64,000 bases of DNA from Nitrosopumilus sp. (GTDB lineage: Archaea > Thermoproteota > Nitrososphaeria > Nitrososphaerales > Nitrosopumilaceae): contig OZ244732.1 of assembly GCA_965219345.1 (NCBI GenBank), positions 640,001 to 704,000 on the forward strand, read 5' to 3'. Each line of letters opens with the position of its first letter. The first letter of the stretch is position 1. The translations under genes and the position numbers were made by a program. The notes below the pieces were generated by a model, which was not told the origin of the DNA, did not search any database, and saw only the letters and a program-made list of their open reading frames with translations. Below are positions 1 through 64,000 of this stretch, piece by piece.

Positions 1-198
1 ATTCTTTACAAGAAATGTAACATCAAATTTTGCTTGATTATTTATGGTATCAACATCTCTTAGTTCTACATTTGTTAATTCAATCTCAACTTGCTCAATC
101 TGCACGGAATCTAGATTTCCATAGTAAAAAATTCCTCCCATCAAAGCCAGAACCCCAATTAATGCAGCATAAATTGTCATCTTGCTTTGAAGTGCCAT
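1..198 (-). CDS. Membrane-anchored LEA type-2/WHy-like protein, partial (runs off the window edge)
   Basis: Manual translation from ATG 198: MALQSKMTIYAALIGVLALMGGIFYYGNLDSVQIEQVEIELTNVELRDVDTINNQAKFDVTFLVKN. N-terminal TM followed by a beta-rich domain resembling 34397..34954. Confidence 0.6.
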   Translation of the reverse strand, partial: MALQSKMTIYAALIGVLALMGGIFYYGNLDSVQIEQVEIELTNVELRDVDTINNQAKFDVTFLVKN

Positions 199-280
199 TT
201 CAATGCTATCAGATTATGTACAACTAAAAAAGGTTGTTAAGATCCAAATACATAATATTTGATTTAAAATATCATATTCC

Positions 281-778
281 ATGACTGTACTGGAGCAAGC
301 AATTCTTACTTGGATTCATCTTGTTGCAGCTGCAATATGGGTAGGCGGTTCACTTTTTATTGGTATTGTATTTTCTCCACTTTTAAAAACAATGACTAAT
401 TCTCTTGAAGAAAGAATGCAAATAATGATTCGTGTTGGAAGACGATTCAACATAATTGCTGTTCCATCATTAATTATTCTAATGGCAACTGGATTGTATA
501 GTTCTCATGTGTTGCTAGGTAAACCCGAACTTCTTGTTTCAACAAGTTATGGAACATTTCTAATTGTTAAGATAATTCTTGTTATTGTTCTAATAATTAC
601 ATATGCAATTCATGTTAGAGTAATTCGTAAGGACGTTGAAGAAAAAATTATGTTAAAGAAAATGTCAGAACCTCAAATTCAAAAATTAAGGAAAAAAATT
701 ATTATTCTTGGCGAAATCACAGTAGTTTTATCACTAGCAATCCTGTTTTTTGCATCTCTACTTGATGCTGGAATCTGA
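281..778 (+). CDS. CopD-family copper resistance membrane protein
   Basis: WIHLVAAAIWVGG and YG..LIVKIILV motifs; about 4 TM helices; same motifs as the CopD part of 54183..56963. Confidence 0.8.
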   Translation: MTVLEQAILTWIHLVAAAIWVGGSLFIGIVFSPLLKTMTNSLEERMQIMIRVGRRFNIIAVPSLIILMATGLYSSHVLLGKPELLVSTSYGTFLIVKIILVIVLIITYAIHVRVIRKDVEEKIMLKKMSEPQIQKLRKKIIILGEITVVLSLAILFFASLLDAGI

Positions 779-891
779 GACTCTATCAATAATTACTCTA
801 TATCCACGATCAATTTTTAGACAATTCATAATTATTTTCAATTACAACTCCTTGTGATAGTTTTTTAAAAAGAAATTTTCTATATTTCTAT

Positions 892-1386
892 ATGAACGGT
901 TTATTGATCGGAAGATTCCAACCTTTTCACTTGGGGCACCTTGAAGCATTTCGGTTTGCACTATCAAAAGTTGACAAATTATGGGTTGGTCTAGGCAGTT
1001 CCAATAAACCTTCACAAAAAAACGATCCTTTCTCTGCTGAGGAACGAAAAGAAATGATTCTAACTTCAATTGATGATTCAATGAAAGACAAAATTTCAAT
1101 CTATTTTATTCCAGATTTGGAAAATCATATCAAATGGATTGAAAAAATAGATACCATTGTTCCAAATTTTGATATAGTTTTTTCAAATGACGAACTAACA
1201 AAACATCTCTATTCAACAATATCTGTCCAAGTAATTTCTATTCCCTTTTTGAAAAGAGATGTGTTATCTGGAACCAAAATTCGTAATCTAATTATCAATG
1301 ATCAAAAATGGAATGATCTTGTTCCTGATGGCACAAAAAATTTTTTGATTAACATTAGTGTAAAAGAGCGTTTGAAAAATCTCTAA
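892..1386 (+). CDS. nadM: Nicotinamide-nucleotide adenylyltransferase
   Basis: GRFQPFHLGH (HxGH) and SGTKIR motifs. Confidence 0.9.
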   Translation: MNGLLIGRFQPFHLGHLEAFRFALSKVDKLWVGLGSSNKPSQKNDPFSAEERKEMILTSIDDSMKDKISIYFIPDLENHIKWIEKIDTIVPNFDIVFSNDELTKHLYSTISVQVISIPFLKRDVLSGTKIRNLIINDQKWNDLVPDGTKNFLINISVKERLKNL

Positions 1387-1428
1387 TTATAAATAAACCC
1401 CATATCTCCCTGTCATTGTCGATAACAC

Positions 1429-2577
1429 ATGGAATATCTTTCAATGCTTCCAGGTCCAACAAATGTACCTAATAGAGTAATGAAGGCAATGCTTGCACCC
1501 ATCATTAATCACAGAAGTGATGACTTTGTTGAATTATACACTGATGTTGTTGAAAAAACTCAACAAGTTTTTGAAACACAAAATGATATTGTAGCATTAT
1601 CTGCATCTGGAACAGGTGCAGTAGAAGCAGGAGTAATTAATCTAGTTAAAAAAGACGATAAAATCATAATTCCTGTAAACGGAGAATTTAGTAACAGACT
1701 ATCACAACTTATTGAAGGTCAGGGGGCTAATGTTATCAGACTTGAAACTCCACCAGGACAAAATGCAACTTTTGATCAAATAAAAGAAGCATTTGATAAC
1801 AATAAAGATGTTAAAGCATTCTATGTTGTCCACAACGAAACTTCTACTGGAACAATGGTAGACTATCTTGACAAAATATCTGACTTGACATCCAGAAATG
1901 ATGCATTCTATGTTGTAGATTCTGTTTCTTTACTTGGTGGTGTTGAACTTCCAGTAGATAAATGGAATATTGATGTGTGTCTAACTGGGGCACAAAAAGC
2001 ACTTGCTGCACCTCCAGGCATTTCTCCGATATCTGTAAGTGCTAAAGCCAAAAAATACATGATAGAAAATCCACCATCCACAATGTACTTCAATTTAGCA
2101 AGATACTTCCAATATTATGAAGAATCAAAGCATACTCCTTTCACTCCTGCATTACCTTTACTTTATGCGTATAGAGAAGCCCTAACAATAATGTTAGAAG
2201 AAGGATTAGAAAATGTCTATAAACGTCACAAGGTTTGTTCTGATGCATTGTACGCTGGGTTAAGTGCAATTGGTTTAACACCATATGTTGCAAAAGAAGA
2301 AGATCGCTCGATTTCTATTGTTGCATTAAATTATTTGGATGGACTAGAAGACAAAACTTTCAGAAACACACTAGCAAACAAATTCAAAGTCTTAGTGGCA
2401 GGTGGATTTGGAGATCTTAAAGGAAAGGTATTCAGAGTTGGATGTATGGGAGAAGTTAGTCCATATCATGTAATGAGAACTATTTCTGCAATTTCATCTA
2501 CATTAGCAATGATGGGATATGAAACAGATGCTAAAACAGGACTTAACACTGCAGAAGAAAAACTAAAAGCTCTCTAA
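1429..2577 (+). CDS. Class V PLP aminotransferase (serine-pyruvate/alanine-glyoxylate family)
   Basis: LPGPT, HNETSTG, VDSVS and GAQKAL (PLP lysine) motifs. Confidence 0.9.
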   Translation: MEYLSMLPGPTNVPNRVMKAMLAPIINHRSDDFVELYTDVVEKTQQVFETQNDIVALSASGTGAVEAGVINLVKKDDKIIIPVNGEFSNRLSQLIEGQGANVIRLETPPGQNATFDQIKEAFDNNKDVKAFYVVHNETSTGTMVDYLDKISDLTSRNDAFYVVDSVSLLGGVELPVDKWNIDVCLTGAQKALAAPPGISPISVSAKAKKYMIENPPSTMYFNLARYFQYYEESKHTPFTPALPLLYAYREALTIMLEEGLENVYKRHKVCSDALYAGLSAIGLTPYVAKEEDRSISIVALNYLDGLEDKTFRNTLANKFKVLVAGGFGDLKGKVFRVGCMGEVSPYHVMRTISAISSTLAMMGYETDAKTGLNTAEEKLKAL

Positions 2578-2738
2578 ACCCTGTTAACTTAATTATCATG
2601 AAGTGAATCTTTCGTGTTAACATTTTCCTGAATCATAGTTTATAGGATTACTTCTTTCTTAATTATTACAAGTTACTATAGAATCATACGTAAATAATTT
2701 TGTAATATGTTCATATACTCTAGACTGATCAAATTATC

Positions 2739-3409
2739 ATGGGCAGTATTCTAAATGATGTAAATACACTTATTGCAAAACGAGTAGGTGGTTCAGCAAG
2801 GCTAAAACACATCAAAGAGACTTGAAAATAATAAACAATTGTATGATTCTGATCGTAAATATTTGGATGAATTAATAGGAAAACATCTCTTTTCAAAGAC
2901 TCAATTTGAGCATGATTCTCCCCCAAATAATATCGAACAATCTGCAAATAAGCCATCTAATCCTAAAACTGAGAATAATCCAAAACCAGAAAACAATCTT
3001 GAAAATAATCCCAAAACTCAAGAATCATTTTGTGGAAATTGTGGAGCATCAAAAGCTAAAGAACATGATTTTTACAAAGTGTGGACAACAAAATAATTCC
3101 AATTTTCAAAAATCTAAAAGAAGCAACTTTTGGTATCTACTTCCAATAGTTTTTGGTATTGCTGGTGGATTGATTGCTTATCTTGTTTTGAGAAAATCTG
3201 ATTCAAAAAAAGCAAGAAACTGTTTGATTATTGGTGTTGGTCTTACTTTAATTGGTTTATTCATTTTGTCGGCTGTTGATTTTTTCCCAAATGATAGTAA
3301 TAATGTTGATTTGGGTAATGAGGATTGGGTTGAAGAATACTGGGCACAACATCCAGATGAAGATCCATGTAATGATCCAACTGCTAGAGCGTTTGGATTG
3401 TGTGGATAA
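2739..3409 (+). pseudogene. Zinc-ribbon membrane protein with two frameshifts
   Basis: MGSILNDVNTLIAKRVGGSARLKHIKET, shift near 2822, ENNKQLYDSDRKYLDEL...FCGNCG...F, shift near 3072, TKCGQQ... followed by two TM helices. The three frames join into one double-zinc-ribbon membrane protein. Confidence 0.7.
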
Positions 3410-4017
3410 TGAGATTTGCAATAATTATCGCAATAGCATTTGTTTTATTGATTCCAACCACTGTTTTTGCACAATCATCAAGTCAAGACGATAACTGTCC
3501 TATTGGAACAAAACCTGTGGTTAAAGGTACAACGATTGAATGTGTCCAAATCAGTAATGTGAAAAAAACTTGTCCTGACGGAACTTATCAAGGCAAAGAT
3601 AATCAAGGAAATTTTGCTTGTAGAGATATCAAATCAAACCAAATTGTTGATCCTAATACTGGACTCATGTATGATTCTCAAACTGGTGAAATGATTCTTG
3701 ATAACGATCAATCAACGTATGTTGGAATTGGTATTCTTATTTTGATTGTAATTATAGGGGGAATTATTGCCATATCTCGTAAAAAAACACCTTACAAGGA
3801 TTTACCTAGAAAACATTTTTCAGATTCTATAAAAGAAGAAGTATTGCGAAAACAAAATCATAGATGTGCTGATTGTAATCGTGTTTTAGATGTAGTAGAT
3901 TTCGATCATATTGATGCTGATAAAACTAATAATGATATTTCAAACTGTCAAGCTCTTTGTCCAAACTGTCATGCTAAAAAAAGTAGAAATGAACGAAGTA
4001 TAATGATGAATAAATGA
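3409..4017 (+). CDS. Membrane-anchored HNH endonuclease with signal peptide and Cys-rich external domain
   Basis: Signal MRFAIIIAIAFVLLIPTTVFA; TM VGIGILILIVIIGGIIAI; C-terminal CADC..DFDHID..N..N..LCPNCH. ATG overlaps the upstream TAA. Confidence 0.8.
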   Translation: MRFAIIIAIAFVLLIPTTVFAQSSSQDDNCPIGTKPVVKGTTIECVQISNVKKTCPDGTYQGKDNQGNFACRDIKSNQIVDPNTGLMYDSQTGEMILDNDQSTYVGIGILILIVIIGGIIAISRKKTPYKDLPRKHFSDSIKEEVLRKQNHRCADCNRVLDVVDFDHIDADKTNNDISNCQALCPNCHAKKSRNERSIMMNK

Positions 4018-4120
4018 AATCTGCATCATCTCTAGGAAGTTACCATATTAATTTTATCAAAAATATCCACAGATACAGTAAAGTTGGATAATCATCTTAT
4101 AAATAAGAATATTGGATAAT

Positions 4121-4246
4121 CTATTCAGTATTCTTTTTTGTTTCTAAATTCACATTTGATTTTACAACGTAACTCAGAAGATTCTTCTCACAGTTGAATA
4201 GATTCTTTGCATTTGATTTTAGGTTTGAACTGTCCTCTCTAGTCAT
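4121..4246 (-). CDS. Possible 41 aa hypothetical ORF
   Basis: MTREDSSNLKSNAKNLFNCEKNLLSYVVKSNVNLETKKNTE, just downstream of 4295..5290; no motif. Confidence 0.2.
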   Translation of the reverse strand: MTREDSSNLKSNAKNLFNCEKNLLSYVVKSNVNLETKKNTE

Positions 4247-4294
4247 CTTGGTAAACAAAGTAGGAAGATCTTACTAATAACAATAACGTTGAAC

Positions 4295-5290
4295 CTATAT
4301 TTTTAGAACTATACCTAGAATAGCTAAGGATATAGGAATAAAGAACCACCATTTGAATTTCTCACGTACATCTAGATTGTGAATTAATCCTGCTATTATC
4401 AAAGCAGCCCCCATAACTGCAATATCTATTTCTAGAATTTTTGTAGAAATCAAATCTAAATCAAATATGGATGGTATCCATGAACAATTCTCATTCATAG
4501 GATAACATGATTTTGATAACATCGTAACAAGTGGCGCAATAATCAATATACTGAGAATACCTTTCACAAATGATTTGGTTTTCTTAGTAGGTGTAAAAGA
4601 ATAATTCATTGAAGTTTTTGCTGATGATCTTGGATTAACTCTGATTGCAATAGAATCTGAATATTTATTATAATAAATTGTATCTCCCTTTTCATTTTTC
4701 CAACCTTTAGAATAATCTTTCTTAAATTCTTCTCCCGAACTATCATTAATGGTAATTTTCTTCTTATCAAATTCATAATCTTTTGGTGGTATTATGATAT
4801 AGAAAACCTCATGGTCAGAGACTGAAAGAAATTCAAGATCAAATGAAGTGTTAATATTTTCTTTTTCTGCATCATATTCCATAGTAATAACTCTAGAATC
4901 ATTAGGATAGAATTTTTTATCATGTGGTAATTTTATCCATAAAAGAAATGTTCTGTATTCTTGTATATCTTCTAAAAGAGATGTAAGCGATGTTATAATA
5001 TTTTCATCTTCAGATTCATCTAAAGTTTCTTCAATTAGTGCAATAGTGTATTTGTTAGTAATCAAAGGAAGTTTTGTTCCATCTGAATCATAGATTTTGA
5101 GATTTGGTAATAATTTTGTAACTTTAATGAAAATATTATCAACTCCATCCTCATTGTCTGTTCTTGAAATTAAAGTAAATTCACGTTTTAATTTCCTACT
5201 GTCTATTGTAACATGATCTATAAAGAAACGTTCTCTTAAAATTTCAATTTCTGTTCCTATTATGTTAGATGAATTAGAATTATCTGACAT
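4295..5290 (-). CDS. Hypothetical protein with a soluble N-terminal domain and about 3 C-terminal TM helices
   Basis: Intact 331 aa ORF with a hydrophobic C-terminus; family not recognised. Confidence 0.7.
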   Translation of the reverse strand: MSDNSNSSNIIGTEIEILRERFFIDHVTIDSRKLKREFTLISRTDNEDGVDNIFIKVTKLLPNLKIYDSDGTKLPLITNKYTIALIEETLDESEDENIITSLTSLLEDIQEYRTFLLWIKLPHDKKFYPNDSRVITMEYDAEKENINTSFDLEFLSVSDHEVFYIIIPPKDYEFDKKKITINDSSGEEFKKDYSKGWKNEKGDTIYYNKYSDSIAIRVNPRSSAKTSMNYSFTPTKKTKSFVKGILSILIIAPLVTMLSKSCYPMNENCSWIPSIFDLDLISTKILEIDIAVMGAALIIAGLIHNLDVREKFKWWFFIPISLAILGIVLKI

Positions 5291-5293
5291 TTT

Positions 5294-5410
5294 TTATATC
5301 TCCGTGGATAAAATTATTGCATTTGAAATTTTTTCATGACTGAAAACCGTTACTACGCCATTGCGTTTACGGATATCAATAATTGTATTTTCTATTTGTG
5401 AATTGGCCAA
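5294..5410 (-). pseudogene. ATP-cone N-terminal fragment (38 aa)
   Basis: TTG start; ANSQIENTIIDIRKRNGVVTVFSHEKISNAIILSTEI* matches the ATP-cone pattern I.KR.G....F...KI..AI. Confidence 0.55.
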
Positions 5411-5643
5411 TAATAATCTCCCGCAGTGGTTAGAAAGAATACGGGTATTAATGGTTCTACAGTTTTTTCTTAAAGTTCAGTTCAATAATATTGACACCAT
5501 TACTATGAAGTTCATACAGACATAACATTGATCGCATATAACGATGATCGCAATGTCGAAACTGTTCAAAAAGTTTTAAAAAATGTCTGTAACTAGTTTT
5601 TTCTTTTTGAATTTTAGATTACATATAGAATTTTAATAAAAAA

Positions 5644-5913
5644 TTAGAGATCTATATTGCAGTTCATACAATATAGAGATCCATTTTTCATTCTATCTTG
5701 ATATTTTTTAGGATGCTTACATTCAGGCACAATTTGTGTTCGTAACATCTTTAAAATTACAAGTTCTGATTCTAGATTTTTTCTTATTAATTGAGCAATT
5801 TCAAACGGATCTTTTTGAGAAAATGATCTCTCTAATGAATAGATCTCTTCATGATGTTTGGTTTTCTCACATAGATAGTAATCTAGACGTTTGATCGCTT
5901 TTACTAAAGTCAT
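5644..5913 (-). CDS. Hypothetical protein with a C-terminal Cys/His putative zinc site
   Basis: 89 aa; ECKH...YCMNC. Confidence 0.6.
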   Translation of the reverse strand: MTLVKAIKRLDYYLCEKTKHHEEIYSLERSFSQKDPFEIAQLIRKNLESELVILKMLRTQIVPECKHPKKYQDRMKNGSLYCMNCNIDL

Positions 5914-5966
5914 TAACTCATTAATTTCATCAAATGCTTAAGTTCATAATTCATGTAGTAGATTTA

Positions 5967-6437
5967 TTGAGTGATTACAAACCAAAGCATATAGTTTTTG
6001 ATAAAGACAAATTTGTAGAAGAAAGAGTAAATCTTGGTGGATTAGCTCAAGTAGGAATGAATACTACTGGCGGAACTGACATCGATTAGGTAATTGAACA
6101 TAGGGGAGGATTCATCATAATGGAAAACAAGACTTTCTCAAAAGATTGGATAAGTATTCCAATAGGTCAGATACTTACTTTTGAACAAATGTATAAGAAA
6201 TTAAATGCAGATGGAAAATGTCATTTCCTTATTTTTGGACTAGAGAATGATATTGATTGGACAAATTCTGATTCTGAAATGTGGTATTTTGAGATGGAAG
6301 ATTGGAATAATGGAAAGATTTGTCCTAATAGAACAATTTCGTTCAAAAAATACGGTGTTCATAAACGAGAAATGACCAAAATTACAATTAAAGAATATAG
6401 AGATCTGATGGAAAAATATTGGAAAGAATTTGAATAA
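5967..6437 (+). pseudogene. PD-(D/E)XK-like nuclease interrupted by an in-frame TAG
   Basis: Frame open from ATG 5934 or TTG 5967: ...GGTDID*VIEHRGGFIIMENK...; TAG at 6087-6089 is in frame with ORF 6120..6437. Confidence 0.5.
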
Positions 6438-6606
6438 GATTTATAATTTCTTTTTCAAGAAATTTTCAAATTTTTATGTGTGGATCCGATTATACCATTA
6501 CAGGTTTTATTGCTCGTGGAAATATGCCTGTTAATTTGATATTATCTGTAGTCAGTTTGATTTGAATCGTAATCTTTAATCATCATAGTCACTTGATAAC
6601 AATTCT

Positions 6607-6813
6607 ATGGAGTTTAAGGATAGAGTATGTTGTGTGTGTGATAAACACAAGAAATTTCTTGCACGTATCAACGCGGGTTAAAAACTCTATTGTATGCAAT
6701 GTTAGGCAAAAATTACCAAAGAACATGGTCAGGGATACTGGAAACCTTGTTCTTTTGAAGAATTCCTAGAGGCACCATCATCTGCCATTAGAAACAAATA
6801 CGAAAATTGTTAA
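6607..6813 (+). pseudogene. Small zinc-finger protein with two internal stops
   Basis: MEFKDRVCCVCDKHKKFLARINAG*KLYCMQC*AKITKEHGQGYWKPCSFEEFLEAPSSAIRNKYENC*. Confidence 0.4.
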
Positions 6814-6822
6814 TACCTATTT

Positions 6823-7656
6823 TTAACAAGAACTTCTTCTTGCTATTTCATCAATGATATTTTTCAACATTAATCGAAGATCACTACCTTTTGAATAATT
6901 ATTTGAATATATTCCATAATTTGTTCGTCTTCCTCTTGCAAGTTCGTATGTTCTTTTTGGATTTTGTGTACCCATTATTCCAATGCAATGTCCACCATTA
7001 CTTCGTACTGCAGAAAAACATGGAATATCACTAGGTCCATCTCCAATATAGATCATATTTCCAAATGGTATTCTACGTTGTTCATTTTTTATTGAATCAT
7101 TTACTAAATATGGATATTTACGTAGATTATCTTTATCAATTCCTTTGTTAATTGCATAAAGAAATTTTGTTTTTTCTGTAAAAGTCACTGTCGAACTTAT
7201 TGCATTGTATTTTCCAGTTGTAGAATCTATACTATAATTAGCTGCAAAAATATCTTTGAATTGTTCTGCAAATAAACAACCTTTCACGAGATCTTCTATT
7301 CCTGCAGAAATTATGTATCCTTCAATATTGATTCCAGATTTAATGCAATCAGGATCATTTGAAACATATTTTTGTAATTCTTTAATGAAAACATTAACAC
7401 CATTATACGGTTTGATTTTTTTTGCGAGTTTTTGCATTTCCTTAGGATTATTTTGCTTAATTTTTCCATTTTTCATTAGCCTCAAAATTTCATGAAGATA
7501 TGCTTGCGGTGGATCCCAGCCTTTTTGGATAAAATTTTCATCTATATCTTTCCAGAATTCCTTTAAATCAATTTTATTTTCTTTGAGCAAAAATTCAGTA
7601 GTATCAGAAACTAATGTTGCATCACAATCACAAATTATAGCAACAGTATTGTGCAT
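6823..7656 (-). CDS. HAD-superfamily hydrolase
   Basis: Motif I DCDATL, motif II IISAG, a conserved K, and motif IV YIGDGPSD. Confidence 0.85.
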   Translation of the reverse strand: MHNTVAIICDCDATLVSDTTEFLLKENKIDLKEFWKDIDENFIQKGWDPPQAYLHEILRLMKNGKIKQNNPKEMQKLAKKIKPYNGVNVFIKELQKYVSNDPDCIKSGINIEGYIISAGIEDLVKGCLFAEQFKDIFAANYSIDSTTGKYNAISSTVTFTEKTKFLYAINKGIDKDNLRKYPYLVNDSIKNEQRRIPFGNMIYIGDGPSDIPCFSAVRSNGGHCIGIMGTQNPKRTYELARGRRTNYGIYSNNYSKGSDLRLMLKNIIDEIARRSSC

Positions 7657-7980
7657 ATTCTCATTTTGTCATACATAATAAAAAACGATCCTAGAACCAA
7701 TATACTTAAAATCATAAGATAGGGTTTTGATGAATATGCCTTGGTAGAATCAGATCACAAATTGAACAGTGTCGAATTTTTGTGGAATTAAACTAGTTTT
7801 TTGAGATCCAAAACTGAACACTTGGATAAAATTTATCATGTCCCTAGTTTACAGCAATTTGGACAGATCCCGTAGATTGAACAGTGCCGAATTGGTTCCT
7901 GCGCGTGCGCCTGATCCATCGCAATTCCGGACGCGGCCAACAGAAGGAGGCCGAGCGCGACGTGTTGGTATTGCATGCCG

Positions 7981-9229
7981 TTAATCATGTTTTTCACCGC
8001 TCCTCACTTTGGCCGATTCTGGTATGTCTATTCTCTCAAGCCAGTCCTCGTCCAATTTCGAGATCTGGCCGATCCAGGCTATCTCGCCTGCAGTTGCCTC
8101 TATTGCGATCACCTGGGCCATTGAGCCACCATGGCCACCCCTCTCAACAAACGGAGGGTATTGGCAATATCCCACGAGCACAGTATAGAAAGGCACTCCG
8201 GCACGCATACCACGTCCAGCCAGTTCACCTTCATCAGCAGGTTCGAATGTGCACTTTTCTTCATCGTACAAATCCACATGCCTCATGGCAAAGTCAAAGG
8301 CAAGTTTTTCTATCTGGCTTGCTGGCAACAGGGTGCCTTCCTCATAATCATCAACCTGCAAGCCGCGAAATTCCAGTAGCAAGTACGGCTTGATGAAATC
8401 GTAATCGACGAAGCTCCAGACGCTCATGTTAAGCCAGCTTCCATACACAATTGTACCTGTACGTCCGCTGTTTAGTCCGAAGATTGGAAACCCTGCATTC
8501 TCCATGAGGGATCTGAGTAATTCGTCGCGCTCTCCGTATGGGATATTCTCGTATATCCTGTACTCTATCCTCGTTATGACATCCGGGTATTCCGAGTTTG
8601 ACCACGTACGGAACTTGTTGCCCATTTCGGTTACATATGTGACATGGCCGTATTCCGACCTGCTAACTGCCGGGAGGATCAGCTTGTCCCCGATTCCGCT
8701 TGCAAGGCGGGGCATGACGGTATTTACTGCCTCTTCCGTCAGGACCGGTAACCAGACTCCAGACGGGTTTGCCATTCTTTTTTCTACCCCGGACAGGGTT
8801 ATCTTGTTGTCTGCCACGTAGTAGAGCGGCTCGTACACGGATGTCAGGCTTTCATTTGCGGGGGGTGCATGGCCTGACACGGGCAGACTCGGGGACGTTT
8901 CAGATGCATCCGCGGGGGCACTTGGTTGTGCCGAGTCCGGGGTGCTGCCTGACTCTGGAGTGCCCGTTTTTTGTTCTGGTTGTGGCAACGCCTCCCATCC
9001 GCGCAGGACCAGTCTTTCTGCCGTGTCTGGATAGACGCATGCGATCGTGCCGCTGGGAGATCTTAGGAGGATCTTTTCATCATTGCACCGGACGTCGGCA
9101 ACTGCCACGCCCTGTTGCAGCTGCTTTAGGGGCGACGGCGCGTAAAGATGCGTCGGTGCCGCGTGTGCTGCCAGAGACCAGCAACACTGCCATCACGATG
9201 CAGAAAAGCGCGATAGTTGGGATGCCCAA
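7981..9229 (-). pseudogene. High-GC secreted hypothetical protein with a thaumarchaeal SPLKQ...ACV...RGW domain, frameshifted after the signal peptide
   Basis: The signal peptide (TTG 9229, GIPTIALFCIVMAVLLVSG) is out of frame with LYAPSPLKQLQQGVAVADVRC..SPSGTIACVYPDTAERLVLRGW. Shift near 9148; the remainder is ORF 7981..9108. Confidence 0.65.
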
Positions 9230-9406
9230 GGCCGCGTTTTGGGAAACGCGCGAAAAGTGATCACCATGATGACAAGTTGTGGAATGCATGGGAACCATTA
9301 CCATAATCCAAATTCAAAGTTAATAAGGAATTCTTCAATCGGTTCTGTAACATCTTCGGATGTTAGACATAAAATCAGATCTTATTCGTGTTAACTGCCG
9401 TCGCTT

Positions 9407-9545
9407 TTACAGAAAAAAGAATAGTGTTACCTTCAACCATCCGATTGCCCTCTCAAGAACATTGACATCCTCGTTGAATTTACCAATGCTAGAATTACAG
9501 CTTCCACATATCCGGCCCCTTATTTTCCTGTCTTGTGATTATGAT
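9407..9545 (-). pseudogene. Endonuclease VII-like C-terminal fragment
   Basis: HNHKTGK, 1 nt shift, RGRICGSCNSSIGKFNEDVNVLERAIGWL. Matches the DHxHxTGxxRGxLCxxCN..G...D...L..AI.YL pattern. Confidence 0.6.
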
Positions 9546-10483
9546 AAGCCCTGTCATTTTGTGTGCATGGTTTTCATCATGTTTTCTTGTAGCTAATGTA
9601 AAGGAATATGCCCTAAAACTATGAGATGTAATTTTGTAAAATCCGTTTGATGAGTATTTTTCATTATATCCTAATCTTTCCAAGACACTTGCCATTGTCA
9701 TTCGTTCTGCTCTTCCCCTAGTTTTGAAATCTCCTGTACTATTTGTAAAAACATAATCATCATCATTTAATTTGTGAAAATAAGTCATAATTTTCTCTCC
9801 ATATTCTTTTGAAACAAATGTTGTTCTACCAGCTTTGGTTTTTGTATATTCAGCATCAATCCTAATTGTTATTCTATCCAATGACAAATCCAAATCTTTT
9901 TTCTTAATGTGCAGTGCCTCCCCTGATCTCATTCCAGAACTACTGCAAGCCAAATACAATGCCTGTCTCTTTAGATTACGTGCTTGAGCTATACCAAATC
10001 TCTTAGTTCTTGTTTCTTTAGTGGATATTTTTCTTCAACAATCTTTCTTGGAAATCTTAGTATCTGTTTGATGTCTTGAGGATTTGTTTTTACTCCTAGA
10101 GAATAAAGAAATGTTCTGAGTATACTAAATCTAGTTCTGATTGTATAAGCTCCTGCTTTCTTTGAAATATTCCAGTCTATCCATTCTTGAAGGAAACTAT
10201 ACAGTGCATCTTCATATTCTTCGTCTCCTTGTTGCTTTTTTATTATAATTAACTCCCCGCAGATTTGATCAGGTGTACTTTGATGCTTTTCTAGAACAAA
10301 TTTCTTAAAATTATTAATCGCAGCTTGAATATTTTCTCGTGAGTTTGTAGGTAACGAGACATGTATCACCGAGTTCTGTGCCTATTTTGATTTGGCTTGA
10401 ATATTTTCTCGTGAGTTTGTAGGTAACGAGGCTAATTTTTCTTCATAATCCCTTGTTGTTTTCTTTTTGGTAAGAATACTCAT
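9546..10483 (-). pseudogene. Tyrosine recombinase/integrase pseudogene
   Basis: SSGMRSGEAL (box I Arg), TKTK, SHSFR (HxxR). Broken by a 72 bp insertion with a TAG at 10382-10384 and a frameshift near 9990; the C-terminal catalytic Tyr segment is lost. Confidence 0.85.
10323..10430. repeat. Perfect 36 bp direct repeat flanking a 36 bp unique insert (CRISPR-like unit)
   Basis: GCTTGAATATTTTCTCGTGAGTTTGTAGGTAACGAG at 10323-10358 and 10395-10430; insert at 10359-10394. Confidence 0.95.
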
Positions 10484-10609
10484 CTTTTCTCACCTCTATT
10501 GATTAGTTTTGATAAAATAGCTATTTGCGAATTTACGGGTTTTCTGGGAACTAATTTGCATAGGCCGTCTAGGTTTAACTTAATATAAGGAAATTCGAGA
10601 CCGAACACA

Positions 10610-11356
10610 TTGACTTTCGATAAAGGCTCATTAATTCTAGTAGACTATACTGCAAAGGTAAAAGATAGTGACGAGGTCTTTGATACCACCATTGAAGAGG
10701 ATGCAAAAAAACATTCTATTCATGAACAAAATGCCAAATATCAACCAAAACTAGTTTCAATTGGTGAAGTATCTTATCCTGTACTCAAAGGATTAGATGA
10801 AGCACTTGCAAAAACATCTGTTGGAGATAAACTTACAGTTGAAGTTACGCCTGACAAAGGTTTTGGTGAAAGAGATTCTAAAAAAGTTAGAATGATTCCT
10901 GTTAGAAAATTAGGTGACGATGCAGAGAAAGTTTCAGTAGGTGATACAATTGAAGTTGATAATAAAAGAGGAATTATACGTTTTATTGGATCTGGTAGAG
11001 TCCAAATGGATTACAACCATAGATATGCAGGAAAAACAATTCTATTTGATGTAAATGTAATCAAATCACTTGATTCTCCAAATGACAAGGTAGATGGAAT
11101 TCTTAAAAACAGACTACCTGTTGAGGACACAAAAATTACCTTTGACTTGAAGGATAAAGAAGTAAGCATTACAATTCCTGAGGAAATTCTACGTGCTGAT
11201 GGTTTACAAATAATGAAACACTTTATTCAATTAGATATTTTCAAGTTTGTTACAACCTTGGGAAAAGTGAGTTTTGTCGAAACACACGCCAACAAACAAA
11301 CTCAAGAAAAGAAACCTGAAATAAAAGAAAAAGTACCTGAACAAAAGGCTGCTTAA
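10610..11356 (+). CDS. FKBP-type peptidyl-prolyl isomerase (long archaeal SlyD-like)
   Basis: VFDTT, GLDEAL, PDKGFGER and DYNHRYAGK motifs. Confidence 0.9.
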   Translation: MTFDKGSLILVDYTAKVKDSDEVFDTTIEEDAKKHSIHEQNAKYQPKLVSIGEVSYPVLKGLDEALAKTSVGDKLTVEVTPDKGFGERDSKKVRMIPVRKLGDDAEKVSVGDTIEVDNKRGIIRFIGSGRVQMDYNHRYAGKTILFDVNVIKSLDSPNDKVDGILKNRLPVEDTKITFDLKDKEVSITIPEEILRADGLQIMKHFIQLDIFKFVTTLGKVSFVETHANKQTQEKKPEIKEKVPEQKAA

Positions 11357-11357
11357 A

Positions 11358-12401
11358 TCAAATTACTTTAGTACTCTTTGCAAGGCTTAGTGCTCTTTTT
11401 TCAGTCATTTTAATTTCTTTTAAAATTGTATATCTCTCTGGTCTTAATCCTTGTGCCATAGTTAGAGCTTTTATTATTACATCTGGTTTAAGACCAATTT
11501 GTTTTGCAGTCGTTGGGGCTTTAACATCTTTCAATGTCTTAACAATTTTTTTCCAATCCTGTTCATGTAATTTTGCCATCATTATGGAACCAATTCCACA
11601 TTTTTCTCCATGTAATCCAATACCGGGAGCAATTTTGTCAAGTGCATGTGAAAAAAGATGCTCTGCACCAGAACACGGTCTACTACTTCCTGCAATACAT
11701 GATGCTACTCCTGCGCTGATCAACCCTTCTACAATCACTCTTGCATCTAATCCATTCTTTGCAAACTTGGAAGAATTTTCCATAACTATCTTAGCGCTCA
11801 TCATTGCTAGATCTGCAGCATATCTTCCATAGTATTCCTTCTTCTTTTTGTGACCTAATTGCCAATCTTTCACCGCTATAATGTTTGCAATAAGATCTCC
11901 ACAACCACTAGCTAACAATCTGTCTGGAGCTTTTCTAATTACATCAATATCTACAAAAACACCCATTGGTGCAGATGCCACAATTGAGTGAGGCTTATCA
12001 CTTTTTACAGAAACAAATGGACTAGCCATTCCGTCATGAGAAGCTGCAGTTGGAAGGCTAACAAATGGCTTACCTAAATTATATGAAATTAATTTTGCTG
12101 TATCTACAGAACGACCTCCACCAATACCAACAATCAAATCAGAATTATCTTTTTTAACTGCTTCTTGAATTTGATTCAATGACTTTATTTGATTATCTTT
12201 TGACGTGTGCCAAATAAATTGGATTTTCTTTGATTTGAGTGATTTTTCAATTTTTTTCCTTAAAATCTTTTGAACATTTGTTCCAGCTATCAAAGAAACT
12301 TTTTTTGGTTTGTTTAATGAATTTAGAAATCTTCCAAAATCACAAATATTTTTCTCACCAATTTCAATGAGCCTAGGTAATTCCATCGTATGCGATTGCA
12401 T
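11358..12401 (-). CDS. egsA: sn-glycerol-1-phosphate dehydrogenase
   Basis: GIGGGRSVD, PTAASHDG, SRPCSGAEH, HGE and RPERYTIL motifs. Confidence 0.95.
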   Translation of the reverse strand: MQSHTMELPRLIEIGEKNICDFGRFLNSLNKPKKVSLIAGTNVQKILRKKIEKSLKSKKIQFIWHTSKDNQIKSLNQIQEAVKKDNSDLIVGIGGGRSVDTAKLISYNLGKPFVSLPTAASHDGMASPFVSVKSDKPHSIVASAPMGVFVDIDVIRKAPDRLLASGCGDLIANIIAVKDWQLGHKKKKEYYGRYAADLAMMSAKIVMENSSKFAKNGLDARVIVEGLISAGVASCIAGSSRPCSGAEHLFSHALDKIAPGIGLHGEKCGIGSIMMAKLHEQDWKKIVKTLKDVKAPTTAKQIGLKPDVIIKALTMAQGLRPERYTILKEIKMTEKRALSLAKSTKVI

Positions 12402-12499
12402 GCGATCTTGATTCTTTGTCATTATTTATGATTTCAGGGGATCAAAAAGTTATTTAAAAGGGTGACATGCCACTTACTTTATCTTAATAGGTGTATTTT

Positions 12500-13132
12500 T
12501 TGTCGAACAACGTTGAAGAAAAAATTCTGCACGGGACTACCACTGTAGGTATCAAGGCTAGAGACGGTGTCATATTATGTGCTGATATGAGAGCCAGTGC
12601 GGGTTATTTTATTGCAAACAATAACACAATGAAAATTCAAAAAATTGACTTGCACGCAGGATTAACCTTGGCTGGTGGTGTAGCAGACGCACAAAATATT
12701 GTTGATATTTTACGTTATCATTCTAATCTGCATAGAGTTGAAAAACATGGTTCAATCCCAATTAACTCACTTGCAAGACTTTGCTCATTGATATTTCATC
12801 AAAATAGAGGTTATCCATTCATGGCCGATATCTTGGTTGGTGGTTATGATGCAAACGGTCCTGCGTTGTTTAACATCGATATGTTTGGGTCAGTTGAAGA
12901 AAAATCATATGTTACAACTGGTAGCGGTTCACCAGTAGCTTATGGTTTACTTGAAGAGGAATATCATGAAGATCTTACAGTTGATGAAGCAAAAAAAATA
13001 GCTCTAAGAGCTGTTAAAGCCGCAATAGTCAGAAACATTGGTACTGGCGATGGAATTAACATCGCAATAATGGATAAAGATGGATTCCGTCTTTTGACCG
13101 ATGAACAAAAGAAAGCAGTCATCGAACTCTAG
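12500..13132 (+). CDS. psmB: Proteasome beta subunit
   Basis: Propeptide followed by G-TTTVG catalytic Thr; TGSGS motif. Confidence 0.95.
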   Translation: MSNNVEEKILHGTTTVGIKARDGVILCADMRASAGYFIANNNTMKIQKIDLHAGLTLAGGVADAQNIVDILRYHSNLHRVEKHGSIPINSLARLCSLIFHQNRGYPFMADILVGGYDANGPALFNIDMFGSVEEKSYVTTGSGSPVAYGLLEEEYHEDLTVDEAKKIALRAVKAAIVRNIGTGDGINIAIMDKDGFRLLTDEQKKAVIEL

Positions 13133-13139
13133 TGATTTA

Positions 13140-15077
13140 ATGCAAAAAAAACAACAACAAAAAGAATTACCTTCTAGCCAAAATATAATGGCCACCATAC
13201 TGCAAAGTATTCCCAAAGAGGCAAATATTACAAAAATAGAATATGAAGGACCTCGAATTGCTCTTTACACAAAAACTCCTCGTTATCTAATGGAAAATAA
13301 TGAGACAATATCAAATCTTGTAAATGTAATCAAAAAAAGAATTGTTGTAAGGACTGATGAATCAATTAGAAAACCTGAAGATGAAGCCAGACGAATTCTT
13401 GCAGAATGTGTTCCAAAAGAAGCAAACCTACAAGGAACTCTCTTTGATACAGCTACTGGTGAAGTCTCAGTTGAAGCAAAAAGACCTTGGTTACTACAAA
13501 GAGACGCAAAGGAATTCAATCATGTTGAGGTTACTGAGAAAATAGGATGGAGATTACGTATTAGGAAATCTACAACTATACCTTCACGTACAGTCCAAAC
13601 AATCAATGCAACCCTAAAACAATCTACTTCTGAGCGAAGTAAACAACTCAAACAAATTGGTGATGAAATTTTTAGACCAAGACTATCTCAAAGGACTGAA
13701 GTTTCTCTTCATACCCTTGGCGGATTTGGTCAAGTAGGAAGATCTTCAATGTTATTATCTACACCTGAAAGTAAGATCCTCATTGATTGTGGAATTAATC
13801 CAGGTGCACGCTCTCCAATGGATGCATTTCCGAGATTAGATTCTCTAGATATTACATTAGATGATCTTGACGCAGTAGTTATTGGACATGCACATTTGGA
13901 TCACACAGGATTTTTACCAACATTGTGCAAATATGACTACAAAGGTCCAATTTATTGTACAGAACCAACTCTTCCCATGATGAATCTAATTCAATTAGAC
14001 GCAATCAAAGTAGCTACTGCACAAGGTAGAACTCCAATTTACTCAGAACGAGATGTTAAACAAATTATGAGACAGACAATTACTTTGCCATATGGAACTG
14101 TCACTGATATTTCTCCTGACATAAAATTAGTTCTTGCCAATGCAGGTCACATTCTAGGTTCTGCTTTATGTCATTTTCATATTGGAAATGGTAATCATAA
14201 CTTTGTTTATTCAGGTGATATAAAATTCGGGAAAAGTATTCTGTTTGAAGCTGCTAGTTGGAATTTTCCAAGAGTAGAAACATTGTTGATCGAAAGTACT
14301 TATGGTCTTAAAGAAGATATACAACCAACTAGACAAGAGGTAGAATCTTCTTTCATTAATGCAGTAAACAACACTTTGGCAGATGATGGTAAAGTTTTGA
14401 TACCTATTCCTGCGGTTGGTCGTGCACAAGAAATTATGATGGTAATTGATCATTATATGAAATCTGGAGAAATGGTTGAAGCACCAGTATTTACAGAAGG
14501 AATGATTTCTGAAGCATCAGCCATTCATGAATCCTATCCAGAATATCTGGCAAGAGAACTCAAACAAAAGATCTTAGAGACTGATGATAATCCATTTGAT
14601 TCTGAATATTTCACTAACATCGAACATGCGGATTCTCGAGAAGAACCAATGAGAGAGAACTCACCATGTATTATTTTAGCAACATCGGGAATGTTAGAAG
14701 GCGGTCCTGTTTTAGAATACTTCAAAAACATTGCACCTGACAAAAAGAACAAAGTACTGTTTGTCTCTTACCAAGTTAATGGAACTATGGGAAGAAGAGT
14801 TCTTGATAGTTCTAAACAAGTATCCATGTTAGGAAAAGAAGGTAAAGTTGAAGTTGTTACTATCAATTGTAGTGTTGAAAAACTGGATGGGTTCAGTGGT
14901 CACAGTGATTATAATCAATTAATGTCATTTGTACAAAGACTAAGACCAAAACTTCGAAGAGTACTAGTTAATCACGGAGAACGTAAAAAATCAGAAAATC
15001 TTGCTATGAACATTAGACGAATGTATAGGGTACCTGCACATTATCCTCAAATCCAAGAAGCAATAAAATTATTTTAG
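13140..15077 (+). CDS. fttA: Beta-CASP ribonuclease aCPSF1 / transcription termination factor FttA
   Basis: N-terminal KH region, HAHLDH, AGHILGS, GFSGH; lies downstream of psmB as in other archaea. Confidence 0.95.
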   Translation: MQKKQQQKELPSSQNIMATILQSIPKEANITKIEYEGPRIALYTKTPRYLMENNETISNLVNVIKKRIVVRTDESIRKPEDEARRILAECVPKEANLQGTLFDTATGEVSVEAKRPWLLQRDAKEFNHVEVTEKIGWRLRIRKSTTIPSRTVQTINATLKQSTSERSKQLKQIGDEIFRPRLSQRTEVSLHTLGGFGQVGRSSMLLSTPESKILIDCGINPGARSPMDAFPRLDSLDITLDDLDAVVIGHAHLDHTGFLPTLCKYDYKGPIYCTEPTLPMMNLIQLDAIKVATAQGRTPIYSERDVKQIMRQTITLPYGTVTDISPDIKLVLANAGHILGSALCHFHIGNGNHNFVYSGDIKFGKSILFEAASWNFPRVETLLIESTYGLKEDIQPTRQEVESSFINAVNNTLADDGKVLIPIPAVGRAQEIMMVIDHYMKSGEMVEAPVFTEGMISEASAIHESYPEYLARELKQKILETDDNPFDSEYFTNIEHADSREEPMRENSPCIILATSGMLEGGPVLEYFKNIAPDKKNKVLFVSYQVNGTMGRRVLDSSKQVSMLGKEGKVEVVTINCSVEKLDGFSGHSDYNQLMSFVQRLRPKLRRVLVNHGERKKSENLAMNIRRMYRVPAHYPQIQEAIKLF

Positions 15078-15347
15078 ATCGTATTCTGGTTTCCAGATCT
15101 TTATACTGGATGGGGCAACAATAATTCTTTCTTCTCCTAATCTTGCAATATCTGCACCAGCAGCTTTTGCAATTGAATACAACTCTTCAACTACTTTACG
15201 AAGTTGTTCCACGTCTTTTTGTGCCAATGGCGTAACTCTTAGAATCAAAATCATGTCTTTTTTGATATCTTCTTTGATAGAATGAACATCACTGATGTCT
15301 CTAATCGTAATAGCCTTTAGATATGTAGGAGTTTCTTGTTTTTGCAT
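15069..15347 (-). CDS. sepF: Cell division protein SepF
   Basis: GADIARLGEERIIVAP; 92 aa. Confidence 0.8.
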   Translation of the reverse strand: MQKQETPTYLKAITIRDISDVHSIKEDIKKDMILILRVTPLAQKDVEQLRKVVEELYSIAKAAGADIARLGEERIIVAPSSIKIWKPEYDLK

Positions 15348-15420
15348 ACTAGCTGAAAATGCGATCTACTTCCACAAAAACTCTTCCTTAGTCATAACTA
15401 ATTTTTAAAAAATTTCACGC

Positions 15421-16431
15421 CTACATTCTAAATTTAATGTAAGCTTGTTCTTCTGCACTTTCAGTACTAACTTCTTCAGATGAATTCTTGTTTTTTACTG
15501 TAACAATCCCTTGTTGATCTTTTGGCGCATCTGAATATCTTAGCGTCACAGATGATGCAAATTTAACATGATCTTTTGCATTCTTGCCACGTAAAATTGA
15601 AACTGGTCCTACGTAGTCTCTAGCTTCAAGTAAAATGTCTCCTAGTAATGCTATTGCTTTGATCATTTCATTTTCATCTTTATTTCTTCCAACAACAAAT
15701 TTAGTTTCATCATCTAATCTAAAATGTCTTCCAATCTTTAATAAATCAACATCATTAATTGTTGGAGTCTCAATATGATCAAACAAATCTTTTGCTTTAA
15801 CTCCAAATTGTGGTTCTGTTAACAAACAACCGCCACCTGCATTTGGTGGATTTTCAATTCCATATTCTTTTGCCATTTGTAATTGAGTTCTTCTCGTTCT
15901 ACCTTTAATCATCCCAAGATTTTCTCTTTTGATCAATCCTTCTTTTTCAGGATCTGTTTCTGGTAGTAATGCAGCTGACAACGGTCTTACAATTTTTCCA
16001 ACTAGATCTGATTCTTTTTCAATAGTTCTTAATGCAGGTCCATGTTGACTCATTGGACGTTGGCCTAACACTTCACCTGAAATAATAAATTCTGCCCCAA
16101 TTTCTTCCATGTGTTTTTTTGCAGCATCAAACATCATTGCTCTACAATCAATACATGGATTAAAACCAGCACCAATTCCATGTTTTGGGTGCTTTAACAT
16201 CTCAATGTATTCATCACCAAGATAAACTGTCTTTAACTTAACATTAAGATCATCAGCTCTTTCTCTAATTTCAAATCCACATCCTCTTCCACAATCAAAA
16301 TCACAAAAAGGAGTTTTTATTGCAACAGCCGAAACTTCAAAACCTTGTTCTTGCATCATTCTAACTGCAAGTTGACTATCTAAACCTCCTGAGAGTAATG
16401 CAACTACTTTCTTCTTCTTTTCTTCTGCCAT
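15421..16431 (-). CDS. PP-loop tRNA sulfurtransferase (ThiI/MnmA-like) with a C-terminal NFACT-R-like domain
   Basis: SGGLDS PP-loop, PCIDC, GEVLGQRPMSQ, GGCLLT, GRHFR. Start placed at MAEEKKK. Confidence 0.8.
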   Translation of the reverse strand: MAEEKKKKVVALLSGGLDSQLAVRMMQEQGFEVSAVAIKTPFCDFDCGRGCGFEIRERADDLNVKLKTVYLGDEYIEMLKHPKHGIGAGFNPCIDCRAMMFDAAKKHMEEIGAEFIISGEVLGQRPMSQHGPALRTIEKESDLVGKIVRPLSAALLPETDPEKEGLIKRENLGMIKGRTRRTQLQMAKEYGIENPPNAGGGCLLTEPQFGVKAKDLFDHIETPTINDVDLLKIGRHFRLDDETKFVVGRNKDENEMIKAIALLGDILLEARDYVGPVSILRGKNAKDHVKFASSVTLRYSDAPKDQQGIVTVKNKNSSEEVSTESAEEQAYIKFRM

Positions 16432-16502
16432 AAAGATCCGATCTAAATTTCCATATACAAACTTTACATCATACATAAATTGAGAAACAGAGATTTTTTT
16501 GT

Positions 16503-17567
16503 GTGAAACAACGTAGAAAAAATCTTCGAAAATATGCTCAACAGATCGATTGTAATACACTAGTCACATTTGAGCCTGAGAATTTGTTTTACATGACTGG
16601 ATTTTGGGGTGAGGCAATAGGATTGCTTGAAAAAAATGGAAAAACAACCATTATCGCTCCAGAACTTGAAGTGGGAAGAGCAAGAGAAGAATCTGAAGAT
16701 TGTGATGTAATAACAGCGGAACGTGGAACCGGCCTGATCTCATCTCTAATAGGAAAAATTAAGAAAAATCGTGTTTGTACTGATTGTCAAAATTATTCTA
16801 TTATGATGTCTCTGAAGAAATCTATTCCAAAAATAAAATCATCTACAGAACCATTTTGCAATTCTCGTATAATTAAAGACGAAAAAGAACTCCAAATACT
16901 CAAAAAAGCTTCTAAAATCATCGATGAGATGTTTGATATTTGCTTAAAAAAGATGAAGGTAGGTCAAAAAGAATCAGAATTACAAACAATTTTGATGAAA
17001 TATGCAATAGAACAACAAATGTTTGATATCGGATACAAATCAACACTTAACCCTCTGATTATTGCAGGGGGACCAAATGGTGCTCTCCCCCATGCTCAAG
17101 TTAGTAAAAGAAAATTCAAGAATGGTGATCTTGTAGTTACTGATCTTACACTAAGATACAAGGGATATGTTTCTGACGCAACTAGAACATTTGCACTTGG
17201 GAAAATTTCAGCTAAAGCAAATGAAGCTTATGAAATTGTTAAGGAATCTCAAAAACTTGGTTTGAAAGCTGTTAAACCAAATGTATATTGTAAAGATGTA
17301 GATATTGCTTGTAGAAAATATATTGAAGAAAAAAACTACGGTCAATACTTTATCCATTCTACTGGTCATGGAATAGGATTAGAAGTACACGAACTTCCAA
17401 CCGTTTCTTCTAAAAGTGATACAAAATTAAAAGAAAATATGGCAATTACTGTAGAGCCGGGAATCTATATTGAAAACAAATTTGGAATTAGAATAGAAGA
17501 TTCACTAATTGTAAAATCTCGACCCATTATTATGCACAAATTTACTAAAGATTTAGTCACAATTTGA
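16503..17567 (+). CDS. Xaa-Pro peptidase (M24 family)
   Basis: PHA, D..D, HSTGHGIGLEVHE, TVEPGIY and RIED motifs. Confidence 0.92.
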   Translation: MKQRRKNLRKYAQQIDCNTLVTFEPENLFYMTGFWGEAIGLLEKNGKTTIIAPELEVGRAREESEDCDVITAERGTGLISSLIGKIKKNRVCTDCQNYSIMMSLKKSIPKIKSSTEPFCNSRIIKDEKELQILKKASKIIDEMFDICLKKMKVGQKESELQTILMKYAIEQQMFDIGYKSTLNPLIIAGGPNGALPHAQVSKRKFKNGDLVVTDLTLRYKGYVSDATRTFALGKISAKANEAYEIVKESQKLGLKAVKPNVYCKDVDIACRKYIEEKNYGQYFIHSTGHGIGLEVHELPTVSSKSDTKLKENMAITVEPGIYIENKFGIRIEDSLIVKSRPIIMHKFTKDLVTI

Positions 17568-17569
17568 GC

Positions 17570-18043
17570 CTAATCATAAAAGTCTACTAAATCAATGATG
17601 TATTTTGATTCCTGATTATTTGATGTAATTTTTCCAGAATTCATATCTACATTCCAATTATAATTCATTTCTCCTTTGTGTGACTCAAAATTCAAAACAA
17701 CTTGATACTCTTCTGAATCTACACTTGATACAGTTAGTTCTACATTAGTTTTTTTGTTGTCATAAATTTTTTCATCTGGGTATTCTTCGCTAATTTTCAT
17801 TGAAATTGCATCCATTACAGTTAATCCAGATTCATTTGGTCCATTATACCCCATTAAGATGTCAACAACTTGTTGTTCTTCAGATGAAAGTTCTGGAAAA
17901 TTGCTTTCCAAGTCTCCTTTTGTTAAATCAGGAACTATGAAAATTATAAACAATCCAATCAAACCAAGATAAATCGGTGCTCTTTTTCTAAGAAATGCTT
18001 TAAAATCATTCTTTTTTGGTTTTTCTTCTTTGTCTTTACCCAT
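17570..18043 (-). CDS. Conserved hypothetical membrane-anchored protein
   Basis: 157 aa with a single N-terminal TM. Confidence 0.7.
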   Translation of the reverse strand: MGKDKEEKPKKNDFKAFLRKRAPIYLGLIGLFIIFIVPDLTKGDLESNFPELSSEEQQVVDILMGYNGPNESGLTVMDAISMKISEEYPDEKIYDNKKTNVELTVSSVDSEEYQVVLNFESHKGEMNYNWNVDMNSGKITSNNQESKYIIDLVDFYD

Positions 18044-18060
18044 TTTTATCTCCTAAACCT

Positions 18061-18903
18061 CTAGTATTTTGCAGTTAAAATTAAAACTTGCCATGGAAAT
18101 AAAATTTTACCATTTTTCTTTGTGTATTGAGTTGTTTTCTCTTTCACTATCTGTTTCAATTCTTTTCTTTTTGAATATTCTAGTGCATCTAGCTTTTCTT
18201 TTAGAGGTTTTGGAATGTATTTGATATAATTTCTCCAATAATCTTCAAATTTTCCAGGACTGTATTGAAAAACAAATTCTTTTACTACTATCTTTGAGAA
18301 TCCTGCTCTACTGATCTCTTTTTTTAATGCAGATTTTGTACCAAATCTGTCAAGATTTGGTAAACCGGGTGGTACATAATCTGGGATGAATTGAGTTACT
18401 GAATCTAAAATACTGCTAAAAAAAGGAACATTCTCGTTACTCCCATGAACTGAAATTCCTATCGTGCCTGACTTTTTGAGGCTATTTCTCATATTTTTTA
18501 ATGCTTTTTGGGCATTTGGAAAGAAGAACAATGCATACTGACAAGTTACAACATCAAATTTTTTTAAAAAATAAAATTTTTCTGCATCAACATTTACAAA
18601 ATCTAAATTTGATTTTTTTTCATTCCACTTTTTTGCTATTTTAATTGCAGTAATAGAAGTATCAGCACCTACAACATATCCTGAATTACCAACCTTGTTT
18701 CGAATTTTTTTTGTTACTACACCTGTACCACATGCAAGATCTAATACTGTATTCCCTTTGTTGATATTTACTAATTCTATTAATTTTGCAGTACTCTGAA
18801 ATGGCCCCACACTTACACTGGCCCATCTTTTATGATAACGAGGAGCAACCTCATTCCAAATTTTCACATTTCTTTGTTTATATTCAGAATGCTTGAGTTT
18901 CAT
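18061..18903 (-). CDS. Class I SAM-dependent methyltransferase (UbiE-like)
   Basis: VLDLACGTG and FDVVTC motifs. Confidence 0.85.
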   Translation of the reverse strand: MKLKHSEYKQRNVKIWNEVAPRYHKRWASVSVGPFQSTAKLIELVNINKGNTVLDLACGTGVVTKKIRNKVGNSGYVVGADTSITAIKIAKKWNEKKSNLDFVNVDAEKFYFLKKFDVVTCQYALFFFPNAQKALKNMRNSLKKSGTIGISVHGSNENVPFFSSILDSVTQFIPDYVPPGLPNLDRFGTKSALKKEISRAGFSKIVVKEFVFQYSPGKFEDYWRNYIKYIPKPLKEKLDALEYSKRKELKQIVKEKTTQYTKKNGKILFPWQVLILTAKY

Positions 18904-20162
18904 TTTATTTTTTGTTCAATTTGTTTTTTGATAAACTTTGCAATTTTTTGTTTGTTCATCCATTTTGACACAACAACTTTCTCAGTATCTACAATAATTA
19001 CCTGATTGTTTTGAGGATTTTTCTTATATCTTGACGAACCAATGTCGTTTGCCACTATTATATCTGAAGATGATTCTTTTAATTTTTTTTGAGCTGATTT
19101 GATTAATTGATTTTTTGTTAGATTTGTTTCTGCCTTAAAACCTACTAACAATACATTTTTTTGAAATTTTTTGACTTGATCTATAATTTTTGGTGCTTTT
19201 CTGAGGCTGATTTTTATTTCATTTTTTGAACTTTTGATCTTTTTCTTGCTTGGATTTGTTGGGATATAATCTGCAATTGCTGCAGTCATTATTACAATAT
19301 CAAATTTTTTCTTTAATTCTGTTTTAACAGCATTGAGCATTTCTTTACTAGATAAAACATTGACAATCTTTGCACCCTTTGGTGGCTTTTCTTCTCCTGG
19401 ACCATAAACAAGAGTAACTTTGGCTCCTGCAGAAACTAATTCAGATGCTAAACTTACTCCCGTTTTTCCTGTACTTTGGTTTGTAATTACTCGTACAGGA
19501 TCTATATGTTCAATTGTTGGTCCTGCAGTCATTAACACTTTTTTATTTTTTAATACTGACGAGAATCCAAATTTCTTTAAAACATATTCTAAAACGTCTT
19601 CTGGTTCTGAAGCTTTTGCTTTTCCTTCAATCATTTGGGGAGAAATAAACTCAATTTTATTTTTTAGAAACTGTATATTCTTTTTTACAGCTGAATTACC
19701 ATACATCGACTCATGCATAGCCATACACATTAAGATTGGAATCTTTGATCCAAAACCTACAGTAAGTACAGTTGAAATTGGTGTATCATCAATACCACTT
19801 GCTAATTTTCCTAATGTATTTGCAGTCGCAGGATATACTATTATTAGATCTGATTGATTATAATCTGCTAATCTAATATGTTCTAGCTCACCTGTGAGTT
19901 TTGTAATAACCTCATTCCCAGTAGCCCATTTGAAATAATCAGGCTGTATTAGTTTTGTAGCAGCATTACTTGCTACACATGTTACATCTGCCCCATGTCT
20001 CATGAGTAATCTTGCAAGTTCGATTGCTTTGTATGCTGCAACGCTTCCTGCAACACAAAGTACAATTCTTTTTCTAGATAATTCTACACCGTATGAACTA
20101 ACAATATCTAAAGATGGGTGATCTTTTTTCTTTATCTTCTTTTTAGCTACCAATCTGCCCAC
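18900..20162 (-). CDS. coaBC: Phosphopantothenoylcysteine decarboxylase/ligase
   Basis: GSVAAYK, PATANT, TAGPT.E.IDPVR and GFKAE motifs. Confidence 0.95.
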   Translation of the reverse strand: MGRLVAKKKIKKKDHPSLDIVSSYGVELSRKRIVLCVAGSVAAYKAIELARLLMRHGADVTCVASNAATKLIQPDYFKWATGNEVITKLTGELEHIRLADYNQSDLIIVYPATANTLGKLASGIDDTPISTVLTVGFGSKIPILMCMAMHESMYGNSAVKKNIQFLKNKIEFISPQMIEGKAKASEPEDVLEYVLKKFGFSSVLKNKKVLMTAGPTIEHIDPVRVITNQSTGKTGVSLASELVSAGAKVTLVYGPGEEKPPKGAKIVNVLSSKEMLNAVKTELKKKFDIVIMTAAIADYIPTNPSKKKIKSSKNEIKISLRKAPKIIDQVKKFQKNVLLVGFKAETNLTKNQLIKSAQKKLKESSSDIIVANDIGSSRYKKNPQNNQVIIVDTEKVVVSKWMNKQKIAKFIKKQIEQKIK

Positions 20163-20982
20163 GTAATTTTTTTAGCTCTTCTTCATTCATTGAGAACCAG
20201 TGCTCTACTGCAGGAAATGCACCTGATTTCACATCTTTTTTGAAATTTCCAAGTGATTTTACAATGTCTTCAGATAAATTCATGTATCTTTTTGCAAATT
20301 TTGGTTTTATCTTATCATACATTCCTAACAAATCTTGAACAACTAGTACTTGACCATCACAACCTGCTCCTGAACCAATTCCAATTGTAGGTATACTAAC
20401 CGTTTTAGAGATTATCTCTGCAACCTCGTGATTTACCATTTCCAATACGATACTGAACACGCCTGCTTCTTCAAGCTCTTTTGCATCTTCAATTAACTTC
20501 ATTGCAGTATCTTTTGTTTTTCCTTGTATTCTGTATCCCTGTGAAAGCATTGTTGTTTGAGGCTGTAGTCCAATATGACCCATTACTGGAATCCCTACAT
20601 CTACAATGGCACCAATTGTTTCAGCCATTATTGAACCCCCTTCAAGTTTTACAGCATCAGCTCCTGCTTTGATTAGTCTACCAGAATTATTGATAGCGTC
20701 TTCTATACTTGCTTGGTATGACATGAATGGCAAGTCTGATACTAGTAGTGAAGTTTCTCTTGCCCTACTAACTGCTTCTGTAAACATACACATTTGATCC
20801 ATTGTTACGGGAATTGTGTTTTCATAACCAAGCATTACCATACCTGCACTATCCCCAACTAACAAAACATCCATTCCTGCTTTATCACATAGAGAAGCAA
20901 GAGTGTAATCATAACTTGTAATTACTGAAATTTTCTCCTCCTTCTTTTTCATATTTAGAATATCTTGTACTGTTTTATGCAA
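20143..20982 (-). CDS. panB: 3-methyl-2-oxobutanoate hydroxymethyltransferase
   Basis: LVGDS, VKLEGG, GHIGL and CDGQVLV motifs. Confidence 0.95.
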   Translation of the reverse strand: MHKTVQDILNMKKKEEKISVITSYDYTLASLCDKAGMDVLLVGDSAGMVMLGYENTIPVTMDQMCMFTEAVSRARETSLLVSDLPFMSYQASIEDAINNSGRLIKAGADAVKLEGGSIMAETIGAIVDVGIPVMGHIGLQPQTTMLSQGYRIQGKTKDTAMKLIEDAKELEEAGVFSIVLEMVNHEVAEIISKTVSIPTIGIGSGAGCDGQVLVVQDLLGMYDKIKPKFAKRYMNLSEDIVKSLGNFKKDVKSGAFPAVEHWFSMNEEELKKLRGQIGS

Positions 20983-21739
20983 CTCTAGCCCTCCTTGTAA
21001 GATTATTTTTTATTTGAATGACATTTTCTGTGAGATTTTTCTTATTATCGAAATCATTTACAATTTTTTGAAGAATTTTTCTATTCTTTTTAGACAATTT
21101 TTTAGATTCATCAATTAACAAATCAATTGCTCGTGTAACATTATCTACAATTGTAATGGTGGCTGTTTGTGAAGTTCTAGAAAGAGGATTTAGATCAAAT
21201 GTAATAACCGTCTTTCCTGCCTTTCTAAGTGCCATTGTTCTGTCACCATCTTCTAGAGGCACAACTACAACATCAGCCACAAAAATTCCATTTTTATCCA
21301 TAATTCTCCTAGCTGAATCAATACCTGATAATTTTGTAGATGAAGTAGAATTAGTACCTAAAATTTCTCCTGCTCCATTCTTTTTGAGTGTCTTAATAAT
21401 TGCCTGTTGTCTCTTTTTGTTAGCATAGAACAGATTTACCTCAAGTTTTGCTTTGATCTGTTTTGACAGTCTTACGATTTGTTTGGGACATAATGCTGCA
21501 ATATTTCCATTAACTGAAATTACAGGCATATCAGCCAAAAGAAGTTGTGCTGCCGCAGCCTTAATGGCCTGTTTTGCAGCCTTGCCTGTTTTTTCTCCTA
21601 GTAGGTAATCAAAAGCTTCACCCCTACCTTGAGCCAAGAGTCCCTCTTTTGCAACCAATCCACTATCAAATCCATTTACAAGTTTTTCACGAATTAAAAG
21701 TGATTTAGCTCTTGGATGTGATTTGGGAATTAATGGCAT
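20975..21739 (-). CDS. 4-phosphopantoate--beta-alanine ligase (phosphopantothenate synthetase)
   Basis: HPRAKSL, GRGEAFDYL, VPLEDGDR and DLNPLSRT motifs; CoA cluster context. Confidence 0.9.
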   Translation of the reverse strand: MPLIPKSHPRAKSLLIREKLVNGFDSGLVAKEGLLAQGRGEAFDYLLGEKTGKAAKQAIKAAAAQLLLADMPVISVNGNIAALCPKQIVRLSKQIKAKLEVNLFYANKKRQQAIIKTLKKNGAGEILGTNSTSSTKLSGIDSARRIMDKNGIFVADVVVVPLEDGDRTMALRKAGKTVITFDLNPLSRTSQTATITIVDNVTRAIDLLIDESKKLSKKNRKILQKIVNDFDNKKNLTENVIQIKNNLTRRARVA

Positions 21740-21749
21740 GCAATTTCAA

Positions 21750-22661
21750 TTAATTGTAAAGAACTCTTGCTCCATTATCATCTAATTCTGATTTTATTAC
21801 TATTCCATCAGAATATTTTTGTAAAATCTGTAAAACTTTATCTTCCTCTTCTTTTGGAATCATTGAAAAAACTGTCTCTCCAAAAAATGCAATTCCACAT
21901 TTAATATTATTTTTGGATAATTCATTAACTAATTTTTGCATTCTTGGAGTTATAACATCAACAAATTTTGCAAATTCTAATGACATGTCCTGAAAATGTT
22001 CATAATTTTTTGATTCTAATAATCTGTTTACCATTTTTCCACCAAGACCATTAATTTGAGATAAACGTTCTTTGATGAATTTATTTGTAGAAATTGGAGA
22101 GAAACATATCATAATTACAGAGATTTCATCTGTAAGGATTTTTTCAACATAGCCAATTCCTGGCGCACCAGGTTTTACACGAATTTCAAAACCTCCATGA
22201 AATGATGCTAAAACATCTCCTAATCCAGTTTTACAATCAACTTCTGCATTATGTGCAATTTGTCCAATTGTTGTTTTATCTAATTTTGTTTCAAGAGCTT
22301 GATCTAATGCAAATGATAGTGATAATGCAACTGCACTACTAGAACCTAAACCATATCCAACTGGAATTGATATCTCATGTTCAATATCAAAAAACTTGTT
22401 TGAAAATTTTCCAAGCTTTAAGAATTCATTTAAAACAAATTCTGAAACATCTGTTTTATCCGATTGATACCCCTTTGTTGTGATTCTAAAGTTTGATTCT
22501 TGATTATCTTTCGTATCTACTTTTACTCTTGTTGTAACTCCTTGTTTAATTGAGAATCCAGCTCCCGCAGATCCAAAATTTTCTAAAGAATTTTGATTTT
22601 GATCTAAATGAGCTTTGAAAAAACCTGTAATGTGAGCAGGACAAAATGCCGTAGCCTCCAT
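21750..22661 (-). CDS. Pantoate kinase (GHMP family)
   Basis: PAHITGFF, PVGYGLGSS, TGLGDV and PGAPG motifs; CoA cluster context. Confidence 0.9.
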   Translation of the reverse strand: MEATAFCPAHITGFFKAHLDQNQNSLENFGSAGAGFSIKQGVTTRVKVDTKDNQESNFRITTKGYQSDKTDVSEFVLNEFLKLGKFSNKFFDIEHEISIPVGYGLGSSSAVALSLSFALDQALETKLDKTTIGQIAHNAEVDCKTGLGDVLASFHGGFEIRVKPGAPGIGYVEKILTDEISVIMICFSPISTNKFIKERLSQINGLGGKMVNRLLESKNYEHFQDMSLEFAKFVDVITPRMQKLVNELSKNNIKCGIAFFGETVFSMIPKEEEDKVLQILQKYSDGIVIKSELDDNGARVLYN

Positions 22662-22726
22662 TGATCTTAGTTTAAATTTTACACAAAATATAAGAATATG
22701 GCTTAAATTAATTAAATTAGTATAAA

Positions 22727-23707
22727 TTGACTAAATTTGTTCGACGACTACAAAGAATTGGAAGTAGTATTCTTGTTTCACTGCCAAAAGAGTGGGTTGA
22801 TGCAAATAATCTAGATAAAGGTAATCAAGTAGAACTTGAAACTGGACAGGATAGTATTTCAATATCTGCAAACAAAGAGATGCGTCCTACCAAAGAACTT
22901 GTAATTTCATACCCCTTACCTAAAGAAGAAAATATTGTAGCAAACATTACTGGGGCTTATCTTTTAGGATATGATGTCATTCAAATAAATTCAAAATCAA
23001 TCATTCCGGCGGAAGATAGGGAAAAAATTCGTAATTCTATGCGAAGATTAGTCGGGATGGAAATCATTGAAGAAGATGCATCTCATATCAACACACAATT
23101 TCTTTTAGATACAATAACACTTAATCCAGAAAAAATTCTCAAACGAATGAGCTCAATTGCTCTTGGTATGTATGATGACACATCAAATGGATTAATTTCA
23201 GATGACAAGTCTGATTTACAAACATTATCAAAACGTGATATTGAGGTAAATAGACAGTATTTCTTACTTGTCCGCTTAATTCGTAGTATCCTTGTTGATA
23301 AAAGATTAGCTAATGCATTTAATTTAGAAAATATTGATATTATTGATTATAGAGTTGCAGCAAATCTCCTTGAAAATGCGGGTGATTCAATTGTTGAACT
23401 TTCAAGTTTCATTTATAACTCATCTTTATCAAAGGAACATTCAAAAAAAATCTTTGATATAGTCAAGGATTTCAGTAAACTTGCAGAAAAATCTATTAAT
23501 GCATTTACAAAACCTGATAGACTTTTGGCTATTGAAGCAATATCATTACATAAAAAATATGCAGGAAATCTCAGTAAACTGAGGGTTACATCGGATAATA
23601 AAAAACAGATTCCGATAGATTTTCTTGATTTAGTGTATATGTTTGAAAGAATAGCAAAATCTTGGGCTGATGTAGCAGATCTTGTACAGCCTATCTATAA
23701 TGAATAA
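22727..23707 (+). CDS. AbrB-PhoU phosphate uptake regulator
   Basis: RRLQRIGSSILVSLPKEW AbrB domain plus PhoU repeats. Confidence 0.85.
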   Translation: MTKFVRRLQRIGSSILVSLPKEWVDANNLDKGNQVELETGQDSISISANKEMRPTKELVISYPLPKEENIVANITGAYLLGYDVIQINSKSIIPAEDREKIRNSMRRLVGMEIIEEDASHINTQFLLDTITLNPEKILKRMSSIALGMYDDTSNGLISDDKSDLQTLSKRDIEVNRQYFLLVRLIRSILVDKRLANAFNLENIDIIDYRVAANLLENAGDSIVELSSFIYNSSLSKEHSKKIFDIVKDFSKLAEKSINAFTKPDRLLAIEAISLHKKYAGNLSKLRVTSDNKKQIPIDFLDLVYMFERIAKSWADVADLVQPIYNE

Positions 23708-24223
23708 TTAGTATAATTTCTTTTTAGCAGCATAAGTCAAGACCGCACAAATTGTTTTTGAATCTTGAATTTTTCCAGATTTTATCATTCTAAGCAGCTT
23801 TGGTAAATCCATTTTTACTACAGATAATATCTCATCATCATCTAGTTTCAAACCAGCAATTTTCTTCGATCCTGAGGCTACAAAACAGTGAATTATCTCA
23901 GAATTATAGCCAATTGATGGATAGTAGGTGACTAGTGGTGTCATCTTTTTTGCCTTATATCCAGTTTCTTCTTCTAGTTCTCTGAATGCACATTTTATTG
24001 GCTTTTCTCTTTTTTCTAATGTTCCTGCAGGAATCTCCAAAACATATCCATGCGGGAATCTATGTTGTTTAACAAGAATTACTTTATTTTTTTCATCAAA
24101 AGCAAGCATTGCTGCAGCACCTCGATGTTCTATTATTTCACGTTTGACCCTTCTTCCTTCTATTTTTCCATCATAAACACTAAGTCCTAAAATTTTTCCC
24201 TCATAGATTTTCTTTTTCTTCAT
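23708..24223 (-). CDS. NUDIX hydrolase (ADP-ribose pyrophosphatase-like)
   Basis: EIPAG.....E.....A.RELEEETG Nudix box; IQDSKT. Confidence 0.9.
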   Translation of the reverse strand: MKKKKIYEGKILGLSVYDGKIEGRRVKREIIEHRGAAAMLAFDEKNKVILVKQHRFPHGYVLEIPAGTLEKREKPIKCAFRELEEETGYKAKKMTPLVTYYPSIGYNSEIIHCFVASGSKKIAGLKLDDDEILSVVKMDLPKLLRMIKSGKIQDSKTICAVLTYAAKKKLY

Positions 24224-24248
24224 AAAAAATCTTAGAAACTGTTATTAT

Positions 24249-25151
24249 TTAATTTGTTTGATATGTTAGATGTAATCTAGATGATTTTTTAAAATCATTA
24301 ATAGCCTTTTCTAGCCATTTGATATAAAACAAAATTTTTTTTGGAATGAATAAATCTGCTGATTTTACATTTTTGATAGTTCTAACTTTCTGGGTTAATT
24401 CATCCATCTTGAAAATATTATCACTATACATAAACAATACAATTTGATTTTTTGCAATAAAAGGAATTTGTAAATATGATTCAGAAAAAGTATTATTCAT
24501 ATTTTCTAATGTTTCTTTTAGATCCCCTTCTATCCAAGTAAGTATGGCATGAGGAATAAAATTTTCAATTTTTCTAGAATCATAAATTAAGGTAAACTGA
24601 ACTCCATCGTTTTCCTGTAACTTTTCAATACATCTTGTTATTGTTTTTGTTGACAAATTTGTACTTTTAGCAATATTTTCAATTTTCTGTCTAGGATCTG
24701 TTATTAATTTTTCTAGAATTTCTAAATCTGTTTTTGTAAGATTTGAACTAAATCCTGTATTCTCTGCTTCAAAAATTGATAGGACTCTAACATCCTTCAT
24801 TAATTTGCTTGTAAGCTCAATTTTTTGTTTCATATTCTCTTTTATGACAATACTACAAACTGAAATTCCACCTACACATGGTACCACAAAATATGGCTCA
24901 CCTACAAGACCTACTTGGTCTAAAATCTCGTCAATGTTTTCTCCTGATACAACAAAGTACAAAACACCATAACCAAACACAGATGGTTCAACTTTAATGA
25001 AAAATTCTCCAATAACCTCTCTTTCTTCCATTTTTCTAATTCTAGCACGTACTGCTCCACCAGATATTCCCAATTTCATGCCTATTTGTCTGTCAGATTC
25101 TCTACAATTATTCAATAGTCTGCTTAGAATTTTCATATCTAAATTGTCCAT
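24249..25151 (-). CDS. Lrp/AsnC family regulator with two HTH modules
   Basis: MDNLDMKIL..R.S..IG..LGISGGAVRARI and a second LTKTDLEIL..DPR HTH. Confidence 0.85.
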   Translation of the reverse strand: MDNLDMKILSRLLNNCRESDRQIGMKLGISGGAVRARIRKMEEREVIGEFFIKVEPSVFGYGVLYFVVSGENIDEILDQVGLVGEPYFVVPCVGGISVCSIVIKENMKQKIELTSKLMKDVRVLSIFEAENTGFSSNLTKTDLEILEKLITDPRQKIENIAKSTNLSTKTITRCIEKLQENDGVQFTLIYDSRKIENFIPHAILTWIEGDLKETLENMNNTFSESYLQIPFIAKNQIVLFMYSDNIFKMDELTQKVRTIKNVKSADLFIPKKILFYIKWLEKAINDFKKSSRLHLTYQTN

Positions 25152-25267
25152 TTTATCACCTAAAATAGCTCCATAGAATATAGTATTTACTTATTTTATA
25201 TAAAATTGTCTATAATTATAGAATTATACATCAAATACATTAAATATCAGACTATTTTATTACTCCT

Positions 25268-26455
25268 GTGGATTATAGATTAAGATTAGCAAAAAGAATG
25301 CTTTTCAATAAAAAAAGCAGTTTGATTGGTGCAGTCTTAGCTGTAACCATTGGGATTTTGGTAATTCACGTTAATTTTGTAATATTTCAAGGATTGTTTG
25401 ATGCTATAGTTAGAGATATCAGTAATTACCGAAACGGTGATGTTCTTGTAACTGACGATGCTGATTATATCGATAAATCAGATTTATTACTTGTAAACTG
25501 GTTTGAAAGAATTCCATATGTTGAAGCGGCTACTCCGCGGCTTTCATCAACTGCCGAAATGAATATGACAAAAAATGGAAAACGAATTGAAGAAACTAGA
25601 GTCCCAATTGTGGGTGTTGATCCATTTCGTGATATTAGAGCATCAACTGTTCATGAAACTATTTCAGAAGGAAGCTATGTCTTCTCAAGAAATTCTATCG
25701 TGTTAGGATCTAATGTAGCAAATGATCTTGGAGGAGCTCAAGTAGGTGATAGTGTTAAAGTTCTTGTAGTTGATAGATGGGGAGAAGATCAAATTCGAAG
25801 ATTTACCGTTTCTGGAATTGCAAAATCACCTGGTGGTCAAGGATTTGATTATACGGCTGTTGTACATATTGATGCTTTACGTGATATGATGAGTAGATCT
25901 GGAGAAACTGGTTCACTTATGGTAAAACTAAATGATCCTTCTAAAGCATTAGAAGTAAAAGAATTCTTTTTGCGTTCTTTTCCTAACGATGATTTTCTTG
26001 CAGAAACTATAGAAGAATCAGCAGAACAACAACTTGCTGGTTTTAGATCTGGCATTGCAATGATCAATATGATAGGCTACTTTGGAATGATGTCATCAGC
26101 ATTTGCTATTGTTACAATTCAGATGATGTTAGTGAATGGGAAAACTAGAGAAATTGGTGTTATGAGATCAATAGGGGCTAAAAGAAAAGATATTCTAATA
26201 ATTTTCATTTTTCAAGGAATGATTATTGGAGCAATTGGTGCTGGGGTAGGAACTGCTGCTGGATTAGGCTATACGTTTTATGCAAAGGAAACAAAAATGT
26301 CATTCAATAATAGCCTCCCTCTTGAAGTCACCTATAACTGGGAAAAAATTTCACAAACTGCTCTGACTTCATTTTTCTTGGCAATTATTGCTTCACTATA
26401 CCCGTCGTATAGAGCAACCAAGCTGTTACCAGTGGAGGCTATGAGAACTGTCTAG
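25268..26455 (+). CDS. ABC transporter permease (MacB/LolE/FtsX family)
   Basis: KTREIGVMRSIGA; YPSYRATKLLPVEAMR. Confidence 0.9.
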   Translation: MDYRLRLAKRMLFNKKSSLIGAVLAVTIGILVIHVNFVIFQGLFDAIVRDISNYRNGDVLVTDDADYIDKSDLLLVNWFERIPYVEAATPRLSSTAEMNMTKNGKRIEETRVPIVGVDPFRDIRASTVHETISEGSYVFSRNSIVLGSNVANDLGGAQVGDSVKVLVVDRWGEDQIRRFTVSGIAKSPGGQGFDYTAVVHIDALRDMMSRSGETGSLMVKLNDPSKALEVKEFFLRSFPNDDFLAETIEESAEQQLAGFRSGIAMINMIGYFGMMSSAFAIVTIQMMLVNGKTREIGVMRSIGAKRKDILIIFIFQGMIIGAIGAGVGTAAGLGYTFYAKETKMSFNNSLPLEVTYNWEKISQTALTSFFLAIIASLYPSYRATKLLPVEAMRTV

Positions 26456-27152
26456 AGTACTTGAAGTCAACAATCTGACTAAGATTTACGGAGAAGGAGA
26501 ATTCAAAGTAAAGGCTCTTGATAATGTATCATTTTCAATTGAACGGGGAGAAATTGTATTAATTGTTGGAAGTTCTGGTTCCGGCAAATCAACATTACTT
26601 AACATGATTGGATTATTGGATCGTCCAACAAACGGAAAGATCTTCATTGATGGAATTGGTACTACAACACTTGATGACAACAAAATTTCCTCATTTAGAA
26701 ATAGAAAATTGGGATTCATCTTCCAATTTTCTAATTTACTTAGTGATCTTTCAGTATTGGAAAATGTATTGTTACCCATGCAAATTGCTAAAACTATTGA
26801 TACTGCTGAAAAAGATGCTAGAGACTTACTAAAAGCAGTTGGACTTGAAAACCAAATGAATAACCGTGCAAATAAGATTTCAGGTGGACAAGCGCAAAGA
26901 GTAGCAATTGCAAGAGGATTAATCAATAAACCTTCAATTGTTTTAGCGGATGAGCCAACTGGTAACCTTGATTCAGTAACTTCAAAAACAATCGTTCAAT
27001 TAATGAAATCAATGGCAAAAAAACTCAATCAAACATTCATTATAGTTACACACGATGGACAACAATTTGGTGATGTAGATAGAGTAATAACGATAAAAGA
27101 TGGTAAAGCCTTCGAAGATGATCAGTCCTCAGAAATGGAGGTTTTAGCATAA
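26448..27152 (+). CDS. ABC transporter ATP-binding protein (LolD-like), probable CTG start
   Basis: Walker A GSSGSGKS lies upstream of ATG 26604; ISGGQAQR and LADEPTGNLD. The frame opens after TGA 26442-26444. Confidence 0.9.
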   Translation: MSRVLEVNNLTKIYGEGEFKVKALDNVSFSIERGEIVLIVGSSGSGKSTLLNMIGLLDRPTNGKIFIDGIGTTTLDDNKISSFRNRKLGFIFQFSNLLSDLSVLENVLLPMQIAKTIDTAEKDARDLLKAVGLENQMNNRANKISGGQAQRVAIARGLINKPSIVLADEPTGNLDSVTSKTIVQLMKSMAKKLNQTFIIVTHDGQQFGDVDRVITIKDGKAFEDDQSSEMEVLA

Positions 27153-28456
27153 TGAATCTAAAATTCTTGTTGTCATTATTTTTAATTGGACTTGTACCAT
27201 TTGCTTTTGATAATTCATTTGCTCAAATAACATCTGGAGGATTTGGTGAATCTCCTTTTGACAGAGATTTTGGAGATGTTAAATTTTTAAAAGCACACTT
27301 TGGTACACTAAATGAAAAAATCGAAATTGAAGCAGGAGATAGTAATGTTCCATTTACGGTTGTATTTGCAAATGTAGGAACTCAAGATATCACTGGAATC
27401 AAAGGCCAGTTGTCGTTACCACTTGGTTTTTCCTCATCTGCTGGTCCAGGCACAATTCATGCTACCAGTAACTCAAATTCATTAGCAGGAGAAAGTTTTC
27501 ATCTGACTTTTTTTGTAAATATCGATAAAAACGTAAAAATTCAACAGTATCCTGGGACTGTAAAAGTTGATTATTCAAGATTAAGAGAATCTGGAATCCG
27601 AACTTCATTTGAAGATTTTAATTTTCTAGTAACAGGTGATAGTGTAATAAATGTTAGAGCAGTGGAACCATTTCTTACATCTTTGAGATCTAATAATATA
27701 GTAATTGAAATTGCAAATGATGGAACTGCTCCAATTTCTAGTGTAGATATTACTGCAACTAACACACAGACAGAACTTGCATCAACATCATCATCAACTA
27801 CTAATATAGAAAATGTTGTTATTTTAGAATCAAGCTGGGATGTTGGAAACATTGATCCAAAGTCATCTAGATTACTTACTGCAACAGTATATGTTCCTGA
27901 AGGGCTTAAGGGCGATACTCTACGAATTCCTTTATCCATTTCATACTATAATGCACATGGTGATCAACAAACGATTTCAAAGATTGTGGATTTTTACATT
28001 AAAGGGTTGATTGATCTTCGTGTTTTTAATGTAGATGTAATTGAATTATCTGGAATACAAATGGTTATTGGAGAAATCATTAATGAAGGAAATGATGATG
28101 GGCTATTTGGTTTTGTAACTATTGATCCTCGAGGAAATTCTAATATCAAATCAAATACTCAATTTATTGATGAAATTGAGACTGATGCGCCTGTACCATT
28201 TAATTTACCAATAGAATTTGATGGCGAAACAAAATATGGAGAACATGACATTACTATTACTGTAAGATACAAAGATGGTGTTAGAGATGAGATCTTTCTA
28301 ACTCATGATGCAACAATCTTTGTTAAAGAACCATCAAACGGTAATAAAGATAGTCTTGATCCAACAATGATAATTATTCCAATTATTTTAGCTATAGGAG
28401 TAGGAATTTACATTATGCGTAGGCGTAAAAAAGCAGCAATTGAGGCTAGCAATTAA
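27152..28456 (+). CDS. Secreted COG1361/S-layer-domain-like protein with a C-terminal TM
   Basis: Signal peptide, repeated N.G beta domains, TM plus RRRKK tail; co-transcribed with the ABC genes. Confidence 0.7.
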   Translation: MNLKFLLSLFLIGLVPFAFDNSFAQITSGGFGESPFDRDFGDVKFLKAHFGTLNEKIEIEAGDSNVPFTVVFANVGTQDITGIKGQLSLPLGFSSSAGPGTIHATSNSNSLAGESFHLTFFVNIDKNVKIQQYPGTVKVDYSRLRESGIRTSFEDFNFLVTGDSVINVRAVEPFLTSLRSNNIVIEIANDGTAPISSVDITATNTQTELASTSSSTTNIENVVILESSWDVGNIDPKSSRLLTATVYVPEGLKGDTLRIPLSISYYNAHGDQQTISKIVDFYIKGLIDLRVFNVDVIELSGIQMVIGEIINEGNDDGLFGFVTIDPRGNSNIKSNTQFIDEIETDAPVPFNLPIEFDGETKYGEHDITITVRYKDGVRDEIFLTHDATIFVKEPSNGNKDSLDPTMIIIPIILAIGVGIYIMRRRKKAAIEASN

Positions 28457-28494
28457 ATTTCAAATCTAAATCAGGAAAATAAGGTAAATTCAAA

Positions 28495-28827
28495 ATGAGG
28501 TTAACTATTGTTGTTCTAATTTCGGTTTTAGCTGTTGGAAGTATTGTCATTTTTTTAGGTTTTCTTACAAATCAAGAATACATCGAGATCTCTGAAATCT
28601 CTAGTCAATATGAAAATTTAGAGAAATACAAGAATGAATTAGAGAAACTCAATCAATACAATCAACAAATCTTAGAAGATCTGGAAGATCAATTCAAAAA
28701 CTCTGATACTATCAATCTAGATCAACTAAATGAAGAGATCGAAGTAATAAAACAAGTTGTTAATGAAAACAAGGAAGAACTTGAACAGGTAATCAAAAAA
28801 TTGTCCCAAATTGAATCTAAACCCTAA
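28495..28827 (+). CDS. Membrane-anchored coiled-coil hypothetical protein
   Basis: N-terminal TM followed by an E/K/Q/L-rich helix. Confidence 0.65.
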   Translation: MRLTIVVLISVLAVGSIVIFLGFLTNQEYIEISEISSQYENLEKYKNELEKLNQYNQQILEDLEDQFKNSDTINLDQLNEEIEVIKQVVNENKEELEQVIKKLSQIESKP

Positions 28828-28857
28828 GATTATAAGCAATTACTAGATCTTGCGATC

Positions 28858-29232
28858 ATGCCAGGTGATGAAATTGAAGTTCCAAAGGAATTACGAGAAT
28901 TCATGCTAGAGAAAGCAGAAGAAACTTTGCTTGGACAAAAAAATGGCGCACACAAACAATTTCGTTATGGCAATTTACACATTAGAGAATATGATGATAA
29001 ATTTCTAGTTCATACAGACAAAGTTGATCCTAGAGAAAATCCACTTGGACATCTGATTCATGATGCACCTGAAGTTCTAGTTGGTCTTGCATGCGCCGTA
29101 TTAGGTGGTGTAAAGGTAAGCTCAGCTCTAAAGCAAAAAAAATCTCCAGTTGCAGGAATCATAAGTTCTTTAGTTTTAGGTTATGTAGGATATATAATTA
29201 CAAAAAAGCTCAAAGACTTGAAGGTGAAATAA
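28858..29232 (+). CDS. Conserved hypothetical membrane protein
   Basis: LHIREY..VH.D..DP...PLGHL.HDAPE motif plus two TM helices. Confidence 0.7.
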   Translation: MPGDEIEVPKELREFMLEKAEETLLGQKNGAHKQFRYGNLHIREYDDKFLVHTDKVDPRENPLGHLIHDAPEVLVGLACAVLGGVKVSSALKQKKSPVAGIISSLVLGYVGYIITKKLKDLKVK

Positions 29233-29236
29233 TATC

Positions 29237-30781
29237 TTAACTATTCATACAATCCATGTTATCATCAAGCTTTTACCATCTCTAATAACTCTAAAAAAAC
29301 ACCGAAAAGAATGGGTACAAAAAGAAGGAAAAAACATTGATCAAGAAAAGTACCGCAAAAATGCAAGACGCGTTCTAAAAGTCTGCATCGAGCTAGGACC
29401 TGTTTACATCAAGCTAGGACAATGGCTTTCATCTCGTGCAGATATCTTACCACAACCATACATGGAGGAGCTTGCAAAGCTGCAAGATGATGTTCCAGCA
29501 GTACCATTTGATAAAGTCAAACCAACTATAGAAAAAGACATTGGAGATATTAATGAAAAGTTTGATGAGCTTGAAACAAAAGAACTATCTGGAGCTTCAC
29601 TAGGTATAGTATATCGAGGAAAAATAAACGGACAACAAGTTGTAGTCAAAGTAAAGCGTCCGGGAATTGAAAAGATGGTTGATGATGAACTACAAGTTCT
29701 AAAAAAAATTCTGCCAATTGGGATGCGCTTTGTTGATCCTAATTTACGATTCTCAGTTGATGCAATGCTTGCACAATTTATCGAAACTATTCATGAAGAA
29801 ATGAATTACATGAAAGAGTCCCAAAATCTAAAAACAATTTCAAAAAATGTCAAAGAATACAAAAATGTCATAGTGCCCAAAGCGTATGATGAGTATACTT
29901 CAAAAAATATAATTACAATGGAGTATATTCCAGGCATCAAAATTACAGATATTGAAGCACTTGATGAATTGGGACTAGATAGACAAAAGCTAGTCATCGA
30001 TGTACACAAGGTCTTTTTCACAATGCTACTTAGGCATGCAATATTTCATGCAGATCCACACCCAGGTAACATATCTGTTGACAAGGATGGCCAGATAATT
30101 CTGTATGACTATGGAATGGTTGGTAGAATAGACAATGAAACAAGATTGCGATTAATCCGATTATACTTGGCACTAGTTGAAAAAGATCCATCTAGAACCG
30201 TAACAGCAATGAGTGATCTTGGAATGCTAATGCCTGACTATAACAAAACAGTAATTGAAAAAGCAGTACGGATGACAGTGCAAGCAATGCATGGAAGAAA
30301 ACCAGAAGAGATGGAAGTCAAAGCGTTAATGGAGCTTGCAAACAAGACAATGAGCAAGTTTCCATTTATGTTGCCCAAAAATCTGGCACTGTATATGAGA
30401 ATGTCTTCAATTATAGAGGGAATCTATCACACACACAAAGTCAATTTCAAGTTTGTTAAAGTTCTAAAACAGATTCTAGAAGAAGAACACCTAATCAAAG
30501 ACGCATACATCGAAGAAATAAAACATTCTTTTACAAAATTTGCAAAATCAATTGAAGATACTATCACAATAGCTCCTGAGATAAAGCGATTCATGGATGA
30601 GAATCGGGTGTATATGCAAATGCAAAGACCAAAGTCTAATGTTCTTTTAGCAGGAAGTATTTTGTCTTCTGCATTCTTTATTGGAGGTGCACTGGTTTAT
30701 CCAGCAAATGAAACAGCTGGTATTACTGGAATGATTGGCGCTCTAGTTGTTATGGCAATATTTGCAAAATTTAGAAAGTAG
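29237..30781 (+). CDS. ABC1/UbiB/AarF atypical kinase (canonical start codon missing)
   Basis: LGPVYIKLGQWLSSRAD lies upstream of ATG 29462; VVVKVKRPG, HADPHPGN and DYGM motifs. Confidence 0.85.
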   Translation, partial: LTIHTIHVIIKLLPSLITLKKHRKEWVQKEGKNIDQEKYRKNARRVLKVCIELGPVYIKLGQWLSSRADILPQPYMEELAKLQDDVPAVPFDKVKPTIEKDIGDINEKFDELETKELSGASLGIVYRGKINGQQVVVKVKRPGIEKMVDDELQVLKKILPIGMRFVDPNLRFSVDAMLAQFIETIHEEMNYMKESQNLKTISKNVKEYKNVIVPKAYDEYTSKNIITMEYIPGIKITDIEALDELGLDRQKLVIDVHKVFFTMLLRHAIFHADPHPGNISVDKDGQIILYDYGMVGRIDNETRLRLIRLYLALVEKDPSRTVTAMSDLGMLMPDYNKTVIEKAVRMTVQAMHGRKPEEMEVKALMELANKTMSKFPFMLPKNLALYMRMSSIIEGIYHTHKVNFKFVKVLKQILEEEHLIKDAYIEEIKHSFTKFAKSIEDTITIAPEIKRFMDENRVYMQMQRPKSNVLLAGSILSSAFFIGGALVYPANETAGITGMIGALVVMAIFAKFRK

Positions 30782-30783
30782 AA

Positions 30784-31155
30784 TTATTGGATCGGAATAT
30801 TTTTTTCAGTTTTCTTAATTGGAATGGTAATTGTTAGAACGCCCTCAGCATATTTAGCAGAATCAACCTGCTCTTCACCTTCTTTAATTCTAATTGGAAG
30901 TTGAATTTTTTTATCAATAATGTTTGGTCGTTGTTTCCAGATTACAGTACCAGCAACCTCATCTTTTTTTGCATTAATTGAGAGAACATTTCTATGAATC
31001 GATAGTTTGATATCTTTTTTTGAAAATCCTGGAATGTCAATTTTAATTATTAGATTGTCGTTTTTTTCGATCATGTCAACTGGTGGCAATACAAACTCAT
31101 AGAATTCTCTTGATTTGTTTCCAATCTCTTTTATTACTTCTTTGACAAGTCCCAT
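30784..31155 (-). CDS. Small heat shock protein (Hsp20 family)
   Basis: PPVD, DIPG and AKYAEGVLTITIP motifs. Confidence 0.9.
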   Translation of the reverse strand: MGLVKEVIKEIGNKSREFYEFVLPPVDMIEKNDNLIIKIDIPGFSKKDIKLSIHRNVLSINAKKDEVAGTVIWKQRPNIIDKKIQLPIRIKEGEEQVDSAKYAEGVLTITIPIKKTEKNIPIQ

Positions 31156-31256
31156 TTTGTGTTATATACTCAATTTTTGGTTATAAACCTTATAGGTCTC
31201 AACAAAATTTCTTTCACAAACTTTAGAATGAAAATATTTTTAGTGAAACAAAAAGT

Positions 31257-31382
31257 TTAGAATTTCTTAGTACTTCCTTCGAGAATTCCTGAATCTCCAT
31301 GTATTCTATCTATGTGTTTTGAAAGATCTTCTTTATCCTCAAAAATTGATTCACAGTAAGGACATGAGTATGTATCAGCCAT
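31257..31382 (-). CDS. 41 aa C2H2 zinc-finger microprotein
   Basis: MADTYSCPYCESIFEDKEDLSKHIDRIHGDSGILEGSTKKF; CxxC-x12-HxxxxH. Confidence 0.75.
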   Translation of the reverse strand: MADTYSCPYCESIFEDKEDLSKHIDRIHGDSGILEGSTKKF

Positions 31383-31474
31383 AATGATAAATCTACAGAG
31401 TTTCTATTAAATTATTTGCAAATTACCAAACATGATAGATTTTTAATCAATTAATTTCTTTGACATGTTAACTC

Positions 31475-32056
31475 ATGATAATTGTAATTGAAGGTGGAGA
31501 CCAAGCAGGTAAGTTAACACAATCAACTTTATTGGAAAAAGCGCTTAAAAAAAGAAAGATCAAAACAAAAGTATTTCATTTTCCCGACTACAAAACCCCA
31601 ATAGGAAAAGAAATCAGAAAATATTTGGATGGAAAAAGAAAATTTCCTCCCCAAGCAATTCATTGTCTTTTGGCCGCAAATAGATGGGAAAAATTAAATG
31701 AAATTTTAGTAGCTCAAGAAAAAAATTCAATTCTAATTATGAATCGTTATTATCATTCTAATTTGATTTACGGCATAGCAAATGGCATGAAGCAAAAGTG
31801 GCTTGAGAATCTTGATGTTGGCCTTCCAAAAGCTGATCTTGTAATTTTACTTGACGTTACACAAAAAGAATCATTTCATAGACAGAAAACTCATAGAGAC
31901 AAGTTTGAAAAAAATGAAGAATTTTTGAGAAAAATATCTAAAACCTATCGTACAACTGCTAAGAAAAAACATTGGCAGATAATTGATGCATCAAAGTCCA
32001 AACAAGAAATACACGGAGAAATTTTGAAAATATTCTCCAAGAAAATAAGATTATGA
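31475..32056 (+). CDS. tmk: Thymidylate kinase
   Basis: IEGGDQAGK, ANRWE and NRY motifs. Confidence 0.9.
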   Translation: MIIVIEGGDQAGKLTQSTLLEKALKKRKIKTKVFHFPDYKTPIGKEIRKYLDGKRKFPPQAIHCLLAANRWEKLNEILVAQEKNSILIMNRYYHSNLIYGIANGMKQKWLENLDVGLPKADLVILLDVTQKESFHRQKTHRDKFEKNEEFLRKISKTYRTTAKKKHWQIIDASKSKQEIHGEILKIFSKKIRL

Positions 32057-33288
32057 AAAAAAGTCATCTGGACATAATTGATCCAATCCATGATTTCATT
32101 CGTGTTTATGAACATGAACTATCAATAATTGATGATCCACTTTTTCAGAGATTAAGACGAATTAGACAGCTTTCTGGTGCTCATTTGACATATCCTGCAG
32201 CTCAACATACAAGATTCGAGCATTCATTGGGGGTCATGCACATTGCTAGTTTAGCAGGCCATGCATTAAATGAAAAAGGAATTTTCAAATCAGATGACAT
32301 TGAAATTCTTAGATTAGCTGGTCTCTTACATGATATAGGGCATGGACCATTTTCCCATCTTTTTGAGGAAATAATCCAGGAAAAAAAAATTTCACATGAA
32401 GACTTTGGTAAAGAAATTATTCTAAAATCTGAAATTGGTGACAATTTATCAAAAAATGGCTTTGACAAAAAACTCATTACAAGAATTGCTTTTGGAGATT
32501 CCAAATTTCAATACATGAACGAAATTGTTTCAGGTACACTTAGTGCAGATATGATGGATTATTTGCTTAGAGATGGTTATTTTACTGGAGCAGAACACGC
32601 AAAAATTGATCATAAAAGAATCACTCAATCACTTGATGTACATCAGAAAAAACTAGCCTTGGAACGTTCAGCACTATATTCTTTTGAATCAATGATGCAT
32701 TCTAGATATCAAATGTTCAAAGCAGTTTACTTTCACAAAACTGTAAGAGCAGCAGAAGTTATGCTGATTGAAGCATTAAGACTCTCTGATGATGAATTTG
32801 GTTTTACCACTTTTAATCTAAATGAATATGTCAAACTTACAGATGAATACGTTTTATCAAATCTAATCTCATCAAAATCTTCAAAATTGAAACGTGCTAG
32901 ACAATTTGCACAAGATTATCAAAACAGAAAATTGCTGAAATGTGTGTTTGAGAGAATCTTGACCAGCAGAACTAACTTGAAAAAAACACGAACTAACGAA
33001 CTTAGATCTACCATTTCTAAAAAATCCAAAGTTGATGAGAATGAAATTTTTGTTGATAGTTCTGTTACCCCATCAATTCCCCTTGCGCCATCCAAAAATG
33101 AATCAAAATCTATAATTTTGATTACAAATGAGAATGGAAAATCCTCAGCAAAAGAGATGCCAATTTCAGAAATTCCTGTAGTTTCTGCAATTTCTGGATT
33201 CATGAATATTCTAAGAATCTATACCCACCAAAAGAACAGAAAAAAAGTTGAAATTGCCGCCAAATCAATCCTTGGTGATCTAAAGTGA
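32053..33288 (+). CDS. HD-domain dNTP triphosphohydrolase-like protein (SAMHD1-like)
   Basis: [31 protein letters not shown] and DYLLRD motifs. Confidence 0.9.
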
Positions 33289-33968
33289 AAAAGAGAATTG
33301 TCATCAAATTATCTGGAAGAGTTTTTGGTGCGGATAATATCAAAATACTAAAAGACTATGCTGAATTTCTAGTAAAAATAAGTAAAATTTGCCAACCAAT
33401 TGTTGTTGCAGGTGGTGGACACATTGCACGACATTACATTTCCCATGCAAGATCGTCTGGTGCAGATGAATCTACTCTTGATGAACTTGGAATTGAAATT
33501 TCAAGACTTAATGCAAAGCTATTGATTTATGCTCTAAAAAATAGAGCGTACTCACATCCACCAACTACTTTACAGGAGGTCAGACATGCAGTAGATGATG
33601 GATTAATAGTCGTAACAGGTGGTTTACATCCTGGTCAAAGTACTAATGGTACTGCTGCATTGATTGCTGAAAAAGTACACGCTGAACAATTCCTTAATGC
33701 TACCGATGTTGATGGAGTTTATGACATGGACCCAAACAAATTCAAAAAAGCAAAAAAATTCAAGCGGATTGAACTCAAAAATTTGAAAAAAATGTTGATT
33801 CATGAAGATTCTGTCGCAGGAGGCTATGACTTGATGGACATTGTTGCCCTAAAAATCATTGAGCGCTCTAAAATCAAAACAAGAATCATAAAAGCTAATC
33901 CCAAAATTATTGAAAAGGCCATAAAGGGTGGAGATGTCGGCACCCAAATAATTCTCCCTTCAAAATAG
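33285..33968 (+). CDS. pyrH: UMP kinase
   Basis: VIKLSG, GGG, PGQST and TDVDGVY motifs. Confidence 0.93.
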
Positions 33969-34325
33969 TTATTCAGAAATTTCGTTTTGAATTGTTGGTC
34001 TTGTTTCAGACCAAATCTGAATCTCTTTTCCTGAATATTCAGGAATTCCTGATTCTCGAAGTTTTTTGAAAATTGATATGGCTTCATCTTTTTCTACCGT
34101 CTTTGATTGAGCCTTTGTAAAGCCATCTTTATCCACAATTATTGCCACATCCCCACCTTCAGAATTAATCACAGCAGTAAATTCTTCCTCTCCAACTGGC
34201 TGGAATTTTCCATCAACTTTTTTGGTTGTCAAAGTCAACATCCCAAATCCAGCTGCTTCAAACATCTTCATTTGTGATTTGCTTGCTCTTTGTTTTCCTT
34301 GTTGTACTGCTTGGAAATATTGCAT
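33969..34325 (-). CDS. Conserved hypothetical protein
   Basis: Intact 118 aa ORF with normal composition. Confidence 0.7.
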   Translation of the reverse strand: MQYFQAVQQGKQRASKSQMKMFEAAGFGMLTLTTKKVDGKFQPVGEEEFTAVINSEGGDVAIIVDKDGFTKAQSKTVEKDEAISIFKKLRESGIPEYSGKEIQIWSETRPTIQNEISE

Positions 34326-34396
34326 GATTTTTTTCTGCCTCCAATGATATAATAACTATCTTAACATTTAAGATATCTAGAGAATAAGCAAAAATA

Positions 34397-34954
34397 ATGA
34401 ATTCTAAAATCTTTGTTATAATTGCAGTTGCCGTACTTGTTTCTATATTGGGAGGAATTCTTATGGTAGGACCTACACAGATCACAGAGTCACAAGATGA
34501 CATTACTTCCGAAACTCAAAGCACTTCACAAGTTAAACCTCTTCAAATTGAACTAGAAGATATTTCTATTGCAAAAATTTCAGAACGAGCAGCTACAATA
34601 AAGATTTCATTCGAAATAATCAATCCTAACCCAGGTGCTTTTATCGTTCAAACTATGGATTATCAATTATTTGAAACAGGTTATTCTGAGTCTGAACAAA
34701 TTTCAGGTGGTGAAATAGGAAGCAGACCCACAGGGATGGTGGAATTTGGTTCAAACTATTATGTTCTTCTTGGTGATAACTCCATTATACTAAAAGACAC
34801 TATAACGTTGAAAAATTCTGGGAATACTCCTGAATTATGGGACCATCTTCAAGAAAACACTGCAACTTGGCGAGTTACCGGTGATGTCTTTTACAATCAA
34901 AGCTCTATGACAAGTGGTCAAGAAAATGAACTTCATTTTGAATTTACCAAATAG
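34397..34954 (+). CDS. Membrane-anchored LEA-2/WHy-like protein
   Basis: N-terminal TM; F.I.NPN motif. Confidence 0.7.
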   Translation: MNSKIFVIIAVAVLVSILGGILMVGPTQITESQDDITSETQSTSQVKPLQIELEDISIAKISERAATIKISFEIINPNPGAFIVQTMDYQLFETGYSESEQISGGEIGSRPTGMVEFGSNYYVLLGDNSIILKDTITLKNSGNTPELWDHLQENTATWRVTGDVFYNQSSMTSGQENELHFEFTK

Positions 34955-35052
34955 AATAGATAGTATCATAAAATTTTAAAATTATGATAATTTGTTTTTA
35001 GAAAAAAAATATTGGCAAAGTTATAAAAGCCCGTAAAGTCGTTTTTTATCAA

Positions 35053-35163
35053 ATGGCAGAAGCAGGAATGGCCGCATTCGGCGCAGCAGCAGGAGTGGCA
35101 GTTGCACTAGCAGTAGTGACTTTCGCTCTACGTGGTAAGGGACATCCCGAAACACTAGAATAA
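35053..35163 (+). CDS. 36 aa single-TM microprotein
   Basis: MAEAGMAAFGAAAGVAVALAVVTFALRGKGHPETLE; TTATAAAAG about 30 bp upstream and a T-rich tract downstream. Confidence 0.65.
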   Translation: MAEAGMAAFGAAAGVAVALAVVTFALRGKGHPETLE

Positions 35164-35204
35164 ACAAAGGAAAAATCCTTTTTCATATTTTTCATTTTTC
35201 TAGA

Positions 35205-35852
35205 TTAATCTTTGTCGTCCTTGCCAAAAATTCCCATTAGGGATATTTGTTTGGCATTCTTCTTTTTCATGAAACATCTTTCAAAATACTGACAGTCGGA
35301 ACAATCAGATGATGGTTCTAGGATAGGTGTTTTTTGTTCTTTAAGAAGATTATTTAGAACTCTAACTCTTCTGATTACTTCCTCAAACATCTTTTTGTTA
35401 CGTGTTAATGAAAAAGTTATTTCTTTCTTGTCTCCCGTAACGTAAACAATCGCTCCATCGACTTTGTCATATATCCACATGCATGCGTTAAGAAATAGAA
35501 CATCATTTGCTTGAGGATTTTCTAATTCACCTAATACTGATCTGAATAAAAGAATGGAATCATCCACTACCATATCAACCTGTCCCTTTAGCTTGATATC
35601 GTCTATTGCAAATTCTTTGGGTTCGCTTCCATATTGTAATTTTCTTAGTAATCCAGAGAGAAGATCATTGAATCCTCTTCTCTCAATCTCATTAGGATCT
35701 ATCCTATCATAATATGAGCGTCTTAGACATTGAGTTACTTCTTGAAGATGAATAGTTTGAATATCCTTAGAATCTATTTCAATTTCTAATTCTCTTCCCA
35801 TAGAACTTATTGCATTATGAATTATACTTCGAAAATCTCTATCTCCCATCAT
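35205..35852 (-). CDS. Solo Cas4-like Fe-S protein with degenerate nuclease motifs
   Basis: CLRRSYY plus C-terminal CSDCQYFERC; GQVD; no cas neighbours. Confidence 0.75.
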   Translation of the reverse strand: MMGDRDFRSIIHNAISSMGRELEIEIDSKDIQTIHLQEVTQCLRRSYYDRIDPNEIERRGFNDLLSGLLRKLQYGSEPKEFAIDDIKLKGQVDMVVDDSILLFRSVLGELENPQANDVLFLNACMWIYDKVDGAIVYVTGDKKEITFSLTRNKKMFEEVIRRVRVLNNLLKEQKTPILEPSSDCSDCQYFERCFMKKKNAKQISLMGIFGKDDKD

Positions 35853-35884
35853 GATATATCATCTTGAAATTAGATCAATATAGG

Positions 35885-36115
35885 TTAATTCATAATCTTG
35901 TTTAGATACTTTGAAATTCTGCCTGAAAACGCAAGTGTGACAAAATGAACCCCAAACCCTAATACTGCACCAATAATCAGATTTCCAGTTCCATAGTAAA
36001 TTCCCAAAAATACTCCTAGTGAAGGCAGAGCAAAAATCAATGCCATAGAGATACTTACCCAATTTGTAAGAATATCAATCGACGTTTCATTTTTTTTTGA
36101 TGGAAACTTATTCAT
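35885..36115 (-). CDS. Small membrane protein (2 TM)
   Basis: 76 aa; lies in a run with atpC and the cas4-like gene. Confidence 0.65.
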   Translation of the reverse strand: MNKFPSKKNETSIDILTNWVSISMALIFALPSLGVFLGIYYGTGNLIIGAVLGFGVHFVTLAFSGRISKYLNKIMN

Positions 36116-36128
36116 TTTTTATACCAAA

Positions 36129-37163
36129 TTATTCTGTGTCTAAAATCAATTTTGATATAGTAGTTTCAGTTGGTATTTTTTGTTCTACTGCGTAAGCAAT
36201 TGCTGCAAGATTTCTTACTTCAAATGCAGTTAGTTTTGTAATTCCTACTGTTGTTGCTAAACTGAACATTTTTGTGAAAGAGTTTAACGATGCTTGATAA
36301 ATTGCCATTTCGAAAGATCTTTCAAATTCAGCTATTGCATCTAATTCATTTTCATTCTGAGGAACCAAATCCCTATATTTTGTGTTAGAAAGTTCGCTAA
36401 ATGCATCTCTTAATGATCCGGCTGCCATCATTCTTACTAGCAATTCTTTAGCAGCTGGGGATTGAATTACAATTAAATCCTGAATCTGTGGTTCATCAAG
36501 TCCCCAAAACTTACCTCTAATTACACTTAGAATGTTGTAAAAATCAACATCCATTCCAATTAATTTACCTGCATCAATACCTCCAGATTTTAGTGCATTT
36601 ACAAGACGCAAATACAAAATTTTATCAAAATATGTATCAAAGATTTGAATATTCTTCTTATCTGCATACAAAGCAGCTGCTTTTGTGATCTCTTCACCAA
36701 ATTCTACTTGGCTTAAACTTGCAACAGTTTCTTCCAAATCTTTTGCGACAAGCGCTTTAACCACAATATCTCTTTGTTTGATTAATTCTTCAGCCCGAAG
36801 ATTAATGTGAGCTTCAATCTCTTCTTGAGATTTTCCCAAAACTTTTCCTTTTAGAATTTGTTTTAAATTAGAAATAATAAATTTCAAATAATAAGCATCT
36901 AAGATACGTGACTCACCAGCAGTTTTCGCAATGCCATAATGAATTTCAGCTAGGTGACTTTTTAGAGCAGACTCAATACCAAGAGATGTGTAAGGTTTCT
37001 CTACTTCAGACACTGCCTCTCCATAAACTGTATTTTTAATTCTAGTCATTAGTTCATCAAGATCTCTTGATTCTGCCAGGGTTTGAAAATCTGCTTTTTT
37101 CAGTAATTTTCCTCTTTTACTATATGATTTTACAGATGCATAGACATTTTTAGATCCACTCAT
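36129..37163 (-). CDS. atpC: A/V-type ATP synthase subunit C
   Basis: NLKQILKGK, DVDFYN...RGK and EVRNL motifs typical of the subunit C/d family. Confidence 0.85.
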   Translation of the reverse strand: MSGSKNVYASVKSYSKRGKLLKKADFQTLAESRDLDELMTRIKNTVYGEAVSEVEKPYTSLGIESALKSHLAEIHYGIAKTAGESRILDAYYLKFIISNLKQILKGKVLGKSQEEIEAHINLRAEELIKQRDIVVKALVAKDLEETVASLSQVEFGEEITKAAALYADKKNIQIFDTYFDKILYLRLVNALKSGGIDAGKLIGMDVDFYNILSVIRGKFWGLDEPQIQDLIVIQSPAAKELLVRMMAAGSLRDAFSELSNTKYRDLVPQNENELDAIAEFERSFEMAIYQASLNSFTKMFSLATTVGITKLTAFEVRNLAAIAYAVEQKIPTETTISKLILDTE

Positions 37164-37219
37164 TTTGACTGTTTACTATACGTAACCGATTTTAATGTTT
37201 GGCGTTTTCTTGTTTGTGT

Positions 37220-37894
37220 TTAGGACTGGGTTATTTTATTGAGAAATTTAATGGATTCTTCCTTTTCTTGTTTGGATAGTTTTAAAAACGCCTCTAGAAA
37301 CTCCTTTTGAATACCTAAAGATTCATCAGAAATTCCCCCAAGTTTTGATAGATCAAAAGGAAGTAGATCTTTAATTTTATTATTACAAAAAGCCTTTACA
37401 TATTTTTGAAGAATTGAATATGTAAAATTGGGGCTAGTCTTCAAAAGAGTAGAGAGAATTTTTTCAAATTCTTTTTCAGTAGATTCAGACTTAGAAAAAA
37501 ACTCATTCAGTAAATTTTCTCTATTTTCAATTTCACTTATTGATAGTGCTATCAAGATACCCTTTCTGGTCAAATGATAGTATGGAATTCCTATTTTTTG
37601 AAGAGCCTTTGGGCCTCTTTTTAGAGGTAACCTTCCATCCTCTTCCGCAATCTTCATTGGAATTAAAATCTTATCTAAATCACGAAATATCCCTGAATAG
37701 ATATTCTTCCAGGTAATTCCTTGTTTTTTTGCTATTCTTTGAGATATCCCTGTTCTGGTTTTCTCTGCAGGATTTACATTGCTGGCAAGTATTGTGATAA
37801 TTGCTCTCTGTCTATTCGCTTCTCCTGTTAATTCTTCACCTTTAGTCTTGAATGTATTAAAAATTGCTAGGTTAATGACTGATTTTACCGTCAT
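37220..37894 (-). CDS. Putative winged-helix protein, divergent from amt
   Basis: TRTGISQRIA..WKNIYSGIFRDL....YYHLTRKG wHTH-like pattern. Confidence 0.6.
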   Translation of the reverse strand: MTVKSVINLAIFNTFKTKGEELTGEANRQRAIITILASNVNPAEKTRTGISQRIAKKQGITWKNIYSGIFRDLDKILIPMKIAEEDGRLPLKRGPKALQKIGIPYYHLTRKGILIALSISEIENRENLLNEFFSKSESTEKEFEKILSTLLKTSPNFTYSILQKYVKAFCNNKIKDLLPFDLSKLGGISDESLGIQKEFLEAFLKLSKQEKEESIKFLNKITQS

Positions 37895-38020
37895 TTCACA
37901 TCTCTGACCTGATTTTCATATTTTATGTTACTATCAGAATATACTAAAATATAATAATTTACTTTTTTATAAATTTTGGCGTCTCCAATCCTTAAATCCT
38001 CTCCAATTTCGATAAATTTA

Positions 38021-39583
38021 ATGAATTCTAGGAACTACAAGTATGCTCTATTACTTGTAGCCGCAGTATCCATCACAGCAACTGGTGCAATGTCTCAAGC
38101 ATATGCACAAAGTGTTGAAGATGGTATGGACGGATATGTTCTTGGAACCAGTGGAATTTACACTGGTAATCCAAACGAGTGTTGGTATGATGATGGCGAA
38201 GGTGGCATGCTTCCTTGTATGGTAGATACAGGTGATATGGCATGGATGCTAACGGCAACATCATTGGTACTCTTCATGACTCCTGGCGTTGCATTCTTTT
38301 ATGGTGGTTTATCCAGATCAAAGAACGCAGTAAACGTCGTCGGCATGACCTTTATCGTTATAGGTCTAATGTCAGTACAATGGGTTCTATGGGGATACTC
38401 GCTAGCATTTGGTGGAATTGATAATGACGCAAACATGTTCATGGGTAATTTGGACTATGCTGGATTTAATATGGTCTCAGCATGGGCTCCATTAGGTGAA
38501 GTAGGTCCATGTGGAGACACGTGGTCGGCAGCTTACCAAATGAACGCTTTCAAGGAAGGCGATGTTTGTAGTCAAGGTTGGCCGGGTACAGTACCTCACC
38601 AACTATTTGCAATGTTCCAAGCAACATTTGCAATTATCACTCCAGCACTAATTGTTGGTGGTTTGGTTGACAGAATCAAATTCAGCGCATTAGTAATATT
38701 CGTACTCTTATGGGGTACCTTCGTTTATGATCCAATTGCACATTGGGTTTGGGGAGGTGGTTACATAGGAGGAGGTTCAATAGACCTCGATCCAGACTTA
38801 TCGCCATCATACGCATTAGACTTTGCTGGTGGTACTGTAGTACACATTTCTTCAGGATTTGCTGCATTGGCAGGAGCCTTAGTCCTTGGCAGAAGACTCG
38901 GATATGGCAAAGTGCCAATGGAACCACACAACGTTCCAATGGTTGTACTTGGTGCATCCATACTATGGTTTGGTTGGTTTGGTTTCAATGCAGGAAGTGA
39001 AGTAATGGTAGACGGCATTACCGTAAGTGCATGGACTGTCACTAATACCGCAACTGGTATGGCTTCAGTTACATGGCTTTTGATGTCATGGGCACATACC
39101 GGAAAACCAAGCATTGTTGGAGCTGCATCAGGTGCAGTAGCAGGATTGGTAGCAATCACTCCAGCTTCAGGTTGGGTAGGTCCAATGGCTTCGATTATAA
39201 TCGGTATCGCTGCTGGTACAATTTGTTATGCAGCTATAGCATTCAAGAATGCACGCAAATGGGACGACGCATTAGATGTATGGGGAGTACACGGAATGGG
39301 TGGTTTCACAGGTGCAGTTTTGACTGGTACATTAGCTAGTCCACACGTTTGGGATACTGGAGACGGTATTGGCGCATGGACTGGTACGCCAGAAGGAATG
39401 GAACAGCAAGCAATCAGCATCATTGGGGCCTGTATATCAGTAGCCTATGCCTTTGGTGTTACCCTTGTAATCTTCAAAATTATGGATGCCATATGGCCAG
39501 GCGGAATCAGAGTCACTCCTAAAGAAGAGGAGATTGGCATTGATTTGGCACAGCACGGCGAAAGAGCATACGTCAACGAATAG
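38021..39583 (+). CDS. amt: Ammonium transporter Amt
   Basis: FMTPG..FYGG, FQATFA, DFAGGTVVH, WFGWFGFNAGS and DDALDVWGVHG (twin His). Confidence 0.97.
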   Translation: MNSRNYKYALLLVAAVSITATGAMSQAYAQSVEDGMDGYVLGTSGIYTGNPNECWYDDGEGGMLPCMVDTGDMAWMLTATSLVLFMTPGVAFFYGGLSRSKNAVNVVGMTFIVIGLMSVQWVLWGYSLAFGGIDNDANMFMGNLDYAGFNMVSAWAPLGEVGPCGDTWSAAYQMNAFKEGDVCSQGWPGTVPHQLFAMFQATFAIITPALIVGGLVDRIKFSALVIFVLLWGTFVYDPIAHWVWGGGYIGGGSIDLDPDLSPSYALDFAGGTVVHISSGFAALAGALVLGRRLGYGKVPMEPHNVPMVVLGASILWFGWFGFNAGSEVMVDGITVSAWTVTNTATGMASVTWLLMSWAHTGKPSIVGAASGAVAGLVAITPASGWVGPMASIIIGIAAGTICYAAIAFKNARKWDDALDVWGVHGMGGFTGAVLTGTLASPHVWDTGDGIGAWTGTPEGMEQQAISIIGACISVAYAFGVTLVIFKIMDAIWPGGIRVTPKEEEIGIDLAQHGERAYVNE

Positions 39584-39589
39584 AAAAAC

Positions 39590-39614
39590 CCCTTTCTTTT
39601 CTTTTTATTTTTTT
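39590..39614 (+). terminator. Oligo-T archaeal terminator after amt
   Basis: Pyrimidine tract CTTTCTTTTCTTTTTATTTTTTT just after the stop codon. Confidence 0.5.
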
Positions 39615-39653
39615 AATACAAATCAATTTAGATTTGATCAATTTACAAAAATC

Positions 39654-40430
39654 ATGCTAATTACGACATCTGAATTAGAATCAAAACTAGAACAATCTAA
39701 ATTATTATTAATTGATACTCGTTCGTTTAAGGAATATTCGCAGGGGCATATCCCAAGATCAGTCAATTTAGATCTGTTTGCATTTCATTGGATAGATACA
39801 ACAAAAGATGGAATACAAAATTTTAACAAACAAGCAGAGATGATCTTTTCATTTTTAGGGATAACCCCTGAAAAGAAAGTTATTTTTTATGATAATGTTT
39901 CTGGAATGCTAGCTGCAAGAGGTGTTTGGATGTTGGAATATTTTTCACACCAAGATGTATCTTTGTTAGATGGAGGGATGAAAAAATGGAAAAAAGAAAA
40001 TCGACCAATTGAAACAAAACCAAACCCATTTCAACCCTCAAAATTTTCTGGAAAAGTTAATCCTGAAATCATTTCTAGTTATGAATACATTTTAGACAAT
40101 ATTGATTCACTAAAGATTATTGACGCTAGATCTGATGAAGAATATAACGGAACTATTGTAAGGGCAGCACAAGTAGGGCATATTCCAAAATCTGTCAATA
40201 TTGATTGGAATCTTAACATCAATGATGATGGTACTTTCAAATCAAATGAAGAACTATCCAAACTTTACCAAATACCGAAAGATTCTGAAATTGTGACTTA
40301 TTGTCAAGGCGCTTATCGTGCTGCCAACACGTTTCTTGCATTAAAGAAACTTGGTTTTACAAATGTCCGTGTATATCTAGGCTCATGGGGAGAATGGGGA
40401 AATAAACTAGATTTACCTGTGGAAAAATAA
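39654..40430 (+). CDS. Two-domain rhodanese / thiosulfate sulfurtransferase
   Basis: GHIP twice, LDGG, active-site YCQGAYRA, YLGSWGEW. Confidence 0.9.
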   Translation: MLITTSELESKLEQSKLLLIDTRSFKEYSQGHIPRSVNLDLFAFHWIDTTKDGIQNFNKQAEMIFSFLGITPEKKVIFYDNVSGMLAARGVWMLEYFSHQDVSLLDGGMKKWKKENRPIETKPNPFQPSKFSGKVNPEIISSYEYILDNIDSLKIIDARSDEEYNGTIVRAAQVGHIPKSVNIDWNLNINDDGTFKSNEELSKLYQIPKDSEIVTYCQGAYRAANTFLALKKLGFTNVRVYLGSWGEWGNKLDLPVEK

Positions 40431-40463
40431 TTACGAAAAATAGACCTTAAGCATTACAACAAA

Positions 40464-40550
40464 CTATGAACTAACTACCATAACGCCAAAAATGGCAAAT
40501 CCAGCCATAATGAGCGCAGGAATTAAAGTTATTATGAATTCTTTTGACAT
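40464..40550 (-). CDS. 28 aa hydrophobic microprotein downstream of atpI
   Basis: MSKEFIITLIPALIMAGFAIFGVMVVSS*; ATG 14 nt after the atpI stop, preceded by GGAG. Confidence 0.5.
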   Translation of the reverse strand: MSKEFIITLIPALIMAGFAIFGVMVVSS

Positions 40551-40564
40551 TATCTTTCTATCTC

Positions 40565-42664
40565 CTATTTTTTCTTATTCTTCCAAGAATATGAATTGTA
40601 AACCATTTCTGGAACTAATTGTTTGAATGGTTGAGATCCACCATCATACCATTTTGTAAAGAACTCATAGAGGTGAAGCCTTAGAGACTGTATGTACACA
40701 ATCAAACCTTCAATCATCATAATTCCTATCTGTCCTCCTATGATAAGTACAAGAGAAGCTGGATTATCAAGTCCTCCCAAAGACTCATAGGCTTGGTTAA
40801 CTGTAAGCAAAAGAGCTGCATGTACTAGAAGCATAATTCCTATTCGTGCATAACTGATAGAGTGCGCTAGACATTCAATGGTCTTTCCAAGCAAAACTTC
40901 CATTATGACACTTACCATATCTCCACCATCATCTGGATGTTTCTTGTTATGTCTTATCCCACCAATAATCATCAATACAACACATGCAAGAATAATAATA
41001 ATTGAAACTCTAACAACTAACCATACAACTGCCCACTCTCCGACAAGTACAGAGACCCAAGGGACGGCTTCTGCGTGAATCTTAGAATACATATTCATGA
41101 CATCATATCCGGAACCTATTGCTCCCATCATAACTCCAAAAACTCCTAACCACATGAACATATTGGGAATAGCTTCGAAGATCAATGCATCTTTGTCTTT
41201 CTTTTTTGCAAAGTTGCGCATACGTAAAAGGAAAGCCCACCCTAGATGAATAACTCCTAAGAACATTGACACTTTGAGAATCATGATTACTTGATCAAAT
41301 GTCAATTCTGCTACACTGATAGCTCCTATCAACCACGAAATTGAATGAAGTGGTCCACCCTCATGTAACAATGCTTCAAAGCCTGCAAAGTGTTCTAAAT
41401 GAAAACCAAATATTTCTCCCTGAAAAACTCCAGCAAGTGCACCTGCTCCACCAGACATTGCAAGTAACATTCCCCATCTTGATAGTGTGCCCTGTCCTTT
41501 GAATTTGAATAATAGTCCTAAGCCCATTAACAATAATCCATGGCCCACATCTGCAAACATTAATCCATAAAAAATAGGCCACATGAGTGCTATCATCCAT
41601 GTAGGATCAAATTCTCCTCTCCTGGGAATTCCTTGACTGTTGGTAATTACTTCATATGTTCTAACCCACTTGGGATTATCCAAATAAACAGGAATATCTG
41701 ATATCTTTTCATCTTTGATATCTTCAGTTATTGATGTCCATTGACTTGTTACCCGTTTGAACTTTTTTTCCATTTTCTTGGGAATATACCCTTGAATAAC
41801 TGCAAAATTTTTAGTGCCTCCTGGTTTACGTAATGTTTCAAGAGCTTCTTTTGCTACAAATGCATTTTCATGCATTGTTAGAATTTCACCACGAATTTTT
41901 TTTGTGATAGATGCTAATTCTTTTGAAATTGATTTTTGTTTTCCTGTTAGCTCCTTTATTTTTGCTTCTGCTAAAGAATACGCTTCACTTGGAATTTGAG
42001 GAAAATCTTTGGGTATGCTAAATGGATTCGAATTAAGGGCTCTCATAACTTTGAGAATTTTATCAGAGTCATCAATATCAGAAATTATTATAATAGCTGA
42101 TTTTTCTTTAGATTCTAAATCGTATTTGAAAATTGGTATTCCCTCTAATGATCGTTCAATCTCTCCATAATCCGAGGAATTAATTACAAATAGATTTGTA
42201 TAGAAATAATTCATGGATCCAAAACCAGTTAGATCAACTTTCAGCTTGTTTGCAACTTGTAATGTTTCTTTTAATGATATGAACTCTTCAAGAGAGTGAT
42301 TAACTTTTGAATTTTCTTCTAATACTTTAGCTGCTTTGGTGATACTTTCTGGAGTTTTCTCCAGATCTGCAATCAAATCTTCAATTTCTTCAATCTCGTA
42401 ATTTTTCTTTTTAATCACAGTACCTTTGAAAAGAATCTCCATGATGCCAACTCGCAGAGGAATATTCAATCCCTTAATCACATCTTCAATAAATTGATGT
42501 GTTTTTTGAGCCCGTAAAAGAAGATCATCAATTTCAGGAGTGACTGTTTCATTTTCCATCTCCATTTTATGAAACCATTCAAACTCGGTTAGACGTGATA
42601 TTGCTTTTGGAGATTCAGTTCTTGGAAGTATAACACTGCCCATCAGAAGTTCTGCAACAGCCAC
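40565..42664 (-). CDS. atpI: A/V-type ATP synthase subunit I (a)
   Basis: FDPT, FYGLMFADVGHG, HSISYAR (essential Arg) and LRLHLYEFF motifs. Confidence 0.95.
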   Translation of the reverse strand: MAVAELLMGSVILPRTESPKAISRLTEFEWFHKMEMENETVTPEIDDLLLRAQKTHQFIEDVIKGLNIPLRVGIMEILFKGTVIKKKNYEIEEIEDLIADLEKTPESITKAAKVLEENSKVNHSLEEFISLKETLQVANKLKVDLTGFGSMNYFYTNLFVINSSDYGEIERSLEGIPIFKYDLESKEKSAIIIISDIDDSDKILKVMRALNSNPFSIPKDFPQIPSEAYSLAEAKIKELTGKQKSISKELASITKKIRGEILTMHENAFVAKEALETLRKPGGTKNFAVIQGYIPKKMEKKFKRVTSQWTSITEDIKDEKISDIPVYLDNPKWVRTYEVITNSQGIPRRGEFDPTWMIALMWPIFYGLMFADVGHGLLLMGLGLLFKFKGQGTLSRWGMLLAMSGGAGALAGVFQGEIFGFHLEHFAGFEALLHEGGPLHSISWLIGAISVAELTFDQVIMILKVSMFLGVIHLGWAFLLRMRNFAKKKDKDALIFEAIPNMFMWLGVFGVMMGAIGSGYDVMNMYSKIHAEAVPWVSVLVGEWAVVWLVVRVSIIIILACVVLMIIGGIRHNKKHPDDGGDMVSVIMEVLLGKTIECLAHSISYARIGIMLLVHAALLLTVNQAYESLGGLDNPASLVLIIGGQIGIMMIEGLIVYIQSLRLHLYEFFTKWYDGGSQPFKQLVPEMVYNSYSWKNKKK

Positions 42665-42785
42665 ACTTCCAACGAAGATTATTACATTATAATATCTTTC
42701 CAAGTACAAATTGAAAATATGATTTTTTTTGAATTATCAAGTTCCTTCCAAACATTAAAATCCATTATTGAATGATCATTTCGCA

Positions 42786-43385
42786 TTGACATCTAATTCG
42801 TTATTAGAACAAGCTATTGACAAAATTCTTAAGAAAACTGAGAAAGAAATTCTATTAGATCTTAAAAACTCAGGTTCAGATTCTAAACAAACACTAGATG
42901 ACTCACTTCCTACACTAGAACAAGAATATGATAAAATTATTTCAGATGGAAAAAAAGAAGCAGACAAAATTGAAAAACAGATTGTTGGCAGTTCCGATCT
43001 AGATGTTAGAAATAAAGAACTCTTGTTATTAGAAGAAGGAGTTGACAAGGTCTTTTCAAAAGCATTAGATCAAATAGCAAATACTGATCGAAGTGGAGAT
43101 TATTCAAAACTAATTAAAACTATGTTAGATGAATCAACTAAAATTTTAGGTACAACTGAAGTTACAGTTTTTACAAATACTAGGGATAAAGACGTAGTAC
43201 AATCAATACTATCAAAATATTCTGGTGCAGAATTGTCCTCTGAAACAATTGATTGTATTGGTGGCGTTTTAATAAAATCTAAAGATGGTGCAATGACATT
43301 TGATAATACCATTGATGCAAGAATTGAACGCTTTAAGCCTTTAATAAGGAAAGAAATTGCATCCGCATTCGGAGTGGGAAATTAG
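42786..43385 (+). CDS. atpE: A/V-type ATP synthase subunit E
   Basis: Coiled N-terminus; IGGVLI..DG..FDNT. Confidence 0.9.
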
Positions 43386-43386
43386 A

Positions 43387-45165
43387 ATGGCAGCTCAAGG
43401 TAGAATTGTTTGGGTAAGCGGTCCGGCAGTTAGGGCTGATGGTATGTCAGAAGCAAAGATGTATGAAACTGTGACTGTTGGTAATGCAAAATTAGTAGGC
43501 GAAGTAATTCGATTAACTGGCGATGTAGCATTCATCCAAGTTTATGAATCAACCAGTGGGCTGAAACCAGGTGAGCCTGTAGTTGGTACTGGAAACCCAC
43601 TTAGTGTCTTGTTAGGTCCAGGAATTATTGGTCAACTTTATGATGGAATTCAAAGACCATTAAGAGAATTATCAAAAGCCTCTGGTTCATTCATTGGAAG
43701 AGGTATCACTACTACTCCAGTTGACATGACAAAAAAATATCATTTTGTACCAACTGTAAGTAATGGTGACGAAGTTTCAGCAGGAAATATTATTGGAACT
43801 GTTAAAGAAACTGATCTAATTGATCATTCCATTATGGTGCCACCAGAGCATAAAGGTGGAAAAATTTCAAATTTAGTATCCGAAGGAGATTATGATTTAG
43901 AAACTGTATTAGCAACAACTGAGAAAGACGGTCAGAATATTGAACTAAAAATGTATCACAAGTGGCCTGTAAGAAAACCACGTCCATACAAGAGCAGATA
44001 CGATCCAACTGTTCCTCTACTAACTGGACAACGTGTTATAGACACATTTTTCCCAATTGCAAAAGGTGGAACTGGCTCAATTCCTGGAGCATTTGGAACA
44101 GGAAAGACTGTTACATTACACCAAATTGCAAAATGGGCTGACTCTCAAGTTGTTGTTTACATTGGTTGTGGTGAAAGAGGAAACGAGATGACTGAAGTGC
44201 TAGTTGAATTCCCACACCTCAAAGACCCACGTAGTGGAAAACCACTTATGGATAGAACCGTCCTTGTTGCAAATACTAGTAACATGCCAGTGGCAGCAAG
44301 AGAGGCAAGTATCTACACCGGTGTAACAATTGCAGAATATTACAGAGATATGGGTAAAGATGTTGTACTTGTAGCAGACTCTACAAGTAGATGGGCAGAA
44401 GCACTCAGAGAAATGAGTGGCAGATTAGAAGAGATGCCAGCGGAAGAAGGTTATCCATCATATCTTGCATCAAGATTAGCAGAATTTTATGAAAGAGCAG
44501 GTCGTGTTAGAGCAGCTGGAAGTCCAGACCGTGACGGTTCAGTTACTTTGATTGGTGCTGTATCTCCATCAGGTGGTGACTTTACAGAACCAGTTACAAC
44601 TCACACAATGAGATTCATCAAAACTTTCTGGGCTTTGGATGCAAAACTTGCATACTCTAGACATTATCCATCAATCAACTGGATGAACAGCTATTCTGGT
44701 TATCTTGCTGATATTGCAAAATGGTGGAGTGAAAATGTCAGTGAAGATTGGTTTAGCCTAAGAAGTGAAGTATATGGAGTTTTACAAAGAGAAGATACAC
44801 TAAAAGAAATTGTCAGACTTTTAGGTCCAGAAGCATTACCTGATGAAGAAAAACTAATTCTTGAAGTTGCAAGAATGGTTAAGATTGGTCTTTTACAACA
44901 AAACTCATTTGATGATGTTGATACTTTTTGCAGTCCAGAAAAACAATACAAACTAATGAAATTATTAGTCGACTTTTACACAAGAGGTCAGCAAGCAATC
45001 AAAGGTGGTGCAACATTAGCTGATATTCGCGCAATGTCTGTTATTACTTCAATTCTCAAAGCAAGAATGGATGTCAAAGATGATGAGATATCAAAACTTG
45101 ATCAACTTGATGTAGAGATGCAAGAACAATTCAAATCAATTACAGGAGTGAAAGTATCAAATTGA
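43387..45165 (+). CDS. atpA: A/V-type ATP synthase subunit A
   Basis: [16 protein letters not shown] and [10 protein letters not shown] motifs. Confidence 0.98.
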
Positions 45166-46547
45166 CAACGGAAGGCGGAGTTCAATATAGTAAGATCGCT
45201 GAAATCAAAGGTCCACTAGTAGTCGTAGATGATGTTGACAATGCAGCATTTGATGAACTTGTTGAAATTGAAACTAATGAAGGAGAAAGAAGACTAGGTA
45301 AAGTTCTAGAAGTAGGAAACGGTAAAGCAATCGTTCAGGTTTTCGAGGGAACAACTGGATTATCAATTGCTGCAACTAATGCAAAATTTGTAGGTAAAGT
45401 CATGGAAATGCCAGTATCAAAAGAGGTACTTGGTAGAGTTTTTGATGGACTAGGTAGACCAAAAGATGGACTACCAGATCCAATTGCTGATAAATTTATT
45501 GATATTAACGGTGAACCGATGAATCCTGAACAACGTGAATACCCAAAGGACTTCATTCAAACAGGCGTGTCTGTAATTGATGGAATGATTACTTTAGTTA
45601 GAGGACAAAAACTTCCAATCTTTTCTGGTTCTGGCATGTCTCACAATCTTTTAGCAGCACAAATTGCAAGACAAGCAAATGTTGTTGGAACACAAGATGA
45701 CTTTGCTGTAGTGTTTGCAGCAATCGGTGTGCAATATAGTGAAGCAGAATATTTCAGACGAAGTCTTGAAGATTCTGGCGCACTTAAGAGAAGCGTTCTA
45801 TTTCTAAATACAGCAGATGATCCTGCAATTGAAAGAATTATCACCCCCCGTGTGGCCTTAACTGTAGCTGAATATTTGGCATTTGAATTAGGAATGCATG
45901 TTCTAGTAGTAATGACTGACATGACAAACTATGCAGAAGCATTAAGAGAGATTAGTGCAGCAAGAGAAGAAGTTCCTGGAAGAAAAGGATATCCTGGTTA
46001 TCTTTACACTGATCTTTCAACAATTTATGAAAGAGCAGGTAAACTACAGGGAAGGAAAGGAAGTGTTACTCAAGTTCCAATTTTATCAATGCCATCTGAT
46101 GATATTACTCACCCAATACCTGACCTTACTGGTTACATTACAGAGGGACAAGTAGTACTTGGCAGAGATTTGTTCAGACAAGGAGTTTACCCTCCAATCA
46201 ATATTTTGATGAGTCTTAGTAGGCTGATGAAAGATGGAATTGGTGAAGGAAGTACCAGAGCAGATCACAGTGAAATTTCTAATCAAGTTTATGATGCATA
46301 TTCTAGAGCACAAGAAGTAAGAGCATTGGCAGGTATTGTAGGTAAAGCAGGACTTACTGAAATTGACTTGAAATACATGGATGTTGGTGATGTCTTTGAA
46401 AAAGAATTTCTTGCACAGGCAACTGATGAGAACAGAACAATTGAAGAAACACTTGGAATTTTATGGAAGATTGTTTCTAAACTACCAAAGAATGAGATTA
46501 CTAAAATCAAAGATAAATTCGTAGAACAATATTATCAGGAAAAGTAA
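45162..46547 (+). CDS. atpB: A/V-type ATP synthase subunit B
   Basis: [20 protein letters not shown] and [14 protein letters not shown] motifs. Confidence 0.98.
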
Positions 46548-46551
46548 TAAG

Positions 46552-47184
46552 ATGTCATTTGGACAAAATGTAGCTGCAACAAAAATTGAACTTTTAAAAT
46601 TTAAAAAATCTAGTCAAGTTGCAACAATGGTTCAGAAAATTTTAGATGACAAACGTAAAGTTATCTTAAAAAATATTGAAGAGATGATTGAAGAAGCCTC
46701 AAAAGCAAGAGGTGGTATTTGGGAACCACTACAAGATATCTACAAATCTGTCAATGAATCATACCTTTCATTAGGAACAGGAACAGTTGATTCTATTGCT
46801 GAATCCACACCACCTGTAATGGAAGTAGATGTTCATATACGAAGAGTAGTTGATGTAACGATTCCAGCACTTACAGTAACTGAAAAAGACACAAAATCAT
46901 TGCCATATGGATTTGCAGATACTAATTCTTCAGTTGATAGAGCAGCTAAACAAATCAAAGAACTACTTCCACAAATCTGTAAAGCAGCCGAATATGAAAA
47001 CTCAATCTTTAGCCTCGCAAAAGCACTTGAAAAGGCACAAAAGCTGCTTAATGCTTTAGAAAATGTCATCATTCCTCAATATCAACAAAAAATCAGATTC
47101 ATCCTTGCAACTCTAGAAGAAAGAGAAAGAGAAGAATTCGCAAAGTTAAAAAAAGTAAAAGCTAAGATGGAAAGTAGAAAATAA
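46552..47184 (+). CDS. atpD: A/V-type ATP synthase subunit D
   Basis: NALENVIIP and LEEREREEF motifs. Confidence 0.93.
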   Translation: MSFGQNVAATKIELLKFKKSSQVATMVQKILDDKRKVILKNIEEMIEEASKARGGIWEPLQDIYKSVNESYLSLGTGTVDSIAESTPPVMEVDVHIRRVVDVTIPALTVTEKDTKSLPYGFADTNSSVDRAAKQIKELLPQICKAAEYENSIFSLAKALEKAQKLLNALENVIIPQYQQKIRFILATLEEREREEFAKLKKVKAKMESRK

Positions 47185-47315
47185 TGGCAAAAGAAGAAAT
47201 TAAAAAATTACTTGACAATTCTAAAAAGACATTAGATAACGATCACGAAAATTTCGTAAAATCTATTCAAAATGATCTAACATCATTCAAAAAGAAAACA
47301 CTCGATGAAATTTAA
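47184..47315 (+). CDS. 43 aa helical ORF translationally coupled to atpD
   Basis: TAATG overlap with atpD; MAKEEIKKLLDNSKKTLDNDHENFVKSIQNDLTSFKKKTLDEI. Confidence 0.55.
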   Translation: MAKEEIKKLLDNSKKTLDNDHENFVKSIQNDLTSFKKKTLDEI

Positions 47316-47366
47316 TGTTCTAACTTTATCATGATTTAAATATAGAATTATGAGGAATTCATACAG

Positions 47367-47678
47367 ATGAAATTTAGTGTTTTATTGTTATCAGTGGCAG
47401 CTATTGCATTAGTAGCTGCAGGTCTTACAGATATAGCATATGCTCAAGAAGAAGGAACCGGTGGTATGAGTGATGGTTCCAAACTTATTGGTGCTGGCAT
47501 AGCATTTGGTGTTGCAGCAGGAGGCGCCGGTGTTGGTTTAGGTCAAGTAGGTGCAGCAGGTCTTGCAGTAATAAGTGAAAATCCAGCATTACAGTCCAAA
47601 GTATTCATCTTTGTAGGTATGGTAGAATCAATTGCTATCTATGGTATAGTTATGATGTTTATCATCTTAGGACAATAA
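47367..47678 (+). CDS. atpK: A/V-type ATP synthase proteolipid subunit K (c)
   Basis: Gly-rich hairpin, ENP and ESIAIYG (ion-binding Glu); signal-like N-terminal extension. Confidence 0.93.
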   Translation: MKFSVLLLSVAAIALVAAGLTDIAYAQEEGTGGMSDGSKLIGAGIAFGVAAGGAGVGLGQVGAAGLAVISENPALQSKVFIFVGMVESIAIYGIVMMFIILGQ

Positions 47679-47699
47679 ACCAAAAAATCTTTTTCAAAT

Positions 47700-48161
47700 T
47701 TAATTATATCTTAACTGATTTACATCTAGTACTCTTGAGCAATATCTACACTTGAGTACTCTTCCTTCCTTATCCATAACATCCATTATTGATTCGATGT
47801 GTTCAGTACTGTTTGTGATACAGTCTGGATTTGAGCAACGAAATATTCTATCAACCTCATTTGGAAGAGCAACCCTTCTCTTTTCCACAAGCTTGTAGTT
47901 TTTGATGATGTTAATTGTTGCATTTGGCACAATAACTGCAAGTTTGTTTGTATCGTCATCTTTTAGGAATCTATTTTCTACTTTAATGATGTCTTTTTTC
48001 TTGAATTTGCCACTTGGAACATTCAAGGCTATAGTAATCAAACTTCCATCCTTACCGTCAATTCTTAATGCGTCGAGAACCTGAAGGCCTTTACCTTCAT
48101 CAATATGGTCAATTACAGTACCTTCCTTGATTCGTCGAACCATAAGTTCGGACTGTTCCAT
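47700..48161 (-). CDS. pyrI: Aspartate carbamoyltransferase regulatory chain
   Basis: GTVIDHI, KKDIIK, CSNPDCIT and CRYC motifs. Confidence 0.95.
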   Translation of the reverse strand: MEQSELMVRRIKEGTVIDHIDEGKGLQVLDALRIDGKDGSLITIALNVPSGKFKKKDIIKVENRFLKDDDTNKLAVIVPNATINIIKNYKLVEKRRVALPNEVDRIFRCSNPDCITNSTEHIESIMDVMDKEGRVLKCRYCSRVLDVNQLRYN

Positions 48162-48202
48162 CAGAATACTTTGTATAGTCACTGGTATATAATATTGAAA
48201 GG

Positions 48203-49132
48203 ATGAACGAGTTCTATCAAAAAGATATCATCTCAATTAAGGAATTTGATAAAGAAAAACTAGAGAAAATTTTTGTATCAACAGATAAGATAATGAAACT
48301 AAATCCTACAGAGAGAAGAGAGATTTGTAAAGGAAATACCCTAGCTTATCTATTTTATGAGCCAAGTACCAGAACTCGTCTTAGTTTTGATTCTGCTATG
48401 GCATCAGTTGGTGGTAATTCATTAGGAATCTCTGATATCACTTCTTCTTCTGCACAAAAAGGTGAAAGTCTTGCTGATACTGTAAGAATAATGTCAATTT
48501 ACTCTGATGTTCTTGTTTTACGACACACTTTGGATGGTTCAAGTAGATTTGCAGCTGAAATTTCAGAAAAACCAATAATCAATGCTGGAAGTGGAACAGA
48601 AGAACATCCTACACAGGCACTTCAAGATTTGTATACAATTAAAAAAGAAAAGAAAAAAATTGATGGTCTGAAGATTGGAATTGTAGGCGATCTGAAGTAT
48701 GGGCGAACTGTTTATTCTCTGTTACATGGACTTGGAAACTATGATGTTGACGTTCGTTTAATTTCTCCAGAATCTCTTAGAGTACGATCTGATTCAATTT
48801 ATGAAATTAAAAAGAAATTGAACTTTACTGAATCTACAAACATTGAAGAACACATTGATGAGCTTGATGTTCTTTATGTAACAAGAATACAAAAGGAGAG
48901 ATTTCCTGATGAGGAAGAATATCTAAAAGTCAAAGGAAGCTATGTTGTAGGATTGGATTTGCTGAAACAAATGAAAGATGATTCTATAATTTTACATCCT
49001 CTTCCAAGGATAGATGAAATTTCAACTGATATTGATAACACAAAAAATGCAAAATACTTTGAGCAAGCCGAATATGGAAAACATATACGCGCAGCTCTAT
49101 TAGGCTTAATACTAAACGAGAACGGATTTTAA
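48203..49132 (+). CDS. pyrB: Aspartate carbamoyltransferase catalytic chain
   Basis: EPSTRTRLSF, HPTQ, YVTRIQKER and HPLPR motifs. Confidence 0.97.
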   Translation: MNEFYQKDIISIKEFDKEKLEKIFVSTDKIMKLNPTERREICKGNTLAYLFYEPSTRTRLSFDSAMASVGGNSLGISDITSSSAQKGESLADTVRIMSIYSDVLVLRHTLDGSSRFAAEISEKPIINAGSGTEEHPTQALQDLYTIKKEKKKIDGLKIGIVGDLKYGRTVYSLLHGLGNYDVDVRLISPESLRVRSDSIYEIKKKLNFTESTNIEEHIDELDVLYVTRIQKERFPDEEEYLKVKGSYVVGLDLLKQMKDDSIILHPLPRIDEISTDIDNTKNAKYFEQAEYGKHIRAALLGLILNENGF

Positions 49133-49184
49133 AATAAATTAGAATCCGTATTTCATATATTTAGAGACATTTCAATATGATTAG

Positions 49185-49895
49185 TTGACCCAGACAAAAG
49201 TAATTCCAATATTTCCTTTAGATTTAGTTTTATTTCCTAGACAGGAACTCCCACTTCGAATATTCGAGCCTCGCTACAAGCAATTAGTTGATGATTGTAT
49301 GTTAGGTAATGGTCAGTTTGGTGTATGTTTGATTGATGAAAAAAATTCTGTAAGTGGTTGGAATTCTCCCAAACTGGTTGGGACAATTGCCAAAATCACG
49401 AAGTGCGAAGACGTTCAACTTGATGGATTGCAACTACACATTGAGACAATAGGTAGAAGCTCATTTAAAATTAAAAAAATTATTCCACCCTTAATTCCTC
49501 AACCCGTAAACTATGATCCTCTTTCAGTAGAGGGACATCAAGAAATATCTGAAATGCATGAGAAGGTTGGAACTGAAGAAAAAATGTACATTCAAGCTGA
49601 AGTTGAAATGATTCCAGAAATTGATGCAAATATTTCACTAGACCAGTGGGAAAAACTAGTTGAATTATGGAAAAAGAAAACTATTACACAAGCATTGCCT
49701 CAAGTTGTTGAACCACATACATTAGAACATGTTTTAGAACAATACTATCTTGCTACCGATACACCTGCAATTGATTACATCTATTCATTGTCTGCACTTG
49801 GTGCAAATGATCCAAATGATCTCCAATTAATCCTAGAGGCAACAACAATGAATGATCTGATTCAAAAAGTTGAAGAATTACTGACAGTAAAATAA
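49185..49895 (+). CDS. Stand-alone Lon N-terminal substrate-binding domain protein
   Basis: PIFPL..VLFP...LPLRIFEPRY motif. Confidence 0.85.
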   Translation: MTQTKVIPIFPLDLVLFPRQELPLRIFEPRYKQLVDDCMLGNGQFGVCLIDEKNSVSGWNSPKLVGTIAKITKCEDVQLDGLQLHIETIGRSSFKIKKIIPPLIPQPVNYDPLSVEGHQEISEMHEKVGTEEKMYIQAEVEMIPEIDANISLDQWEKLVELWKKKTITQALPQVVEPHTLEHVLEQYYLATDTPAIDYIYSLSALGANDPNDLQLILEATTMNDLIQKVEELLTVK

Positions 49896-49906
49896 CCCCT
49901 GATGAA

Positions 49907-51280
49907 ATGAAAATAATGTTACTATTGACAAAATTTGGAATATTTGCATTAGTTGTATGTTCACTGTTTCCGGCAAGTAGTGTTTATGGACATGGGTTGG
50001 GAATTGATACCATTTCTTCAATAGATATCCAAGGAAAAAAAATCTCAATATCAGTTGAGATGCCAATGTATTTTGAAAATAATCAAGAGCAGATCACAAT
50101 TACAGCAATTGAAAAGGAAACAAAAGAAAATGCAAAAAATGTCACATTTCTAATTGGTTTGTTTCATGAAAATGAACTGATTTTTAGAAACTATTTCTTT
50201 GCAGAAGATGGTATTTTACCAATTAAAATAACACCAACACAAGAAGGCGAAGTAACAATTCATGGTGAGCAAGACTCTTTGCTTGGAGCATGGCATGGAA
50301 CTGAATCCAGTCCTATAGAAATTACAGGACCTCTGTTTGATTCAGGTGGCTTGTACAATTTTGAGATTGAAGTAAGAACGATTGATGAACCAACTAACAT
50401 CATAGAAGACTCTGGCATTTATAATGCAGATCTGAGTATTATTGAGACTACCTCTTACATTCAAAAAGATGCGGAAAATATTGATGTGAAATTTAGTGTA
50501 CAGTCATATTTTGATAAAATTTCTAATTTTGAGTACGATCCTGAGGCTAAACAGGTAACATTTGAAATGCCATTTGACTGGAATGAAAAAGAAATGTCTC
50601 ATGTACCTGTGGTCCATGTAGAAGTTCATTTTCCAAAAGATTTTACTGAATTTTTAACTCCTGGTTATTTGGGATATGCAAATGGAGTTGAACTATTCAA
50701 GGCTTCATTAATAACTGATGATTATACAGAAGAGGATGAAAGAAGAATTCACTTTGTTTTGTTGCAAGATCATCTAAGATTTTTGAAAAATGAAATGAAA
50801 AAATCAGATGAGTCATTACCTGACAATATTGTATTTACATTATCTACTAGCAAAAATATTCAGTTACCTTTAGTTGCATATACAAAAAGTGAAGATTTTA
50901 AATTAAATCTTTCATGGGATCCTGTAGAGATAGAACCGGGAACTAATACAAACTTTGTTTTTACTATTAGAGATGGACAAACTAGTGAACCACTACGAAA
51001 TTCTGATTATACATTTGTAATTATTCAAAATGGAAAAGAGATTCACCGTACATCAGGAACAGCACTAATTGGTGGTAACTTTGAAAAATTTACATTTGGT
51101 AAAGATCAGACTGGTCACACAATAATAAAATTTGAAAATATTCAAAATACTGGACAAGAAACTGAATTTGGAATTGTTGTCGTACCGGAATTTGGAACTA
51201 TTGCATTACTTGTCTTAGTAACCTCAACAATTGGTATGATTATTGTTACTAGAAGAAATTCATTTAGATTTGGTATCTAA
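49907..51280 (+). CDS. PEFG-CTERM surface protein with mature N-terminus HGLG
   Basis: Signal peptide; C-terminal VVPEFG plus TM and basic tail. Confidence 0.8.
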   Translation: MKIMLLLTKFGIFALVVCSLFPASSVYGHGLGIDTISSIDIQGKKISISVEMPMYFENNQEQITITAIEKETKENAKNVTFLIGLFHENELIFRNYFFAEDGILPIKITPTQEGEVTIHGEQDSLLGAWHGTESSPIEITGPLFDSGGLYNFEIEVRTIDEPTNIIEDSGIYNADLSIIETTSYIQKDAENIDVKFSVQSYFDKISNFEYDPEAKQVTFEMPFDWNEKEMSHVPVVHVEVHFPKDFTEFLTPGYLGYANGVELFKASLITDDYTEEDERRIHFVLLQDHLRFLKNEMKKSDESLPDNIVFTLSTSKNIQLPLVAYTKSEDFKLNLSWDPVEIEPGTNTNFVFTIRDGQTSEPLRNSDYTFVIIQNGKEIHRTSGTALIGGNFEKFTFGKDQTGHTIIKFENIQNTGQETEFGIVVVPEFGTIALLVLVTSTIGMIIVTRRNSFRFGI

Positions 51281-51660
51281 AGCGCAACAAGCTTTACAGT
51301 ACCCATGTTTCTGTTTGTCTGAAAATCTTTTGTCATTGTGGAAACTTTTTCTGCATCACCATTCATAACAAAAAGCTCCATGCATTTTTCTTTCTCAATC
51401 TTACTATGAAGATGTGTTGTAATTAGATCCTCAAAGTTATGAGTAATTCCTGAAACGACATGATCAAATTCGTCATTGTGTACAACCAAAAGAATGGCAT
51501 GAATATCTCCAGCCAAATCTGACTTTTGTTTTTCTTCAGAAACAAATGCTCTGATTCCTGCCCTGATGGCTTCAGATCTACCTGAAAATCCCATGGATGA
51601 TTGTAGCTTGTCTAGTTCTGAGAGAATTTCATCATTTAAGGAGATTGAAACTATTGGCAT
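51277..51660 (-). CDS. NikR-like ribbon-helix-helix metal-responsive regulator
   Basis: IVSISL...GFSGRSEAIR RHH domain plus C-terminal H..HLH...C.E domain. Confidence 0.85.
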   Translation of the reverse strand: MPIVSISLNDEILSELDKLQSSMGFSGRSEAIRAGIRAFVSEEKQKSDLAGDIHAILLVVHNDEFDHVVSGITHNFEDLITTHLHSKIEKEKCMELFVMNGDAEKVSTMTKDFQTNRNMGTVKLVAL

Positions 51661-51700
51661 ATGCGTAATATTATTAATTATCTTATAAGTTTAGCAATTA

Positions 51701-51735
51701 AAATTATTAAGATTTTATAGATTTATTAATAATTT
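51701..51735. promoter_or_regulatory. Inverted repeat, candidate operator of the metal ABC operon
   Basis: AAATTATTAA-N15-TTAATAATTT enclosing a TATA-like TTTTATA. Confidence 0.4.
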
Positions 51736-51750
51736 ACATTGAGCTGCTGC

Positions 51751-52656
51751 ATGAACAAACAGACTAAACTTGCAATAATGGCAATAGTTGTAGTAATTCC
51801 ATTAAGTTCTGTTGCTGTATATGGAACTGACTCGAATCAGCAATTTAGAACAACTGACAGCTCAAAACTACAAGTTATCTCATCATTTTATACGCTTCAT
51901 GAATTTTCACAAAATATTGGACAAGAAAAAGTAGATGCTACTTTACTTGTTCCAATTGGAGTTGAACCTCATGATTGGGGACCAACTATTAAAGATGTAC
52001 AAAGAATGCAAAAGTCTGATCTAATAATTATCAATGGAATTGGTTTTGAAAATTGGGTTGATAGTTTAGATGAAACTGATTACCAAGGAGTGATTATTGA
52101 CACCAGTAATGGAATTTTAGTTAAGAATTTTGGTCAAGACCATGTGACCCCTTCTGGAGATCCACACATTTGGTTGAATCCTGTTTATGCAAAAATACAA
52201 GTACAAAACATTGCCAATGCTTTTTCTAATTCAGATCCTGATAATCAACAATATTATCAGTCCAACGCAGCAAAGTACATTGAACAGTTAGATTTACTTG
52301 ATTTAAAAATTCGTAATAAATTATCTAAATGCACTCATGATTTTGTAGCTTTTCATGATGCATTTTCATATTTTGCAGATGAATATAATCTAAATCAACA
52401 TACAATTATTTCATCAAATTCCCCTCATGGAGAAGCAACGGCAAAAACATTAGAAGAAGTAATTTCTACATCCAGAGAATTAAATATTAAAGTAATTTTT
52501 AGTGAAGAGAATGTTAATACTAGAACATCTGAAATAATTGCAAATGAAATAGATGGCAAAGTCTTAGTTTTATCTACATTGGAAATTTTTTCTGATGGAA
52601 CATACATTTCTAAAATGACTGAAAATCTTAACAATCTAGAAGAGGCATTATGTTGA
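51751..52656 (+). CDS. Zn/Mn ABC transporter substrate-binding protein (ZnuA/TroA family)
   Basis: EPHD, DPHIWL and HDAFSY motifs. Confidence 0.92.
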   Translation: MNKQTKLAIMAIVVVIPLSSVAVYGTDSNQQFRTTDSSKLQVISSFYTLHEFSQNIGQEKVDATLLVPIGVEPHDWGPTIKDVQRMQKSDLIIINGIGFENWVDSLDETDYQGVIIDTSNGILVKNFGQDHVTPSGDPHIWLNPVYAKIQVQNIANAFSNSDPDNQQYYQSNAAKYIEQLDLLDLKIRNKLSKCTHDFVAFHDAFSYFADEYNLNQHTIISSNSPHGEATAKTLEEVISTSRELNIKVIFSEENVNTRTSEIIANEIDGKVLVLSTLEIFSDGTYISKMTENLNNLEEALC

Positions 52657-53372
52657 AAGTAGTTGAAATTAACAATCTCACGGTTCAATATCCCGATGTT
52701 AAAGCTCTTGACGATGTGAGTTTTGTGATCAACCAAGGAGATTTTCTAGGCATAATTGGGCCTAACGGTGCAGGCAAATCCACACTTTTTTCTTCAATGC
52801 TAGGACTTTACACAAAGTACAAAGGAACTATCAAATTTTTTGGTAAGGATATTACAAAATCAAAAAATTATCTTAAAGAAATTGGATATGTACCACAAAA
52901 ACCAATCTTTGAAAAAAATTTTCCAGTCACAGTTAATGATGTTGTAAGAATGGGATTGAGAAATGAATCTGATGAAGATAAAATTGATGAGATTTTACAG
53001 CAATTATGGATTCATGAACTAAGCAACAGAAGAATTGGTGAATTATCTGGAGGACAGCAACAACGAGTCTTTATTGCAAAAGCTTTGGTAAATAACCCAA
53101 AAATTCTGATTCTAGATGAACCTGTAATAGGAATTGATCAACAAAGTATCGAATTGTTCTATAGTATTCTCCGTGAATTAAACTCTAAACAAAAAATTAC
53201 TATTATCTGGTCTTCTCATGATTTAGATGCAGTTAATCAACTAGCAAATCATGTAGCGTGTCTAAATAGAACATTATTTTTTCATGGCGAGTCTGAAAAA
53301 TTCTTTTCTGATGATGAACTGATTAAACAATATTCTGAGGCTTCGATGCAAGAACATATGCATCATCATTAG
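52650..53372 (+). CDS. Zn/Mn ABC transporter ATPase (ZnuC-like)
   Basis: GPNGAGKS, YVPQ, LSGGQQQR and SHDL motifs; His-rich tail. Confidence 0.92.
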   Translation: MLKVVEINNLTVQYPDVKALDDVSFVINQGDFLGIIGPNGAGKSTLFSSMLGLYTKYKGTIKFFGKDITKSKNYLKEIGYVPQKPIFEKNFPVTVNDVVRMGLRNESDEDKIDEILQQLWIHELSNRRIGELSGGQQQRVFIAKALVNNPKILILDEPVIGIDQQSIELFYSILRELNSKQKITIIWSSHDLDAVNQLANHVACLNRTLFFHGESEKFFSDDELIKQYSEASMQEHMHHH

Positions 53373-53374
53373 TT

Positions 53375-54193
53375 ATGTCTCTGGAAATCCTAACTTACAG
53401 TTTTATGCATAGAGCATTAATTTCTGGAATTGCAATTGCAATTCTTTGTTCAGTTGTTGGTTTGTTTTTGGTTTTGAGACGTTATTCATTATTTGGTGAT
53501 GCAATTGCACATTCATCATTTGGTGGAATTGCATTAGGTTTGTTAGCTGGTGTCTATCCATTATGGACTGCTTATGGTGTTTCAATAGTTAGTGCACTTA
53601 TCATTACAAGAATCAAAGACAGATACAACATATCCGGTGATGCATCTATTGCAGTACTTTTATCATCAGGAATAGCAGTTGGGCTTGTAATTATCGGACT
53701 CTCAGGAGGTTTTACAATTGATATCTTTAGTTTTCTATTTGGAAGTATTCTTCTTGTTAGTGTAGATGATACTTTACTTATCTTATCATTAACTGGAGTA
53801 ATCCTAATTGTAATTTTATTACTATACAGACAAATTCTTTATTCTACATTTAATGAAGAGCAAGCAAAAGTTAGTGGAATTCCTGTGGAAAAAATGAACT
53901 ATTTGATTGTGTTCATGGCTGGAATGACTGTAGTTACATCAATTCAACTTGTAGGTGTTTTGCTAATTTCAGCTTTGTTTGTGATTCCTAATGTGACTGC
54001 AATTATGTATGGTAAAGGTTTCAAACAAACGGCTATAATTTCAATGAGTTTTTCTGTCTTCTCTGTGGTAATAGGAATTCTAATTTCTTATGTTTTTGAT
54101 ATTACTCCTGCAGGAACTATAGTTTTGCTGTCGATTGGTCTGCTTGCAGGAACTATGGTAATAAAATCCGCTAGATTATTATCTAAGAATTAA
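53375..54193 (+). CDS. Zn/Mn ABC transporter permease (ZnuB-like)
   Basis: GDAIAH, LFGSIL and VGVLL motifs. Confidence 0.92.
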   Translation: MSLEILTYSFMHRALISGIAIAILCSVVGLFLVLRRYSLFGDAIAHSSFGGIALGLLAGVYPLWTAYGVSIVSALIITRIKDRYNISGDASIAVLLSSGIAVGLVIIGLSGGFTIDIFSFLFGSILLVSVDDTLLILSLTGVILIVILLLYRQILYSTFNEEQAKVSGIPVEKMNYLIVFMAGMTVVTSIQLVGVLLISALFVIPNVTAIMYGKGFKQTAIISMSFSVFSVVIGILISYVFDITPAGTIVLLSIGLLAGTMVIKSARLLSKN

Positions 54194-56963
54194 TCAAAGA
54201 ATTTAATCTTCTTTTATCTTGTATGCTTTTTACATAGAACAATGATGTTGCAATTATTCCCAATGCTATTAGAGGTGATGCTAATTCTGTATATTTTATT
54301 TCATAATCATTTGTTGTTTGTATTTGTGATGCAATGATGGGAATCTCTGTAATCTTTACTGTTCCAATTTTGTTTGATTGCCATTCAACAAACCATACAT
54401 TGTCATTCCCATCTGATGTCATGAATTGAACAAATGATGAATTAGATGGGACTGGGATTTCTATCATATTATTGTTGTCTGGATCATATACTCCAAGATT
54501 ATCTGTTGTGTGTTGTGCAAACCAAATGTTTCCATATTTATCAAATGTCATTCCAAATGGCAAAGCTTTGTAGTGTGGAACAGAAATTTTCTCAAATGTC
54601 CCTAAAACTGGATTGAATTTGGTGATAGCCGAGCCTGCATGCTCTGCAATCCAGAGATTTCCATCACTATCAAAGAGTAATGCTTCTGGACCTTGTAGAA
54701 CTGTTTCAGTTGAAATTTGAGTTAATTCATTATCATTTGGATTAATGAATCCTATCTTGCCTGAATTAGTTGCAGTATACCAAATCCTTCCATCTGCATC
54801 AATTGCTAAAGCAAATGGTAATGATTCTGTTTCTAGTCTGATTTCTTCAAACACATCAAGTTCTGGTACATATTTTACAATTCTATCTTTGTTAATTATT
54901 GTAATCCAAATATTTCCATCAAAGTCGGCTTGAATGCCAAGTGGAGAGTTTTGTGAAATCACTGGATCTAATTCAGGAATTGTTTTTAATGTAATTTCTT
55001 TACTTTCAAGATCAATGAAACCAATCTGGTTTCTTGGAGTATCAATAAACCAAATCTTTCCTTTATTGTCTTGTGTTAGAAATGTTGTAGTAAGTCCATC
55101 AAATGAATACGAAGAAAATTCTTGTGTATCAAGTGCAAATTGCCATAATCGTGGAGCCGATGCATCACTTATCCAGATAGAATTCTTTCCATCATACAAT
55201 GGGAAAAGAGGTTTTGCATCTTCTGGTAATTCATACTCAATTACTTGGGCTTGAATGTCTGTTAGTCTAGGTTTTACGAGTAAATTCAACAATTTTGACT
55301 CATTTGCATTTTCAGTTCTTTGAGCTTCAATCTCTATTAGCCACTCTCCAGAAAATCCAAATGTTAATTCTCCTTGGAACTCGGTTGGTTTGTCCTCTTC
55401 TTGTTTGATCATTTCCATAGGAACTTCAATTGGTGAAATATTTTTTGATGGATTTGATATCTTTACTTTAACCTGGTTTGAATCATAGAGAGGTTTTCCC
55501 TCAAAGTCACTTACTCTAACTAGAATTGTGTTTGTTCCACTAGAAAATGGCAAAATATCAATAACAAATTTTGTATTTTCTGTAAATTCTAGAGTCTTAA
55601 AACCATAAACAATCTCTTGAGCATCAACTTTCTGAATTTCACCTGCTGGTAATGTTCCATTAGTTAGTAATGCAACTACTCCCAGAATAATAATTCCTAG
55701 TGCGGCATCAACTTTGAGTGATCTCTTTAGTTTTTTATGAACAGAAATTTTTCCTGATGAAAAATCCTTTTCAGCATTTTTTTGAACTTTAAACTGGAAA
55801 AATCCCCCTAAACCAATCATGGTTGCTGCAATTGAAATTTTTAAAATAATTAATTGACCATAAATTGATTCAGTAATTAACCCTACATCGTTTTCTAAGA
55901 ACCACATTAGTGCTGGTCCTGTAATTATTACAACTCCTATTGAAATGATAAATGCTATTGAGAATCTTGGAATCAGAACTAGACTCATCTTTTCTCGATT
56001 TCTTTCTTTTAGCTGAGAAAATGTTGGAAGTAATGTGAAAACAAAATAGAAAATACCTCCTATCCAAACTGCTGCAACCAAATTATGTATGTAATCTAAA
56101 ACAAGTGCTGGTGTTTCTCCACTGGCTGCACCGTGTCCAATCAGGCTTGTAGTTGTAATTAATACCAATGATGCAACAAGCATCGGAATCTGATTCTTCT
56201 TTGATAGTATTTTTCTTCTATACATTCCAAACCAAATACCAAGCAGAATTATTGTGATAATCATTCTTGCAAGCCAAACTGTTCCAAAGTAGGTTTGAAT
56301 TACATCAATTGGCGAAGTTTCTAACCTGATTGTTTGAATTGTAATCATCAGAATATCTGATATGAAGACAAGCATCAATCCTATTCCCGTAATTGACATG
56401 AATTTTCCATGATGAAATGATTCTATCTTGTCTAATTCTTCTCTGATTAGATGTTTATTCTGTGTTCCCCAAATTATCAGAGATGCAATTACGGCTCCTA
56501 AAACTATAGTTTGACCTACAAGCCCAGGAAATCTAGCTCCTGCTTCAGGTAAAAATGGAAGTCCTGATGGTCTTTCTAATTCTAACATAGAAGGATCAAT
56601 TACAACATCTCCTACTGCAAACAGAAATGCATCTGGAACAAGATGTCCATCAACTTTAGAGAGAACTTTGGTTGATACAGTGTATACTCCATCTTCTAGT
56701 GGAGGAGTTGTAACAATAAGAGATAACTCTCCATCATAGTAACTAGTGTCTTTACTATCTATTTGATTTCCATTAGTATCAAATACCTTAATTTCACTAA
56801 AGTCTATATCAACTGGTTCTGAAAAAAACACAATTACTTCCGTAGCACCAGTAAGTGCATTAGATGTTAAGCTGGGAATAGTTTCTTCTGTAAATGGATG
56901 TGCTGCTGCAAATGGAATGGATATTGATGATAAAATTAGTAAAACAATCAGAAACTTTCTCAT
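54183..56963 (-). CDS. CopC-CopD fusion with Ig-like and Vgb-type beta-propeller domains
   Basis: Mature N-terminus HP; SKVDGH (CopC); GHGA and HNLVAAVWIGG (CopD); repeated D.DG.IWF propeller blades; C-terminal TM. Confidence 0.85.
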   Translation of the reverse strand: MRKFLIVLLILSSISIPFAAAHPFTEETIPSLTSNALTGATEVIVFFSEPVDIDFSEIKVFDTNGNQIDSKDTSYYDGELSLIVTTPPLEDGVYTVSTKVLSKVDGHLVPDAFLFAVGDVVIDPSMLELERPSGLPFLPEAGARFPGLVGQTIVLGAVIASLIIWGTQNKHLIREELDKIESFHHGKFMSITGIGLMLVFISDILMITIQTIRLETSPIDVIQTYFGTVWLARMIITIILLGIWFGMYRRKILSKKNQIPMLVASLVLITTTSLIGHGAASGETPALVLDYIHNLVAAVWIGGIFYFVFTLLPTFSQLKERNREKMSLVLIPRFSIAFIISIGVVIITGPALMWFLENDVGLITESIYGQLIILKISIAATMIGLGGFFQFKVQKNAEKDFSSGKISVHKKLKRSLKVDAALGIIILGVVALLTNGTLPAGEIQKVDAQEIVYGFKTLEFTENTKFVIDILPFSSGTNTILVRVSDFEGKPLYDSNQVKVKISNPSKNISPIEVPMEMIKQEEDKPTEFQGELTFGFSGEWLIEIEAQRTENANESKLLNLLVKPRLTDIQAQVIEYELPEDAKPLFPLYDGKNSIWISDASAPRLWQFALDTQEFSSYSFDGLTTTFLTQDNKGKIWFIDTPRNQIGFIDLESKEITLKTIPELDPVISQNSPLGIQADFDGNIWITIINKDRIVKYVPELDVFEEIRLETESLPFALAIDADGRIWYTATNSGKIGFINPNDNELTQISTETVLQGPEALLFDSDGNLWIAEHAGSAITKFNPVLGTFEKISVPHYKALPFGMTFDKYGNIWFAQHTTDNLGVYDPDNNNMIEIPVPSNSSFVQFMTSDGNDNVWFVEWQSNKIGTVKITEIPIIASQIQTTNDYEIKYTELASPLIALGIIATSLFYVKSIQDKRRLNSLINS

Positions 56964-57056
56964 TTAATCTTCAGATCATCATTCATAATTTAAACAGTTT
57001 TCATATGCTCGGAATTTGTACCAATTCACGTAAAGATAATAACATGTAATCATTCT

Positions 57057-57695
57057 ATGTTAGTCGTGAAGATTGTAATTTTTGGCTTTATTGCATTATT
57101 GTTTTCCATTGGTATGATTGTACCATCTTTTGCACATACTACGGAAGAAGTTGGAGAATACAAAATTGAAGTAGGTTGGGGAATTGAACCGCCTGTTGTG
57201 GGAATTCGAAATGATATTGTCTTTAAAATTACTGAATCTGGAGAAAATGAAGGAACATACAAAGGCGTTACTAATGTCTTCAAAAATTTAGAGGCTACAG
57301 TCATGTATGGTGGTGCCACCAAAAAAATTGATATTAATTCAGATCCAAGACCAGGTTACTATTTTTCCTCTATAATTCCCACTAAAACTGGCAGTTACGT
57401 TATTGAACTAAAAGGAGAAATTGGTGGAACTCTTGTTGATGTACAGATTCCTATTGAAGATGTAGAAAGTACATCTGTTTTGGATTTTCCTCCTAAAAAC
57501 AGTGGAGGACCAACAGATCTTATTGCACTAAAAAATGCAATTTCATCGATACAACAAGATGTTTCAAAACTAAAATCTGGTGAAACTTTTGTATCATCTA
57601 ATGATGGAGAAGCATATGACTTCGCAATATTTGGATTATCAATTGCAGCAGCAGCTATTATTTTAGCCATAATTGCTTTAGTAAAAAGAAAATAG
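57057..57695 (+). CDS. Secreted membrane-anchored hypothetical protein (mature N-terminal His)
   Basis: SFA|HTT signal cleavage, VGW..EPP motif, C-terminal TM. Confidence 0.75.
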   Translation: MLVVKIVIFGFIALLFSIGMIVPSFAHTTEEVGEYKIEVGWGIEPPVVGIRNDIVFKITESGENEGTYKGVTNVFKNLEATVMYGGATKKIDINSDPRPGYYFSSIIPTKTGSYVIELKGEIGGTLVDVQIPIEDVESTSVLDFPPKNSGGPTDLIALKNAISSIQQDVSKLKSGETFVSSNDGEAYDFAIFGLSIAAAAIILAIIALVKRK

Positions 57696-57708
57696 AAAAG
57701 AGGAATTC

Positions 57709-58521
57709 CTAAAATCTTGGAACGACTCTAGATTTTGCAGTTACTGCTATGATGCTTATGATTGCAACAGCTAGTATCATCATTGCAATTGTACCAAATT
57801 CTGGGACAACTTGCTTCTCTGCTACCATACCTGTTGGTCCAGTCCAATCTTGATCATCTCCCGGAGGGCCAATACCTAAAGAAACTATCTCGATATCTAT
57901 TGGACTTTCATCAGATCCAATAACACCTATCATGTGACTTGCACCAGTCATTTCCATGGCGTGTGCAGCTTCTTTCAAGATTTGTTCACCGTTTTGCATT
58001 GCAGTAATTTCATAGTTGACGTGCATTGTGCTGAATTCAAGATTAACTTGAGTTCCACCTTCTACAACTGAGTCGGTAATTGTTACCATTAACTCTTCTT
58101 CTGCAGCTTCTGCTTCTTGTACTATGATTGTACCCTGCATCCAAACATGTATTAGACAATAGTAAGGATATTCACCTGTAGCATCTGGACTCCAATCAAA
58201 TGATTCATCTGCTTTTAGTAAACCAGAATCAAATGTACCATCTGAACTAGCAACAAAACCATCAACGGTTCCTGATGTGTATGTGTGTAGTACAGTAGTG
58301 TCGGTGTTTGTCATTGTTACAACACCACCAACATCAACTGTTGCAGTACTTGGGGTATAGCATTCATCTGTTTCCTCACATCCCGGAACACCTAGTGGAA
58401 CTGTTGATCCTGTTGCGATTGAAACTTCTGAATGATCCGCAAAAGCAGCTGGGGTTGTTGCACCTATTCCAGCTACGATAGCAAATAGTACGAAGAAAGA
58501 GCAAATTGCTTTAGTCTTCAT
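57709..58521 (-). CDS. Blue copper (cupredoxin) PEFG-CTERM protein
   Basis: HTYTSG...YYCLIHVWM type-1 Cu ligands; VVPEFG plus TM. Confidence 0.88.
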   Translation of the reverse strand: MKTKAICSFFVLFAIVAGIGATTPAAFADHSEVSIATGSTVPLGVPGCEETDECYTPSTATVDVGGVVTMTNTDTTVLHTYTSGTVDGFVASSDGTFDSGLLKADESFDWSPDATGEYPYYCLIHVWMQGTIIVQEAEAAEEELMVTITDSVVEGGTQVNLEFSTMHVNYEITAMQNGEQILKEAAHAMEMTGASHMIGVIGSDESPIDIEIVSLGIGPPGDDQDWTGPTGMVAEKQVVPEFGTIAMMILAVAIISIIAVTAKSRVVPRF

Positions 58522-58576
58522 AGATTGATTACTTGTATTGATACATAAAAACCTCACTAGAGCTCTGGAATTAGTA

Positions 58577-59488
58577 TTAATTTTTTCTAAATTGGTACAA
58601 CTTTAGAACTCCAAATGCAGGAATTCCGGCATACATTCCAATATTTAGTAGAATTAGAGATATTCCGTATCCTAACATCTCTTGTTCTGAATCAATGTCA
58701 ACATAATTCAGTAAAGACAATGACGATAACATTGGAGTTAGTGTTACTTTCACAACTTCTTTGAAAATTGGTCGCTCTCTTTCCAAATCAGCAATCATTG
58801 GTGAAAATGAATAATAGAATTGATTAAATCCAGCCATAAATGCAGTTCCGGATTCCGTTGATAAAATAGTATTATCTCTAAGTTCTCTTAATTGTTGTAC
58901 CTGTGGTGCCATCTCTGAACCAAATGTTGCAGTTGCAATAAGACAGCCACCACCTTCCTCTTCCATCATAACTTCCTCCTCCTCTTCCATCATAACTTCC
59001 GCATCCTCTTCCATCATAACTTCCTCCTCCTCTTCCATCATAACTTCCTCCTCCTCTTCCATCATAACTTCCGCATCCTCTTCCATCATAACTTCTTCAG
59101 CTACTGCTTCTTGTACTATGATCAAACCTTGCATCCAAGGATGAACCATACAGAAATAATCAAACTCACCTGCAGTGTCTGCAGTGTATTCATAAGAAGC
59201 ATCTACTGCTAAGAAACCAGAATCAAATACCTCACTTGGACCATCACTTGGATTTCCTGCTGTAAATGTGTGTGCTGCACTATCTGTGTTTGAGAATATT
59301 ATAACTTCGCCAACATTAACTGTTGCAGTATTTGGAATCCAACATCCATCCACTTCTTCACATCCTAGTACAGCAGAACCTGCTGCTGGTACAATTGTGA
59401 CTTCTGCAAAAGCAGCTGGGGTTGTTGCACCTATTCCAGCTACGATAGCAAATAGTACGAAGAAAGAGCAAATTGCTTTAGTCTTCAT
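58577..59488 (-). CDS. Blue copper (cupredoxin) protein with Met/Glu repeat linker and CFI-box-CTERM
   Basis: HTFTAG...YFCMVHPWM; GGGCLIATATFGS..LRELRD..FYYSFSP. Confidence 0.88.
   Translation of the reverse strand: MKTKAICSFFVLFAIVAGIGATTPAAFAEVTIVPAAGSAVLGCEEVDGCWIPNTATVNVGEVIIFSNTDSAAHTFTAGNPSDGPSEVFDSGFLAVDASYEYTADTAGEFDYFCMVHPWMQGLIIVQEAVAEEVMMEEDAEVMMEEEEEVMMEEEEEVMMEEDAEVMMEEEEEVMMEEEGGGCLIATATFGSEMAPQVQQLRELRDNTILSTESGTAFMAGFNQFYYSFSPMIADLERERPIFKEVVKVTLTPMLSSLSLLNYVDIDSEQEMLGYGISLILLNIGMYAGIPAFGVLKLYQFRKN
58958..59095 (-). repeat. Coding tandem repeat, 24 bp x about 6 (EVMMEE[DA/EE])
   Basis: GAAGTTATGATGGAAGAG(GATGCG/GAGGAG) units on the minus strand. Confidence 0.93.
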
Positions 59489-59545
59489 TGTACAAATTAC
59501 TTGTATTGATACATAAAAACTTCACTGGAATTCCCAGAAATGGAA

Positions 59546-60358
59546 TTAATTTTTTCTAAATTGGTACAACTTTAGAACTCCAAATGCAGGAATTCCGGCA
59601 TACATTCCAATATTTAGTAGAATTAGAGATATTCCGTATCCTAACATCTCTTGTTCTGAATCAATGTCAACATAATTCAGTAAAGACAATGATGATAACA
59701 TTGGAGTTAGTGTTACTTTCACAACTTCTTTGAAAATTGGTTGCTCTCTTTCCAAATCAGCAATCATTGGTGAAAATGAATAATAGAATTGATTAAATCC
59801 AGCCATAAATGCAGTTCCGGATTCCGTTGATAAAATAGTATTATCTCTAAGTTCTCTTAATTGTTGTACCTGTGGTGCTATCTCTGAACCAAATGTTGCA
59901 GTTGCAATAAGACAGCCACCATTTTCTCCGTTGTCAGGTGTTTCAATAGGTTGTGCATGAGCATCACCTACTATAATGTCAAAAGAAACTGTTTCTGGTG
60001 GAATTGGAGTAAATAAAATTCCTTCAACTTCAATATCTGTTGAATACACTCCTTCATCCGGAAACTCAATGGGAATATTTCCAAATCCTTCTGATGTATG
60101 CACAAATGGTTCAGGAGTAGTAAATATTATCTCTTTACTTTCATTTGAAATTTTAAGTGTATAATCAATATGTACTTGAGTCTTTTTTAATACAGGGTTG
60201 ATAAATTCTATTAATACTTTATTTAATTCACCTGGGATAATTTCGTCATAAGATATTTTCACATCTAATGCTCCTGCATCTGTTGGTAAAGTTTGGGATT
60301 CAGCATATGCTGGAATTATTAAAAGTGGAATGAATAACAATACAAATAGAAATTTCAT
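59546..60358 (-). CDS. Secreted CFI-box-CTERM protein
   Basis: Signal peptide, HIDY..HTSEG domain, GGCLIATATFGS C-terminal domain. Confidence 0.82.
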   Translation of the reverse strand: MKFLFVLLFIPLLIIPAYAESQTLPTDAGALDVKISYDEIIPGELNKVLIEFINPVLKKTQVHIDYTLKISNESKEIIFTTPEPFVHTSEGFGNIPIEFPDEGVYSTDIEVEGILFTPIPPETVSFDIIVGDAHAQPIETPDNGENGGCLIATATFGSEIAPQVQQLRELRDNTILSTESGTAFMAGFNQFYYSFSPMIADLEREQPIFKEVVKVTLTPMLSSLSLLNYVDIDSEQEMLGYGISLILLNIGMYAGIPAFGVLKLYQFRKN

Positions 60359-60467
60359 AATTCATGTTTTGGTATGATAAATAAAAATTGTCCTTTATTT
60401 TTCTAAAAAGAATTATCACGCATAGAAATTCTGTACCAGCTTTAAATATGGAATTAACATAATTTTA

Positions 60468-62192
60468 TTGTTGTACCACAAGTTTGCATTATTCATTATG
60501 ATTATTGGTATTTTTACAGTTCCAGCTATTATTCCAAATGCATTTGGGCATGGACTTGGAGGAGATCAAGCACCACCTCTAACGTTTGGTGACATGGAAG
60601 TAACTGTACGAACACAACTGAGTCCATCTCATATTACAGTAGGAGAAGTTGGTTCTGTTAACATGCAAATACGTTTCTTTGATACAATAACTGATGAGAA
60701 TCTTGACAAAGTAACATACAGAGTAGAACTATGGCAAAGTGGCGAACTTTTAGCTAGAAATTTGTTTTATGACCCAGATGGAAGATTGGATGTTAAAATA
60801 AAACCAATATCCGGGTGTGATGAATTTAATCTTATAACCTGTACAGATTATTTTGGTTCTGAACATGTTAGTGCACCTGGTGCTCTATACGTACAAGGAC
60901 CTGCATGTACTGATGATAATTTAGATATTTGTGGAAGAGCAACAATTCAGGGCCCAATATTTGTAAAAGGTGGTTTATACAAAATTACCATTGATATTGA
61001 AGCTGCTACTAGTCCAAGAACTGTACTTCTGGAAAGACTAACTTATGATACTTTTGTTAGCATTGCACAGGAACAAGACTTTTTTTTCCAGACTGCAAAC
61101 GCTGAAGAAATTCCAGTTGTAATAAAAACATACTATGATGATGTTGATAACTTCAAATTTGATCAATCAGATAATGCAATTTCATTTGACATGCCATTTG
61201 ATTGGAGTCTAGATTATGTTGATTTGGTATATGTAGTACATGAAGAAGTCAGAGTTCCAAAAACATTTGCACCTTACGCAGAAGGAACACAATTCAAAGG
61301 ATATGTTAATGGTGTAGAAATTGATCAGCGAGCATTACTTAATGATCCTTATTCGTATGAAGATACAAATACTGTCCATTTTCTAATTTTAAAAAGTGAA
61401 TTACAAAAAATCAATGAAGCACTAGGACCAAGTAATTACGATAACAAAAAAATGAACTTAAAATTAGTTCCACTAGGCGAAGTATCAAAAAGTTCAACTG
61501 AATTTTATCTTGTTGATACTACAAACTACGAACAAGTTCCAACAACTGTGAATATTTCATGGGATGGAAATTATGGTGCAGGTGATCAAGTACCTTTTGA
61601 AATTACATTCTTTGATGAAAACAGAGATCTCATTAGAGACATGAGATACGCAATTTCATTTATTGATGAAAATGATCAAGAATTAGAAAGATTCTCAGGA
61701 GATGATCCACAAAATCCCGGTATTATTGCTACAGAAGGAATTGATATTCAAACAATCCGAATTCCATCACAAGGACAATACAGAATTGATATTCTAGCTT
61801 ATGGAACGGGATTAGACTATAATCCAAAGTATGCAGGAATTGGTTCAGGAATCATTGAGATTGGTCCAAGTCTTCCAAAAACTACAACAACACCAACACC
61901 AGATGTGCAATCACCTACTATAGTTCCATCATGGATTAAAAATAATGCAGGCTGGTGGGCAGATGGAACTATTGATGATGCCTCCTTTGTTCAAGGAATT
62001 CAATTCTTAATCAAAGAAGGTGTTCTAAAGATTCCTCCAACTACACAGGGAACTGGTTCTAGTTCAAATGAAATTCCATCATGGATTAAAAATAATGCAG
62101 GCTGGTGGGCAGATGGAACTATTGATGATGCCTCCTTTGTTCAAGGAATTCAATTCTTAATCAAAGAAGGAATTATGAGGATTCAATCATAG
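60468..62192 (+). CDS. Secreted HGLG-type surface protein with two [11 protein letters not shown] repeats
   Basis: AFG|HGLGG; shares FDMPFDW, VH.EV and GY.NGVE motifs with 49907..51280. Confidence 0.8.
61924..62170 (+). repeat. Identical 97 bp direct repeat (61924-62020 and 62074-62170)
   Basis: Encodes [32 protein letters not shown] twice with no nucleotide differences seen. Confidence 0.9.
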
Positions 62193-62225
62193 GTTTTTAA
62201 ATCAATTCTATAAAGTGATAGTATA

Positions 62226-62432
62226 ATGAAAGACATCAATGATATCATGCCTAAAGTCCCAAACATGAGATGGGGAGCATTAATGAACAAATCACCAACT
62301 CACGATAAAGTTGAAGAAATGAACAAAATTTTTCCAAGTAATGGTAAATGGCATACAGTCTTTGAAGAAAAAGATCTAATTACAATTGATGGAAAGCAGA
62401 TCCGTAAAAAAGATCCCACTAAGTGGACATAG
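62226..62432 (+). CDS. Conserved hypothetical protein (68 aa)
   Basis: Intact ORF with upstream TATA-like sequence; GKWHTVFE. Confidence 0.65.
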   Translation: MKDINDIMPKVPNMRWGALMNKSPTHDKVEEMNKIFPSNGKWHTVFEEKDLITIDGKQIRKKDPTKWT

Positions 62433-62477
62433 ATTGAATAATGTTATTATACGATTTTCATCAAAGCTAAACAGCCT

Positions 62478-63254
62478 ATGTTTCCATTACGTGATGAAAA
62501 TCCACATCCTCCAGGTTTCAAACCAAAAGTAACTATAGCATTAATTATTGTCAATGCAATTGTATTTTTTATTGAAGTAACAATTACTGGACAGTTTTTT
62601 GATTTTACAAATCAGAATGCATTTACAATGTTTTACGATTGGGGTGCAGTTCCAAATTGTGTGACTGGTGCAACTTTTTCTACAATAGACTTTGGTTCAG
62701 GACCTGTTAAAATTTTATGTCCTGGTACTCCATACATCTCTTTGATTAGTTCAACCTTCATGCATGGCGGCCTACTTCATTTTGCTGGTAACATGTGGTT
62801 CTTGTGGATCTTTGGTGACAACATTGAACAAAAGTTTGGAAAAGCAAAGTTTCTTGGAATTTATCTAATGTGGGGAGTAGCTGCAGGATTAATTCACATC
62901 TATGGCGATGCAAGCAGTGTTGTTCCTGCAGTAGGTGCATCTGGTGCAATTTCTGGAGTGTTAGGTGCTTATCTTGTAATTTTCCCAAAAGCAAGAATTC
63001 AAACTTTCTTGATGATGGGATTCTTTTGGAGAATGATGCATATTCAGGCTCGATGGTTCTTGCCCTTCTGGTTGATCTTTCAGAACTTACTTCCCTTCTT
63101 CATAGGAGGATTTGGTATTGCGGGTGGAGGAGTTGCGTATCTTGCTCATATTGGTGGATTTGCAGTGGGTTTAGCAACTGGTTACATTTACAAAAAAACA
63201 CATAGTACTGATACCATGTATGGCACAAGATACGGCTATAGACCAGATTATTGA
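62478..63254 (+). CDS. Rhomboid intramembrane serine protease
   Basis: HGGLLHFAGNM, GASG (Ser) and AHIGG (His) motifs. Confidence 0.93.
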   Translation: MFPLRDENPHPPGFKPKVTIALIIVNAIVFFIEVTITGQFFDFTNQNAFTMFYDWGAVPNCVTGATFSTIDFGSGPVKILCPGTPYISLISSTFMHGGLLHFAGNMWFLWIFGDNIEQKFGKAKFLGIYLMWGVAAGLIHIYGDASSVVPAVGASGAISGVLGAYLVIFPKARIQTFLMMGFFWRMMHIQARWFLPFWLIFQNLLPFFIGGFGIAGGGVAYLAHIGGFAVGLATGYIYKKTHSTDTMYGTRYGYRPDY

Positions 63255-63287
63255 AAGCATAAATCACCGAGTCTGTTTGAAAATGTC

Positions 63288-63464
63288 ATGCCTTTGATTA
63301 CAGTGTCAATGTATCCTGGTAGAACACAGGAACAAAAAGACGAATTTGCAAGAGCAATCACAAAATCAGCAGTAGAGATTCTCAAAACAAAAGAAAATCA
63401 TGTAATTGTTGTTTTTGAAGACAATCCCAAAGAAAATTGGTTTTTAGCAGGAAACCAACTTTAA
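63288..63464 (+). CDS. 4-oxalocrotonate tautomerase family protein
   Basis: MPLITVSMYPGRTQEQKDEFARAITKS...ENWFLAG; catalytic Pro1; below the ORF-track cutoff. Confidence 0.88.
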   Translation: MPLITVSMYPGRTQEQKDEFARAITKSAVEILKTKENHVIVVFEDNPKENWFLAGNQL

Positions 63465-63671
63465 TTATTTTTAAAATTGCTATTGCACAAACTTTACTTC
63501 CTATAACTGGACAGAAAGTGTCCATATAGATGTCTAATCAACTAAAAATCTGTTTTATTCAGAACTAAATGCTCCATTATGCGTGCGGTATTTGGAACAT
63601 TTTGGGCTTTTTTGAACATGTTCTGAGCTATTTTATTTCTGAACATTTGCCCTGTACTAGCGGTCAATTTG

Positions 63672-63999
63672 TTACAAAGTCAATTTGGAGCTTTTTTGTG
63701 ACTGACAATTATACATTTTTTGTTGTAAATCGTGTGTATGCTCGTGATCTTTTTGCAGTTGGAGCAAATTGAAACAAAATAATGCTCTGAACAGTATCAA
63801 GATTCTAATTTTTCTTCTTCAGTTTAATCAAGTAAATCGGTTTGGAACCTTTTTTGTAAAAGGCATGTCTGTGAATCTCAACTGACTGGATAATTTTGTT
63901 TTTGAAATACTCTACATGTGCAGTCTTGTCTGCAGTCAGAATATCACATTTGTATCTGCTGGCATAAGCGCCAATTTTCTTATCGGGAACATCCTGTGG
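63672..63999 (-). CDS. Partial ORF, possibly PIN-like (starts beyond the window)
   Basis: PQDVPDKKIGAYASRYKCDILTADK resembles the D..I...A......LT.D PIN pattern. Confidence 0.35.
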
Positions 64000-64000
64000 A

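What the first reader, a model, noticed from the sequence alone, without database searches (positions are those of the whole stretch)
10323..10430. Repeat-spacer-repeat (36/36/36 bp) inside an integrase gene: possible natural off-target CRISPR spacer acquisition
Seen: a perfect 36 bp duplication of integrase coding sequence (SLPTNSRENIQA) flanks a 36 bp unrelated insert, ACATGTATCACCGAGTTCTGTGCCTATTTTGATTTG. Removing 72 bp restores a continuous frame (MSILTKKKTTRDYEEKLASLPTNSRENIQAAINNF); the insert adds an in-frame TAG that inactivates the gene. The duplicated target has a CTCGT/ACGAG stem and begins GCTTGAAT, 6/8 identical to the GTTTCAAT end of many archaeal repeats. Known: Cas1-Cas2 inserts a spacer-length fragment while duplicating one repeat length of target, and off-target integrations have been shown experimentally in E. 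coli. IS target duplications are much shorter. Inference: a fossil neo-CRISPR unit, or a Cas1/casposase-like event, that disabled a mobile element's integrase.
Basis: partly seen in the sequence, partly recalled or inferred. Interest (0 to 1): 0.82.

Follow-up and report, generated by a model that had tools for sequence, protein, structure and literature searches.

The report
Stray CRISPR spacer insertions across genome
The 36-36-36 base structure in the broken integrase gene is a real CRISPR spacer inserted at the wrong place, and it is one of about 30-37 such stray insertions scattered over this archaeal genome, a natural record of the CRISPR integrase missing its target.

Summary
Confirmed and extended. 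Window 10323-10358 and 10395-10430 are identical 36-nt copies flanking a unique 36-nt insert. Two congeneric genomes carry the same integrase with a single copy and exactly 72 nt less. One of them has an intact 373-aa gene. Contigs from other sequencing studies hold the structure, so it is not an assembly error.

The genome has a complete type I-G CRISPR-Cas system: a Cas4/Cas1 fusion, Cas2, 164 repeats of exactly 36 nt, and spacers mostly of 36-40 nt.

My scans found 37 such units genome-wide. Twenty-eight have the native period of 70-76 nt, each with a different duplicated sequence. Five further units have empty sites in relatives or in paralogous copies. Six or seven inserts are exact copies of distant chromosomal segments, against 0 of 163 native spacers. 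The targets share the end motif of the native repeat.

A second I-G species shows the same units.

Best reading (0.93): ectopic spacer integration by Cas4/1-Cas2. The integrase carries two more lesions, so this insertion need not be what killed it.

The parts
10395..10430 (-). Copy 1 of the duplicated 36-nt target. It lies on the leader-equivalent side when the unit is read on the minus strand, where the copy ends ...ATTCAAGC.
   Evidence: 100% identical pair. The orientation comes from the W-R-C end motif and A7/T30/T31 shared with the native repeat.
10359..10394 (-). 36-nt insert, the ectopic 'spacer'. It is unique in the genome and brings an in-frame TAG into the integrase frame.
   Evidence: No source was found. 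Its length equals the commonest native spacer length, 36 nt in 37 of 163 spacers.
10323..10358 (-). Copy 2 of the duplicated 36-nt target.
   Evidence: A single copy is present in G004 and G017.
9495..10483 (-). Tyrosine-recombinase (integrase) pseudogene. It carries three lesions: the 72-nt ectopic unit, a 1-nt deletion at about 9992/9993, and a 3' truncation after about 9522.
   Evidence: PF00589 match on 9495-9959, E 1.9e-10. Alignment to the intact 373-aa G004 orthologue.
7900..9490 (.). GC-rich block (48-55% GC in a 36% GC genome) abutting the truncated end of the integrase. It holds a 375-aa ORF (7981-9108, minus strand) with no Pfam match. It is context, not part of the unit.

Best explanation
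The unit is a fossil of one off-target (ectopic) spacer integration by the genome's own type I-G adaptation complex, the Cas4/Cas1 fusion with Cas2. Inferred steps: the complex, loaded with a 36-nt prespacer, attacked the two strands of the integrase gene 36 bp apart. That spacing is the same ruler it uses on its 36-nt CRISPR repeat. The site mimics the ends of the repeat: A at position 7, TT at positions 30-31, AAGC at positions 33-36. Gap repair then duplicated the 36-bp target on both sides of the insert. The product is not a working CRISPR unit. The duplicated sequence is integrase coding sequence, not a Cas-recognised repeat, and there is no leader. It simply adds 72 nt and a stop codon. 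The same process has left 28 units of native geometry in this genome, 37 counting a shorter class. They are enriched in GC-rich, probably acquired, DNA, and some lie in ordinary genes (pstA, pstB). Shown: the structure, the empty sites, the resident system with identical geometry, the recurrence, the shared target motif, and inserts that are exact copies of distant chromosomal DNA. Inferred: catalysis by Cas4/1-Cas2, the staggered attack and repair, and the timing.
For: Geometry. The native repeat is 36 nt. Native spacers are 36 nt (37 of 163), 37 (35), 38 (34), 39 (23), 40 (13) and 35 (8). Our unit is 36/36/36. The system is intact: Cas4g/Cas1g scores 754 bits against a cut-off of 560, and Cas2, Csb2, Cas7g, Cas8g/Csx17 and Cas3g are all open frames.

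Recurrence. Among exact direct repeats of 20 nt or more outside the array, 20 fall in the cell of length 36-39 and period 70-79, against 0-2 in neighbouring period cells of the same length row. A mismatch-tolerant scan gave 58 candidates. I kept 37 and dropped 21 obvious tandem or protein repeats. Each kept unit has a different duplicated sequence. Twenty-eight have periods of 70-76, mean 72.96 against 73.98 for the native array (KS p = 0.53).

Empty sites. Ours is empty in G004 and G017 and in a contig of run X1. Unit 1503080 is empty at two places in G052, and unit 1504869 in G018 (read from overlapping HSP coordinates). Units 1339320 and 1339961 have abutting HSPs that suggest empty sites in about 24 congeners; I checked the 35-37-nt overlap by hand in 5 (G056, G071, G011, G063, G021). 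Unit 1335276 is empty in 3 paralogous copies inside G000.

Inserts behave like prespacers. Six of 37 are exact copies of another chromosomal place, and a seventh matches at 34 of 35. In each case the match ends exactly at the insert boundaries. None of the 163 native spacers matches the chromosome outside the array beyond partial hits of 18-19 nt (Fisher p = 4.5e-6 counting seven, 2.8e-5 counting six). Mean insert GC is 0.427, native spacers 0.42, genome 0.36.

Target motif. Eighteen of 29 targets end in W-R-C in one orientation, like the native ...AGC. Random sites give 4.6, and 0 of 2000 simulations reached 18. In those 18, A at position 7 occurs in 14 and T at position 31 in 13, both as in the native repeat (p = 9e-5 and 5e-4).

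Second species. G161 has an I-G system with a 36-nt repeat. Its first 792 kb hold 7 similar units. For one of them, G000 has the empty site.

Published background. Off-target integration by Cas1-Cas2 is established in E. coli (Nivala et al. 2018, as described in 10.1101/148544 and PMC7054753, passages read). It is also shown in vitro for P. furiosus, at sites one repeat length apart that resemble the repeat (PMC6698737, passages read).
Against: No protospacer was found for this particular insert, so a foreign origin and a PAM cannot be shown.

Identity of the oriented targets to the native repeat over positions 1-33 is only weakly above random (mean 9.9 against 9.0, p = 0.08). The W-R-C pattern was partly chosen after looking at the data. 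The a-priori test, 'ends in C', gives 21 of 29 against 12.7 expected, p = 0.002.

Eleven of 29 targets lack the motif.

Among the 7 self-derived inserts, an upstream TTN, the PAM of the Geobacter I-G system (PMC6547450), fits in 3 at best, and only if the orientation may be chosen (my reading of the flanks printed). That is weak.

Nine of the 37 units have shorter periods (64-68) and duplications of 27-32 nt, which the 36-nt ruler does not explain.

G018 has no Cas1, yet it holds 2 lone pairs with a duplication of 28-32 nt and a period of 71 in 792 kb.

No biochemical evidence exists for this Cas4/1-Cas2.
Confidence: 0.93

Rival explanations
1. The unit was made by a Cas1-Cas2 complex, but not in this cell line by this system. 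On this view the integrated element, or its ancestor, was hit in another host with a 36-nt-repeat system and arrived already carrying the insertion.
For: Units are enriched in GC-rich, probably transferred DNA: 22 of 37 lie in 2-kb windows with GC of 0.40 or more, which make up 15% of the genome. The GC-rich islands are 88-89% identical to DNA of G018, a 54% GC genome. G018, without a Cas1, has 2 lone pairs of period 71. A shorter class (duplication 27-32 nt) exists and is confined to such islands.
Against: Our unit sits in AT-rich sequence; its 2-kb flank has GC 0.33. The gene is at the same chromosomal position, next to the FKBP gene, as the intact orthologue of G004. The duplication is exactly the resident repeat length. 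Units also lie in vertically inherited core genes (pstA, pstB) that are empty in the congeners examined. One unit is absent from three 96-99% identical paralogues in the same genome. Six inserts are exact copies of this chromosome.
Confidence: 0.03
2. A Cas-independent repair or replication accident, such as a templated insertion or template switch, created the duplication and the filler.
For: Templated insertions copied from distant loci are known products of break repair (recalled general knowledge). Six or seven inserts are copies of distant chromosomal DNA.
Against: Such accidents have no reason to give a fixed 36-nt duplication plus a 36-40-nt filler in 28 independent places, matching the resident repeat and spacer lengths. 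They also would not prefer targets ending like the repeat. No microhomology joins insert and flanks in the 7 cases where the source is known: the matches stop exactly at the insert ends.
Confidence: 0.02
3. A casposase or another transposase inserted a very small element, and the 36-nt repeats are its target-site duplication.
For: Cas1-family genes that look like casposases (open frames of about 410-420 aa) are common in the genus. G000 holds an 83-aa Cas1 fragment at C1:1123019-1123267.
Against: The insert is single-copy, has no terminal inverted repeats and differs in every unit. Casposon and IS target duplications are much shorter (recalled, not tested here). G000 has no intact second Cas1.
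Confidence: 0.01
4. Assembly or sequencing artefact.
For: Short-read assemblers can mishandle repeats longer than their word size. In run X10 the region is broken into unitigs at the repeat.
Against: In X10 a 96-nt unitig runs from copy 1 through the whole insert into copy 2 with 0 differences at depth 82. The 36-nt repeat unitig has depth 170, about twice the flanks (96-105). X12, from another study, has one 1341-nt contig across 10000-10580 with 1 difference. These runs may include the source of the assembly, so only X12 counts as partly independent.
Confidence: 0.01

Closest known systems
Off-target ('non-canonical') spacer integration giving neo-CRISPR units in E. coli (Nivala, Shipman & Church 2018, Nat Microbiol 3:310). 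The paper is not held; I know it only through citing passages in 10.1101/148544, PMC7054753, PMC11788318 and PMC6546382.
   Same: A spacer-sized insert flanked by a duplication of one repeat length at a non-CRISPR site, made by Cas1-Cas2.
   Different: There: type I-E, Cas1-Cas2 over-produced in the laboratory, rare events seen by deep sequencing, and only 'circumstantial evidence' in two other species (wording of 10.1101/148544). Here: a wild archaeal genome with a native type I-G Cas4/1-Cas2 and 28-37 fixed events with empty sites in relatives. Some disrupt genes. None has grown a second, different spacer: one search found only one unit with the same insert twice.
In vitro off-target full-site integration by Pyrococcus furiosus Cas1-Cas2 (PMC6698737, abstract and passages read)
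   Same: Integration at non-CRISPR sites whose two attack points lie one repeat length apart and which share bases with the repeat borders. Here the ruler is 36 bp, and the shared positions are 7, 30-31 and 34-36.
   Different: That work used plasmid substrates in vitro with a 30-bp ruler. Here the sites are natural chromosomal fossils.
Geobacter sulfurreducens type I-U (= I-G) Cas4/1-Cas2 adaptation (PMC6547450, passages read)
   Same: The same subtype and the same fused Cas4/Cas1. The predominant spacer length is 36 bp, and the repeat ends in AGC. About 30% of naive spacers come from the chromosome there, against at least 6-7 of 37 ectopic inserts here.
   Different: That study reports integration at the array only. 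An upstream TTN PAM could be matched for at most 3 of 7 self-derived ectopic inserts here (my reading).
Mini-arrays and solitary repeat units carried by viruses and other mobile elements (as reviewed in PMC8616872, passages read)
   Same: A single spacer between two repeats, often inside mobile-element DNA.
   Different: Those repeats are identical or similar to a host CRISPR repeat and are thought to function. Here every repeat pair is a duplication of local, unrelated sequence. Ours is 14 of 36 identical to the native repeat (my own count from the sequences), and related genomes show the site empty.
Casposon integration
   Same: A Cas1-family integrase that duplicates its target.
   Different: Casposons are kilobase elements with terminal inverted repeats and short target duplications (recalled). 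Here the insert is 36 nt and the duplication is 36 nt.

Membership tests
Ectopic (off-target) Cas1-Cas2 spacer integration | The target duplication equals the repeat length of a resident CRISPR system. | tested here: met
   The duplication is 36 nt. The native repeat is 36 nt, in 164 copies, 163 of them identical.
Ectopic (off-target) Cas1-Cas2 spacer integration | The insert length lies within the resident spacer length range. | tested here: met
   The insert is 36 nt, the commonest native length (37 of 163).
Ectopic (off-target) Cas1-Cas2 spacer integration | An intact adaptation module is present in the same genome. | tested here: met
   Cas4g/Cas1g, 561 aa, scores 754 bits over the 560-bit cut-off with no stops. 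Cas2 is 95 aa.
Ectopic (off-target) Cas1-Cas2 spacer integration | The state is derived: related genomes hold one copy of the target and no insert. | tested here: met
   G004 and G017 lack exactly 72 nt. A contig of run X1 joins the left flank directly to one copy.
Ectopic (off-target) Cas1-Cas2 spacer integration | The insert is a captured fragment of other DNA, that is, a protospacer exists elsewhere. | tested here: inconclusive
   For this insert no source was found. For 6-7 of the other 36 units an exact or near-exact source exists in the same chromosome.
Ectopic (off-target) Cas1-Cas2 spacer integration | The target resembles the borders of the repeat. | tested here: met
   Our target ends ATTCAAGC against the native ATTGAAGC (7 of 8) and has A7, T30 and T31. 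Genome-wide, 18 of 29 targets end in W-R-C against 4.6 expected.
Ectopic (off-target) Cas1-Cas2 spacer integration | Catalysis by Cas1-Cas2 is shown directly. | not testable with these tools
   This needs an in vitro or in vivo integration assay.
Functional CRISPR array (true neo-CRISPR locus) | The repeats are recognised by the processing nuclease, and there is a leader and further spacer uptake. | tested here: not met
   The duplicated sequence is integrase coding sequence, 14 of 36 identical to the native repeat (my own count). There is no leader. None of the 37 units has a second, different spacer. Transcription and processing were not tested.
IS / MITE insertion | A multi-copy insert with terminal inverted repeats and a short target duplication. 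| tested here: not met
   The insert is single-copy, and no inverted repeat lies at its ends.
Tandem duplication / coding repeat | The whole unit, including the middle part, derives from the ancestral local sequence. | tested here: not met
   The middle 36 nt are absent from the orthologues and unrelated to the flanks.

The most novel reading that the evidence does not exclude
Ectopic integration by type I-G Cas4/1-Cas2 is not rare noise in this archaeal genus. On this reading it is a standing mutational force that preferentially lands in, or is retained in, acquired DNA. It knocks out mobile-element genes such as integrases and transposases, giving a second, crRNA-independent way in which the adaptation module acts on invaders. 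The scattered units would also form an unselected natural archive of what the integrase captures, including self DNA and DNA of related species. The evidence shows the enrichment: 22 of 37 units lie in the 15% of the genome with GC of 0.40 or more. It also shows gene hits. It cannot separate targeting from mere tolerance of insertions in dispensable DNA.
Probability: 0.12. Interest if true: 0.95.

Novelty: new member of a known kind. Interest (0 to 1): 0.85.

Why it matters
Off-target spacer integration has so far been a laboratory phenomenon of over-expressed E. coli Cas1-Cas2, with only circumstantial hints in nature (10.1101/148544, passages read). I found no paper describing scattered natural units of this kind. 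That rests on my searches, and on passages of the thaumarchaeal mobile-element survey PMC6563490.

This genome offers dozens of fixed, datable events with known pre-integration sites. They have four uses.

1. They reveal the natural target rules of a type I-G integrase: a 36-bp ruler, with positions 7, 30-31 and 34-36 shared with the repeat.
2. They record what is captured before selection by autoimmunity. At least 6-7 of 37 inserts come from self DNA, against 0 of 163 in the array.
3. They show a real cost of carrying CRISPR adaptation genes: pstA, pstB and other frames are broken.
4. They give a simple genomic signature, a unique duplication of repeat length around a spacer-length insert, that can be searched for in all genomes. 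That search would measure integrase fidelity across CRISPR types and test the idea that new arrays are seeded this way.

Tried and rejected
Source of the insert. The exact 36-mer was not found in viral contigs, genome contigs or metagenome contigs. Blastn against the phage collection gave nothing. There was no match at 3 or fewer mismatches in 150 congeners. So no protospacer and no PAM can be given for this unit.

A second CRISPR array was considered at C1:1127417-1130756 (period 60). I rejected it because it lies inside a 1600-aa ORF (L005 12692-17494) and is a coding tandem repeat.

An orientation and motif search by expectation-maximisation over 60 nt was too noisy with 29 sequences, and it placed our own unit in the opposite orientation. 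I used the simpler end-motif test instead.

G018 turned out to be an imperfect negative control. It has 54% GC and many 75-nt protein repeats. With an objective 'lonely pair' filter it has 0 pairs in the class of duplication 35-38 nt and period 70-76. It does have 2 pairs with a duplication of 28-32 nt and a period of 71. Only the first 792 kb of G018 (1.89 Mb) and of G161 (2.23 Mb) were scanned.

The depth figures are per contig and were not used to estimate the share of cells carrying the unit. X15 covers only up to 10397, and X1 covers parts only. Parts without cover are not evidence.

Supplementary files of papers were not consulted. Those of Nivala et al. and of PMC6698737 may list natural or in vitro off-target sites that bear on novelty.
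Full report
THE OBSERVATION

Window 10323-10358 and 10395-10430 are identical 36-mers, and 36 unrelated bases lie between them. Neither the 36-mer nor the insert occurs anywhere else in the 1.91-Mb genome. On the minus strand the unit lies 55 nt into a gene. The N-terminal piece reads MSILTKKKTTRDYEEKLASLPTNSRENIQAKSK and stops at a TAG inside the insert. The C-terminal piece, 9495-9959, matches the phage-integrase family PF00589 with E = 1.9e-10.

IT IS AN INSERTION WITH A TARGET DUPLICATION

A DNA search of 40 relatives found the same gene in two congeners. Both alignments skip query positions 865-900, and the two halves overlap by 36 nt in the subject. The multiple alignment shows that G004 and G017 hold one copy of the 36-mer (33 of 36 and 35 of 36 identical) and lack exactly 72 nt.

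In G004 the gene is an intact 373-aa ORF in the same neighbourhood, next to the FKBP-type isomerase gene. Aligned to it, the G000 gene has two further lesions. One is a 1-nt deletion at about 9992/9993. The other is loss of homology after about 9522, where a GC-rich block begins. The gene is therefore a pseudogene with three lesions, and their order is unknown.

IT IS NOT AN ARTEFACT

Fifteen public runs hold at least part of the stretch, and six hold half of its words or more. I laid four of the 15.

- Run X10 has a 96-nt unitig from copy 1 through the insert into copy 2 without a difference. Its 36-nt repeat unitig has about twice the depth of the flanks.
- Run X12, from another study, has one contig across 10000-10580 with a single difference.
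- A metagenome contig in run X1 joins the left flank directly to one copy. That is an empty site in the environment.

X10 may be the source of the assembly and is not independent.

THE RESIDENT CRISPR SYSTEM HAS THE SAME GEOMETRY

Cas1 (PF01867) hits C1:1640274-1641116 inside a long open frame. NCBIfam names the 561-aa protein a Cas4g/Cas1g fusion (754 bits, cut-off 560), and Cas2 follows it. After a 178-nt leader comes an array of 164 repeats of exactly 36 nt, 163 of them identical. Its 163 spacers are mostly 36-40 nt long, and 36 is the commonest length. Beyond the array lie csb2, cas7g, cas8g/csx17 and cas3g, all open. This is a complete type I-G system. In the transcribed orientation the repeat ends ...ATTGAAGC, and our duplicated target, read on the minus strand, ends ...ATTCAAGC.

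THE UNIT IS ONE OF MANY

A k-mer scan for close direct repeats gave, besides the array, a series of isolated pairs about 36 nt long and about 73 nt apart. In a table of repeat length against period, 20 exact pairs fall in the cell of length 36-39 and period 70-79. Neighbouring period cells of that length row hold 0-2.

A scan that tolerates mismatches listed 58 candidates with periods of 62-82. I dropped 21 that are plainly tandem or protein-coding periodic repeats and kept 37. Twenty-eight of these have periods of 70-76. Twenty-three have identical copies and 14 have 1-2 mismatches, so the events differ in age. Two of the 37 (at 37490 and 243305) carry the same insert and are paralogous copies of one event.

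Every unit duplicates a different local sequence. The period distribution of the 28 resembles that of the array: mean 72.96 against 73.98, KS p = 0.53, Mann-Whitney p = 0.046.

MORE EMPTY SITES

- Unit 1503080 is empty at two places in G052, and unit 1504869 is empty in G018 (read from HSP coordinates that overlap by 33-35 nt).
- Units 1339320 and 1339961 lie 640 nt apart in a phosphate-transporter operon, in pstA and pstB. About 24 congeners show abutting HSPs there that suggest empty sites. I checked the 35-37-nt overlap by hand in five of them.
- Unit 1335276 lies in a multi-copy element, and three other copies of that element in G000 itself are empty.

Removing one copy plus the insert in silico lengthens the longest open frame across the site by 50 codons or more in 14 of 37 units.

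THE INSERTS BEHAVE LIKE PRESPACERS

Their mean GC is 0.427, the same as native spacers (0.42) and above the genome (0.36).

Six are exact copies of another place in the chromosome, and a seventh matches at 34 of 35. The matches stop exactly at the insert boundaries. Where the observed duplication departs from 36 nt (38 nt at 123645, 33 nt at 429362), the source sequence shows that the true duplication was 36 nt and that chance identity, or one mismatch, blurred the boundary.

None of the 163 native spacers matches the chromosome outside the array beyond partial hits of 18-19 nt. Fisher p is 4.5e-6 for 7 of 37 against 0 of 163, and 2.8e-5 for 6 of 37. This is what one expects if self-derived spacers are purged from a working array by autoimmunity but are harmless at ectopic sites.

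One insert (1173661) matches the G161 allele of a conserved gene better (35 of 38) than G000's own allele (30 of 36). This hints at capture of DNA from a related organism.

TARGET CHOICE

Eighteen of 29 main-class targets end, in one orientation, in W-R-C like the native repeat. Random sites treated the same way give 4.6, and none of 2000 simulations reached 18. The pattern was partly chosen after seeing the data. The prior test, 'ends in C', gives 21 of 29 against 12.7 expected (p = 0.002).

In the 18 oriented targets, A at repeat position 7 occurs in 14 and T at position 31 in 13, both as in the native repeat (binomial p = 9e-5 and 5e-4, uncorrected for 33 positions). Our own target has all of these. 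Overall identity to the repeat is otherwise near random (p = 0.08).

This pattern of a fixed ruler plus a few border bases is what was found for P. furiosus Cas1-Cas2 off-target sites in vitro (PMC6698737, passages read).

WHERE THE UNITS LIE

Twenty-two of 37 sit in 2-kb windows with GC of 0.40 or more. Such windows make up 15% of the chromosome (binomial p = 1e-9). For the main class the figure is 14 of 28. These islands are probably acquired DNA. Parts of them are 88-89% identical to G018, a 54% GC genome of the same genus. I cannot tell whether this reflects tolerance of insertions in dispensable DNA or a preference of the enzyme.

OTHER GENOMES

Eleven of 151 genomes of the genus, counting G000, have a full Cas4g/Cas1g. 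One of them is G161, whose repeat is also 36 nt. The first 792 kb of G161 hold 7 similar units. For the unit at 649261, G000 has the empty site.

G018 has no Cas1 match. In its first 792 kb it has no lone pair in the class of duplication 35-38 nt and period 70-76, but it has two with a duplication of 28-32 nt and a period of 71.

COMPARISON WITH WHAT IS KNOWN

Off-target integration by Cas1-Cas2 was shown in E. coli with over-produced proteins by Nivala et al. 2018. That paper is not held. Passages in 10.1101/148544, PMC7054753 and PMC11788318 describe it, and 10.1101/148544 says that the evidence in two other species is circumstantial.

The Geobacter I-G Cas4/1-Cas2 takes 36-bp spacers, about 30% of them from the chromosome, with an upstream TTN PAM (PMC6547450, passages read). 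Here TTN fits at most 3 of 7 self-derived inserts (my reading of the flanks).

My searches and passages of the thaumarchaeal mobile-element survey PMC6563490 turned up no description of scattered natural units of this kind.

The unit is not a functional array, a mini-array, a casposon, an IS or a tandem duplication (see the membership tests).

VERDICT

The finding is a member of a known kind of event, ectopic spacer integration. It is notable as a natural, fixed case, found in dozens of copies with pre-integration sites, in an archaeon with a type I-G system.

Noticed in passing
G000 C1: 431953, 1251065, 1265409, 1448839, 1483340 (= reverse-complement copy at 1826944), 1573079, 1573481, 1824847 (outside the window): A second class of X-Y-X units has shorter periods (64-68), duplications of 27-32 nt (36 nt in one case) and inserts of 32-39 nt. 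All lie in DNA with flank GC of 0.42-0.51. The 36-nt ruler does not explain them. They may be relics of another adaptation module or of a former host.
   Followed up: partly
G000 C1:404166 and C1:1448839: Two copies of one repeated sequence, which contains a palindrome, were hit independently at overlapping positions with different inserts. The duplications are 36 nt and 31 nt. This suggests a hot-spot target.
   Followed up: partly
G000 C1:1432749-1432926: This is a unit of period 73 present as X-Y-X-Y-X with the same insert twice. Allowing one mismatch, the duplication is 36 nt and the insert 37 nt. It is probably an ectopic unit later duplicated by recombination. It is the only multi-copy case, and no unit has two different inserts.
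   Followed up: partly
G000 C1:1339320 and 1339961 (L016 5321-6070): Two independent ectopic insertions 640 nt apart break pstA and pstB of a phosphate ABC-transporter operon that is uninterrupted in the congeners examined. I did not check whether a second pst operon compensates.
   Followed up: partly
G000 C1:1173698-1173735: This insert is closer to the allele of a conserved gene in another species (G161, 35 of 38) than to G000's own allele (30 of 36). This is possible capture of DNA from a related organism.
   Followed up: partly
window 7900-9490, and other islands such as C1:1502000-1521000: GC-rich blocks (48-55% GC) sit in a 36% GC genome. Parts of the islands are 88-89% identical to G018, a genome of the same genus with 54% GC. 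This suggests recent transfer between lineages of very different composition. The 375-aa ORF at window 7981-9108 has no Pfam match.
   Followed up: partly
G161 C1:643692-643801 (L072): In the second I-G species, one ectopic unit lies between the first repeat of the array and cas2, so it is inside or next to the leader.
   Followed up: no
G000 C1:1123019-1123267 (L002): An 83-aa Cas1 fragment with an internal TGA lies far from the I-G locus. It is a remnant of a second Cas1 or casposase.
   Followed up: no
window 58956-59092 (C1:698956-699092): A short coding-type tandem repeat of 24-nt units (TCCTCTTCCATCATAACTTCC...) lies here, unrelated to the finding.
   Followed up: no
window 2906-9500: Between an aminotransferase gene and the integrase pseudogene lie an HNH-endonuclease-domain ORF and several ORFs without Pfam matches. 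This is probably the decayed integrated element to which the integrase belonged. Its ends were not determined, and no tRNA gene lies in the window.
   Followed up: partly
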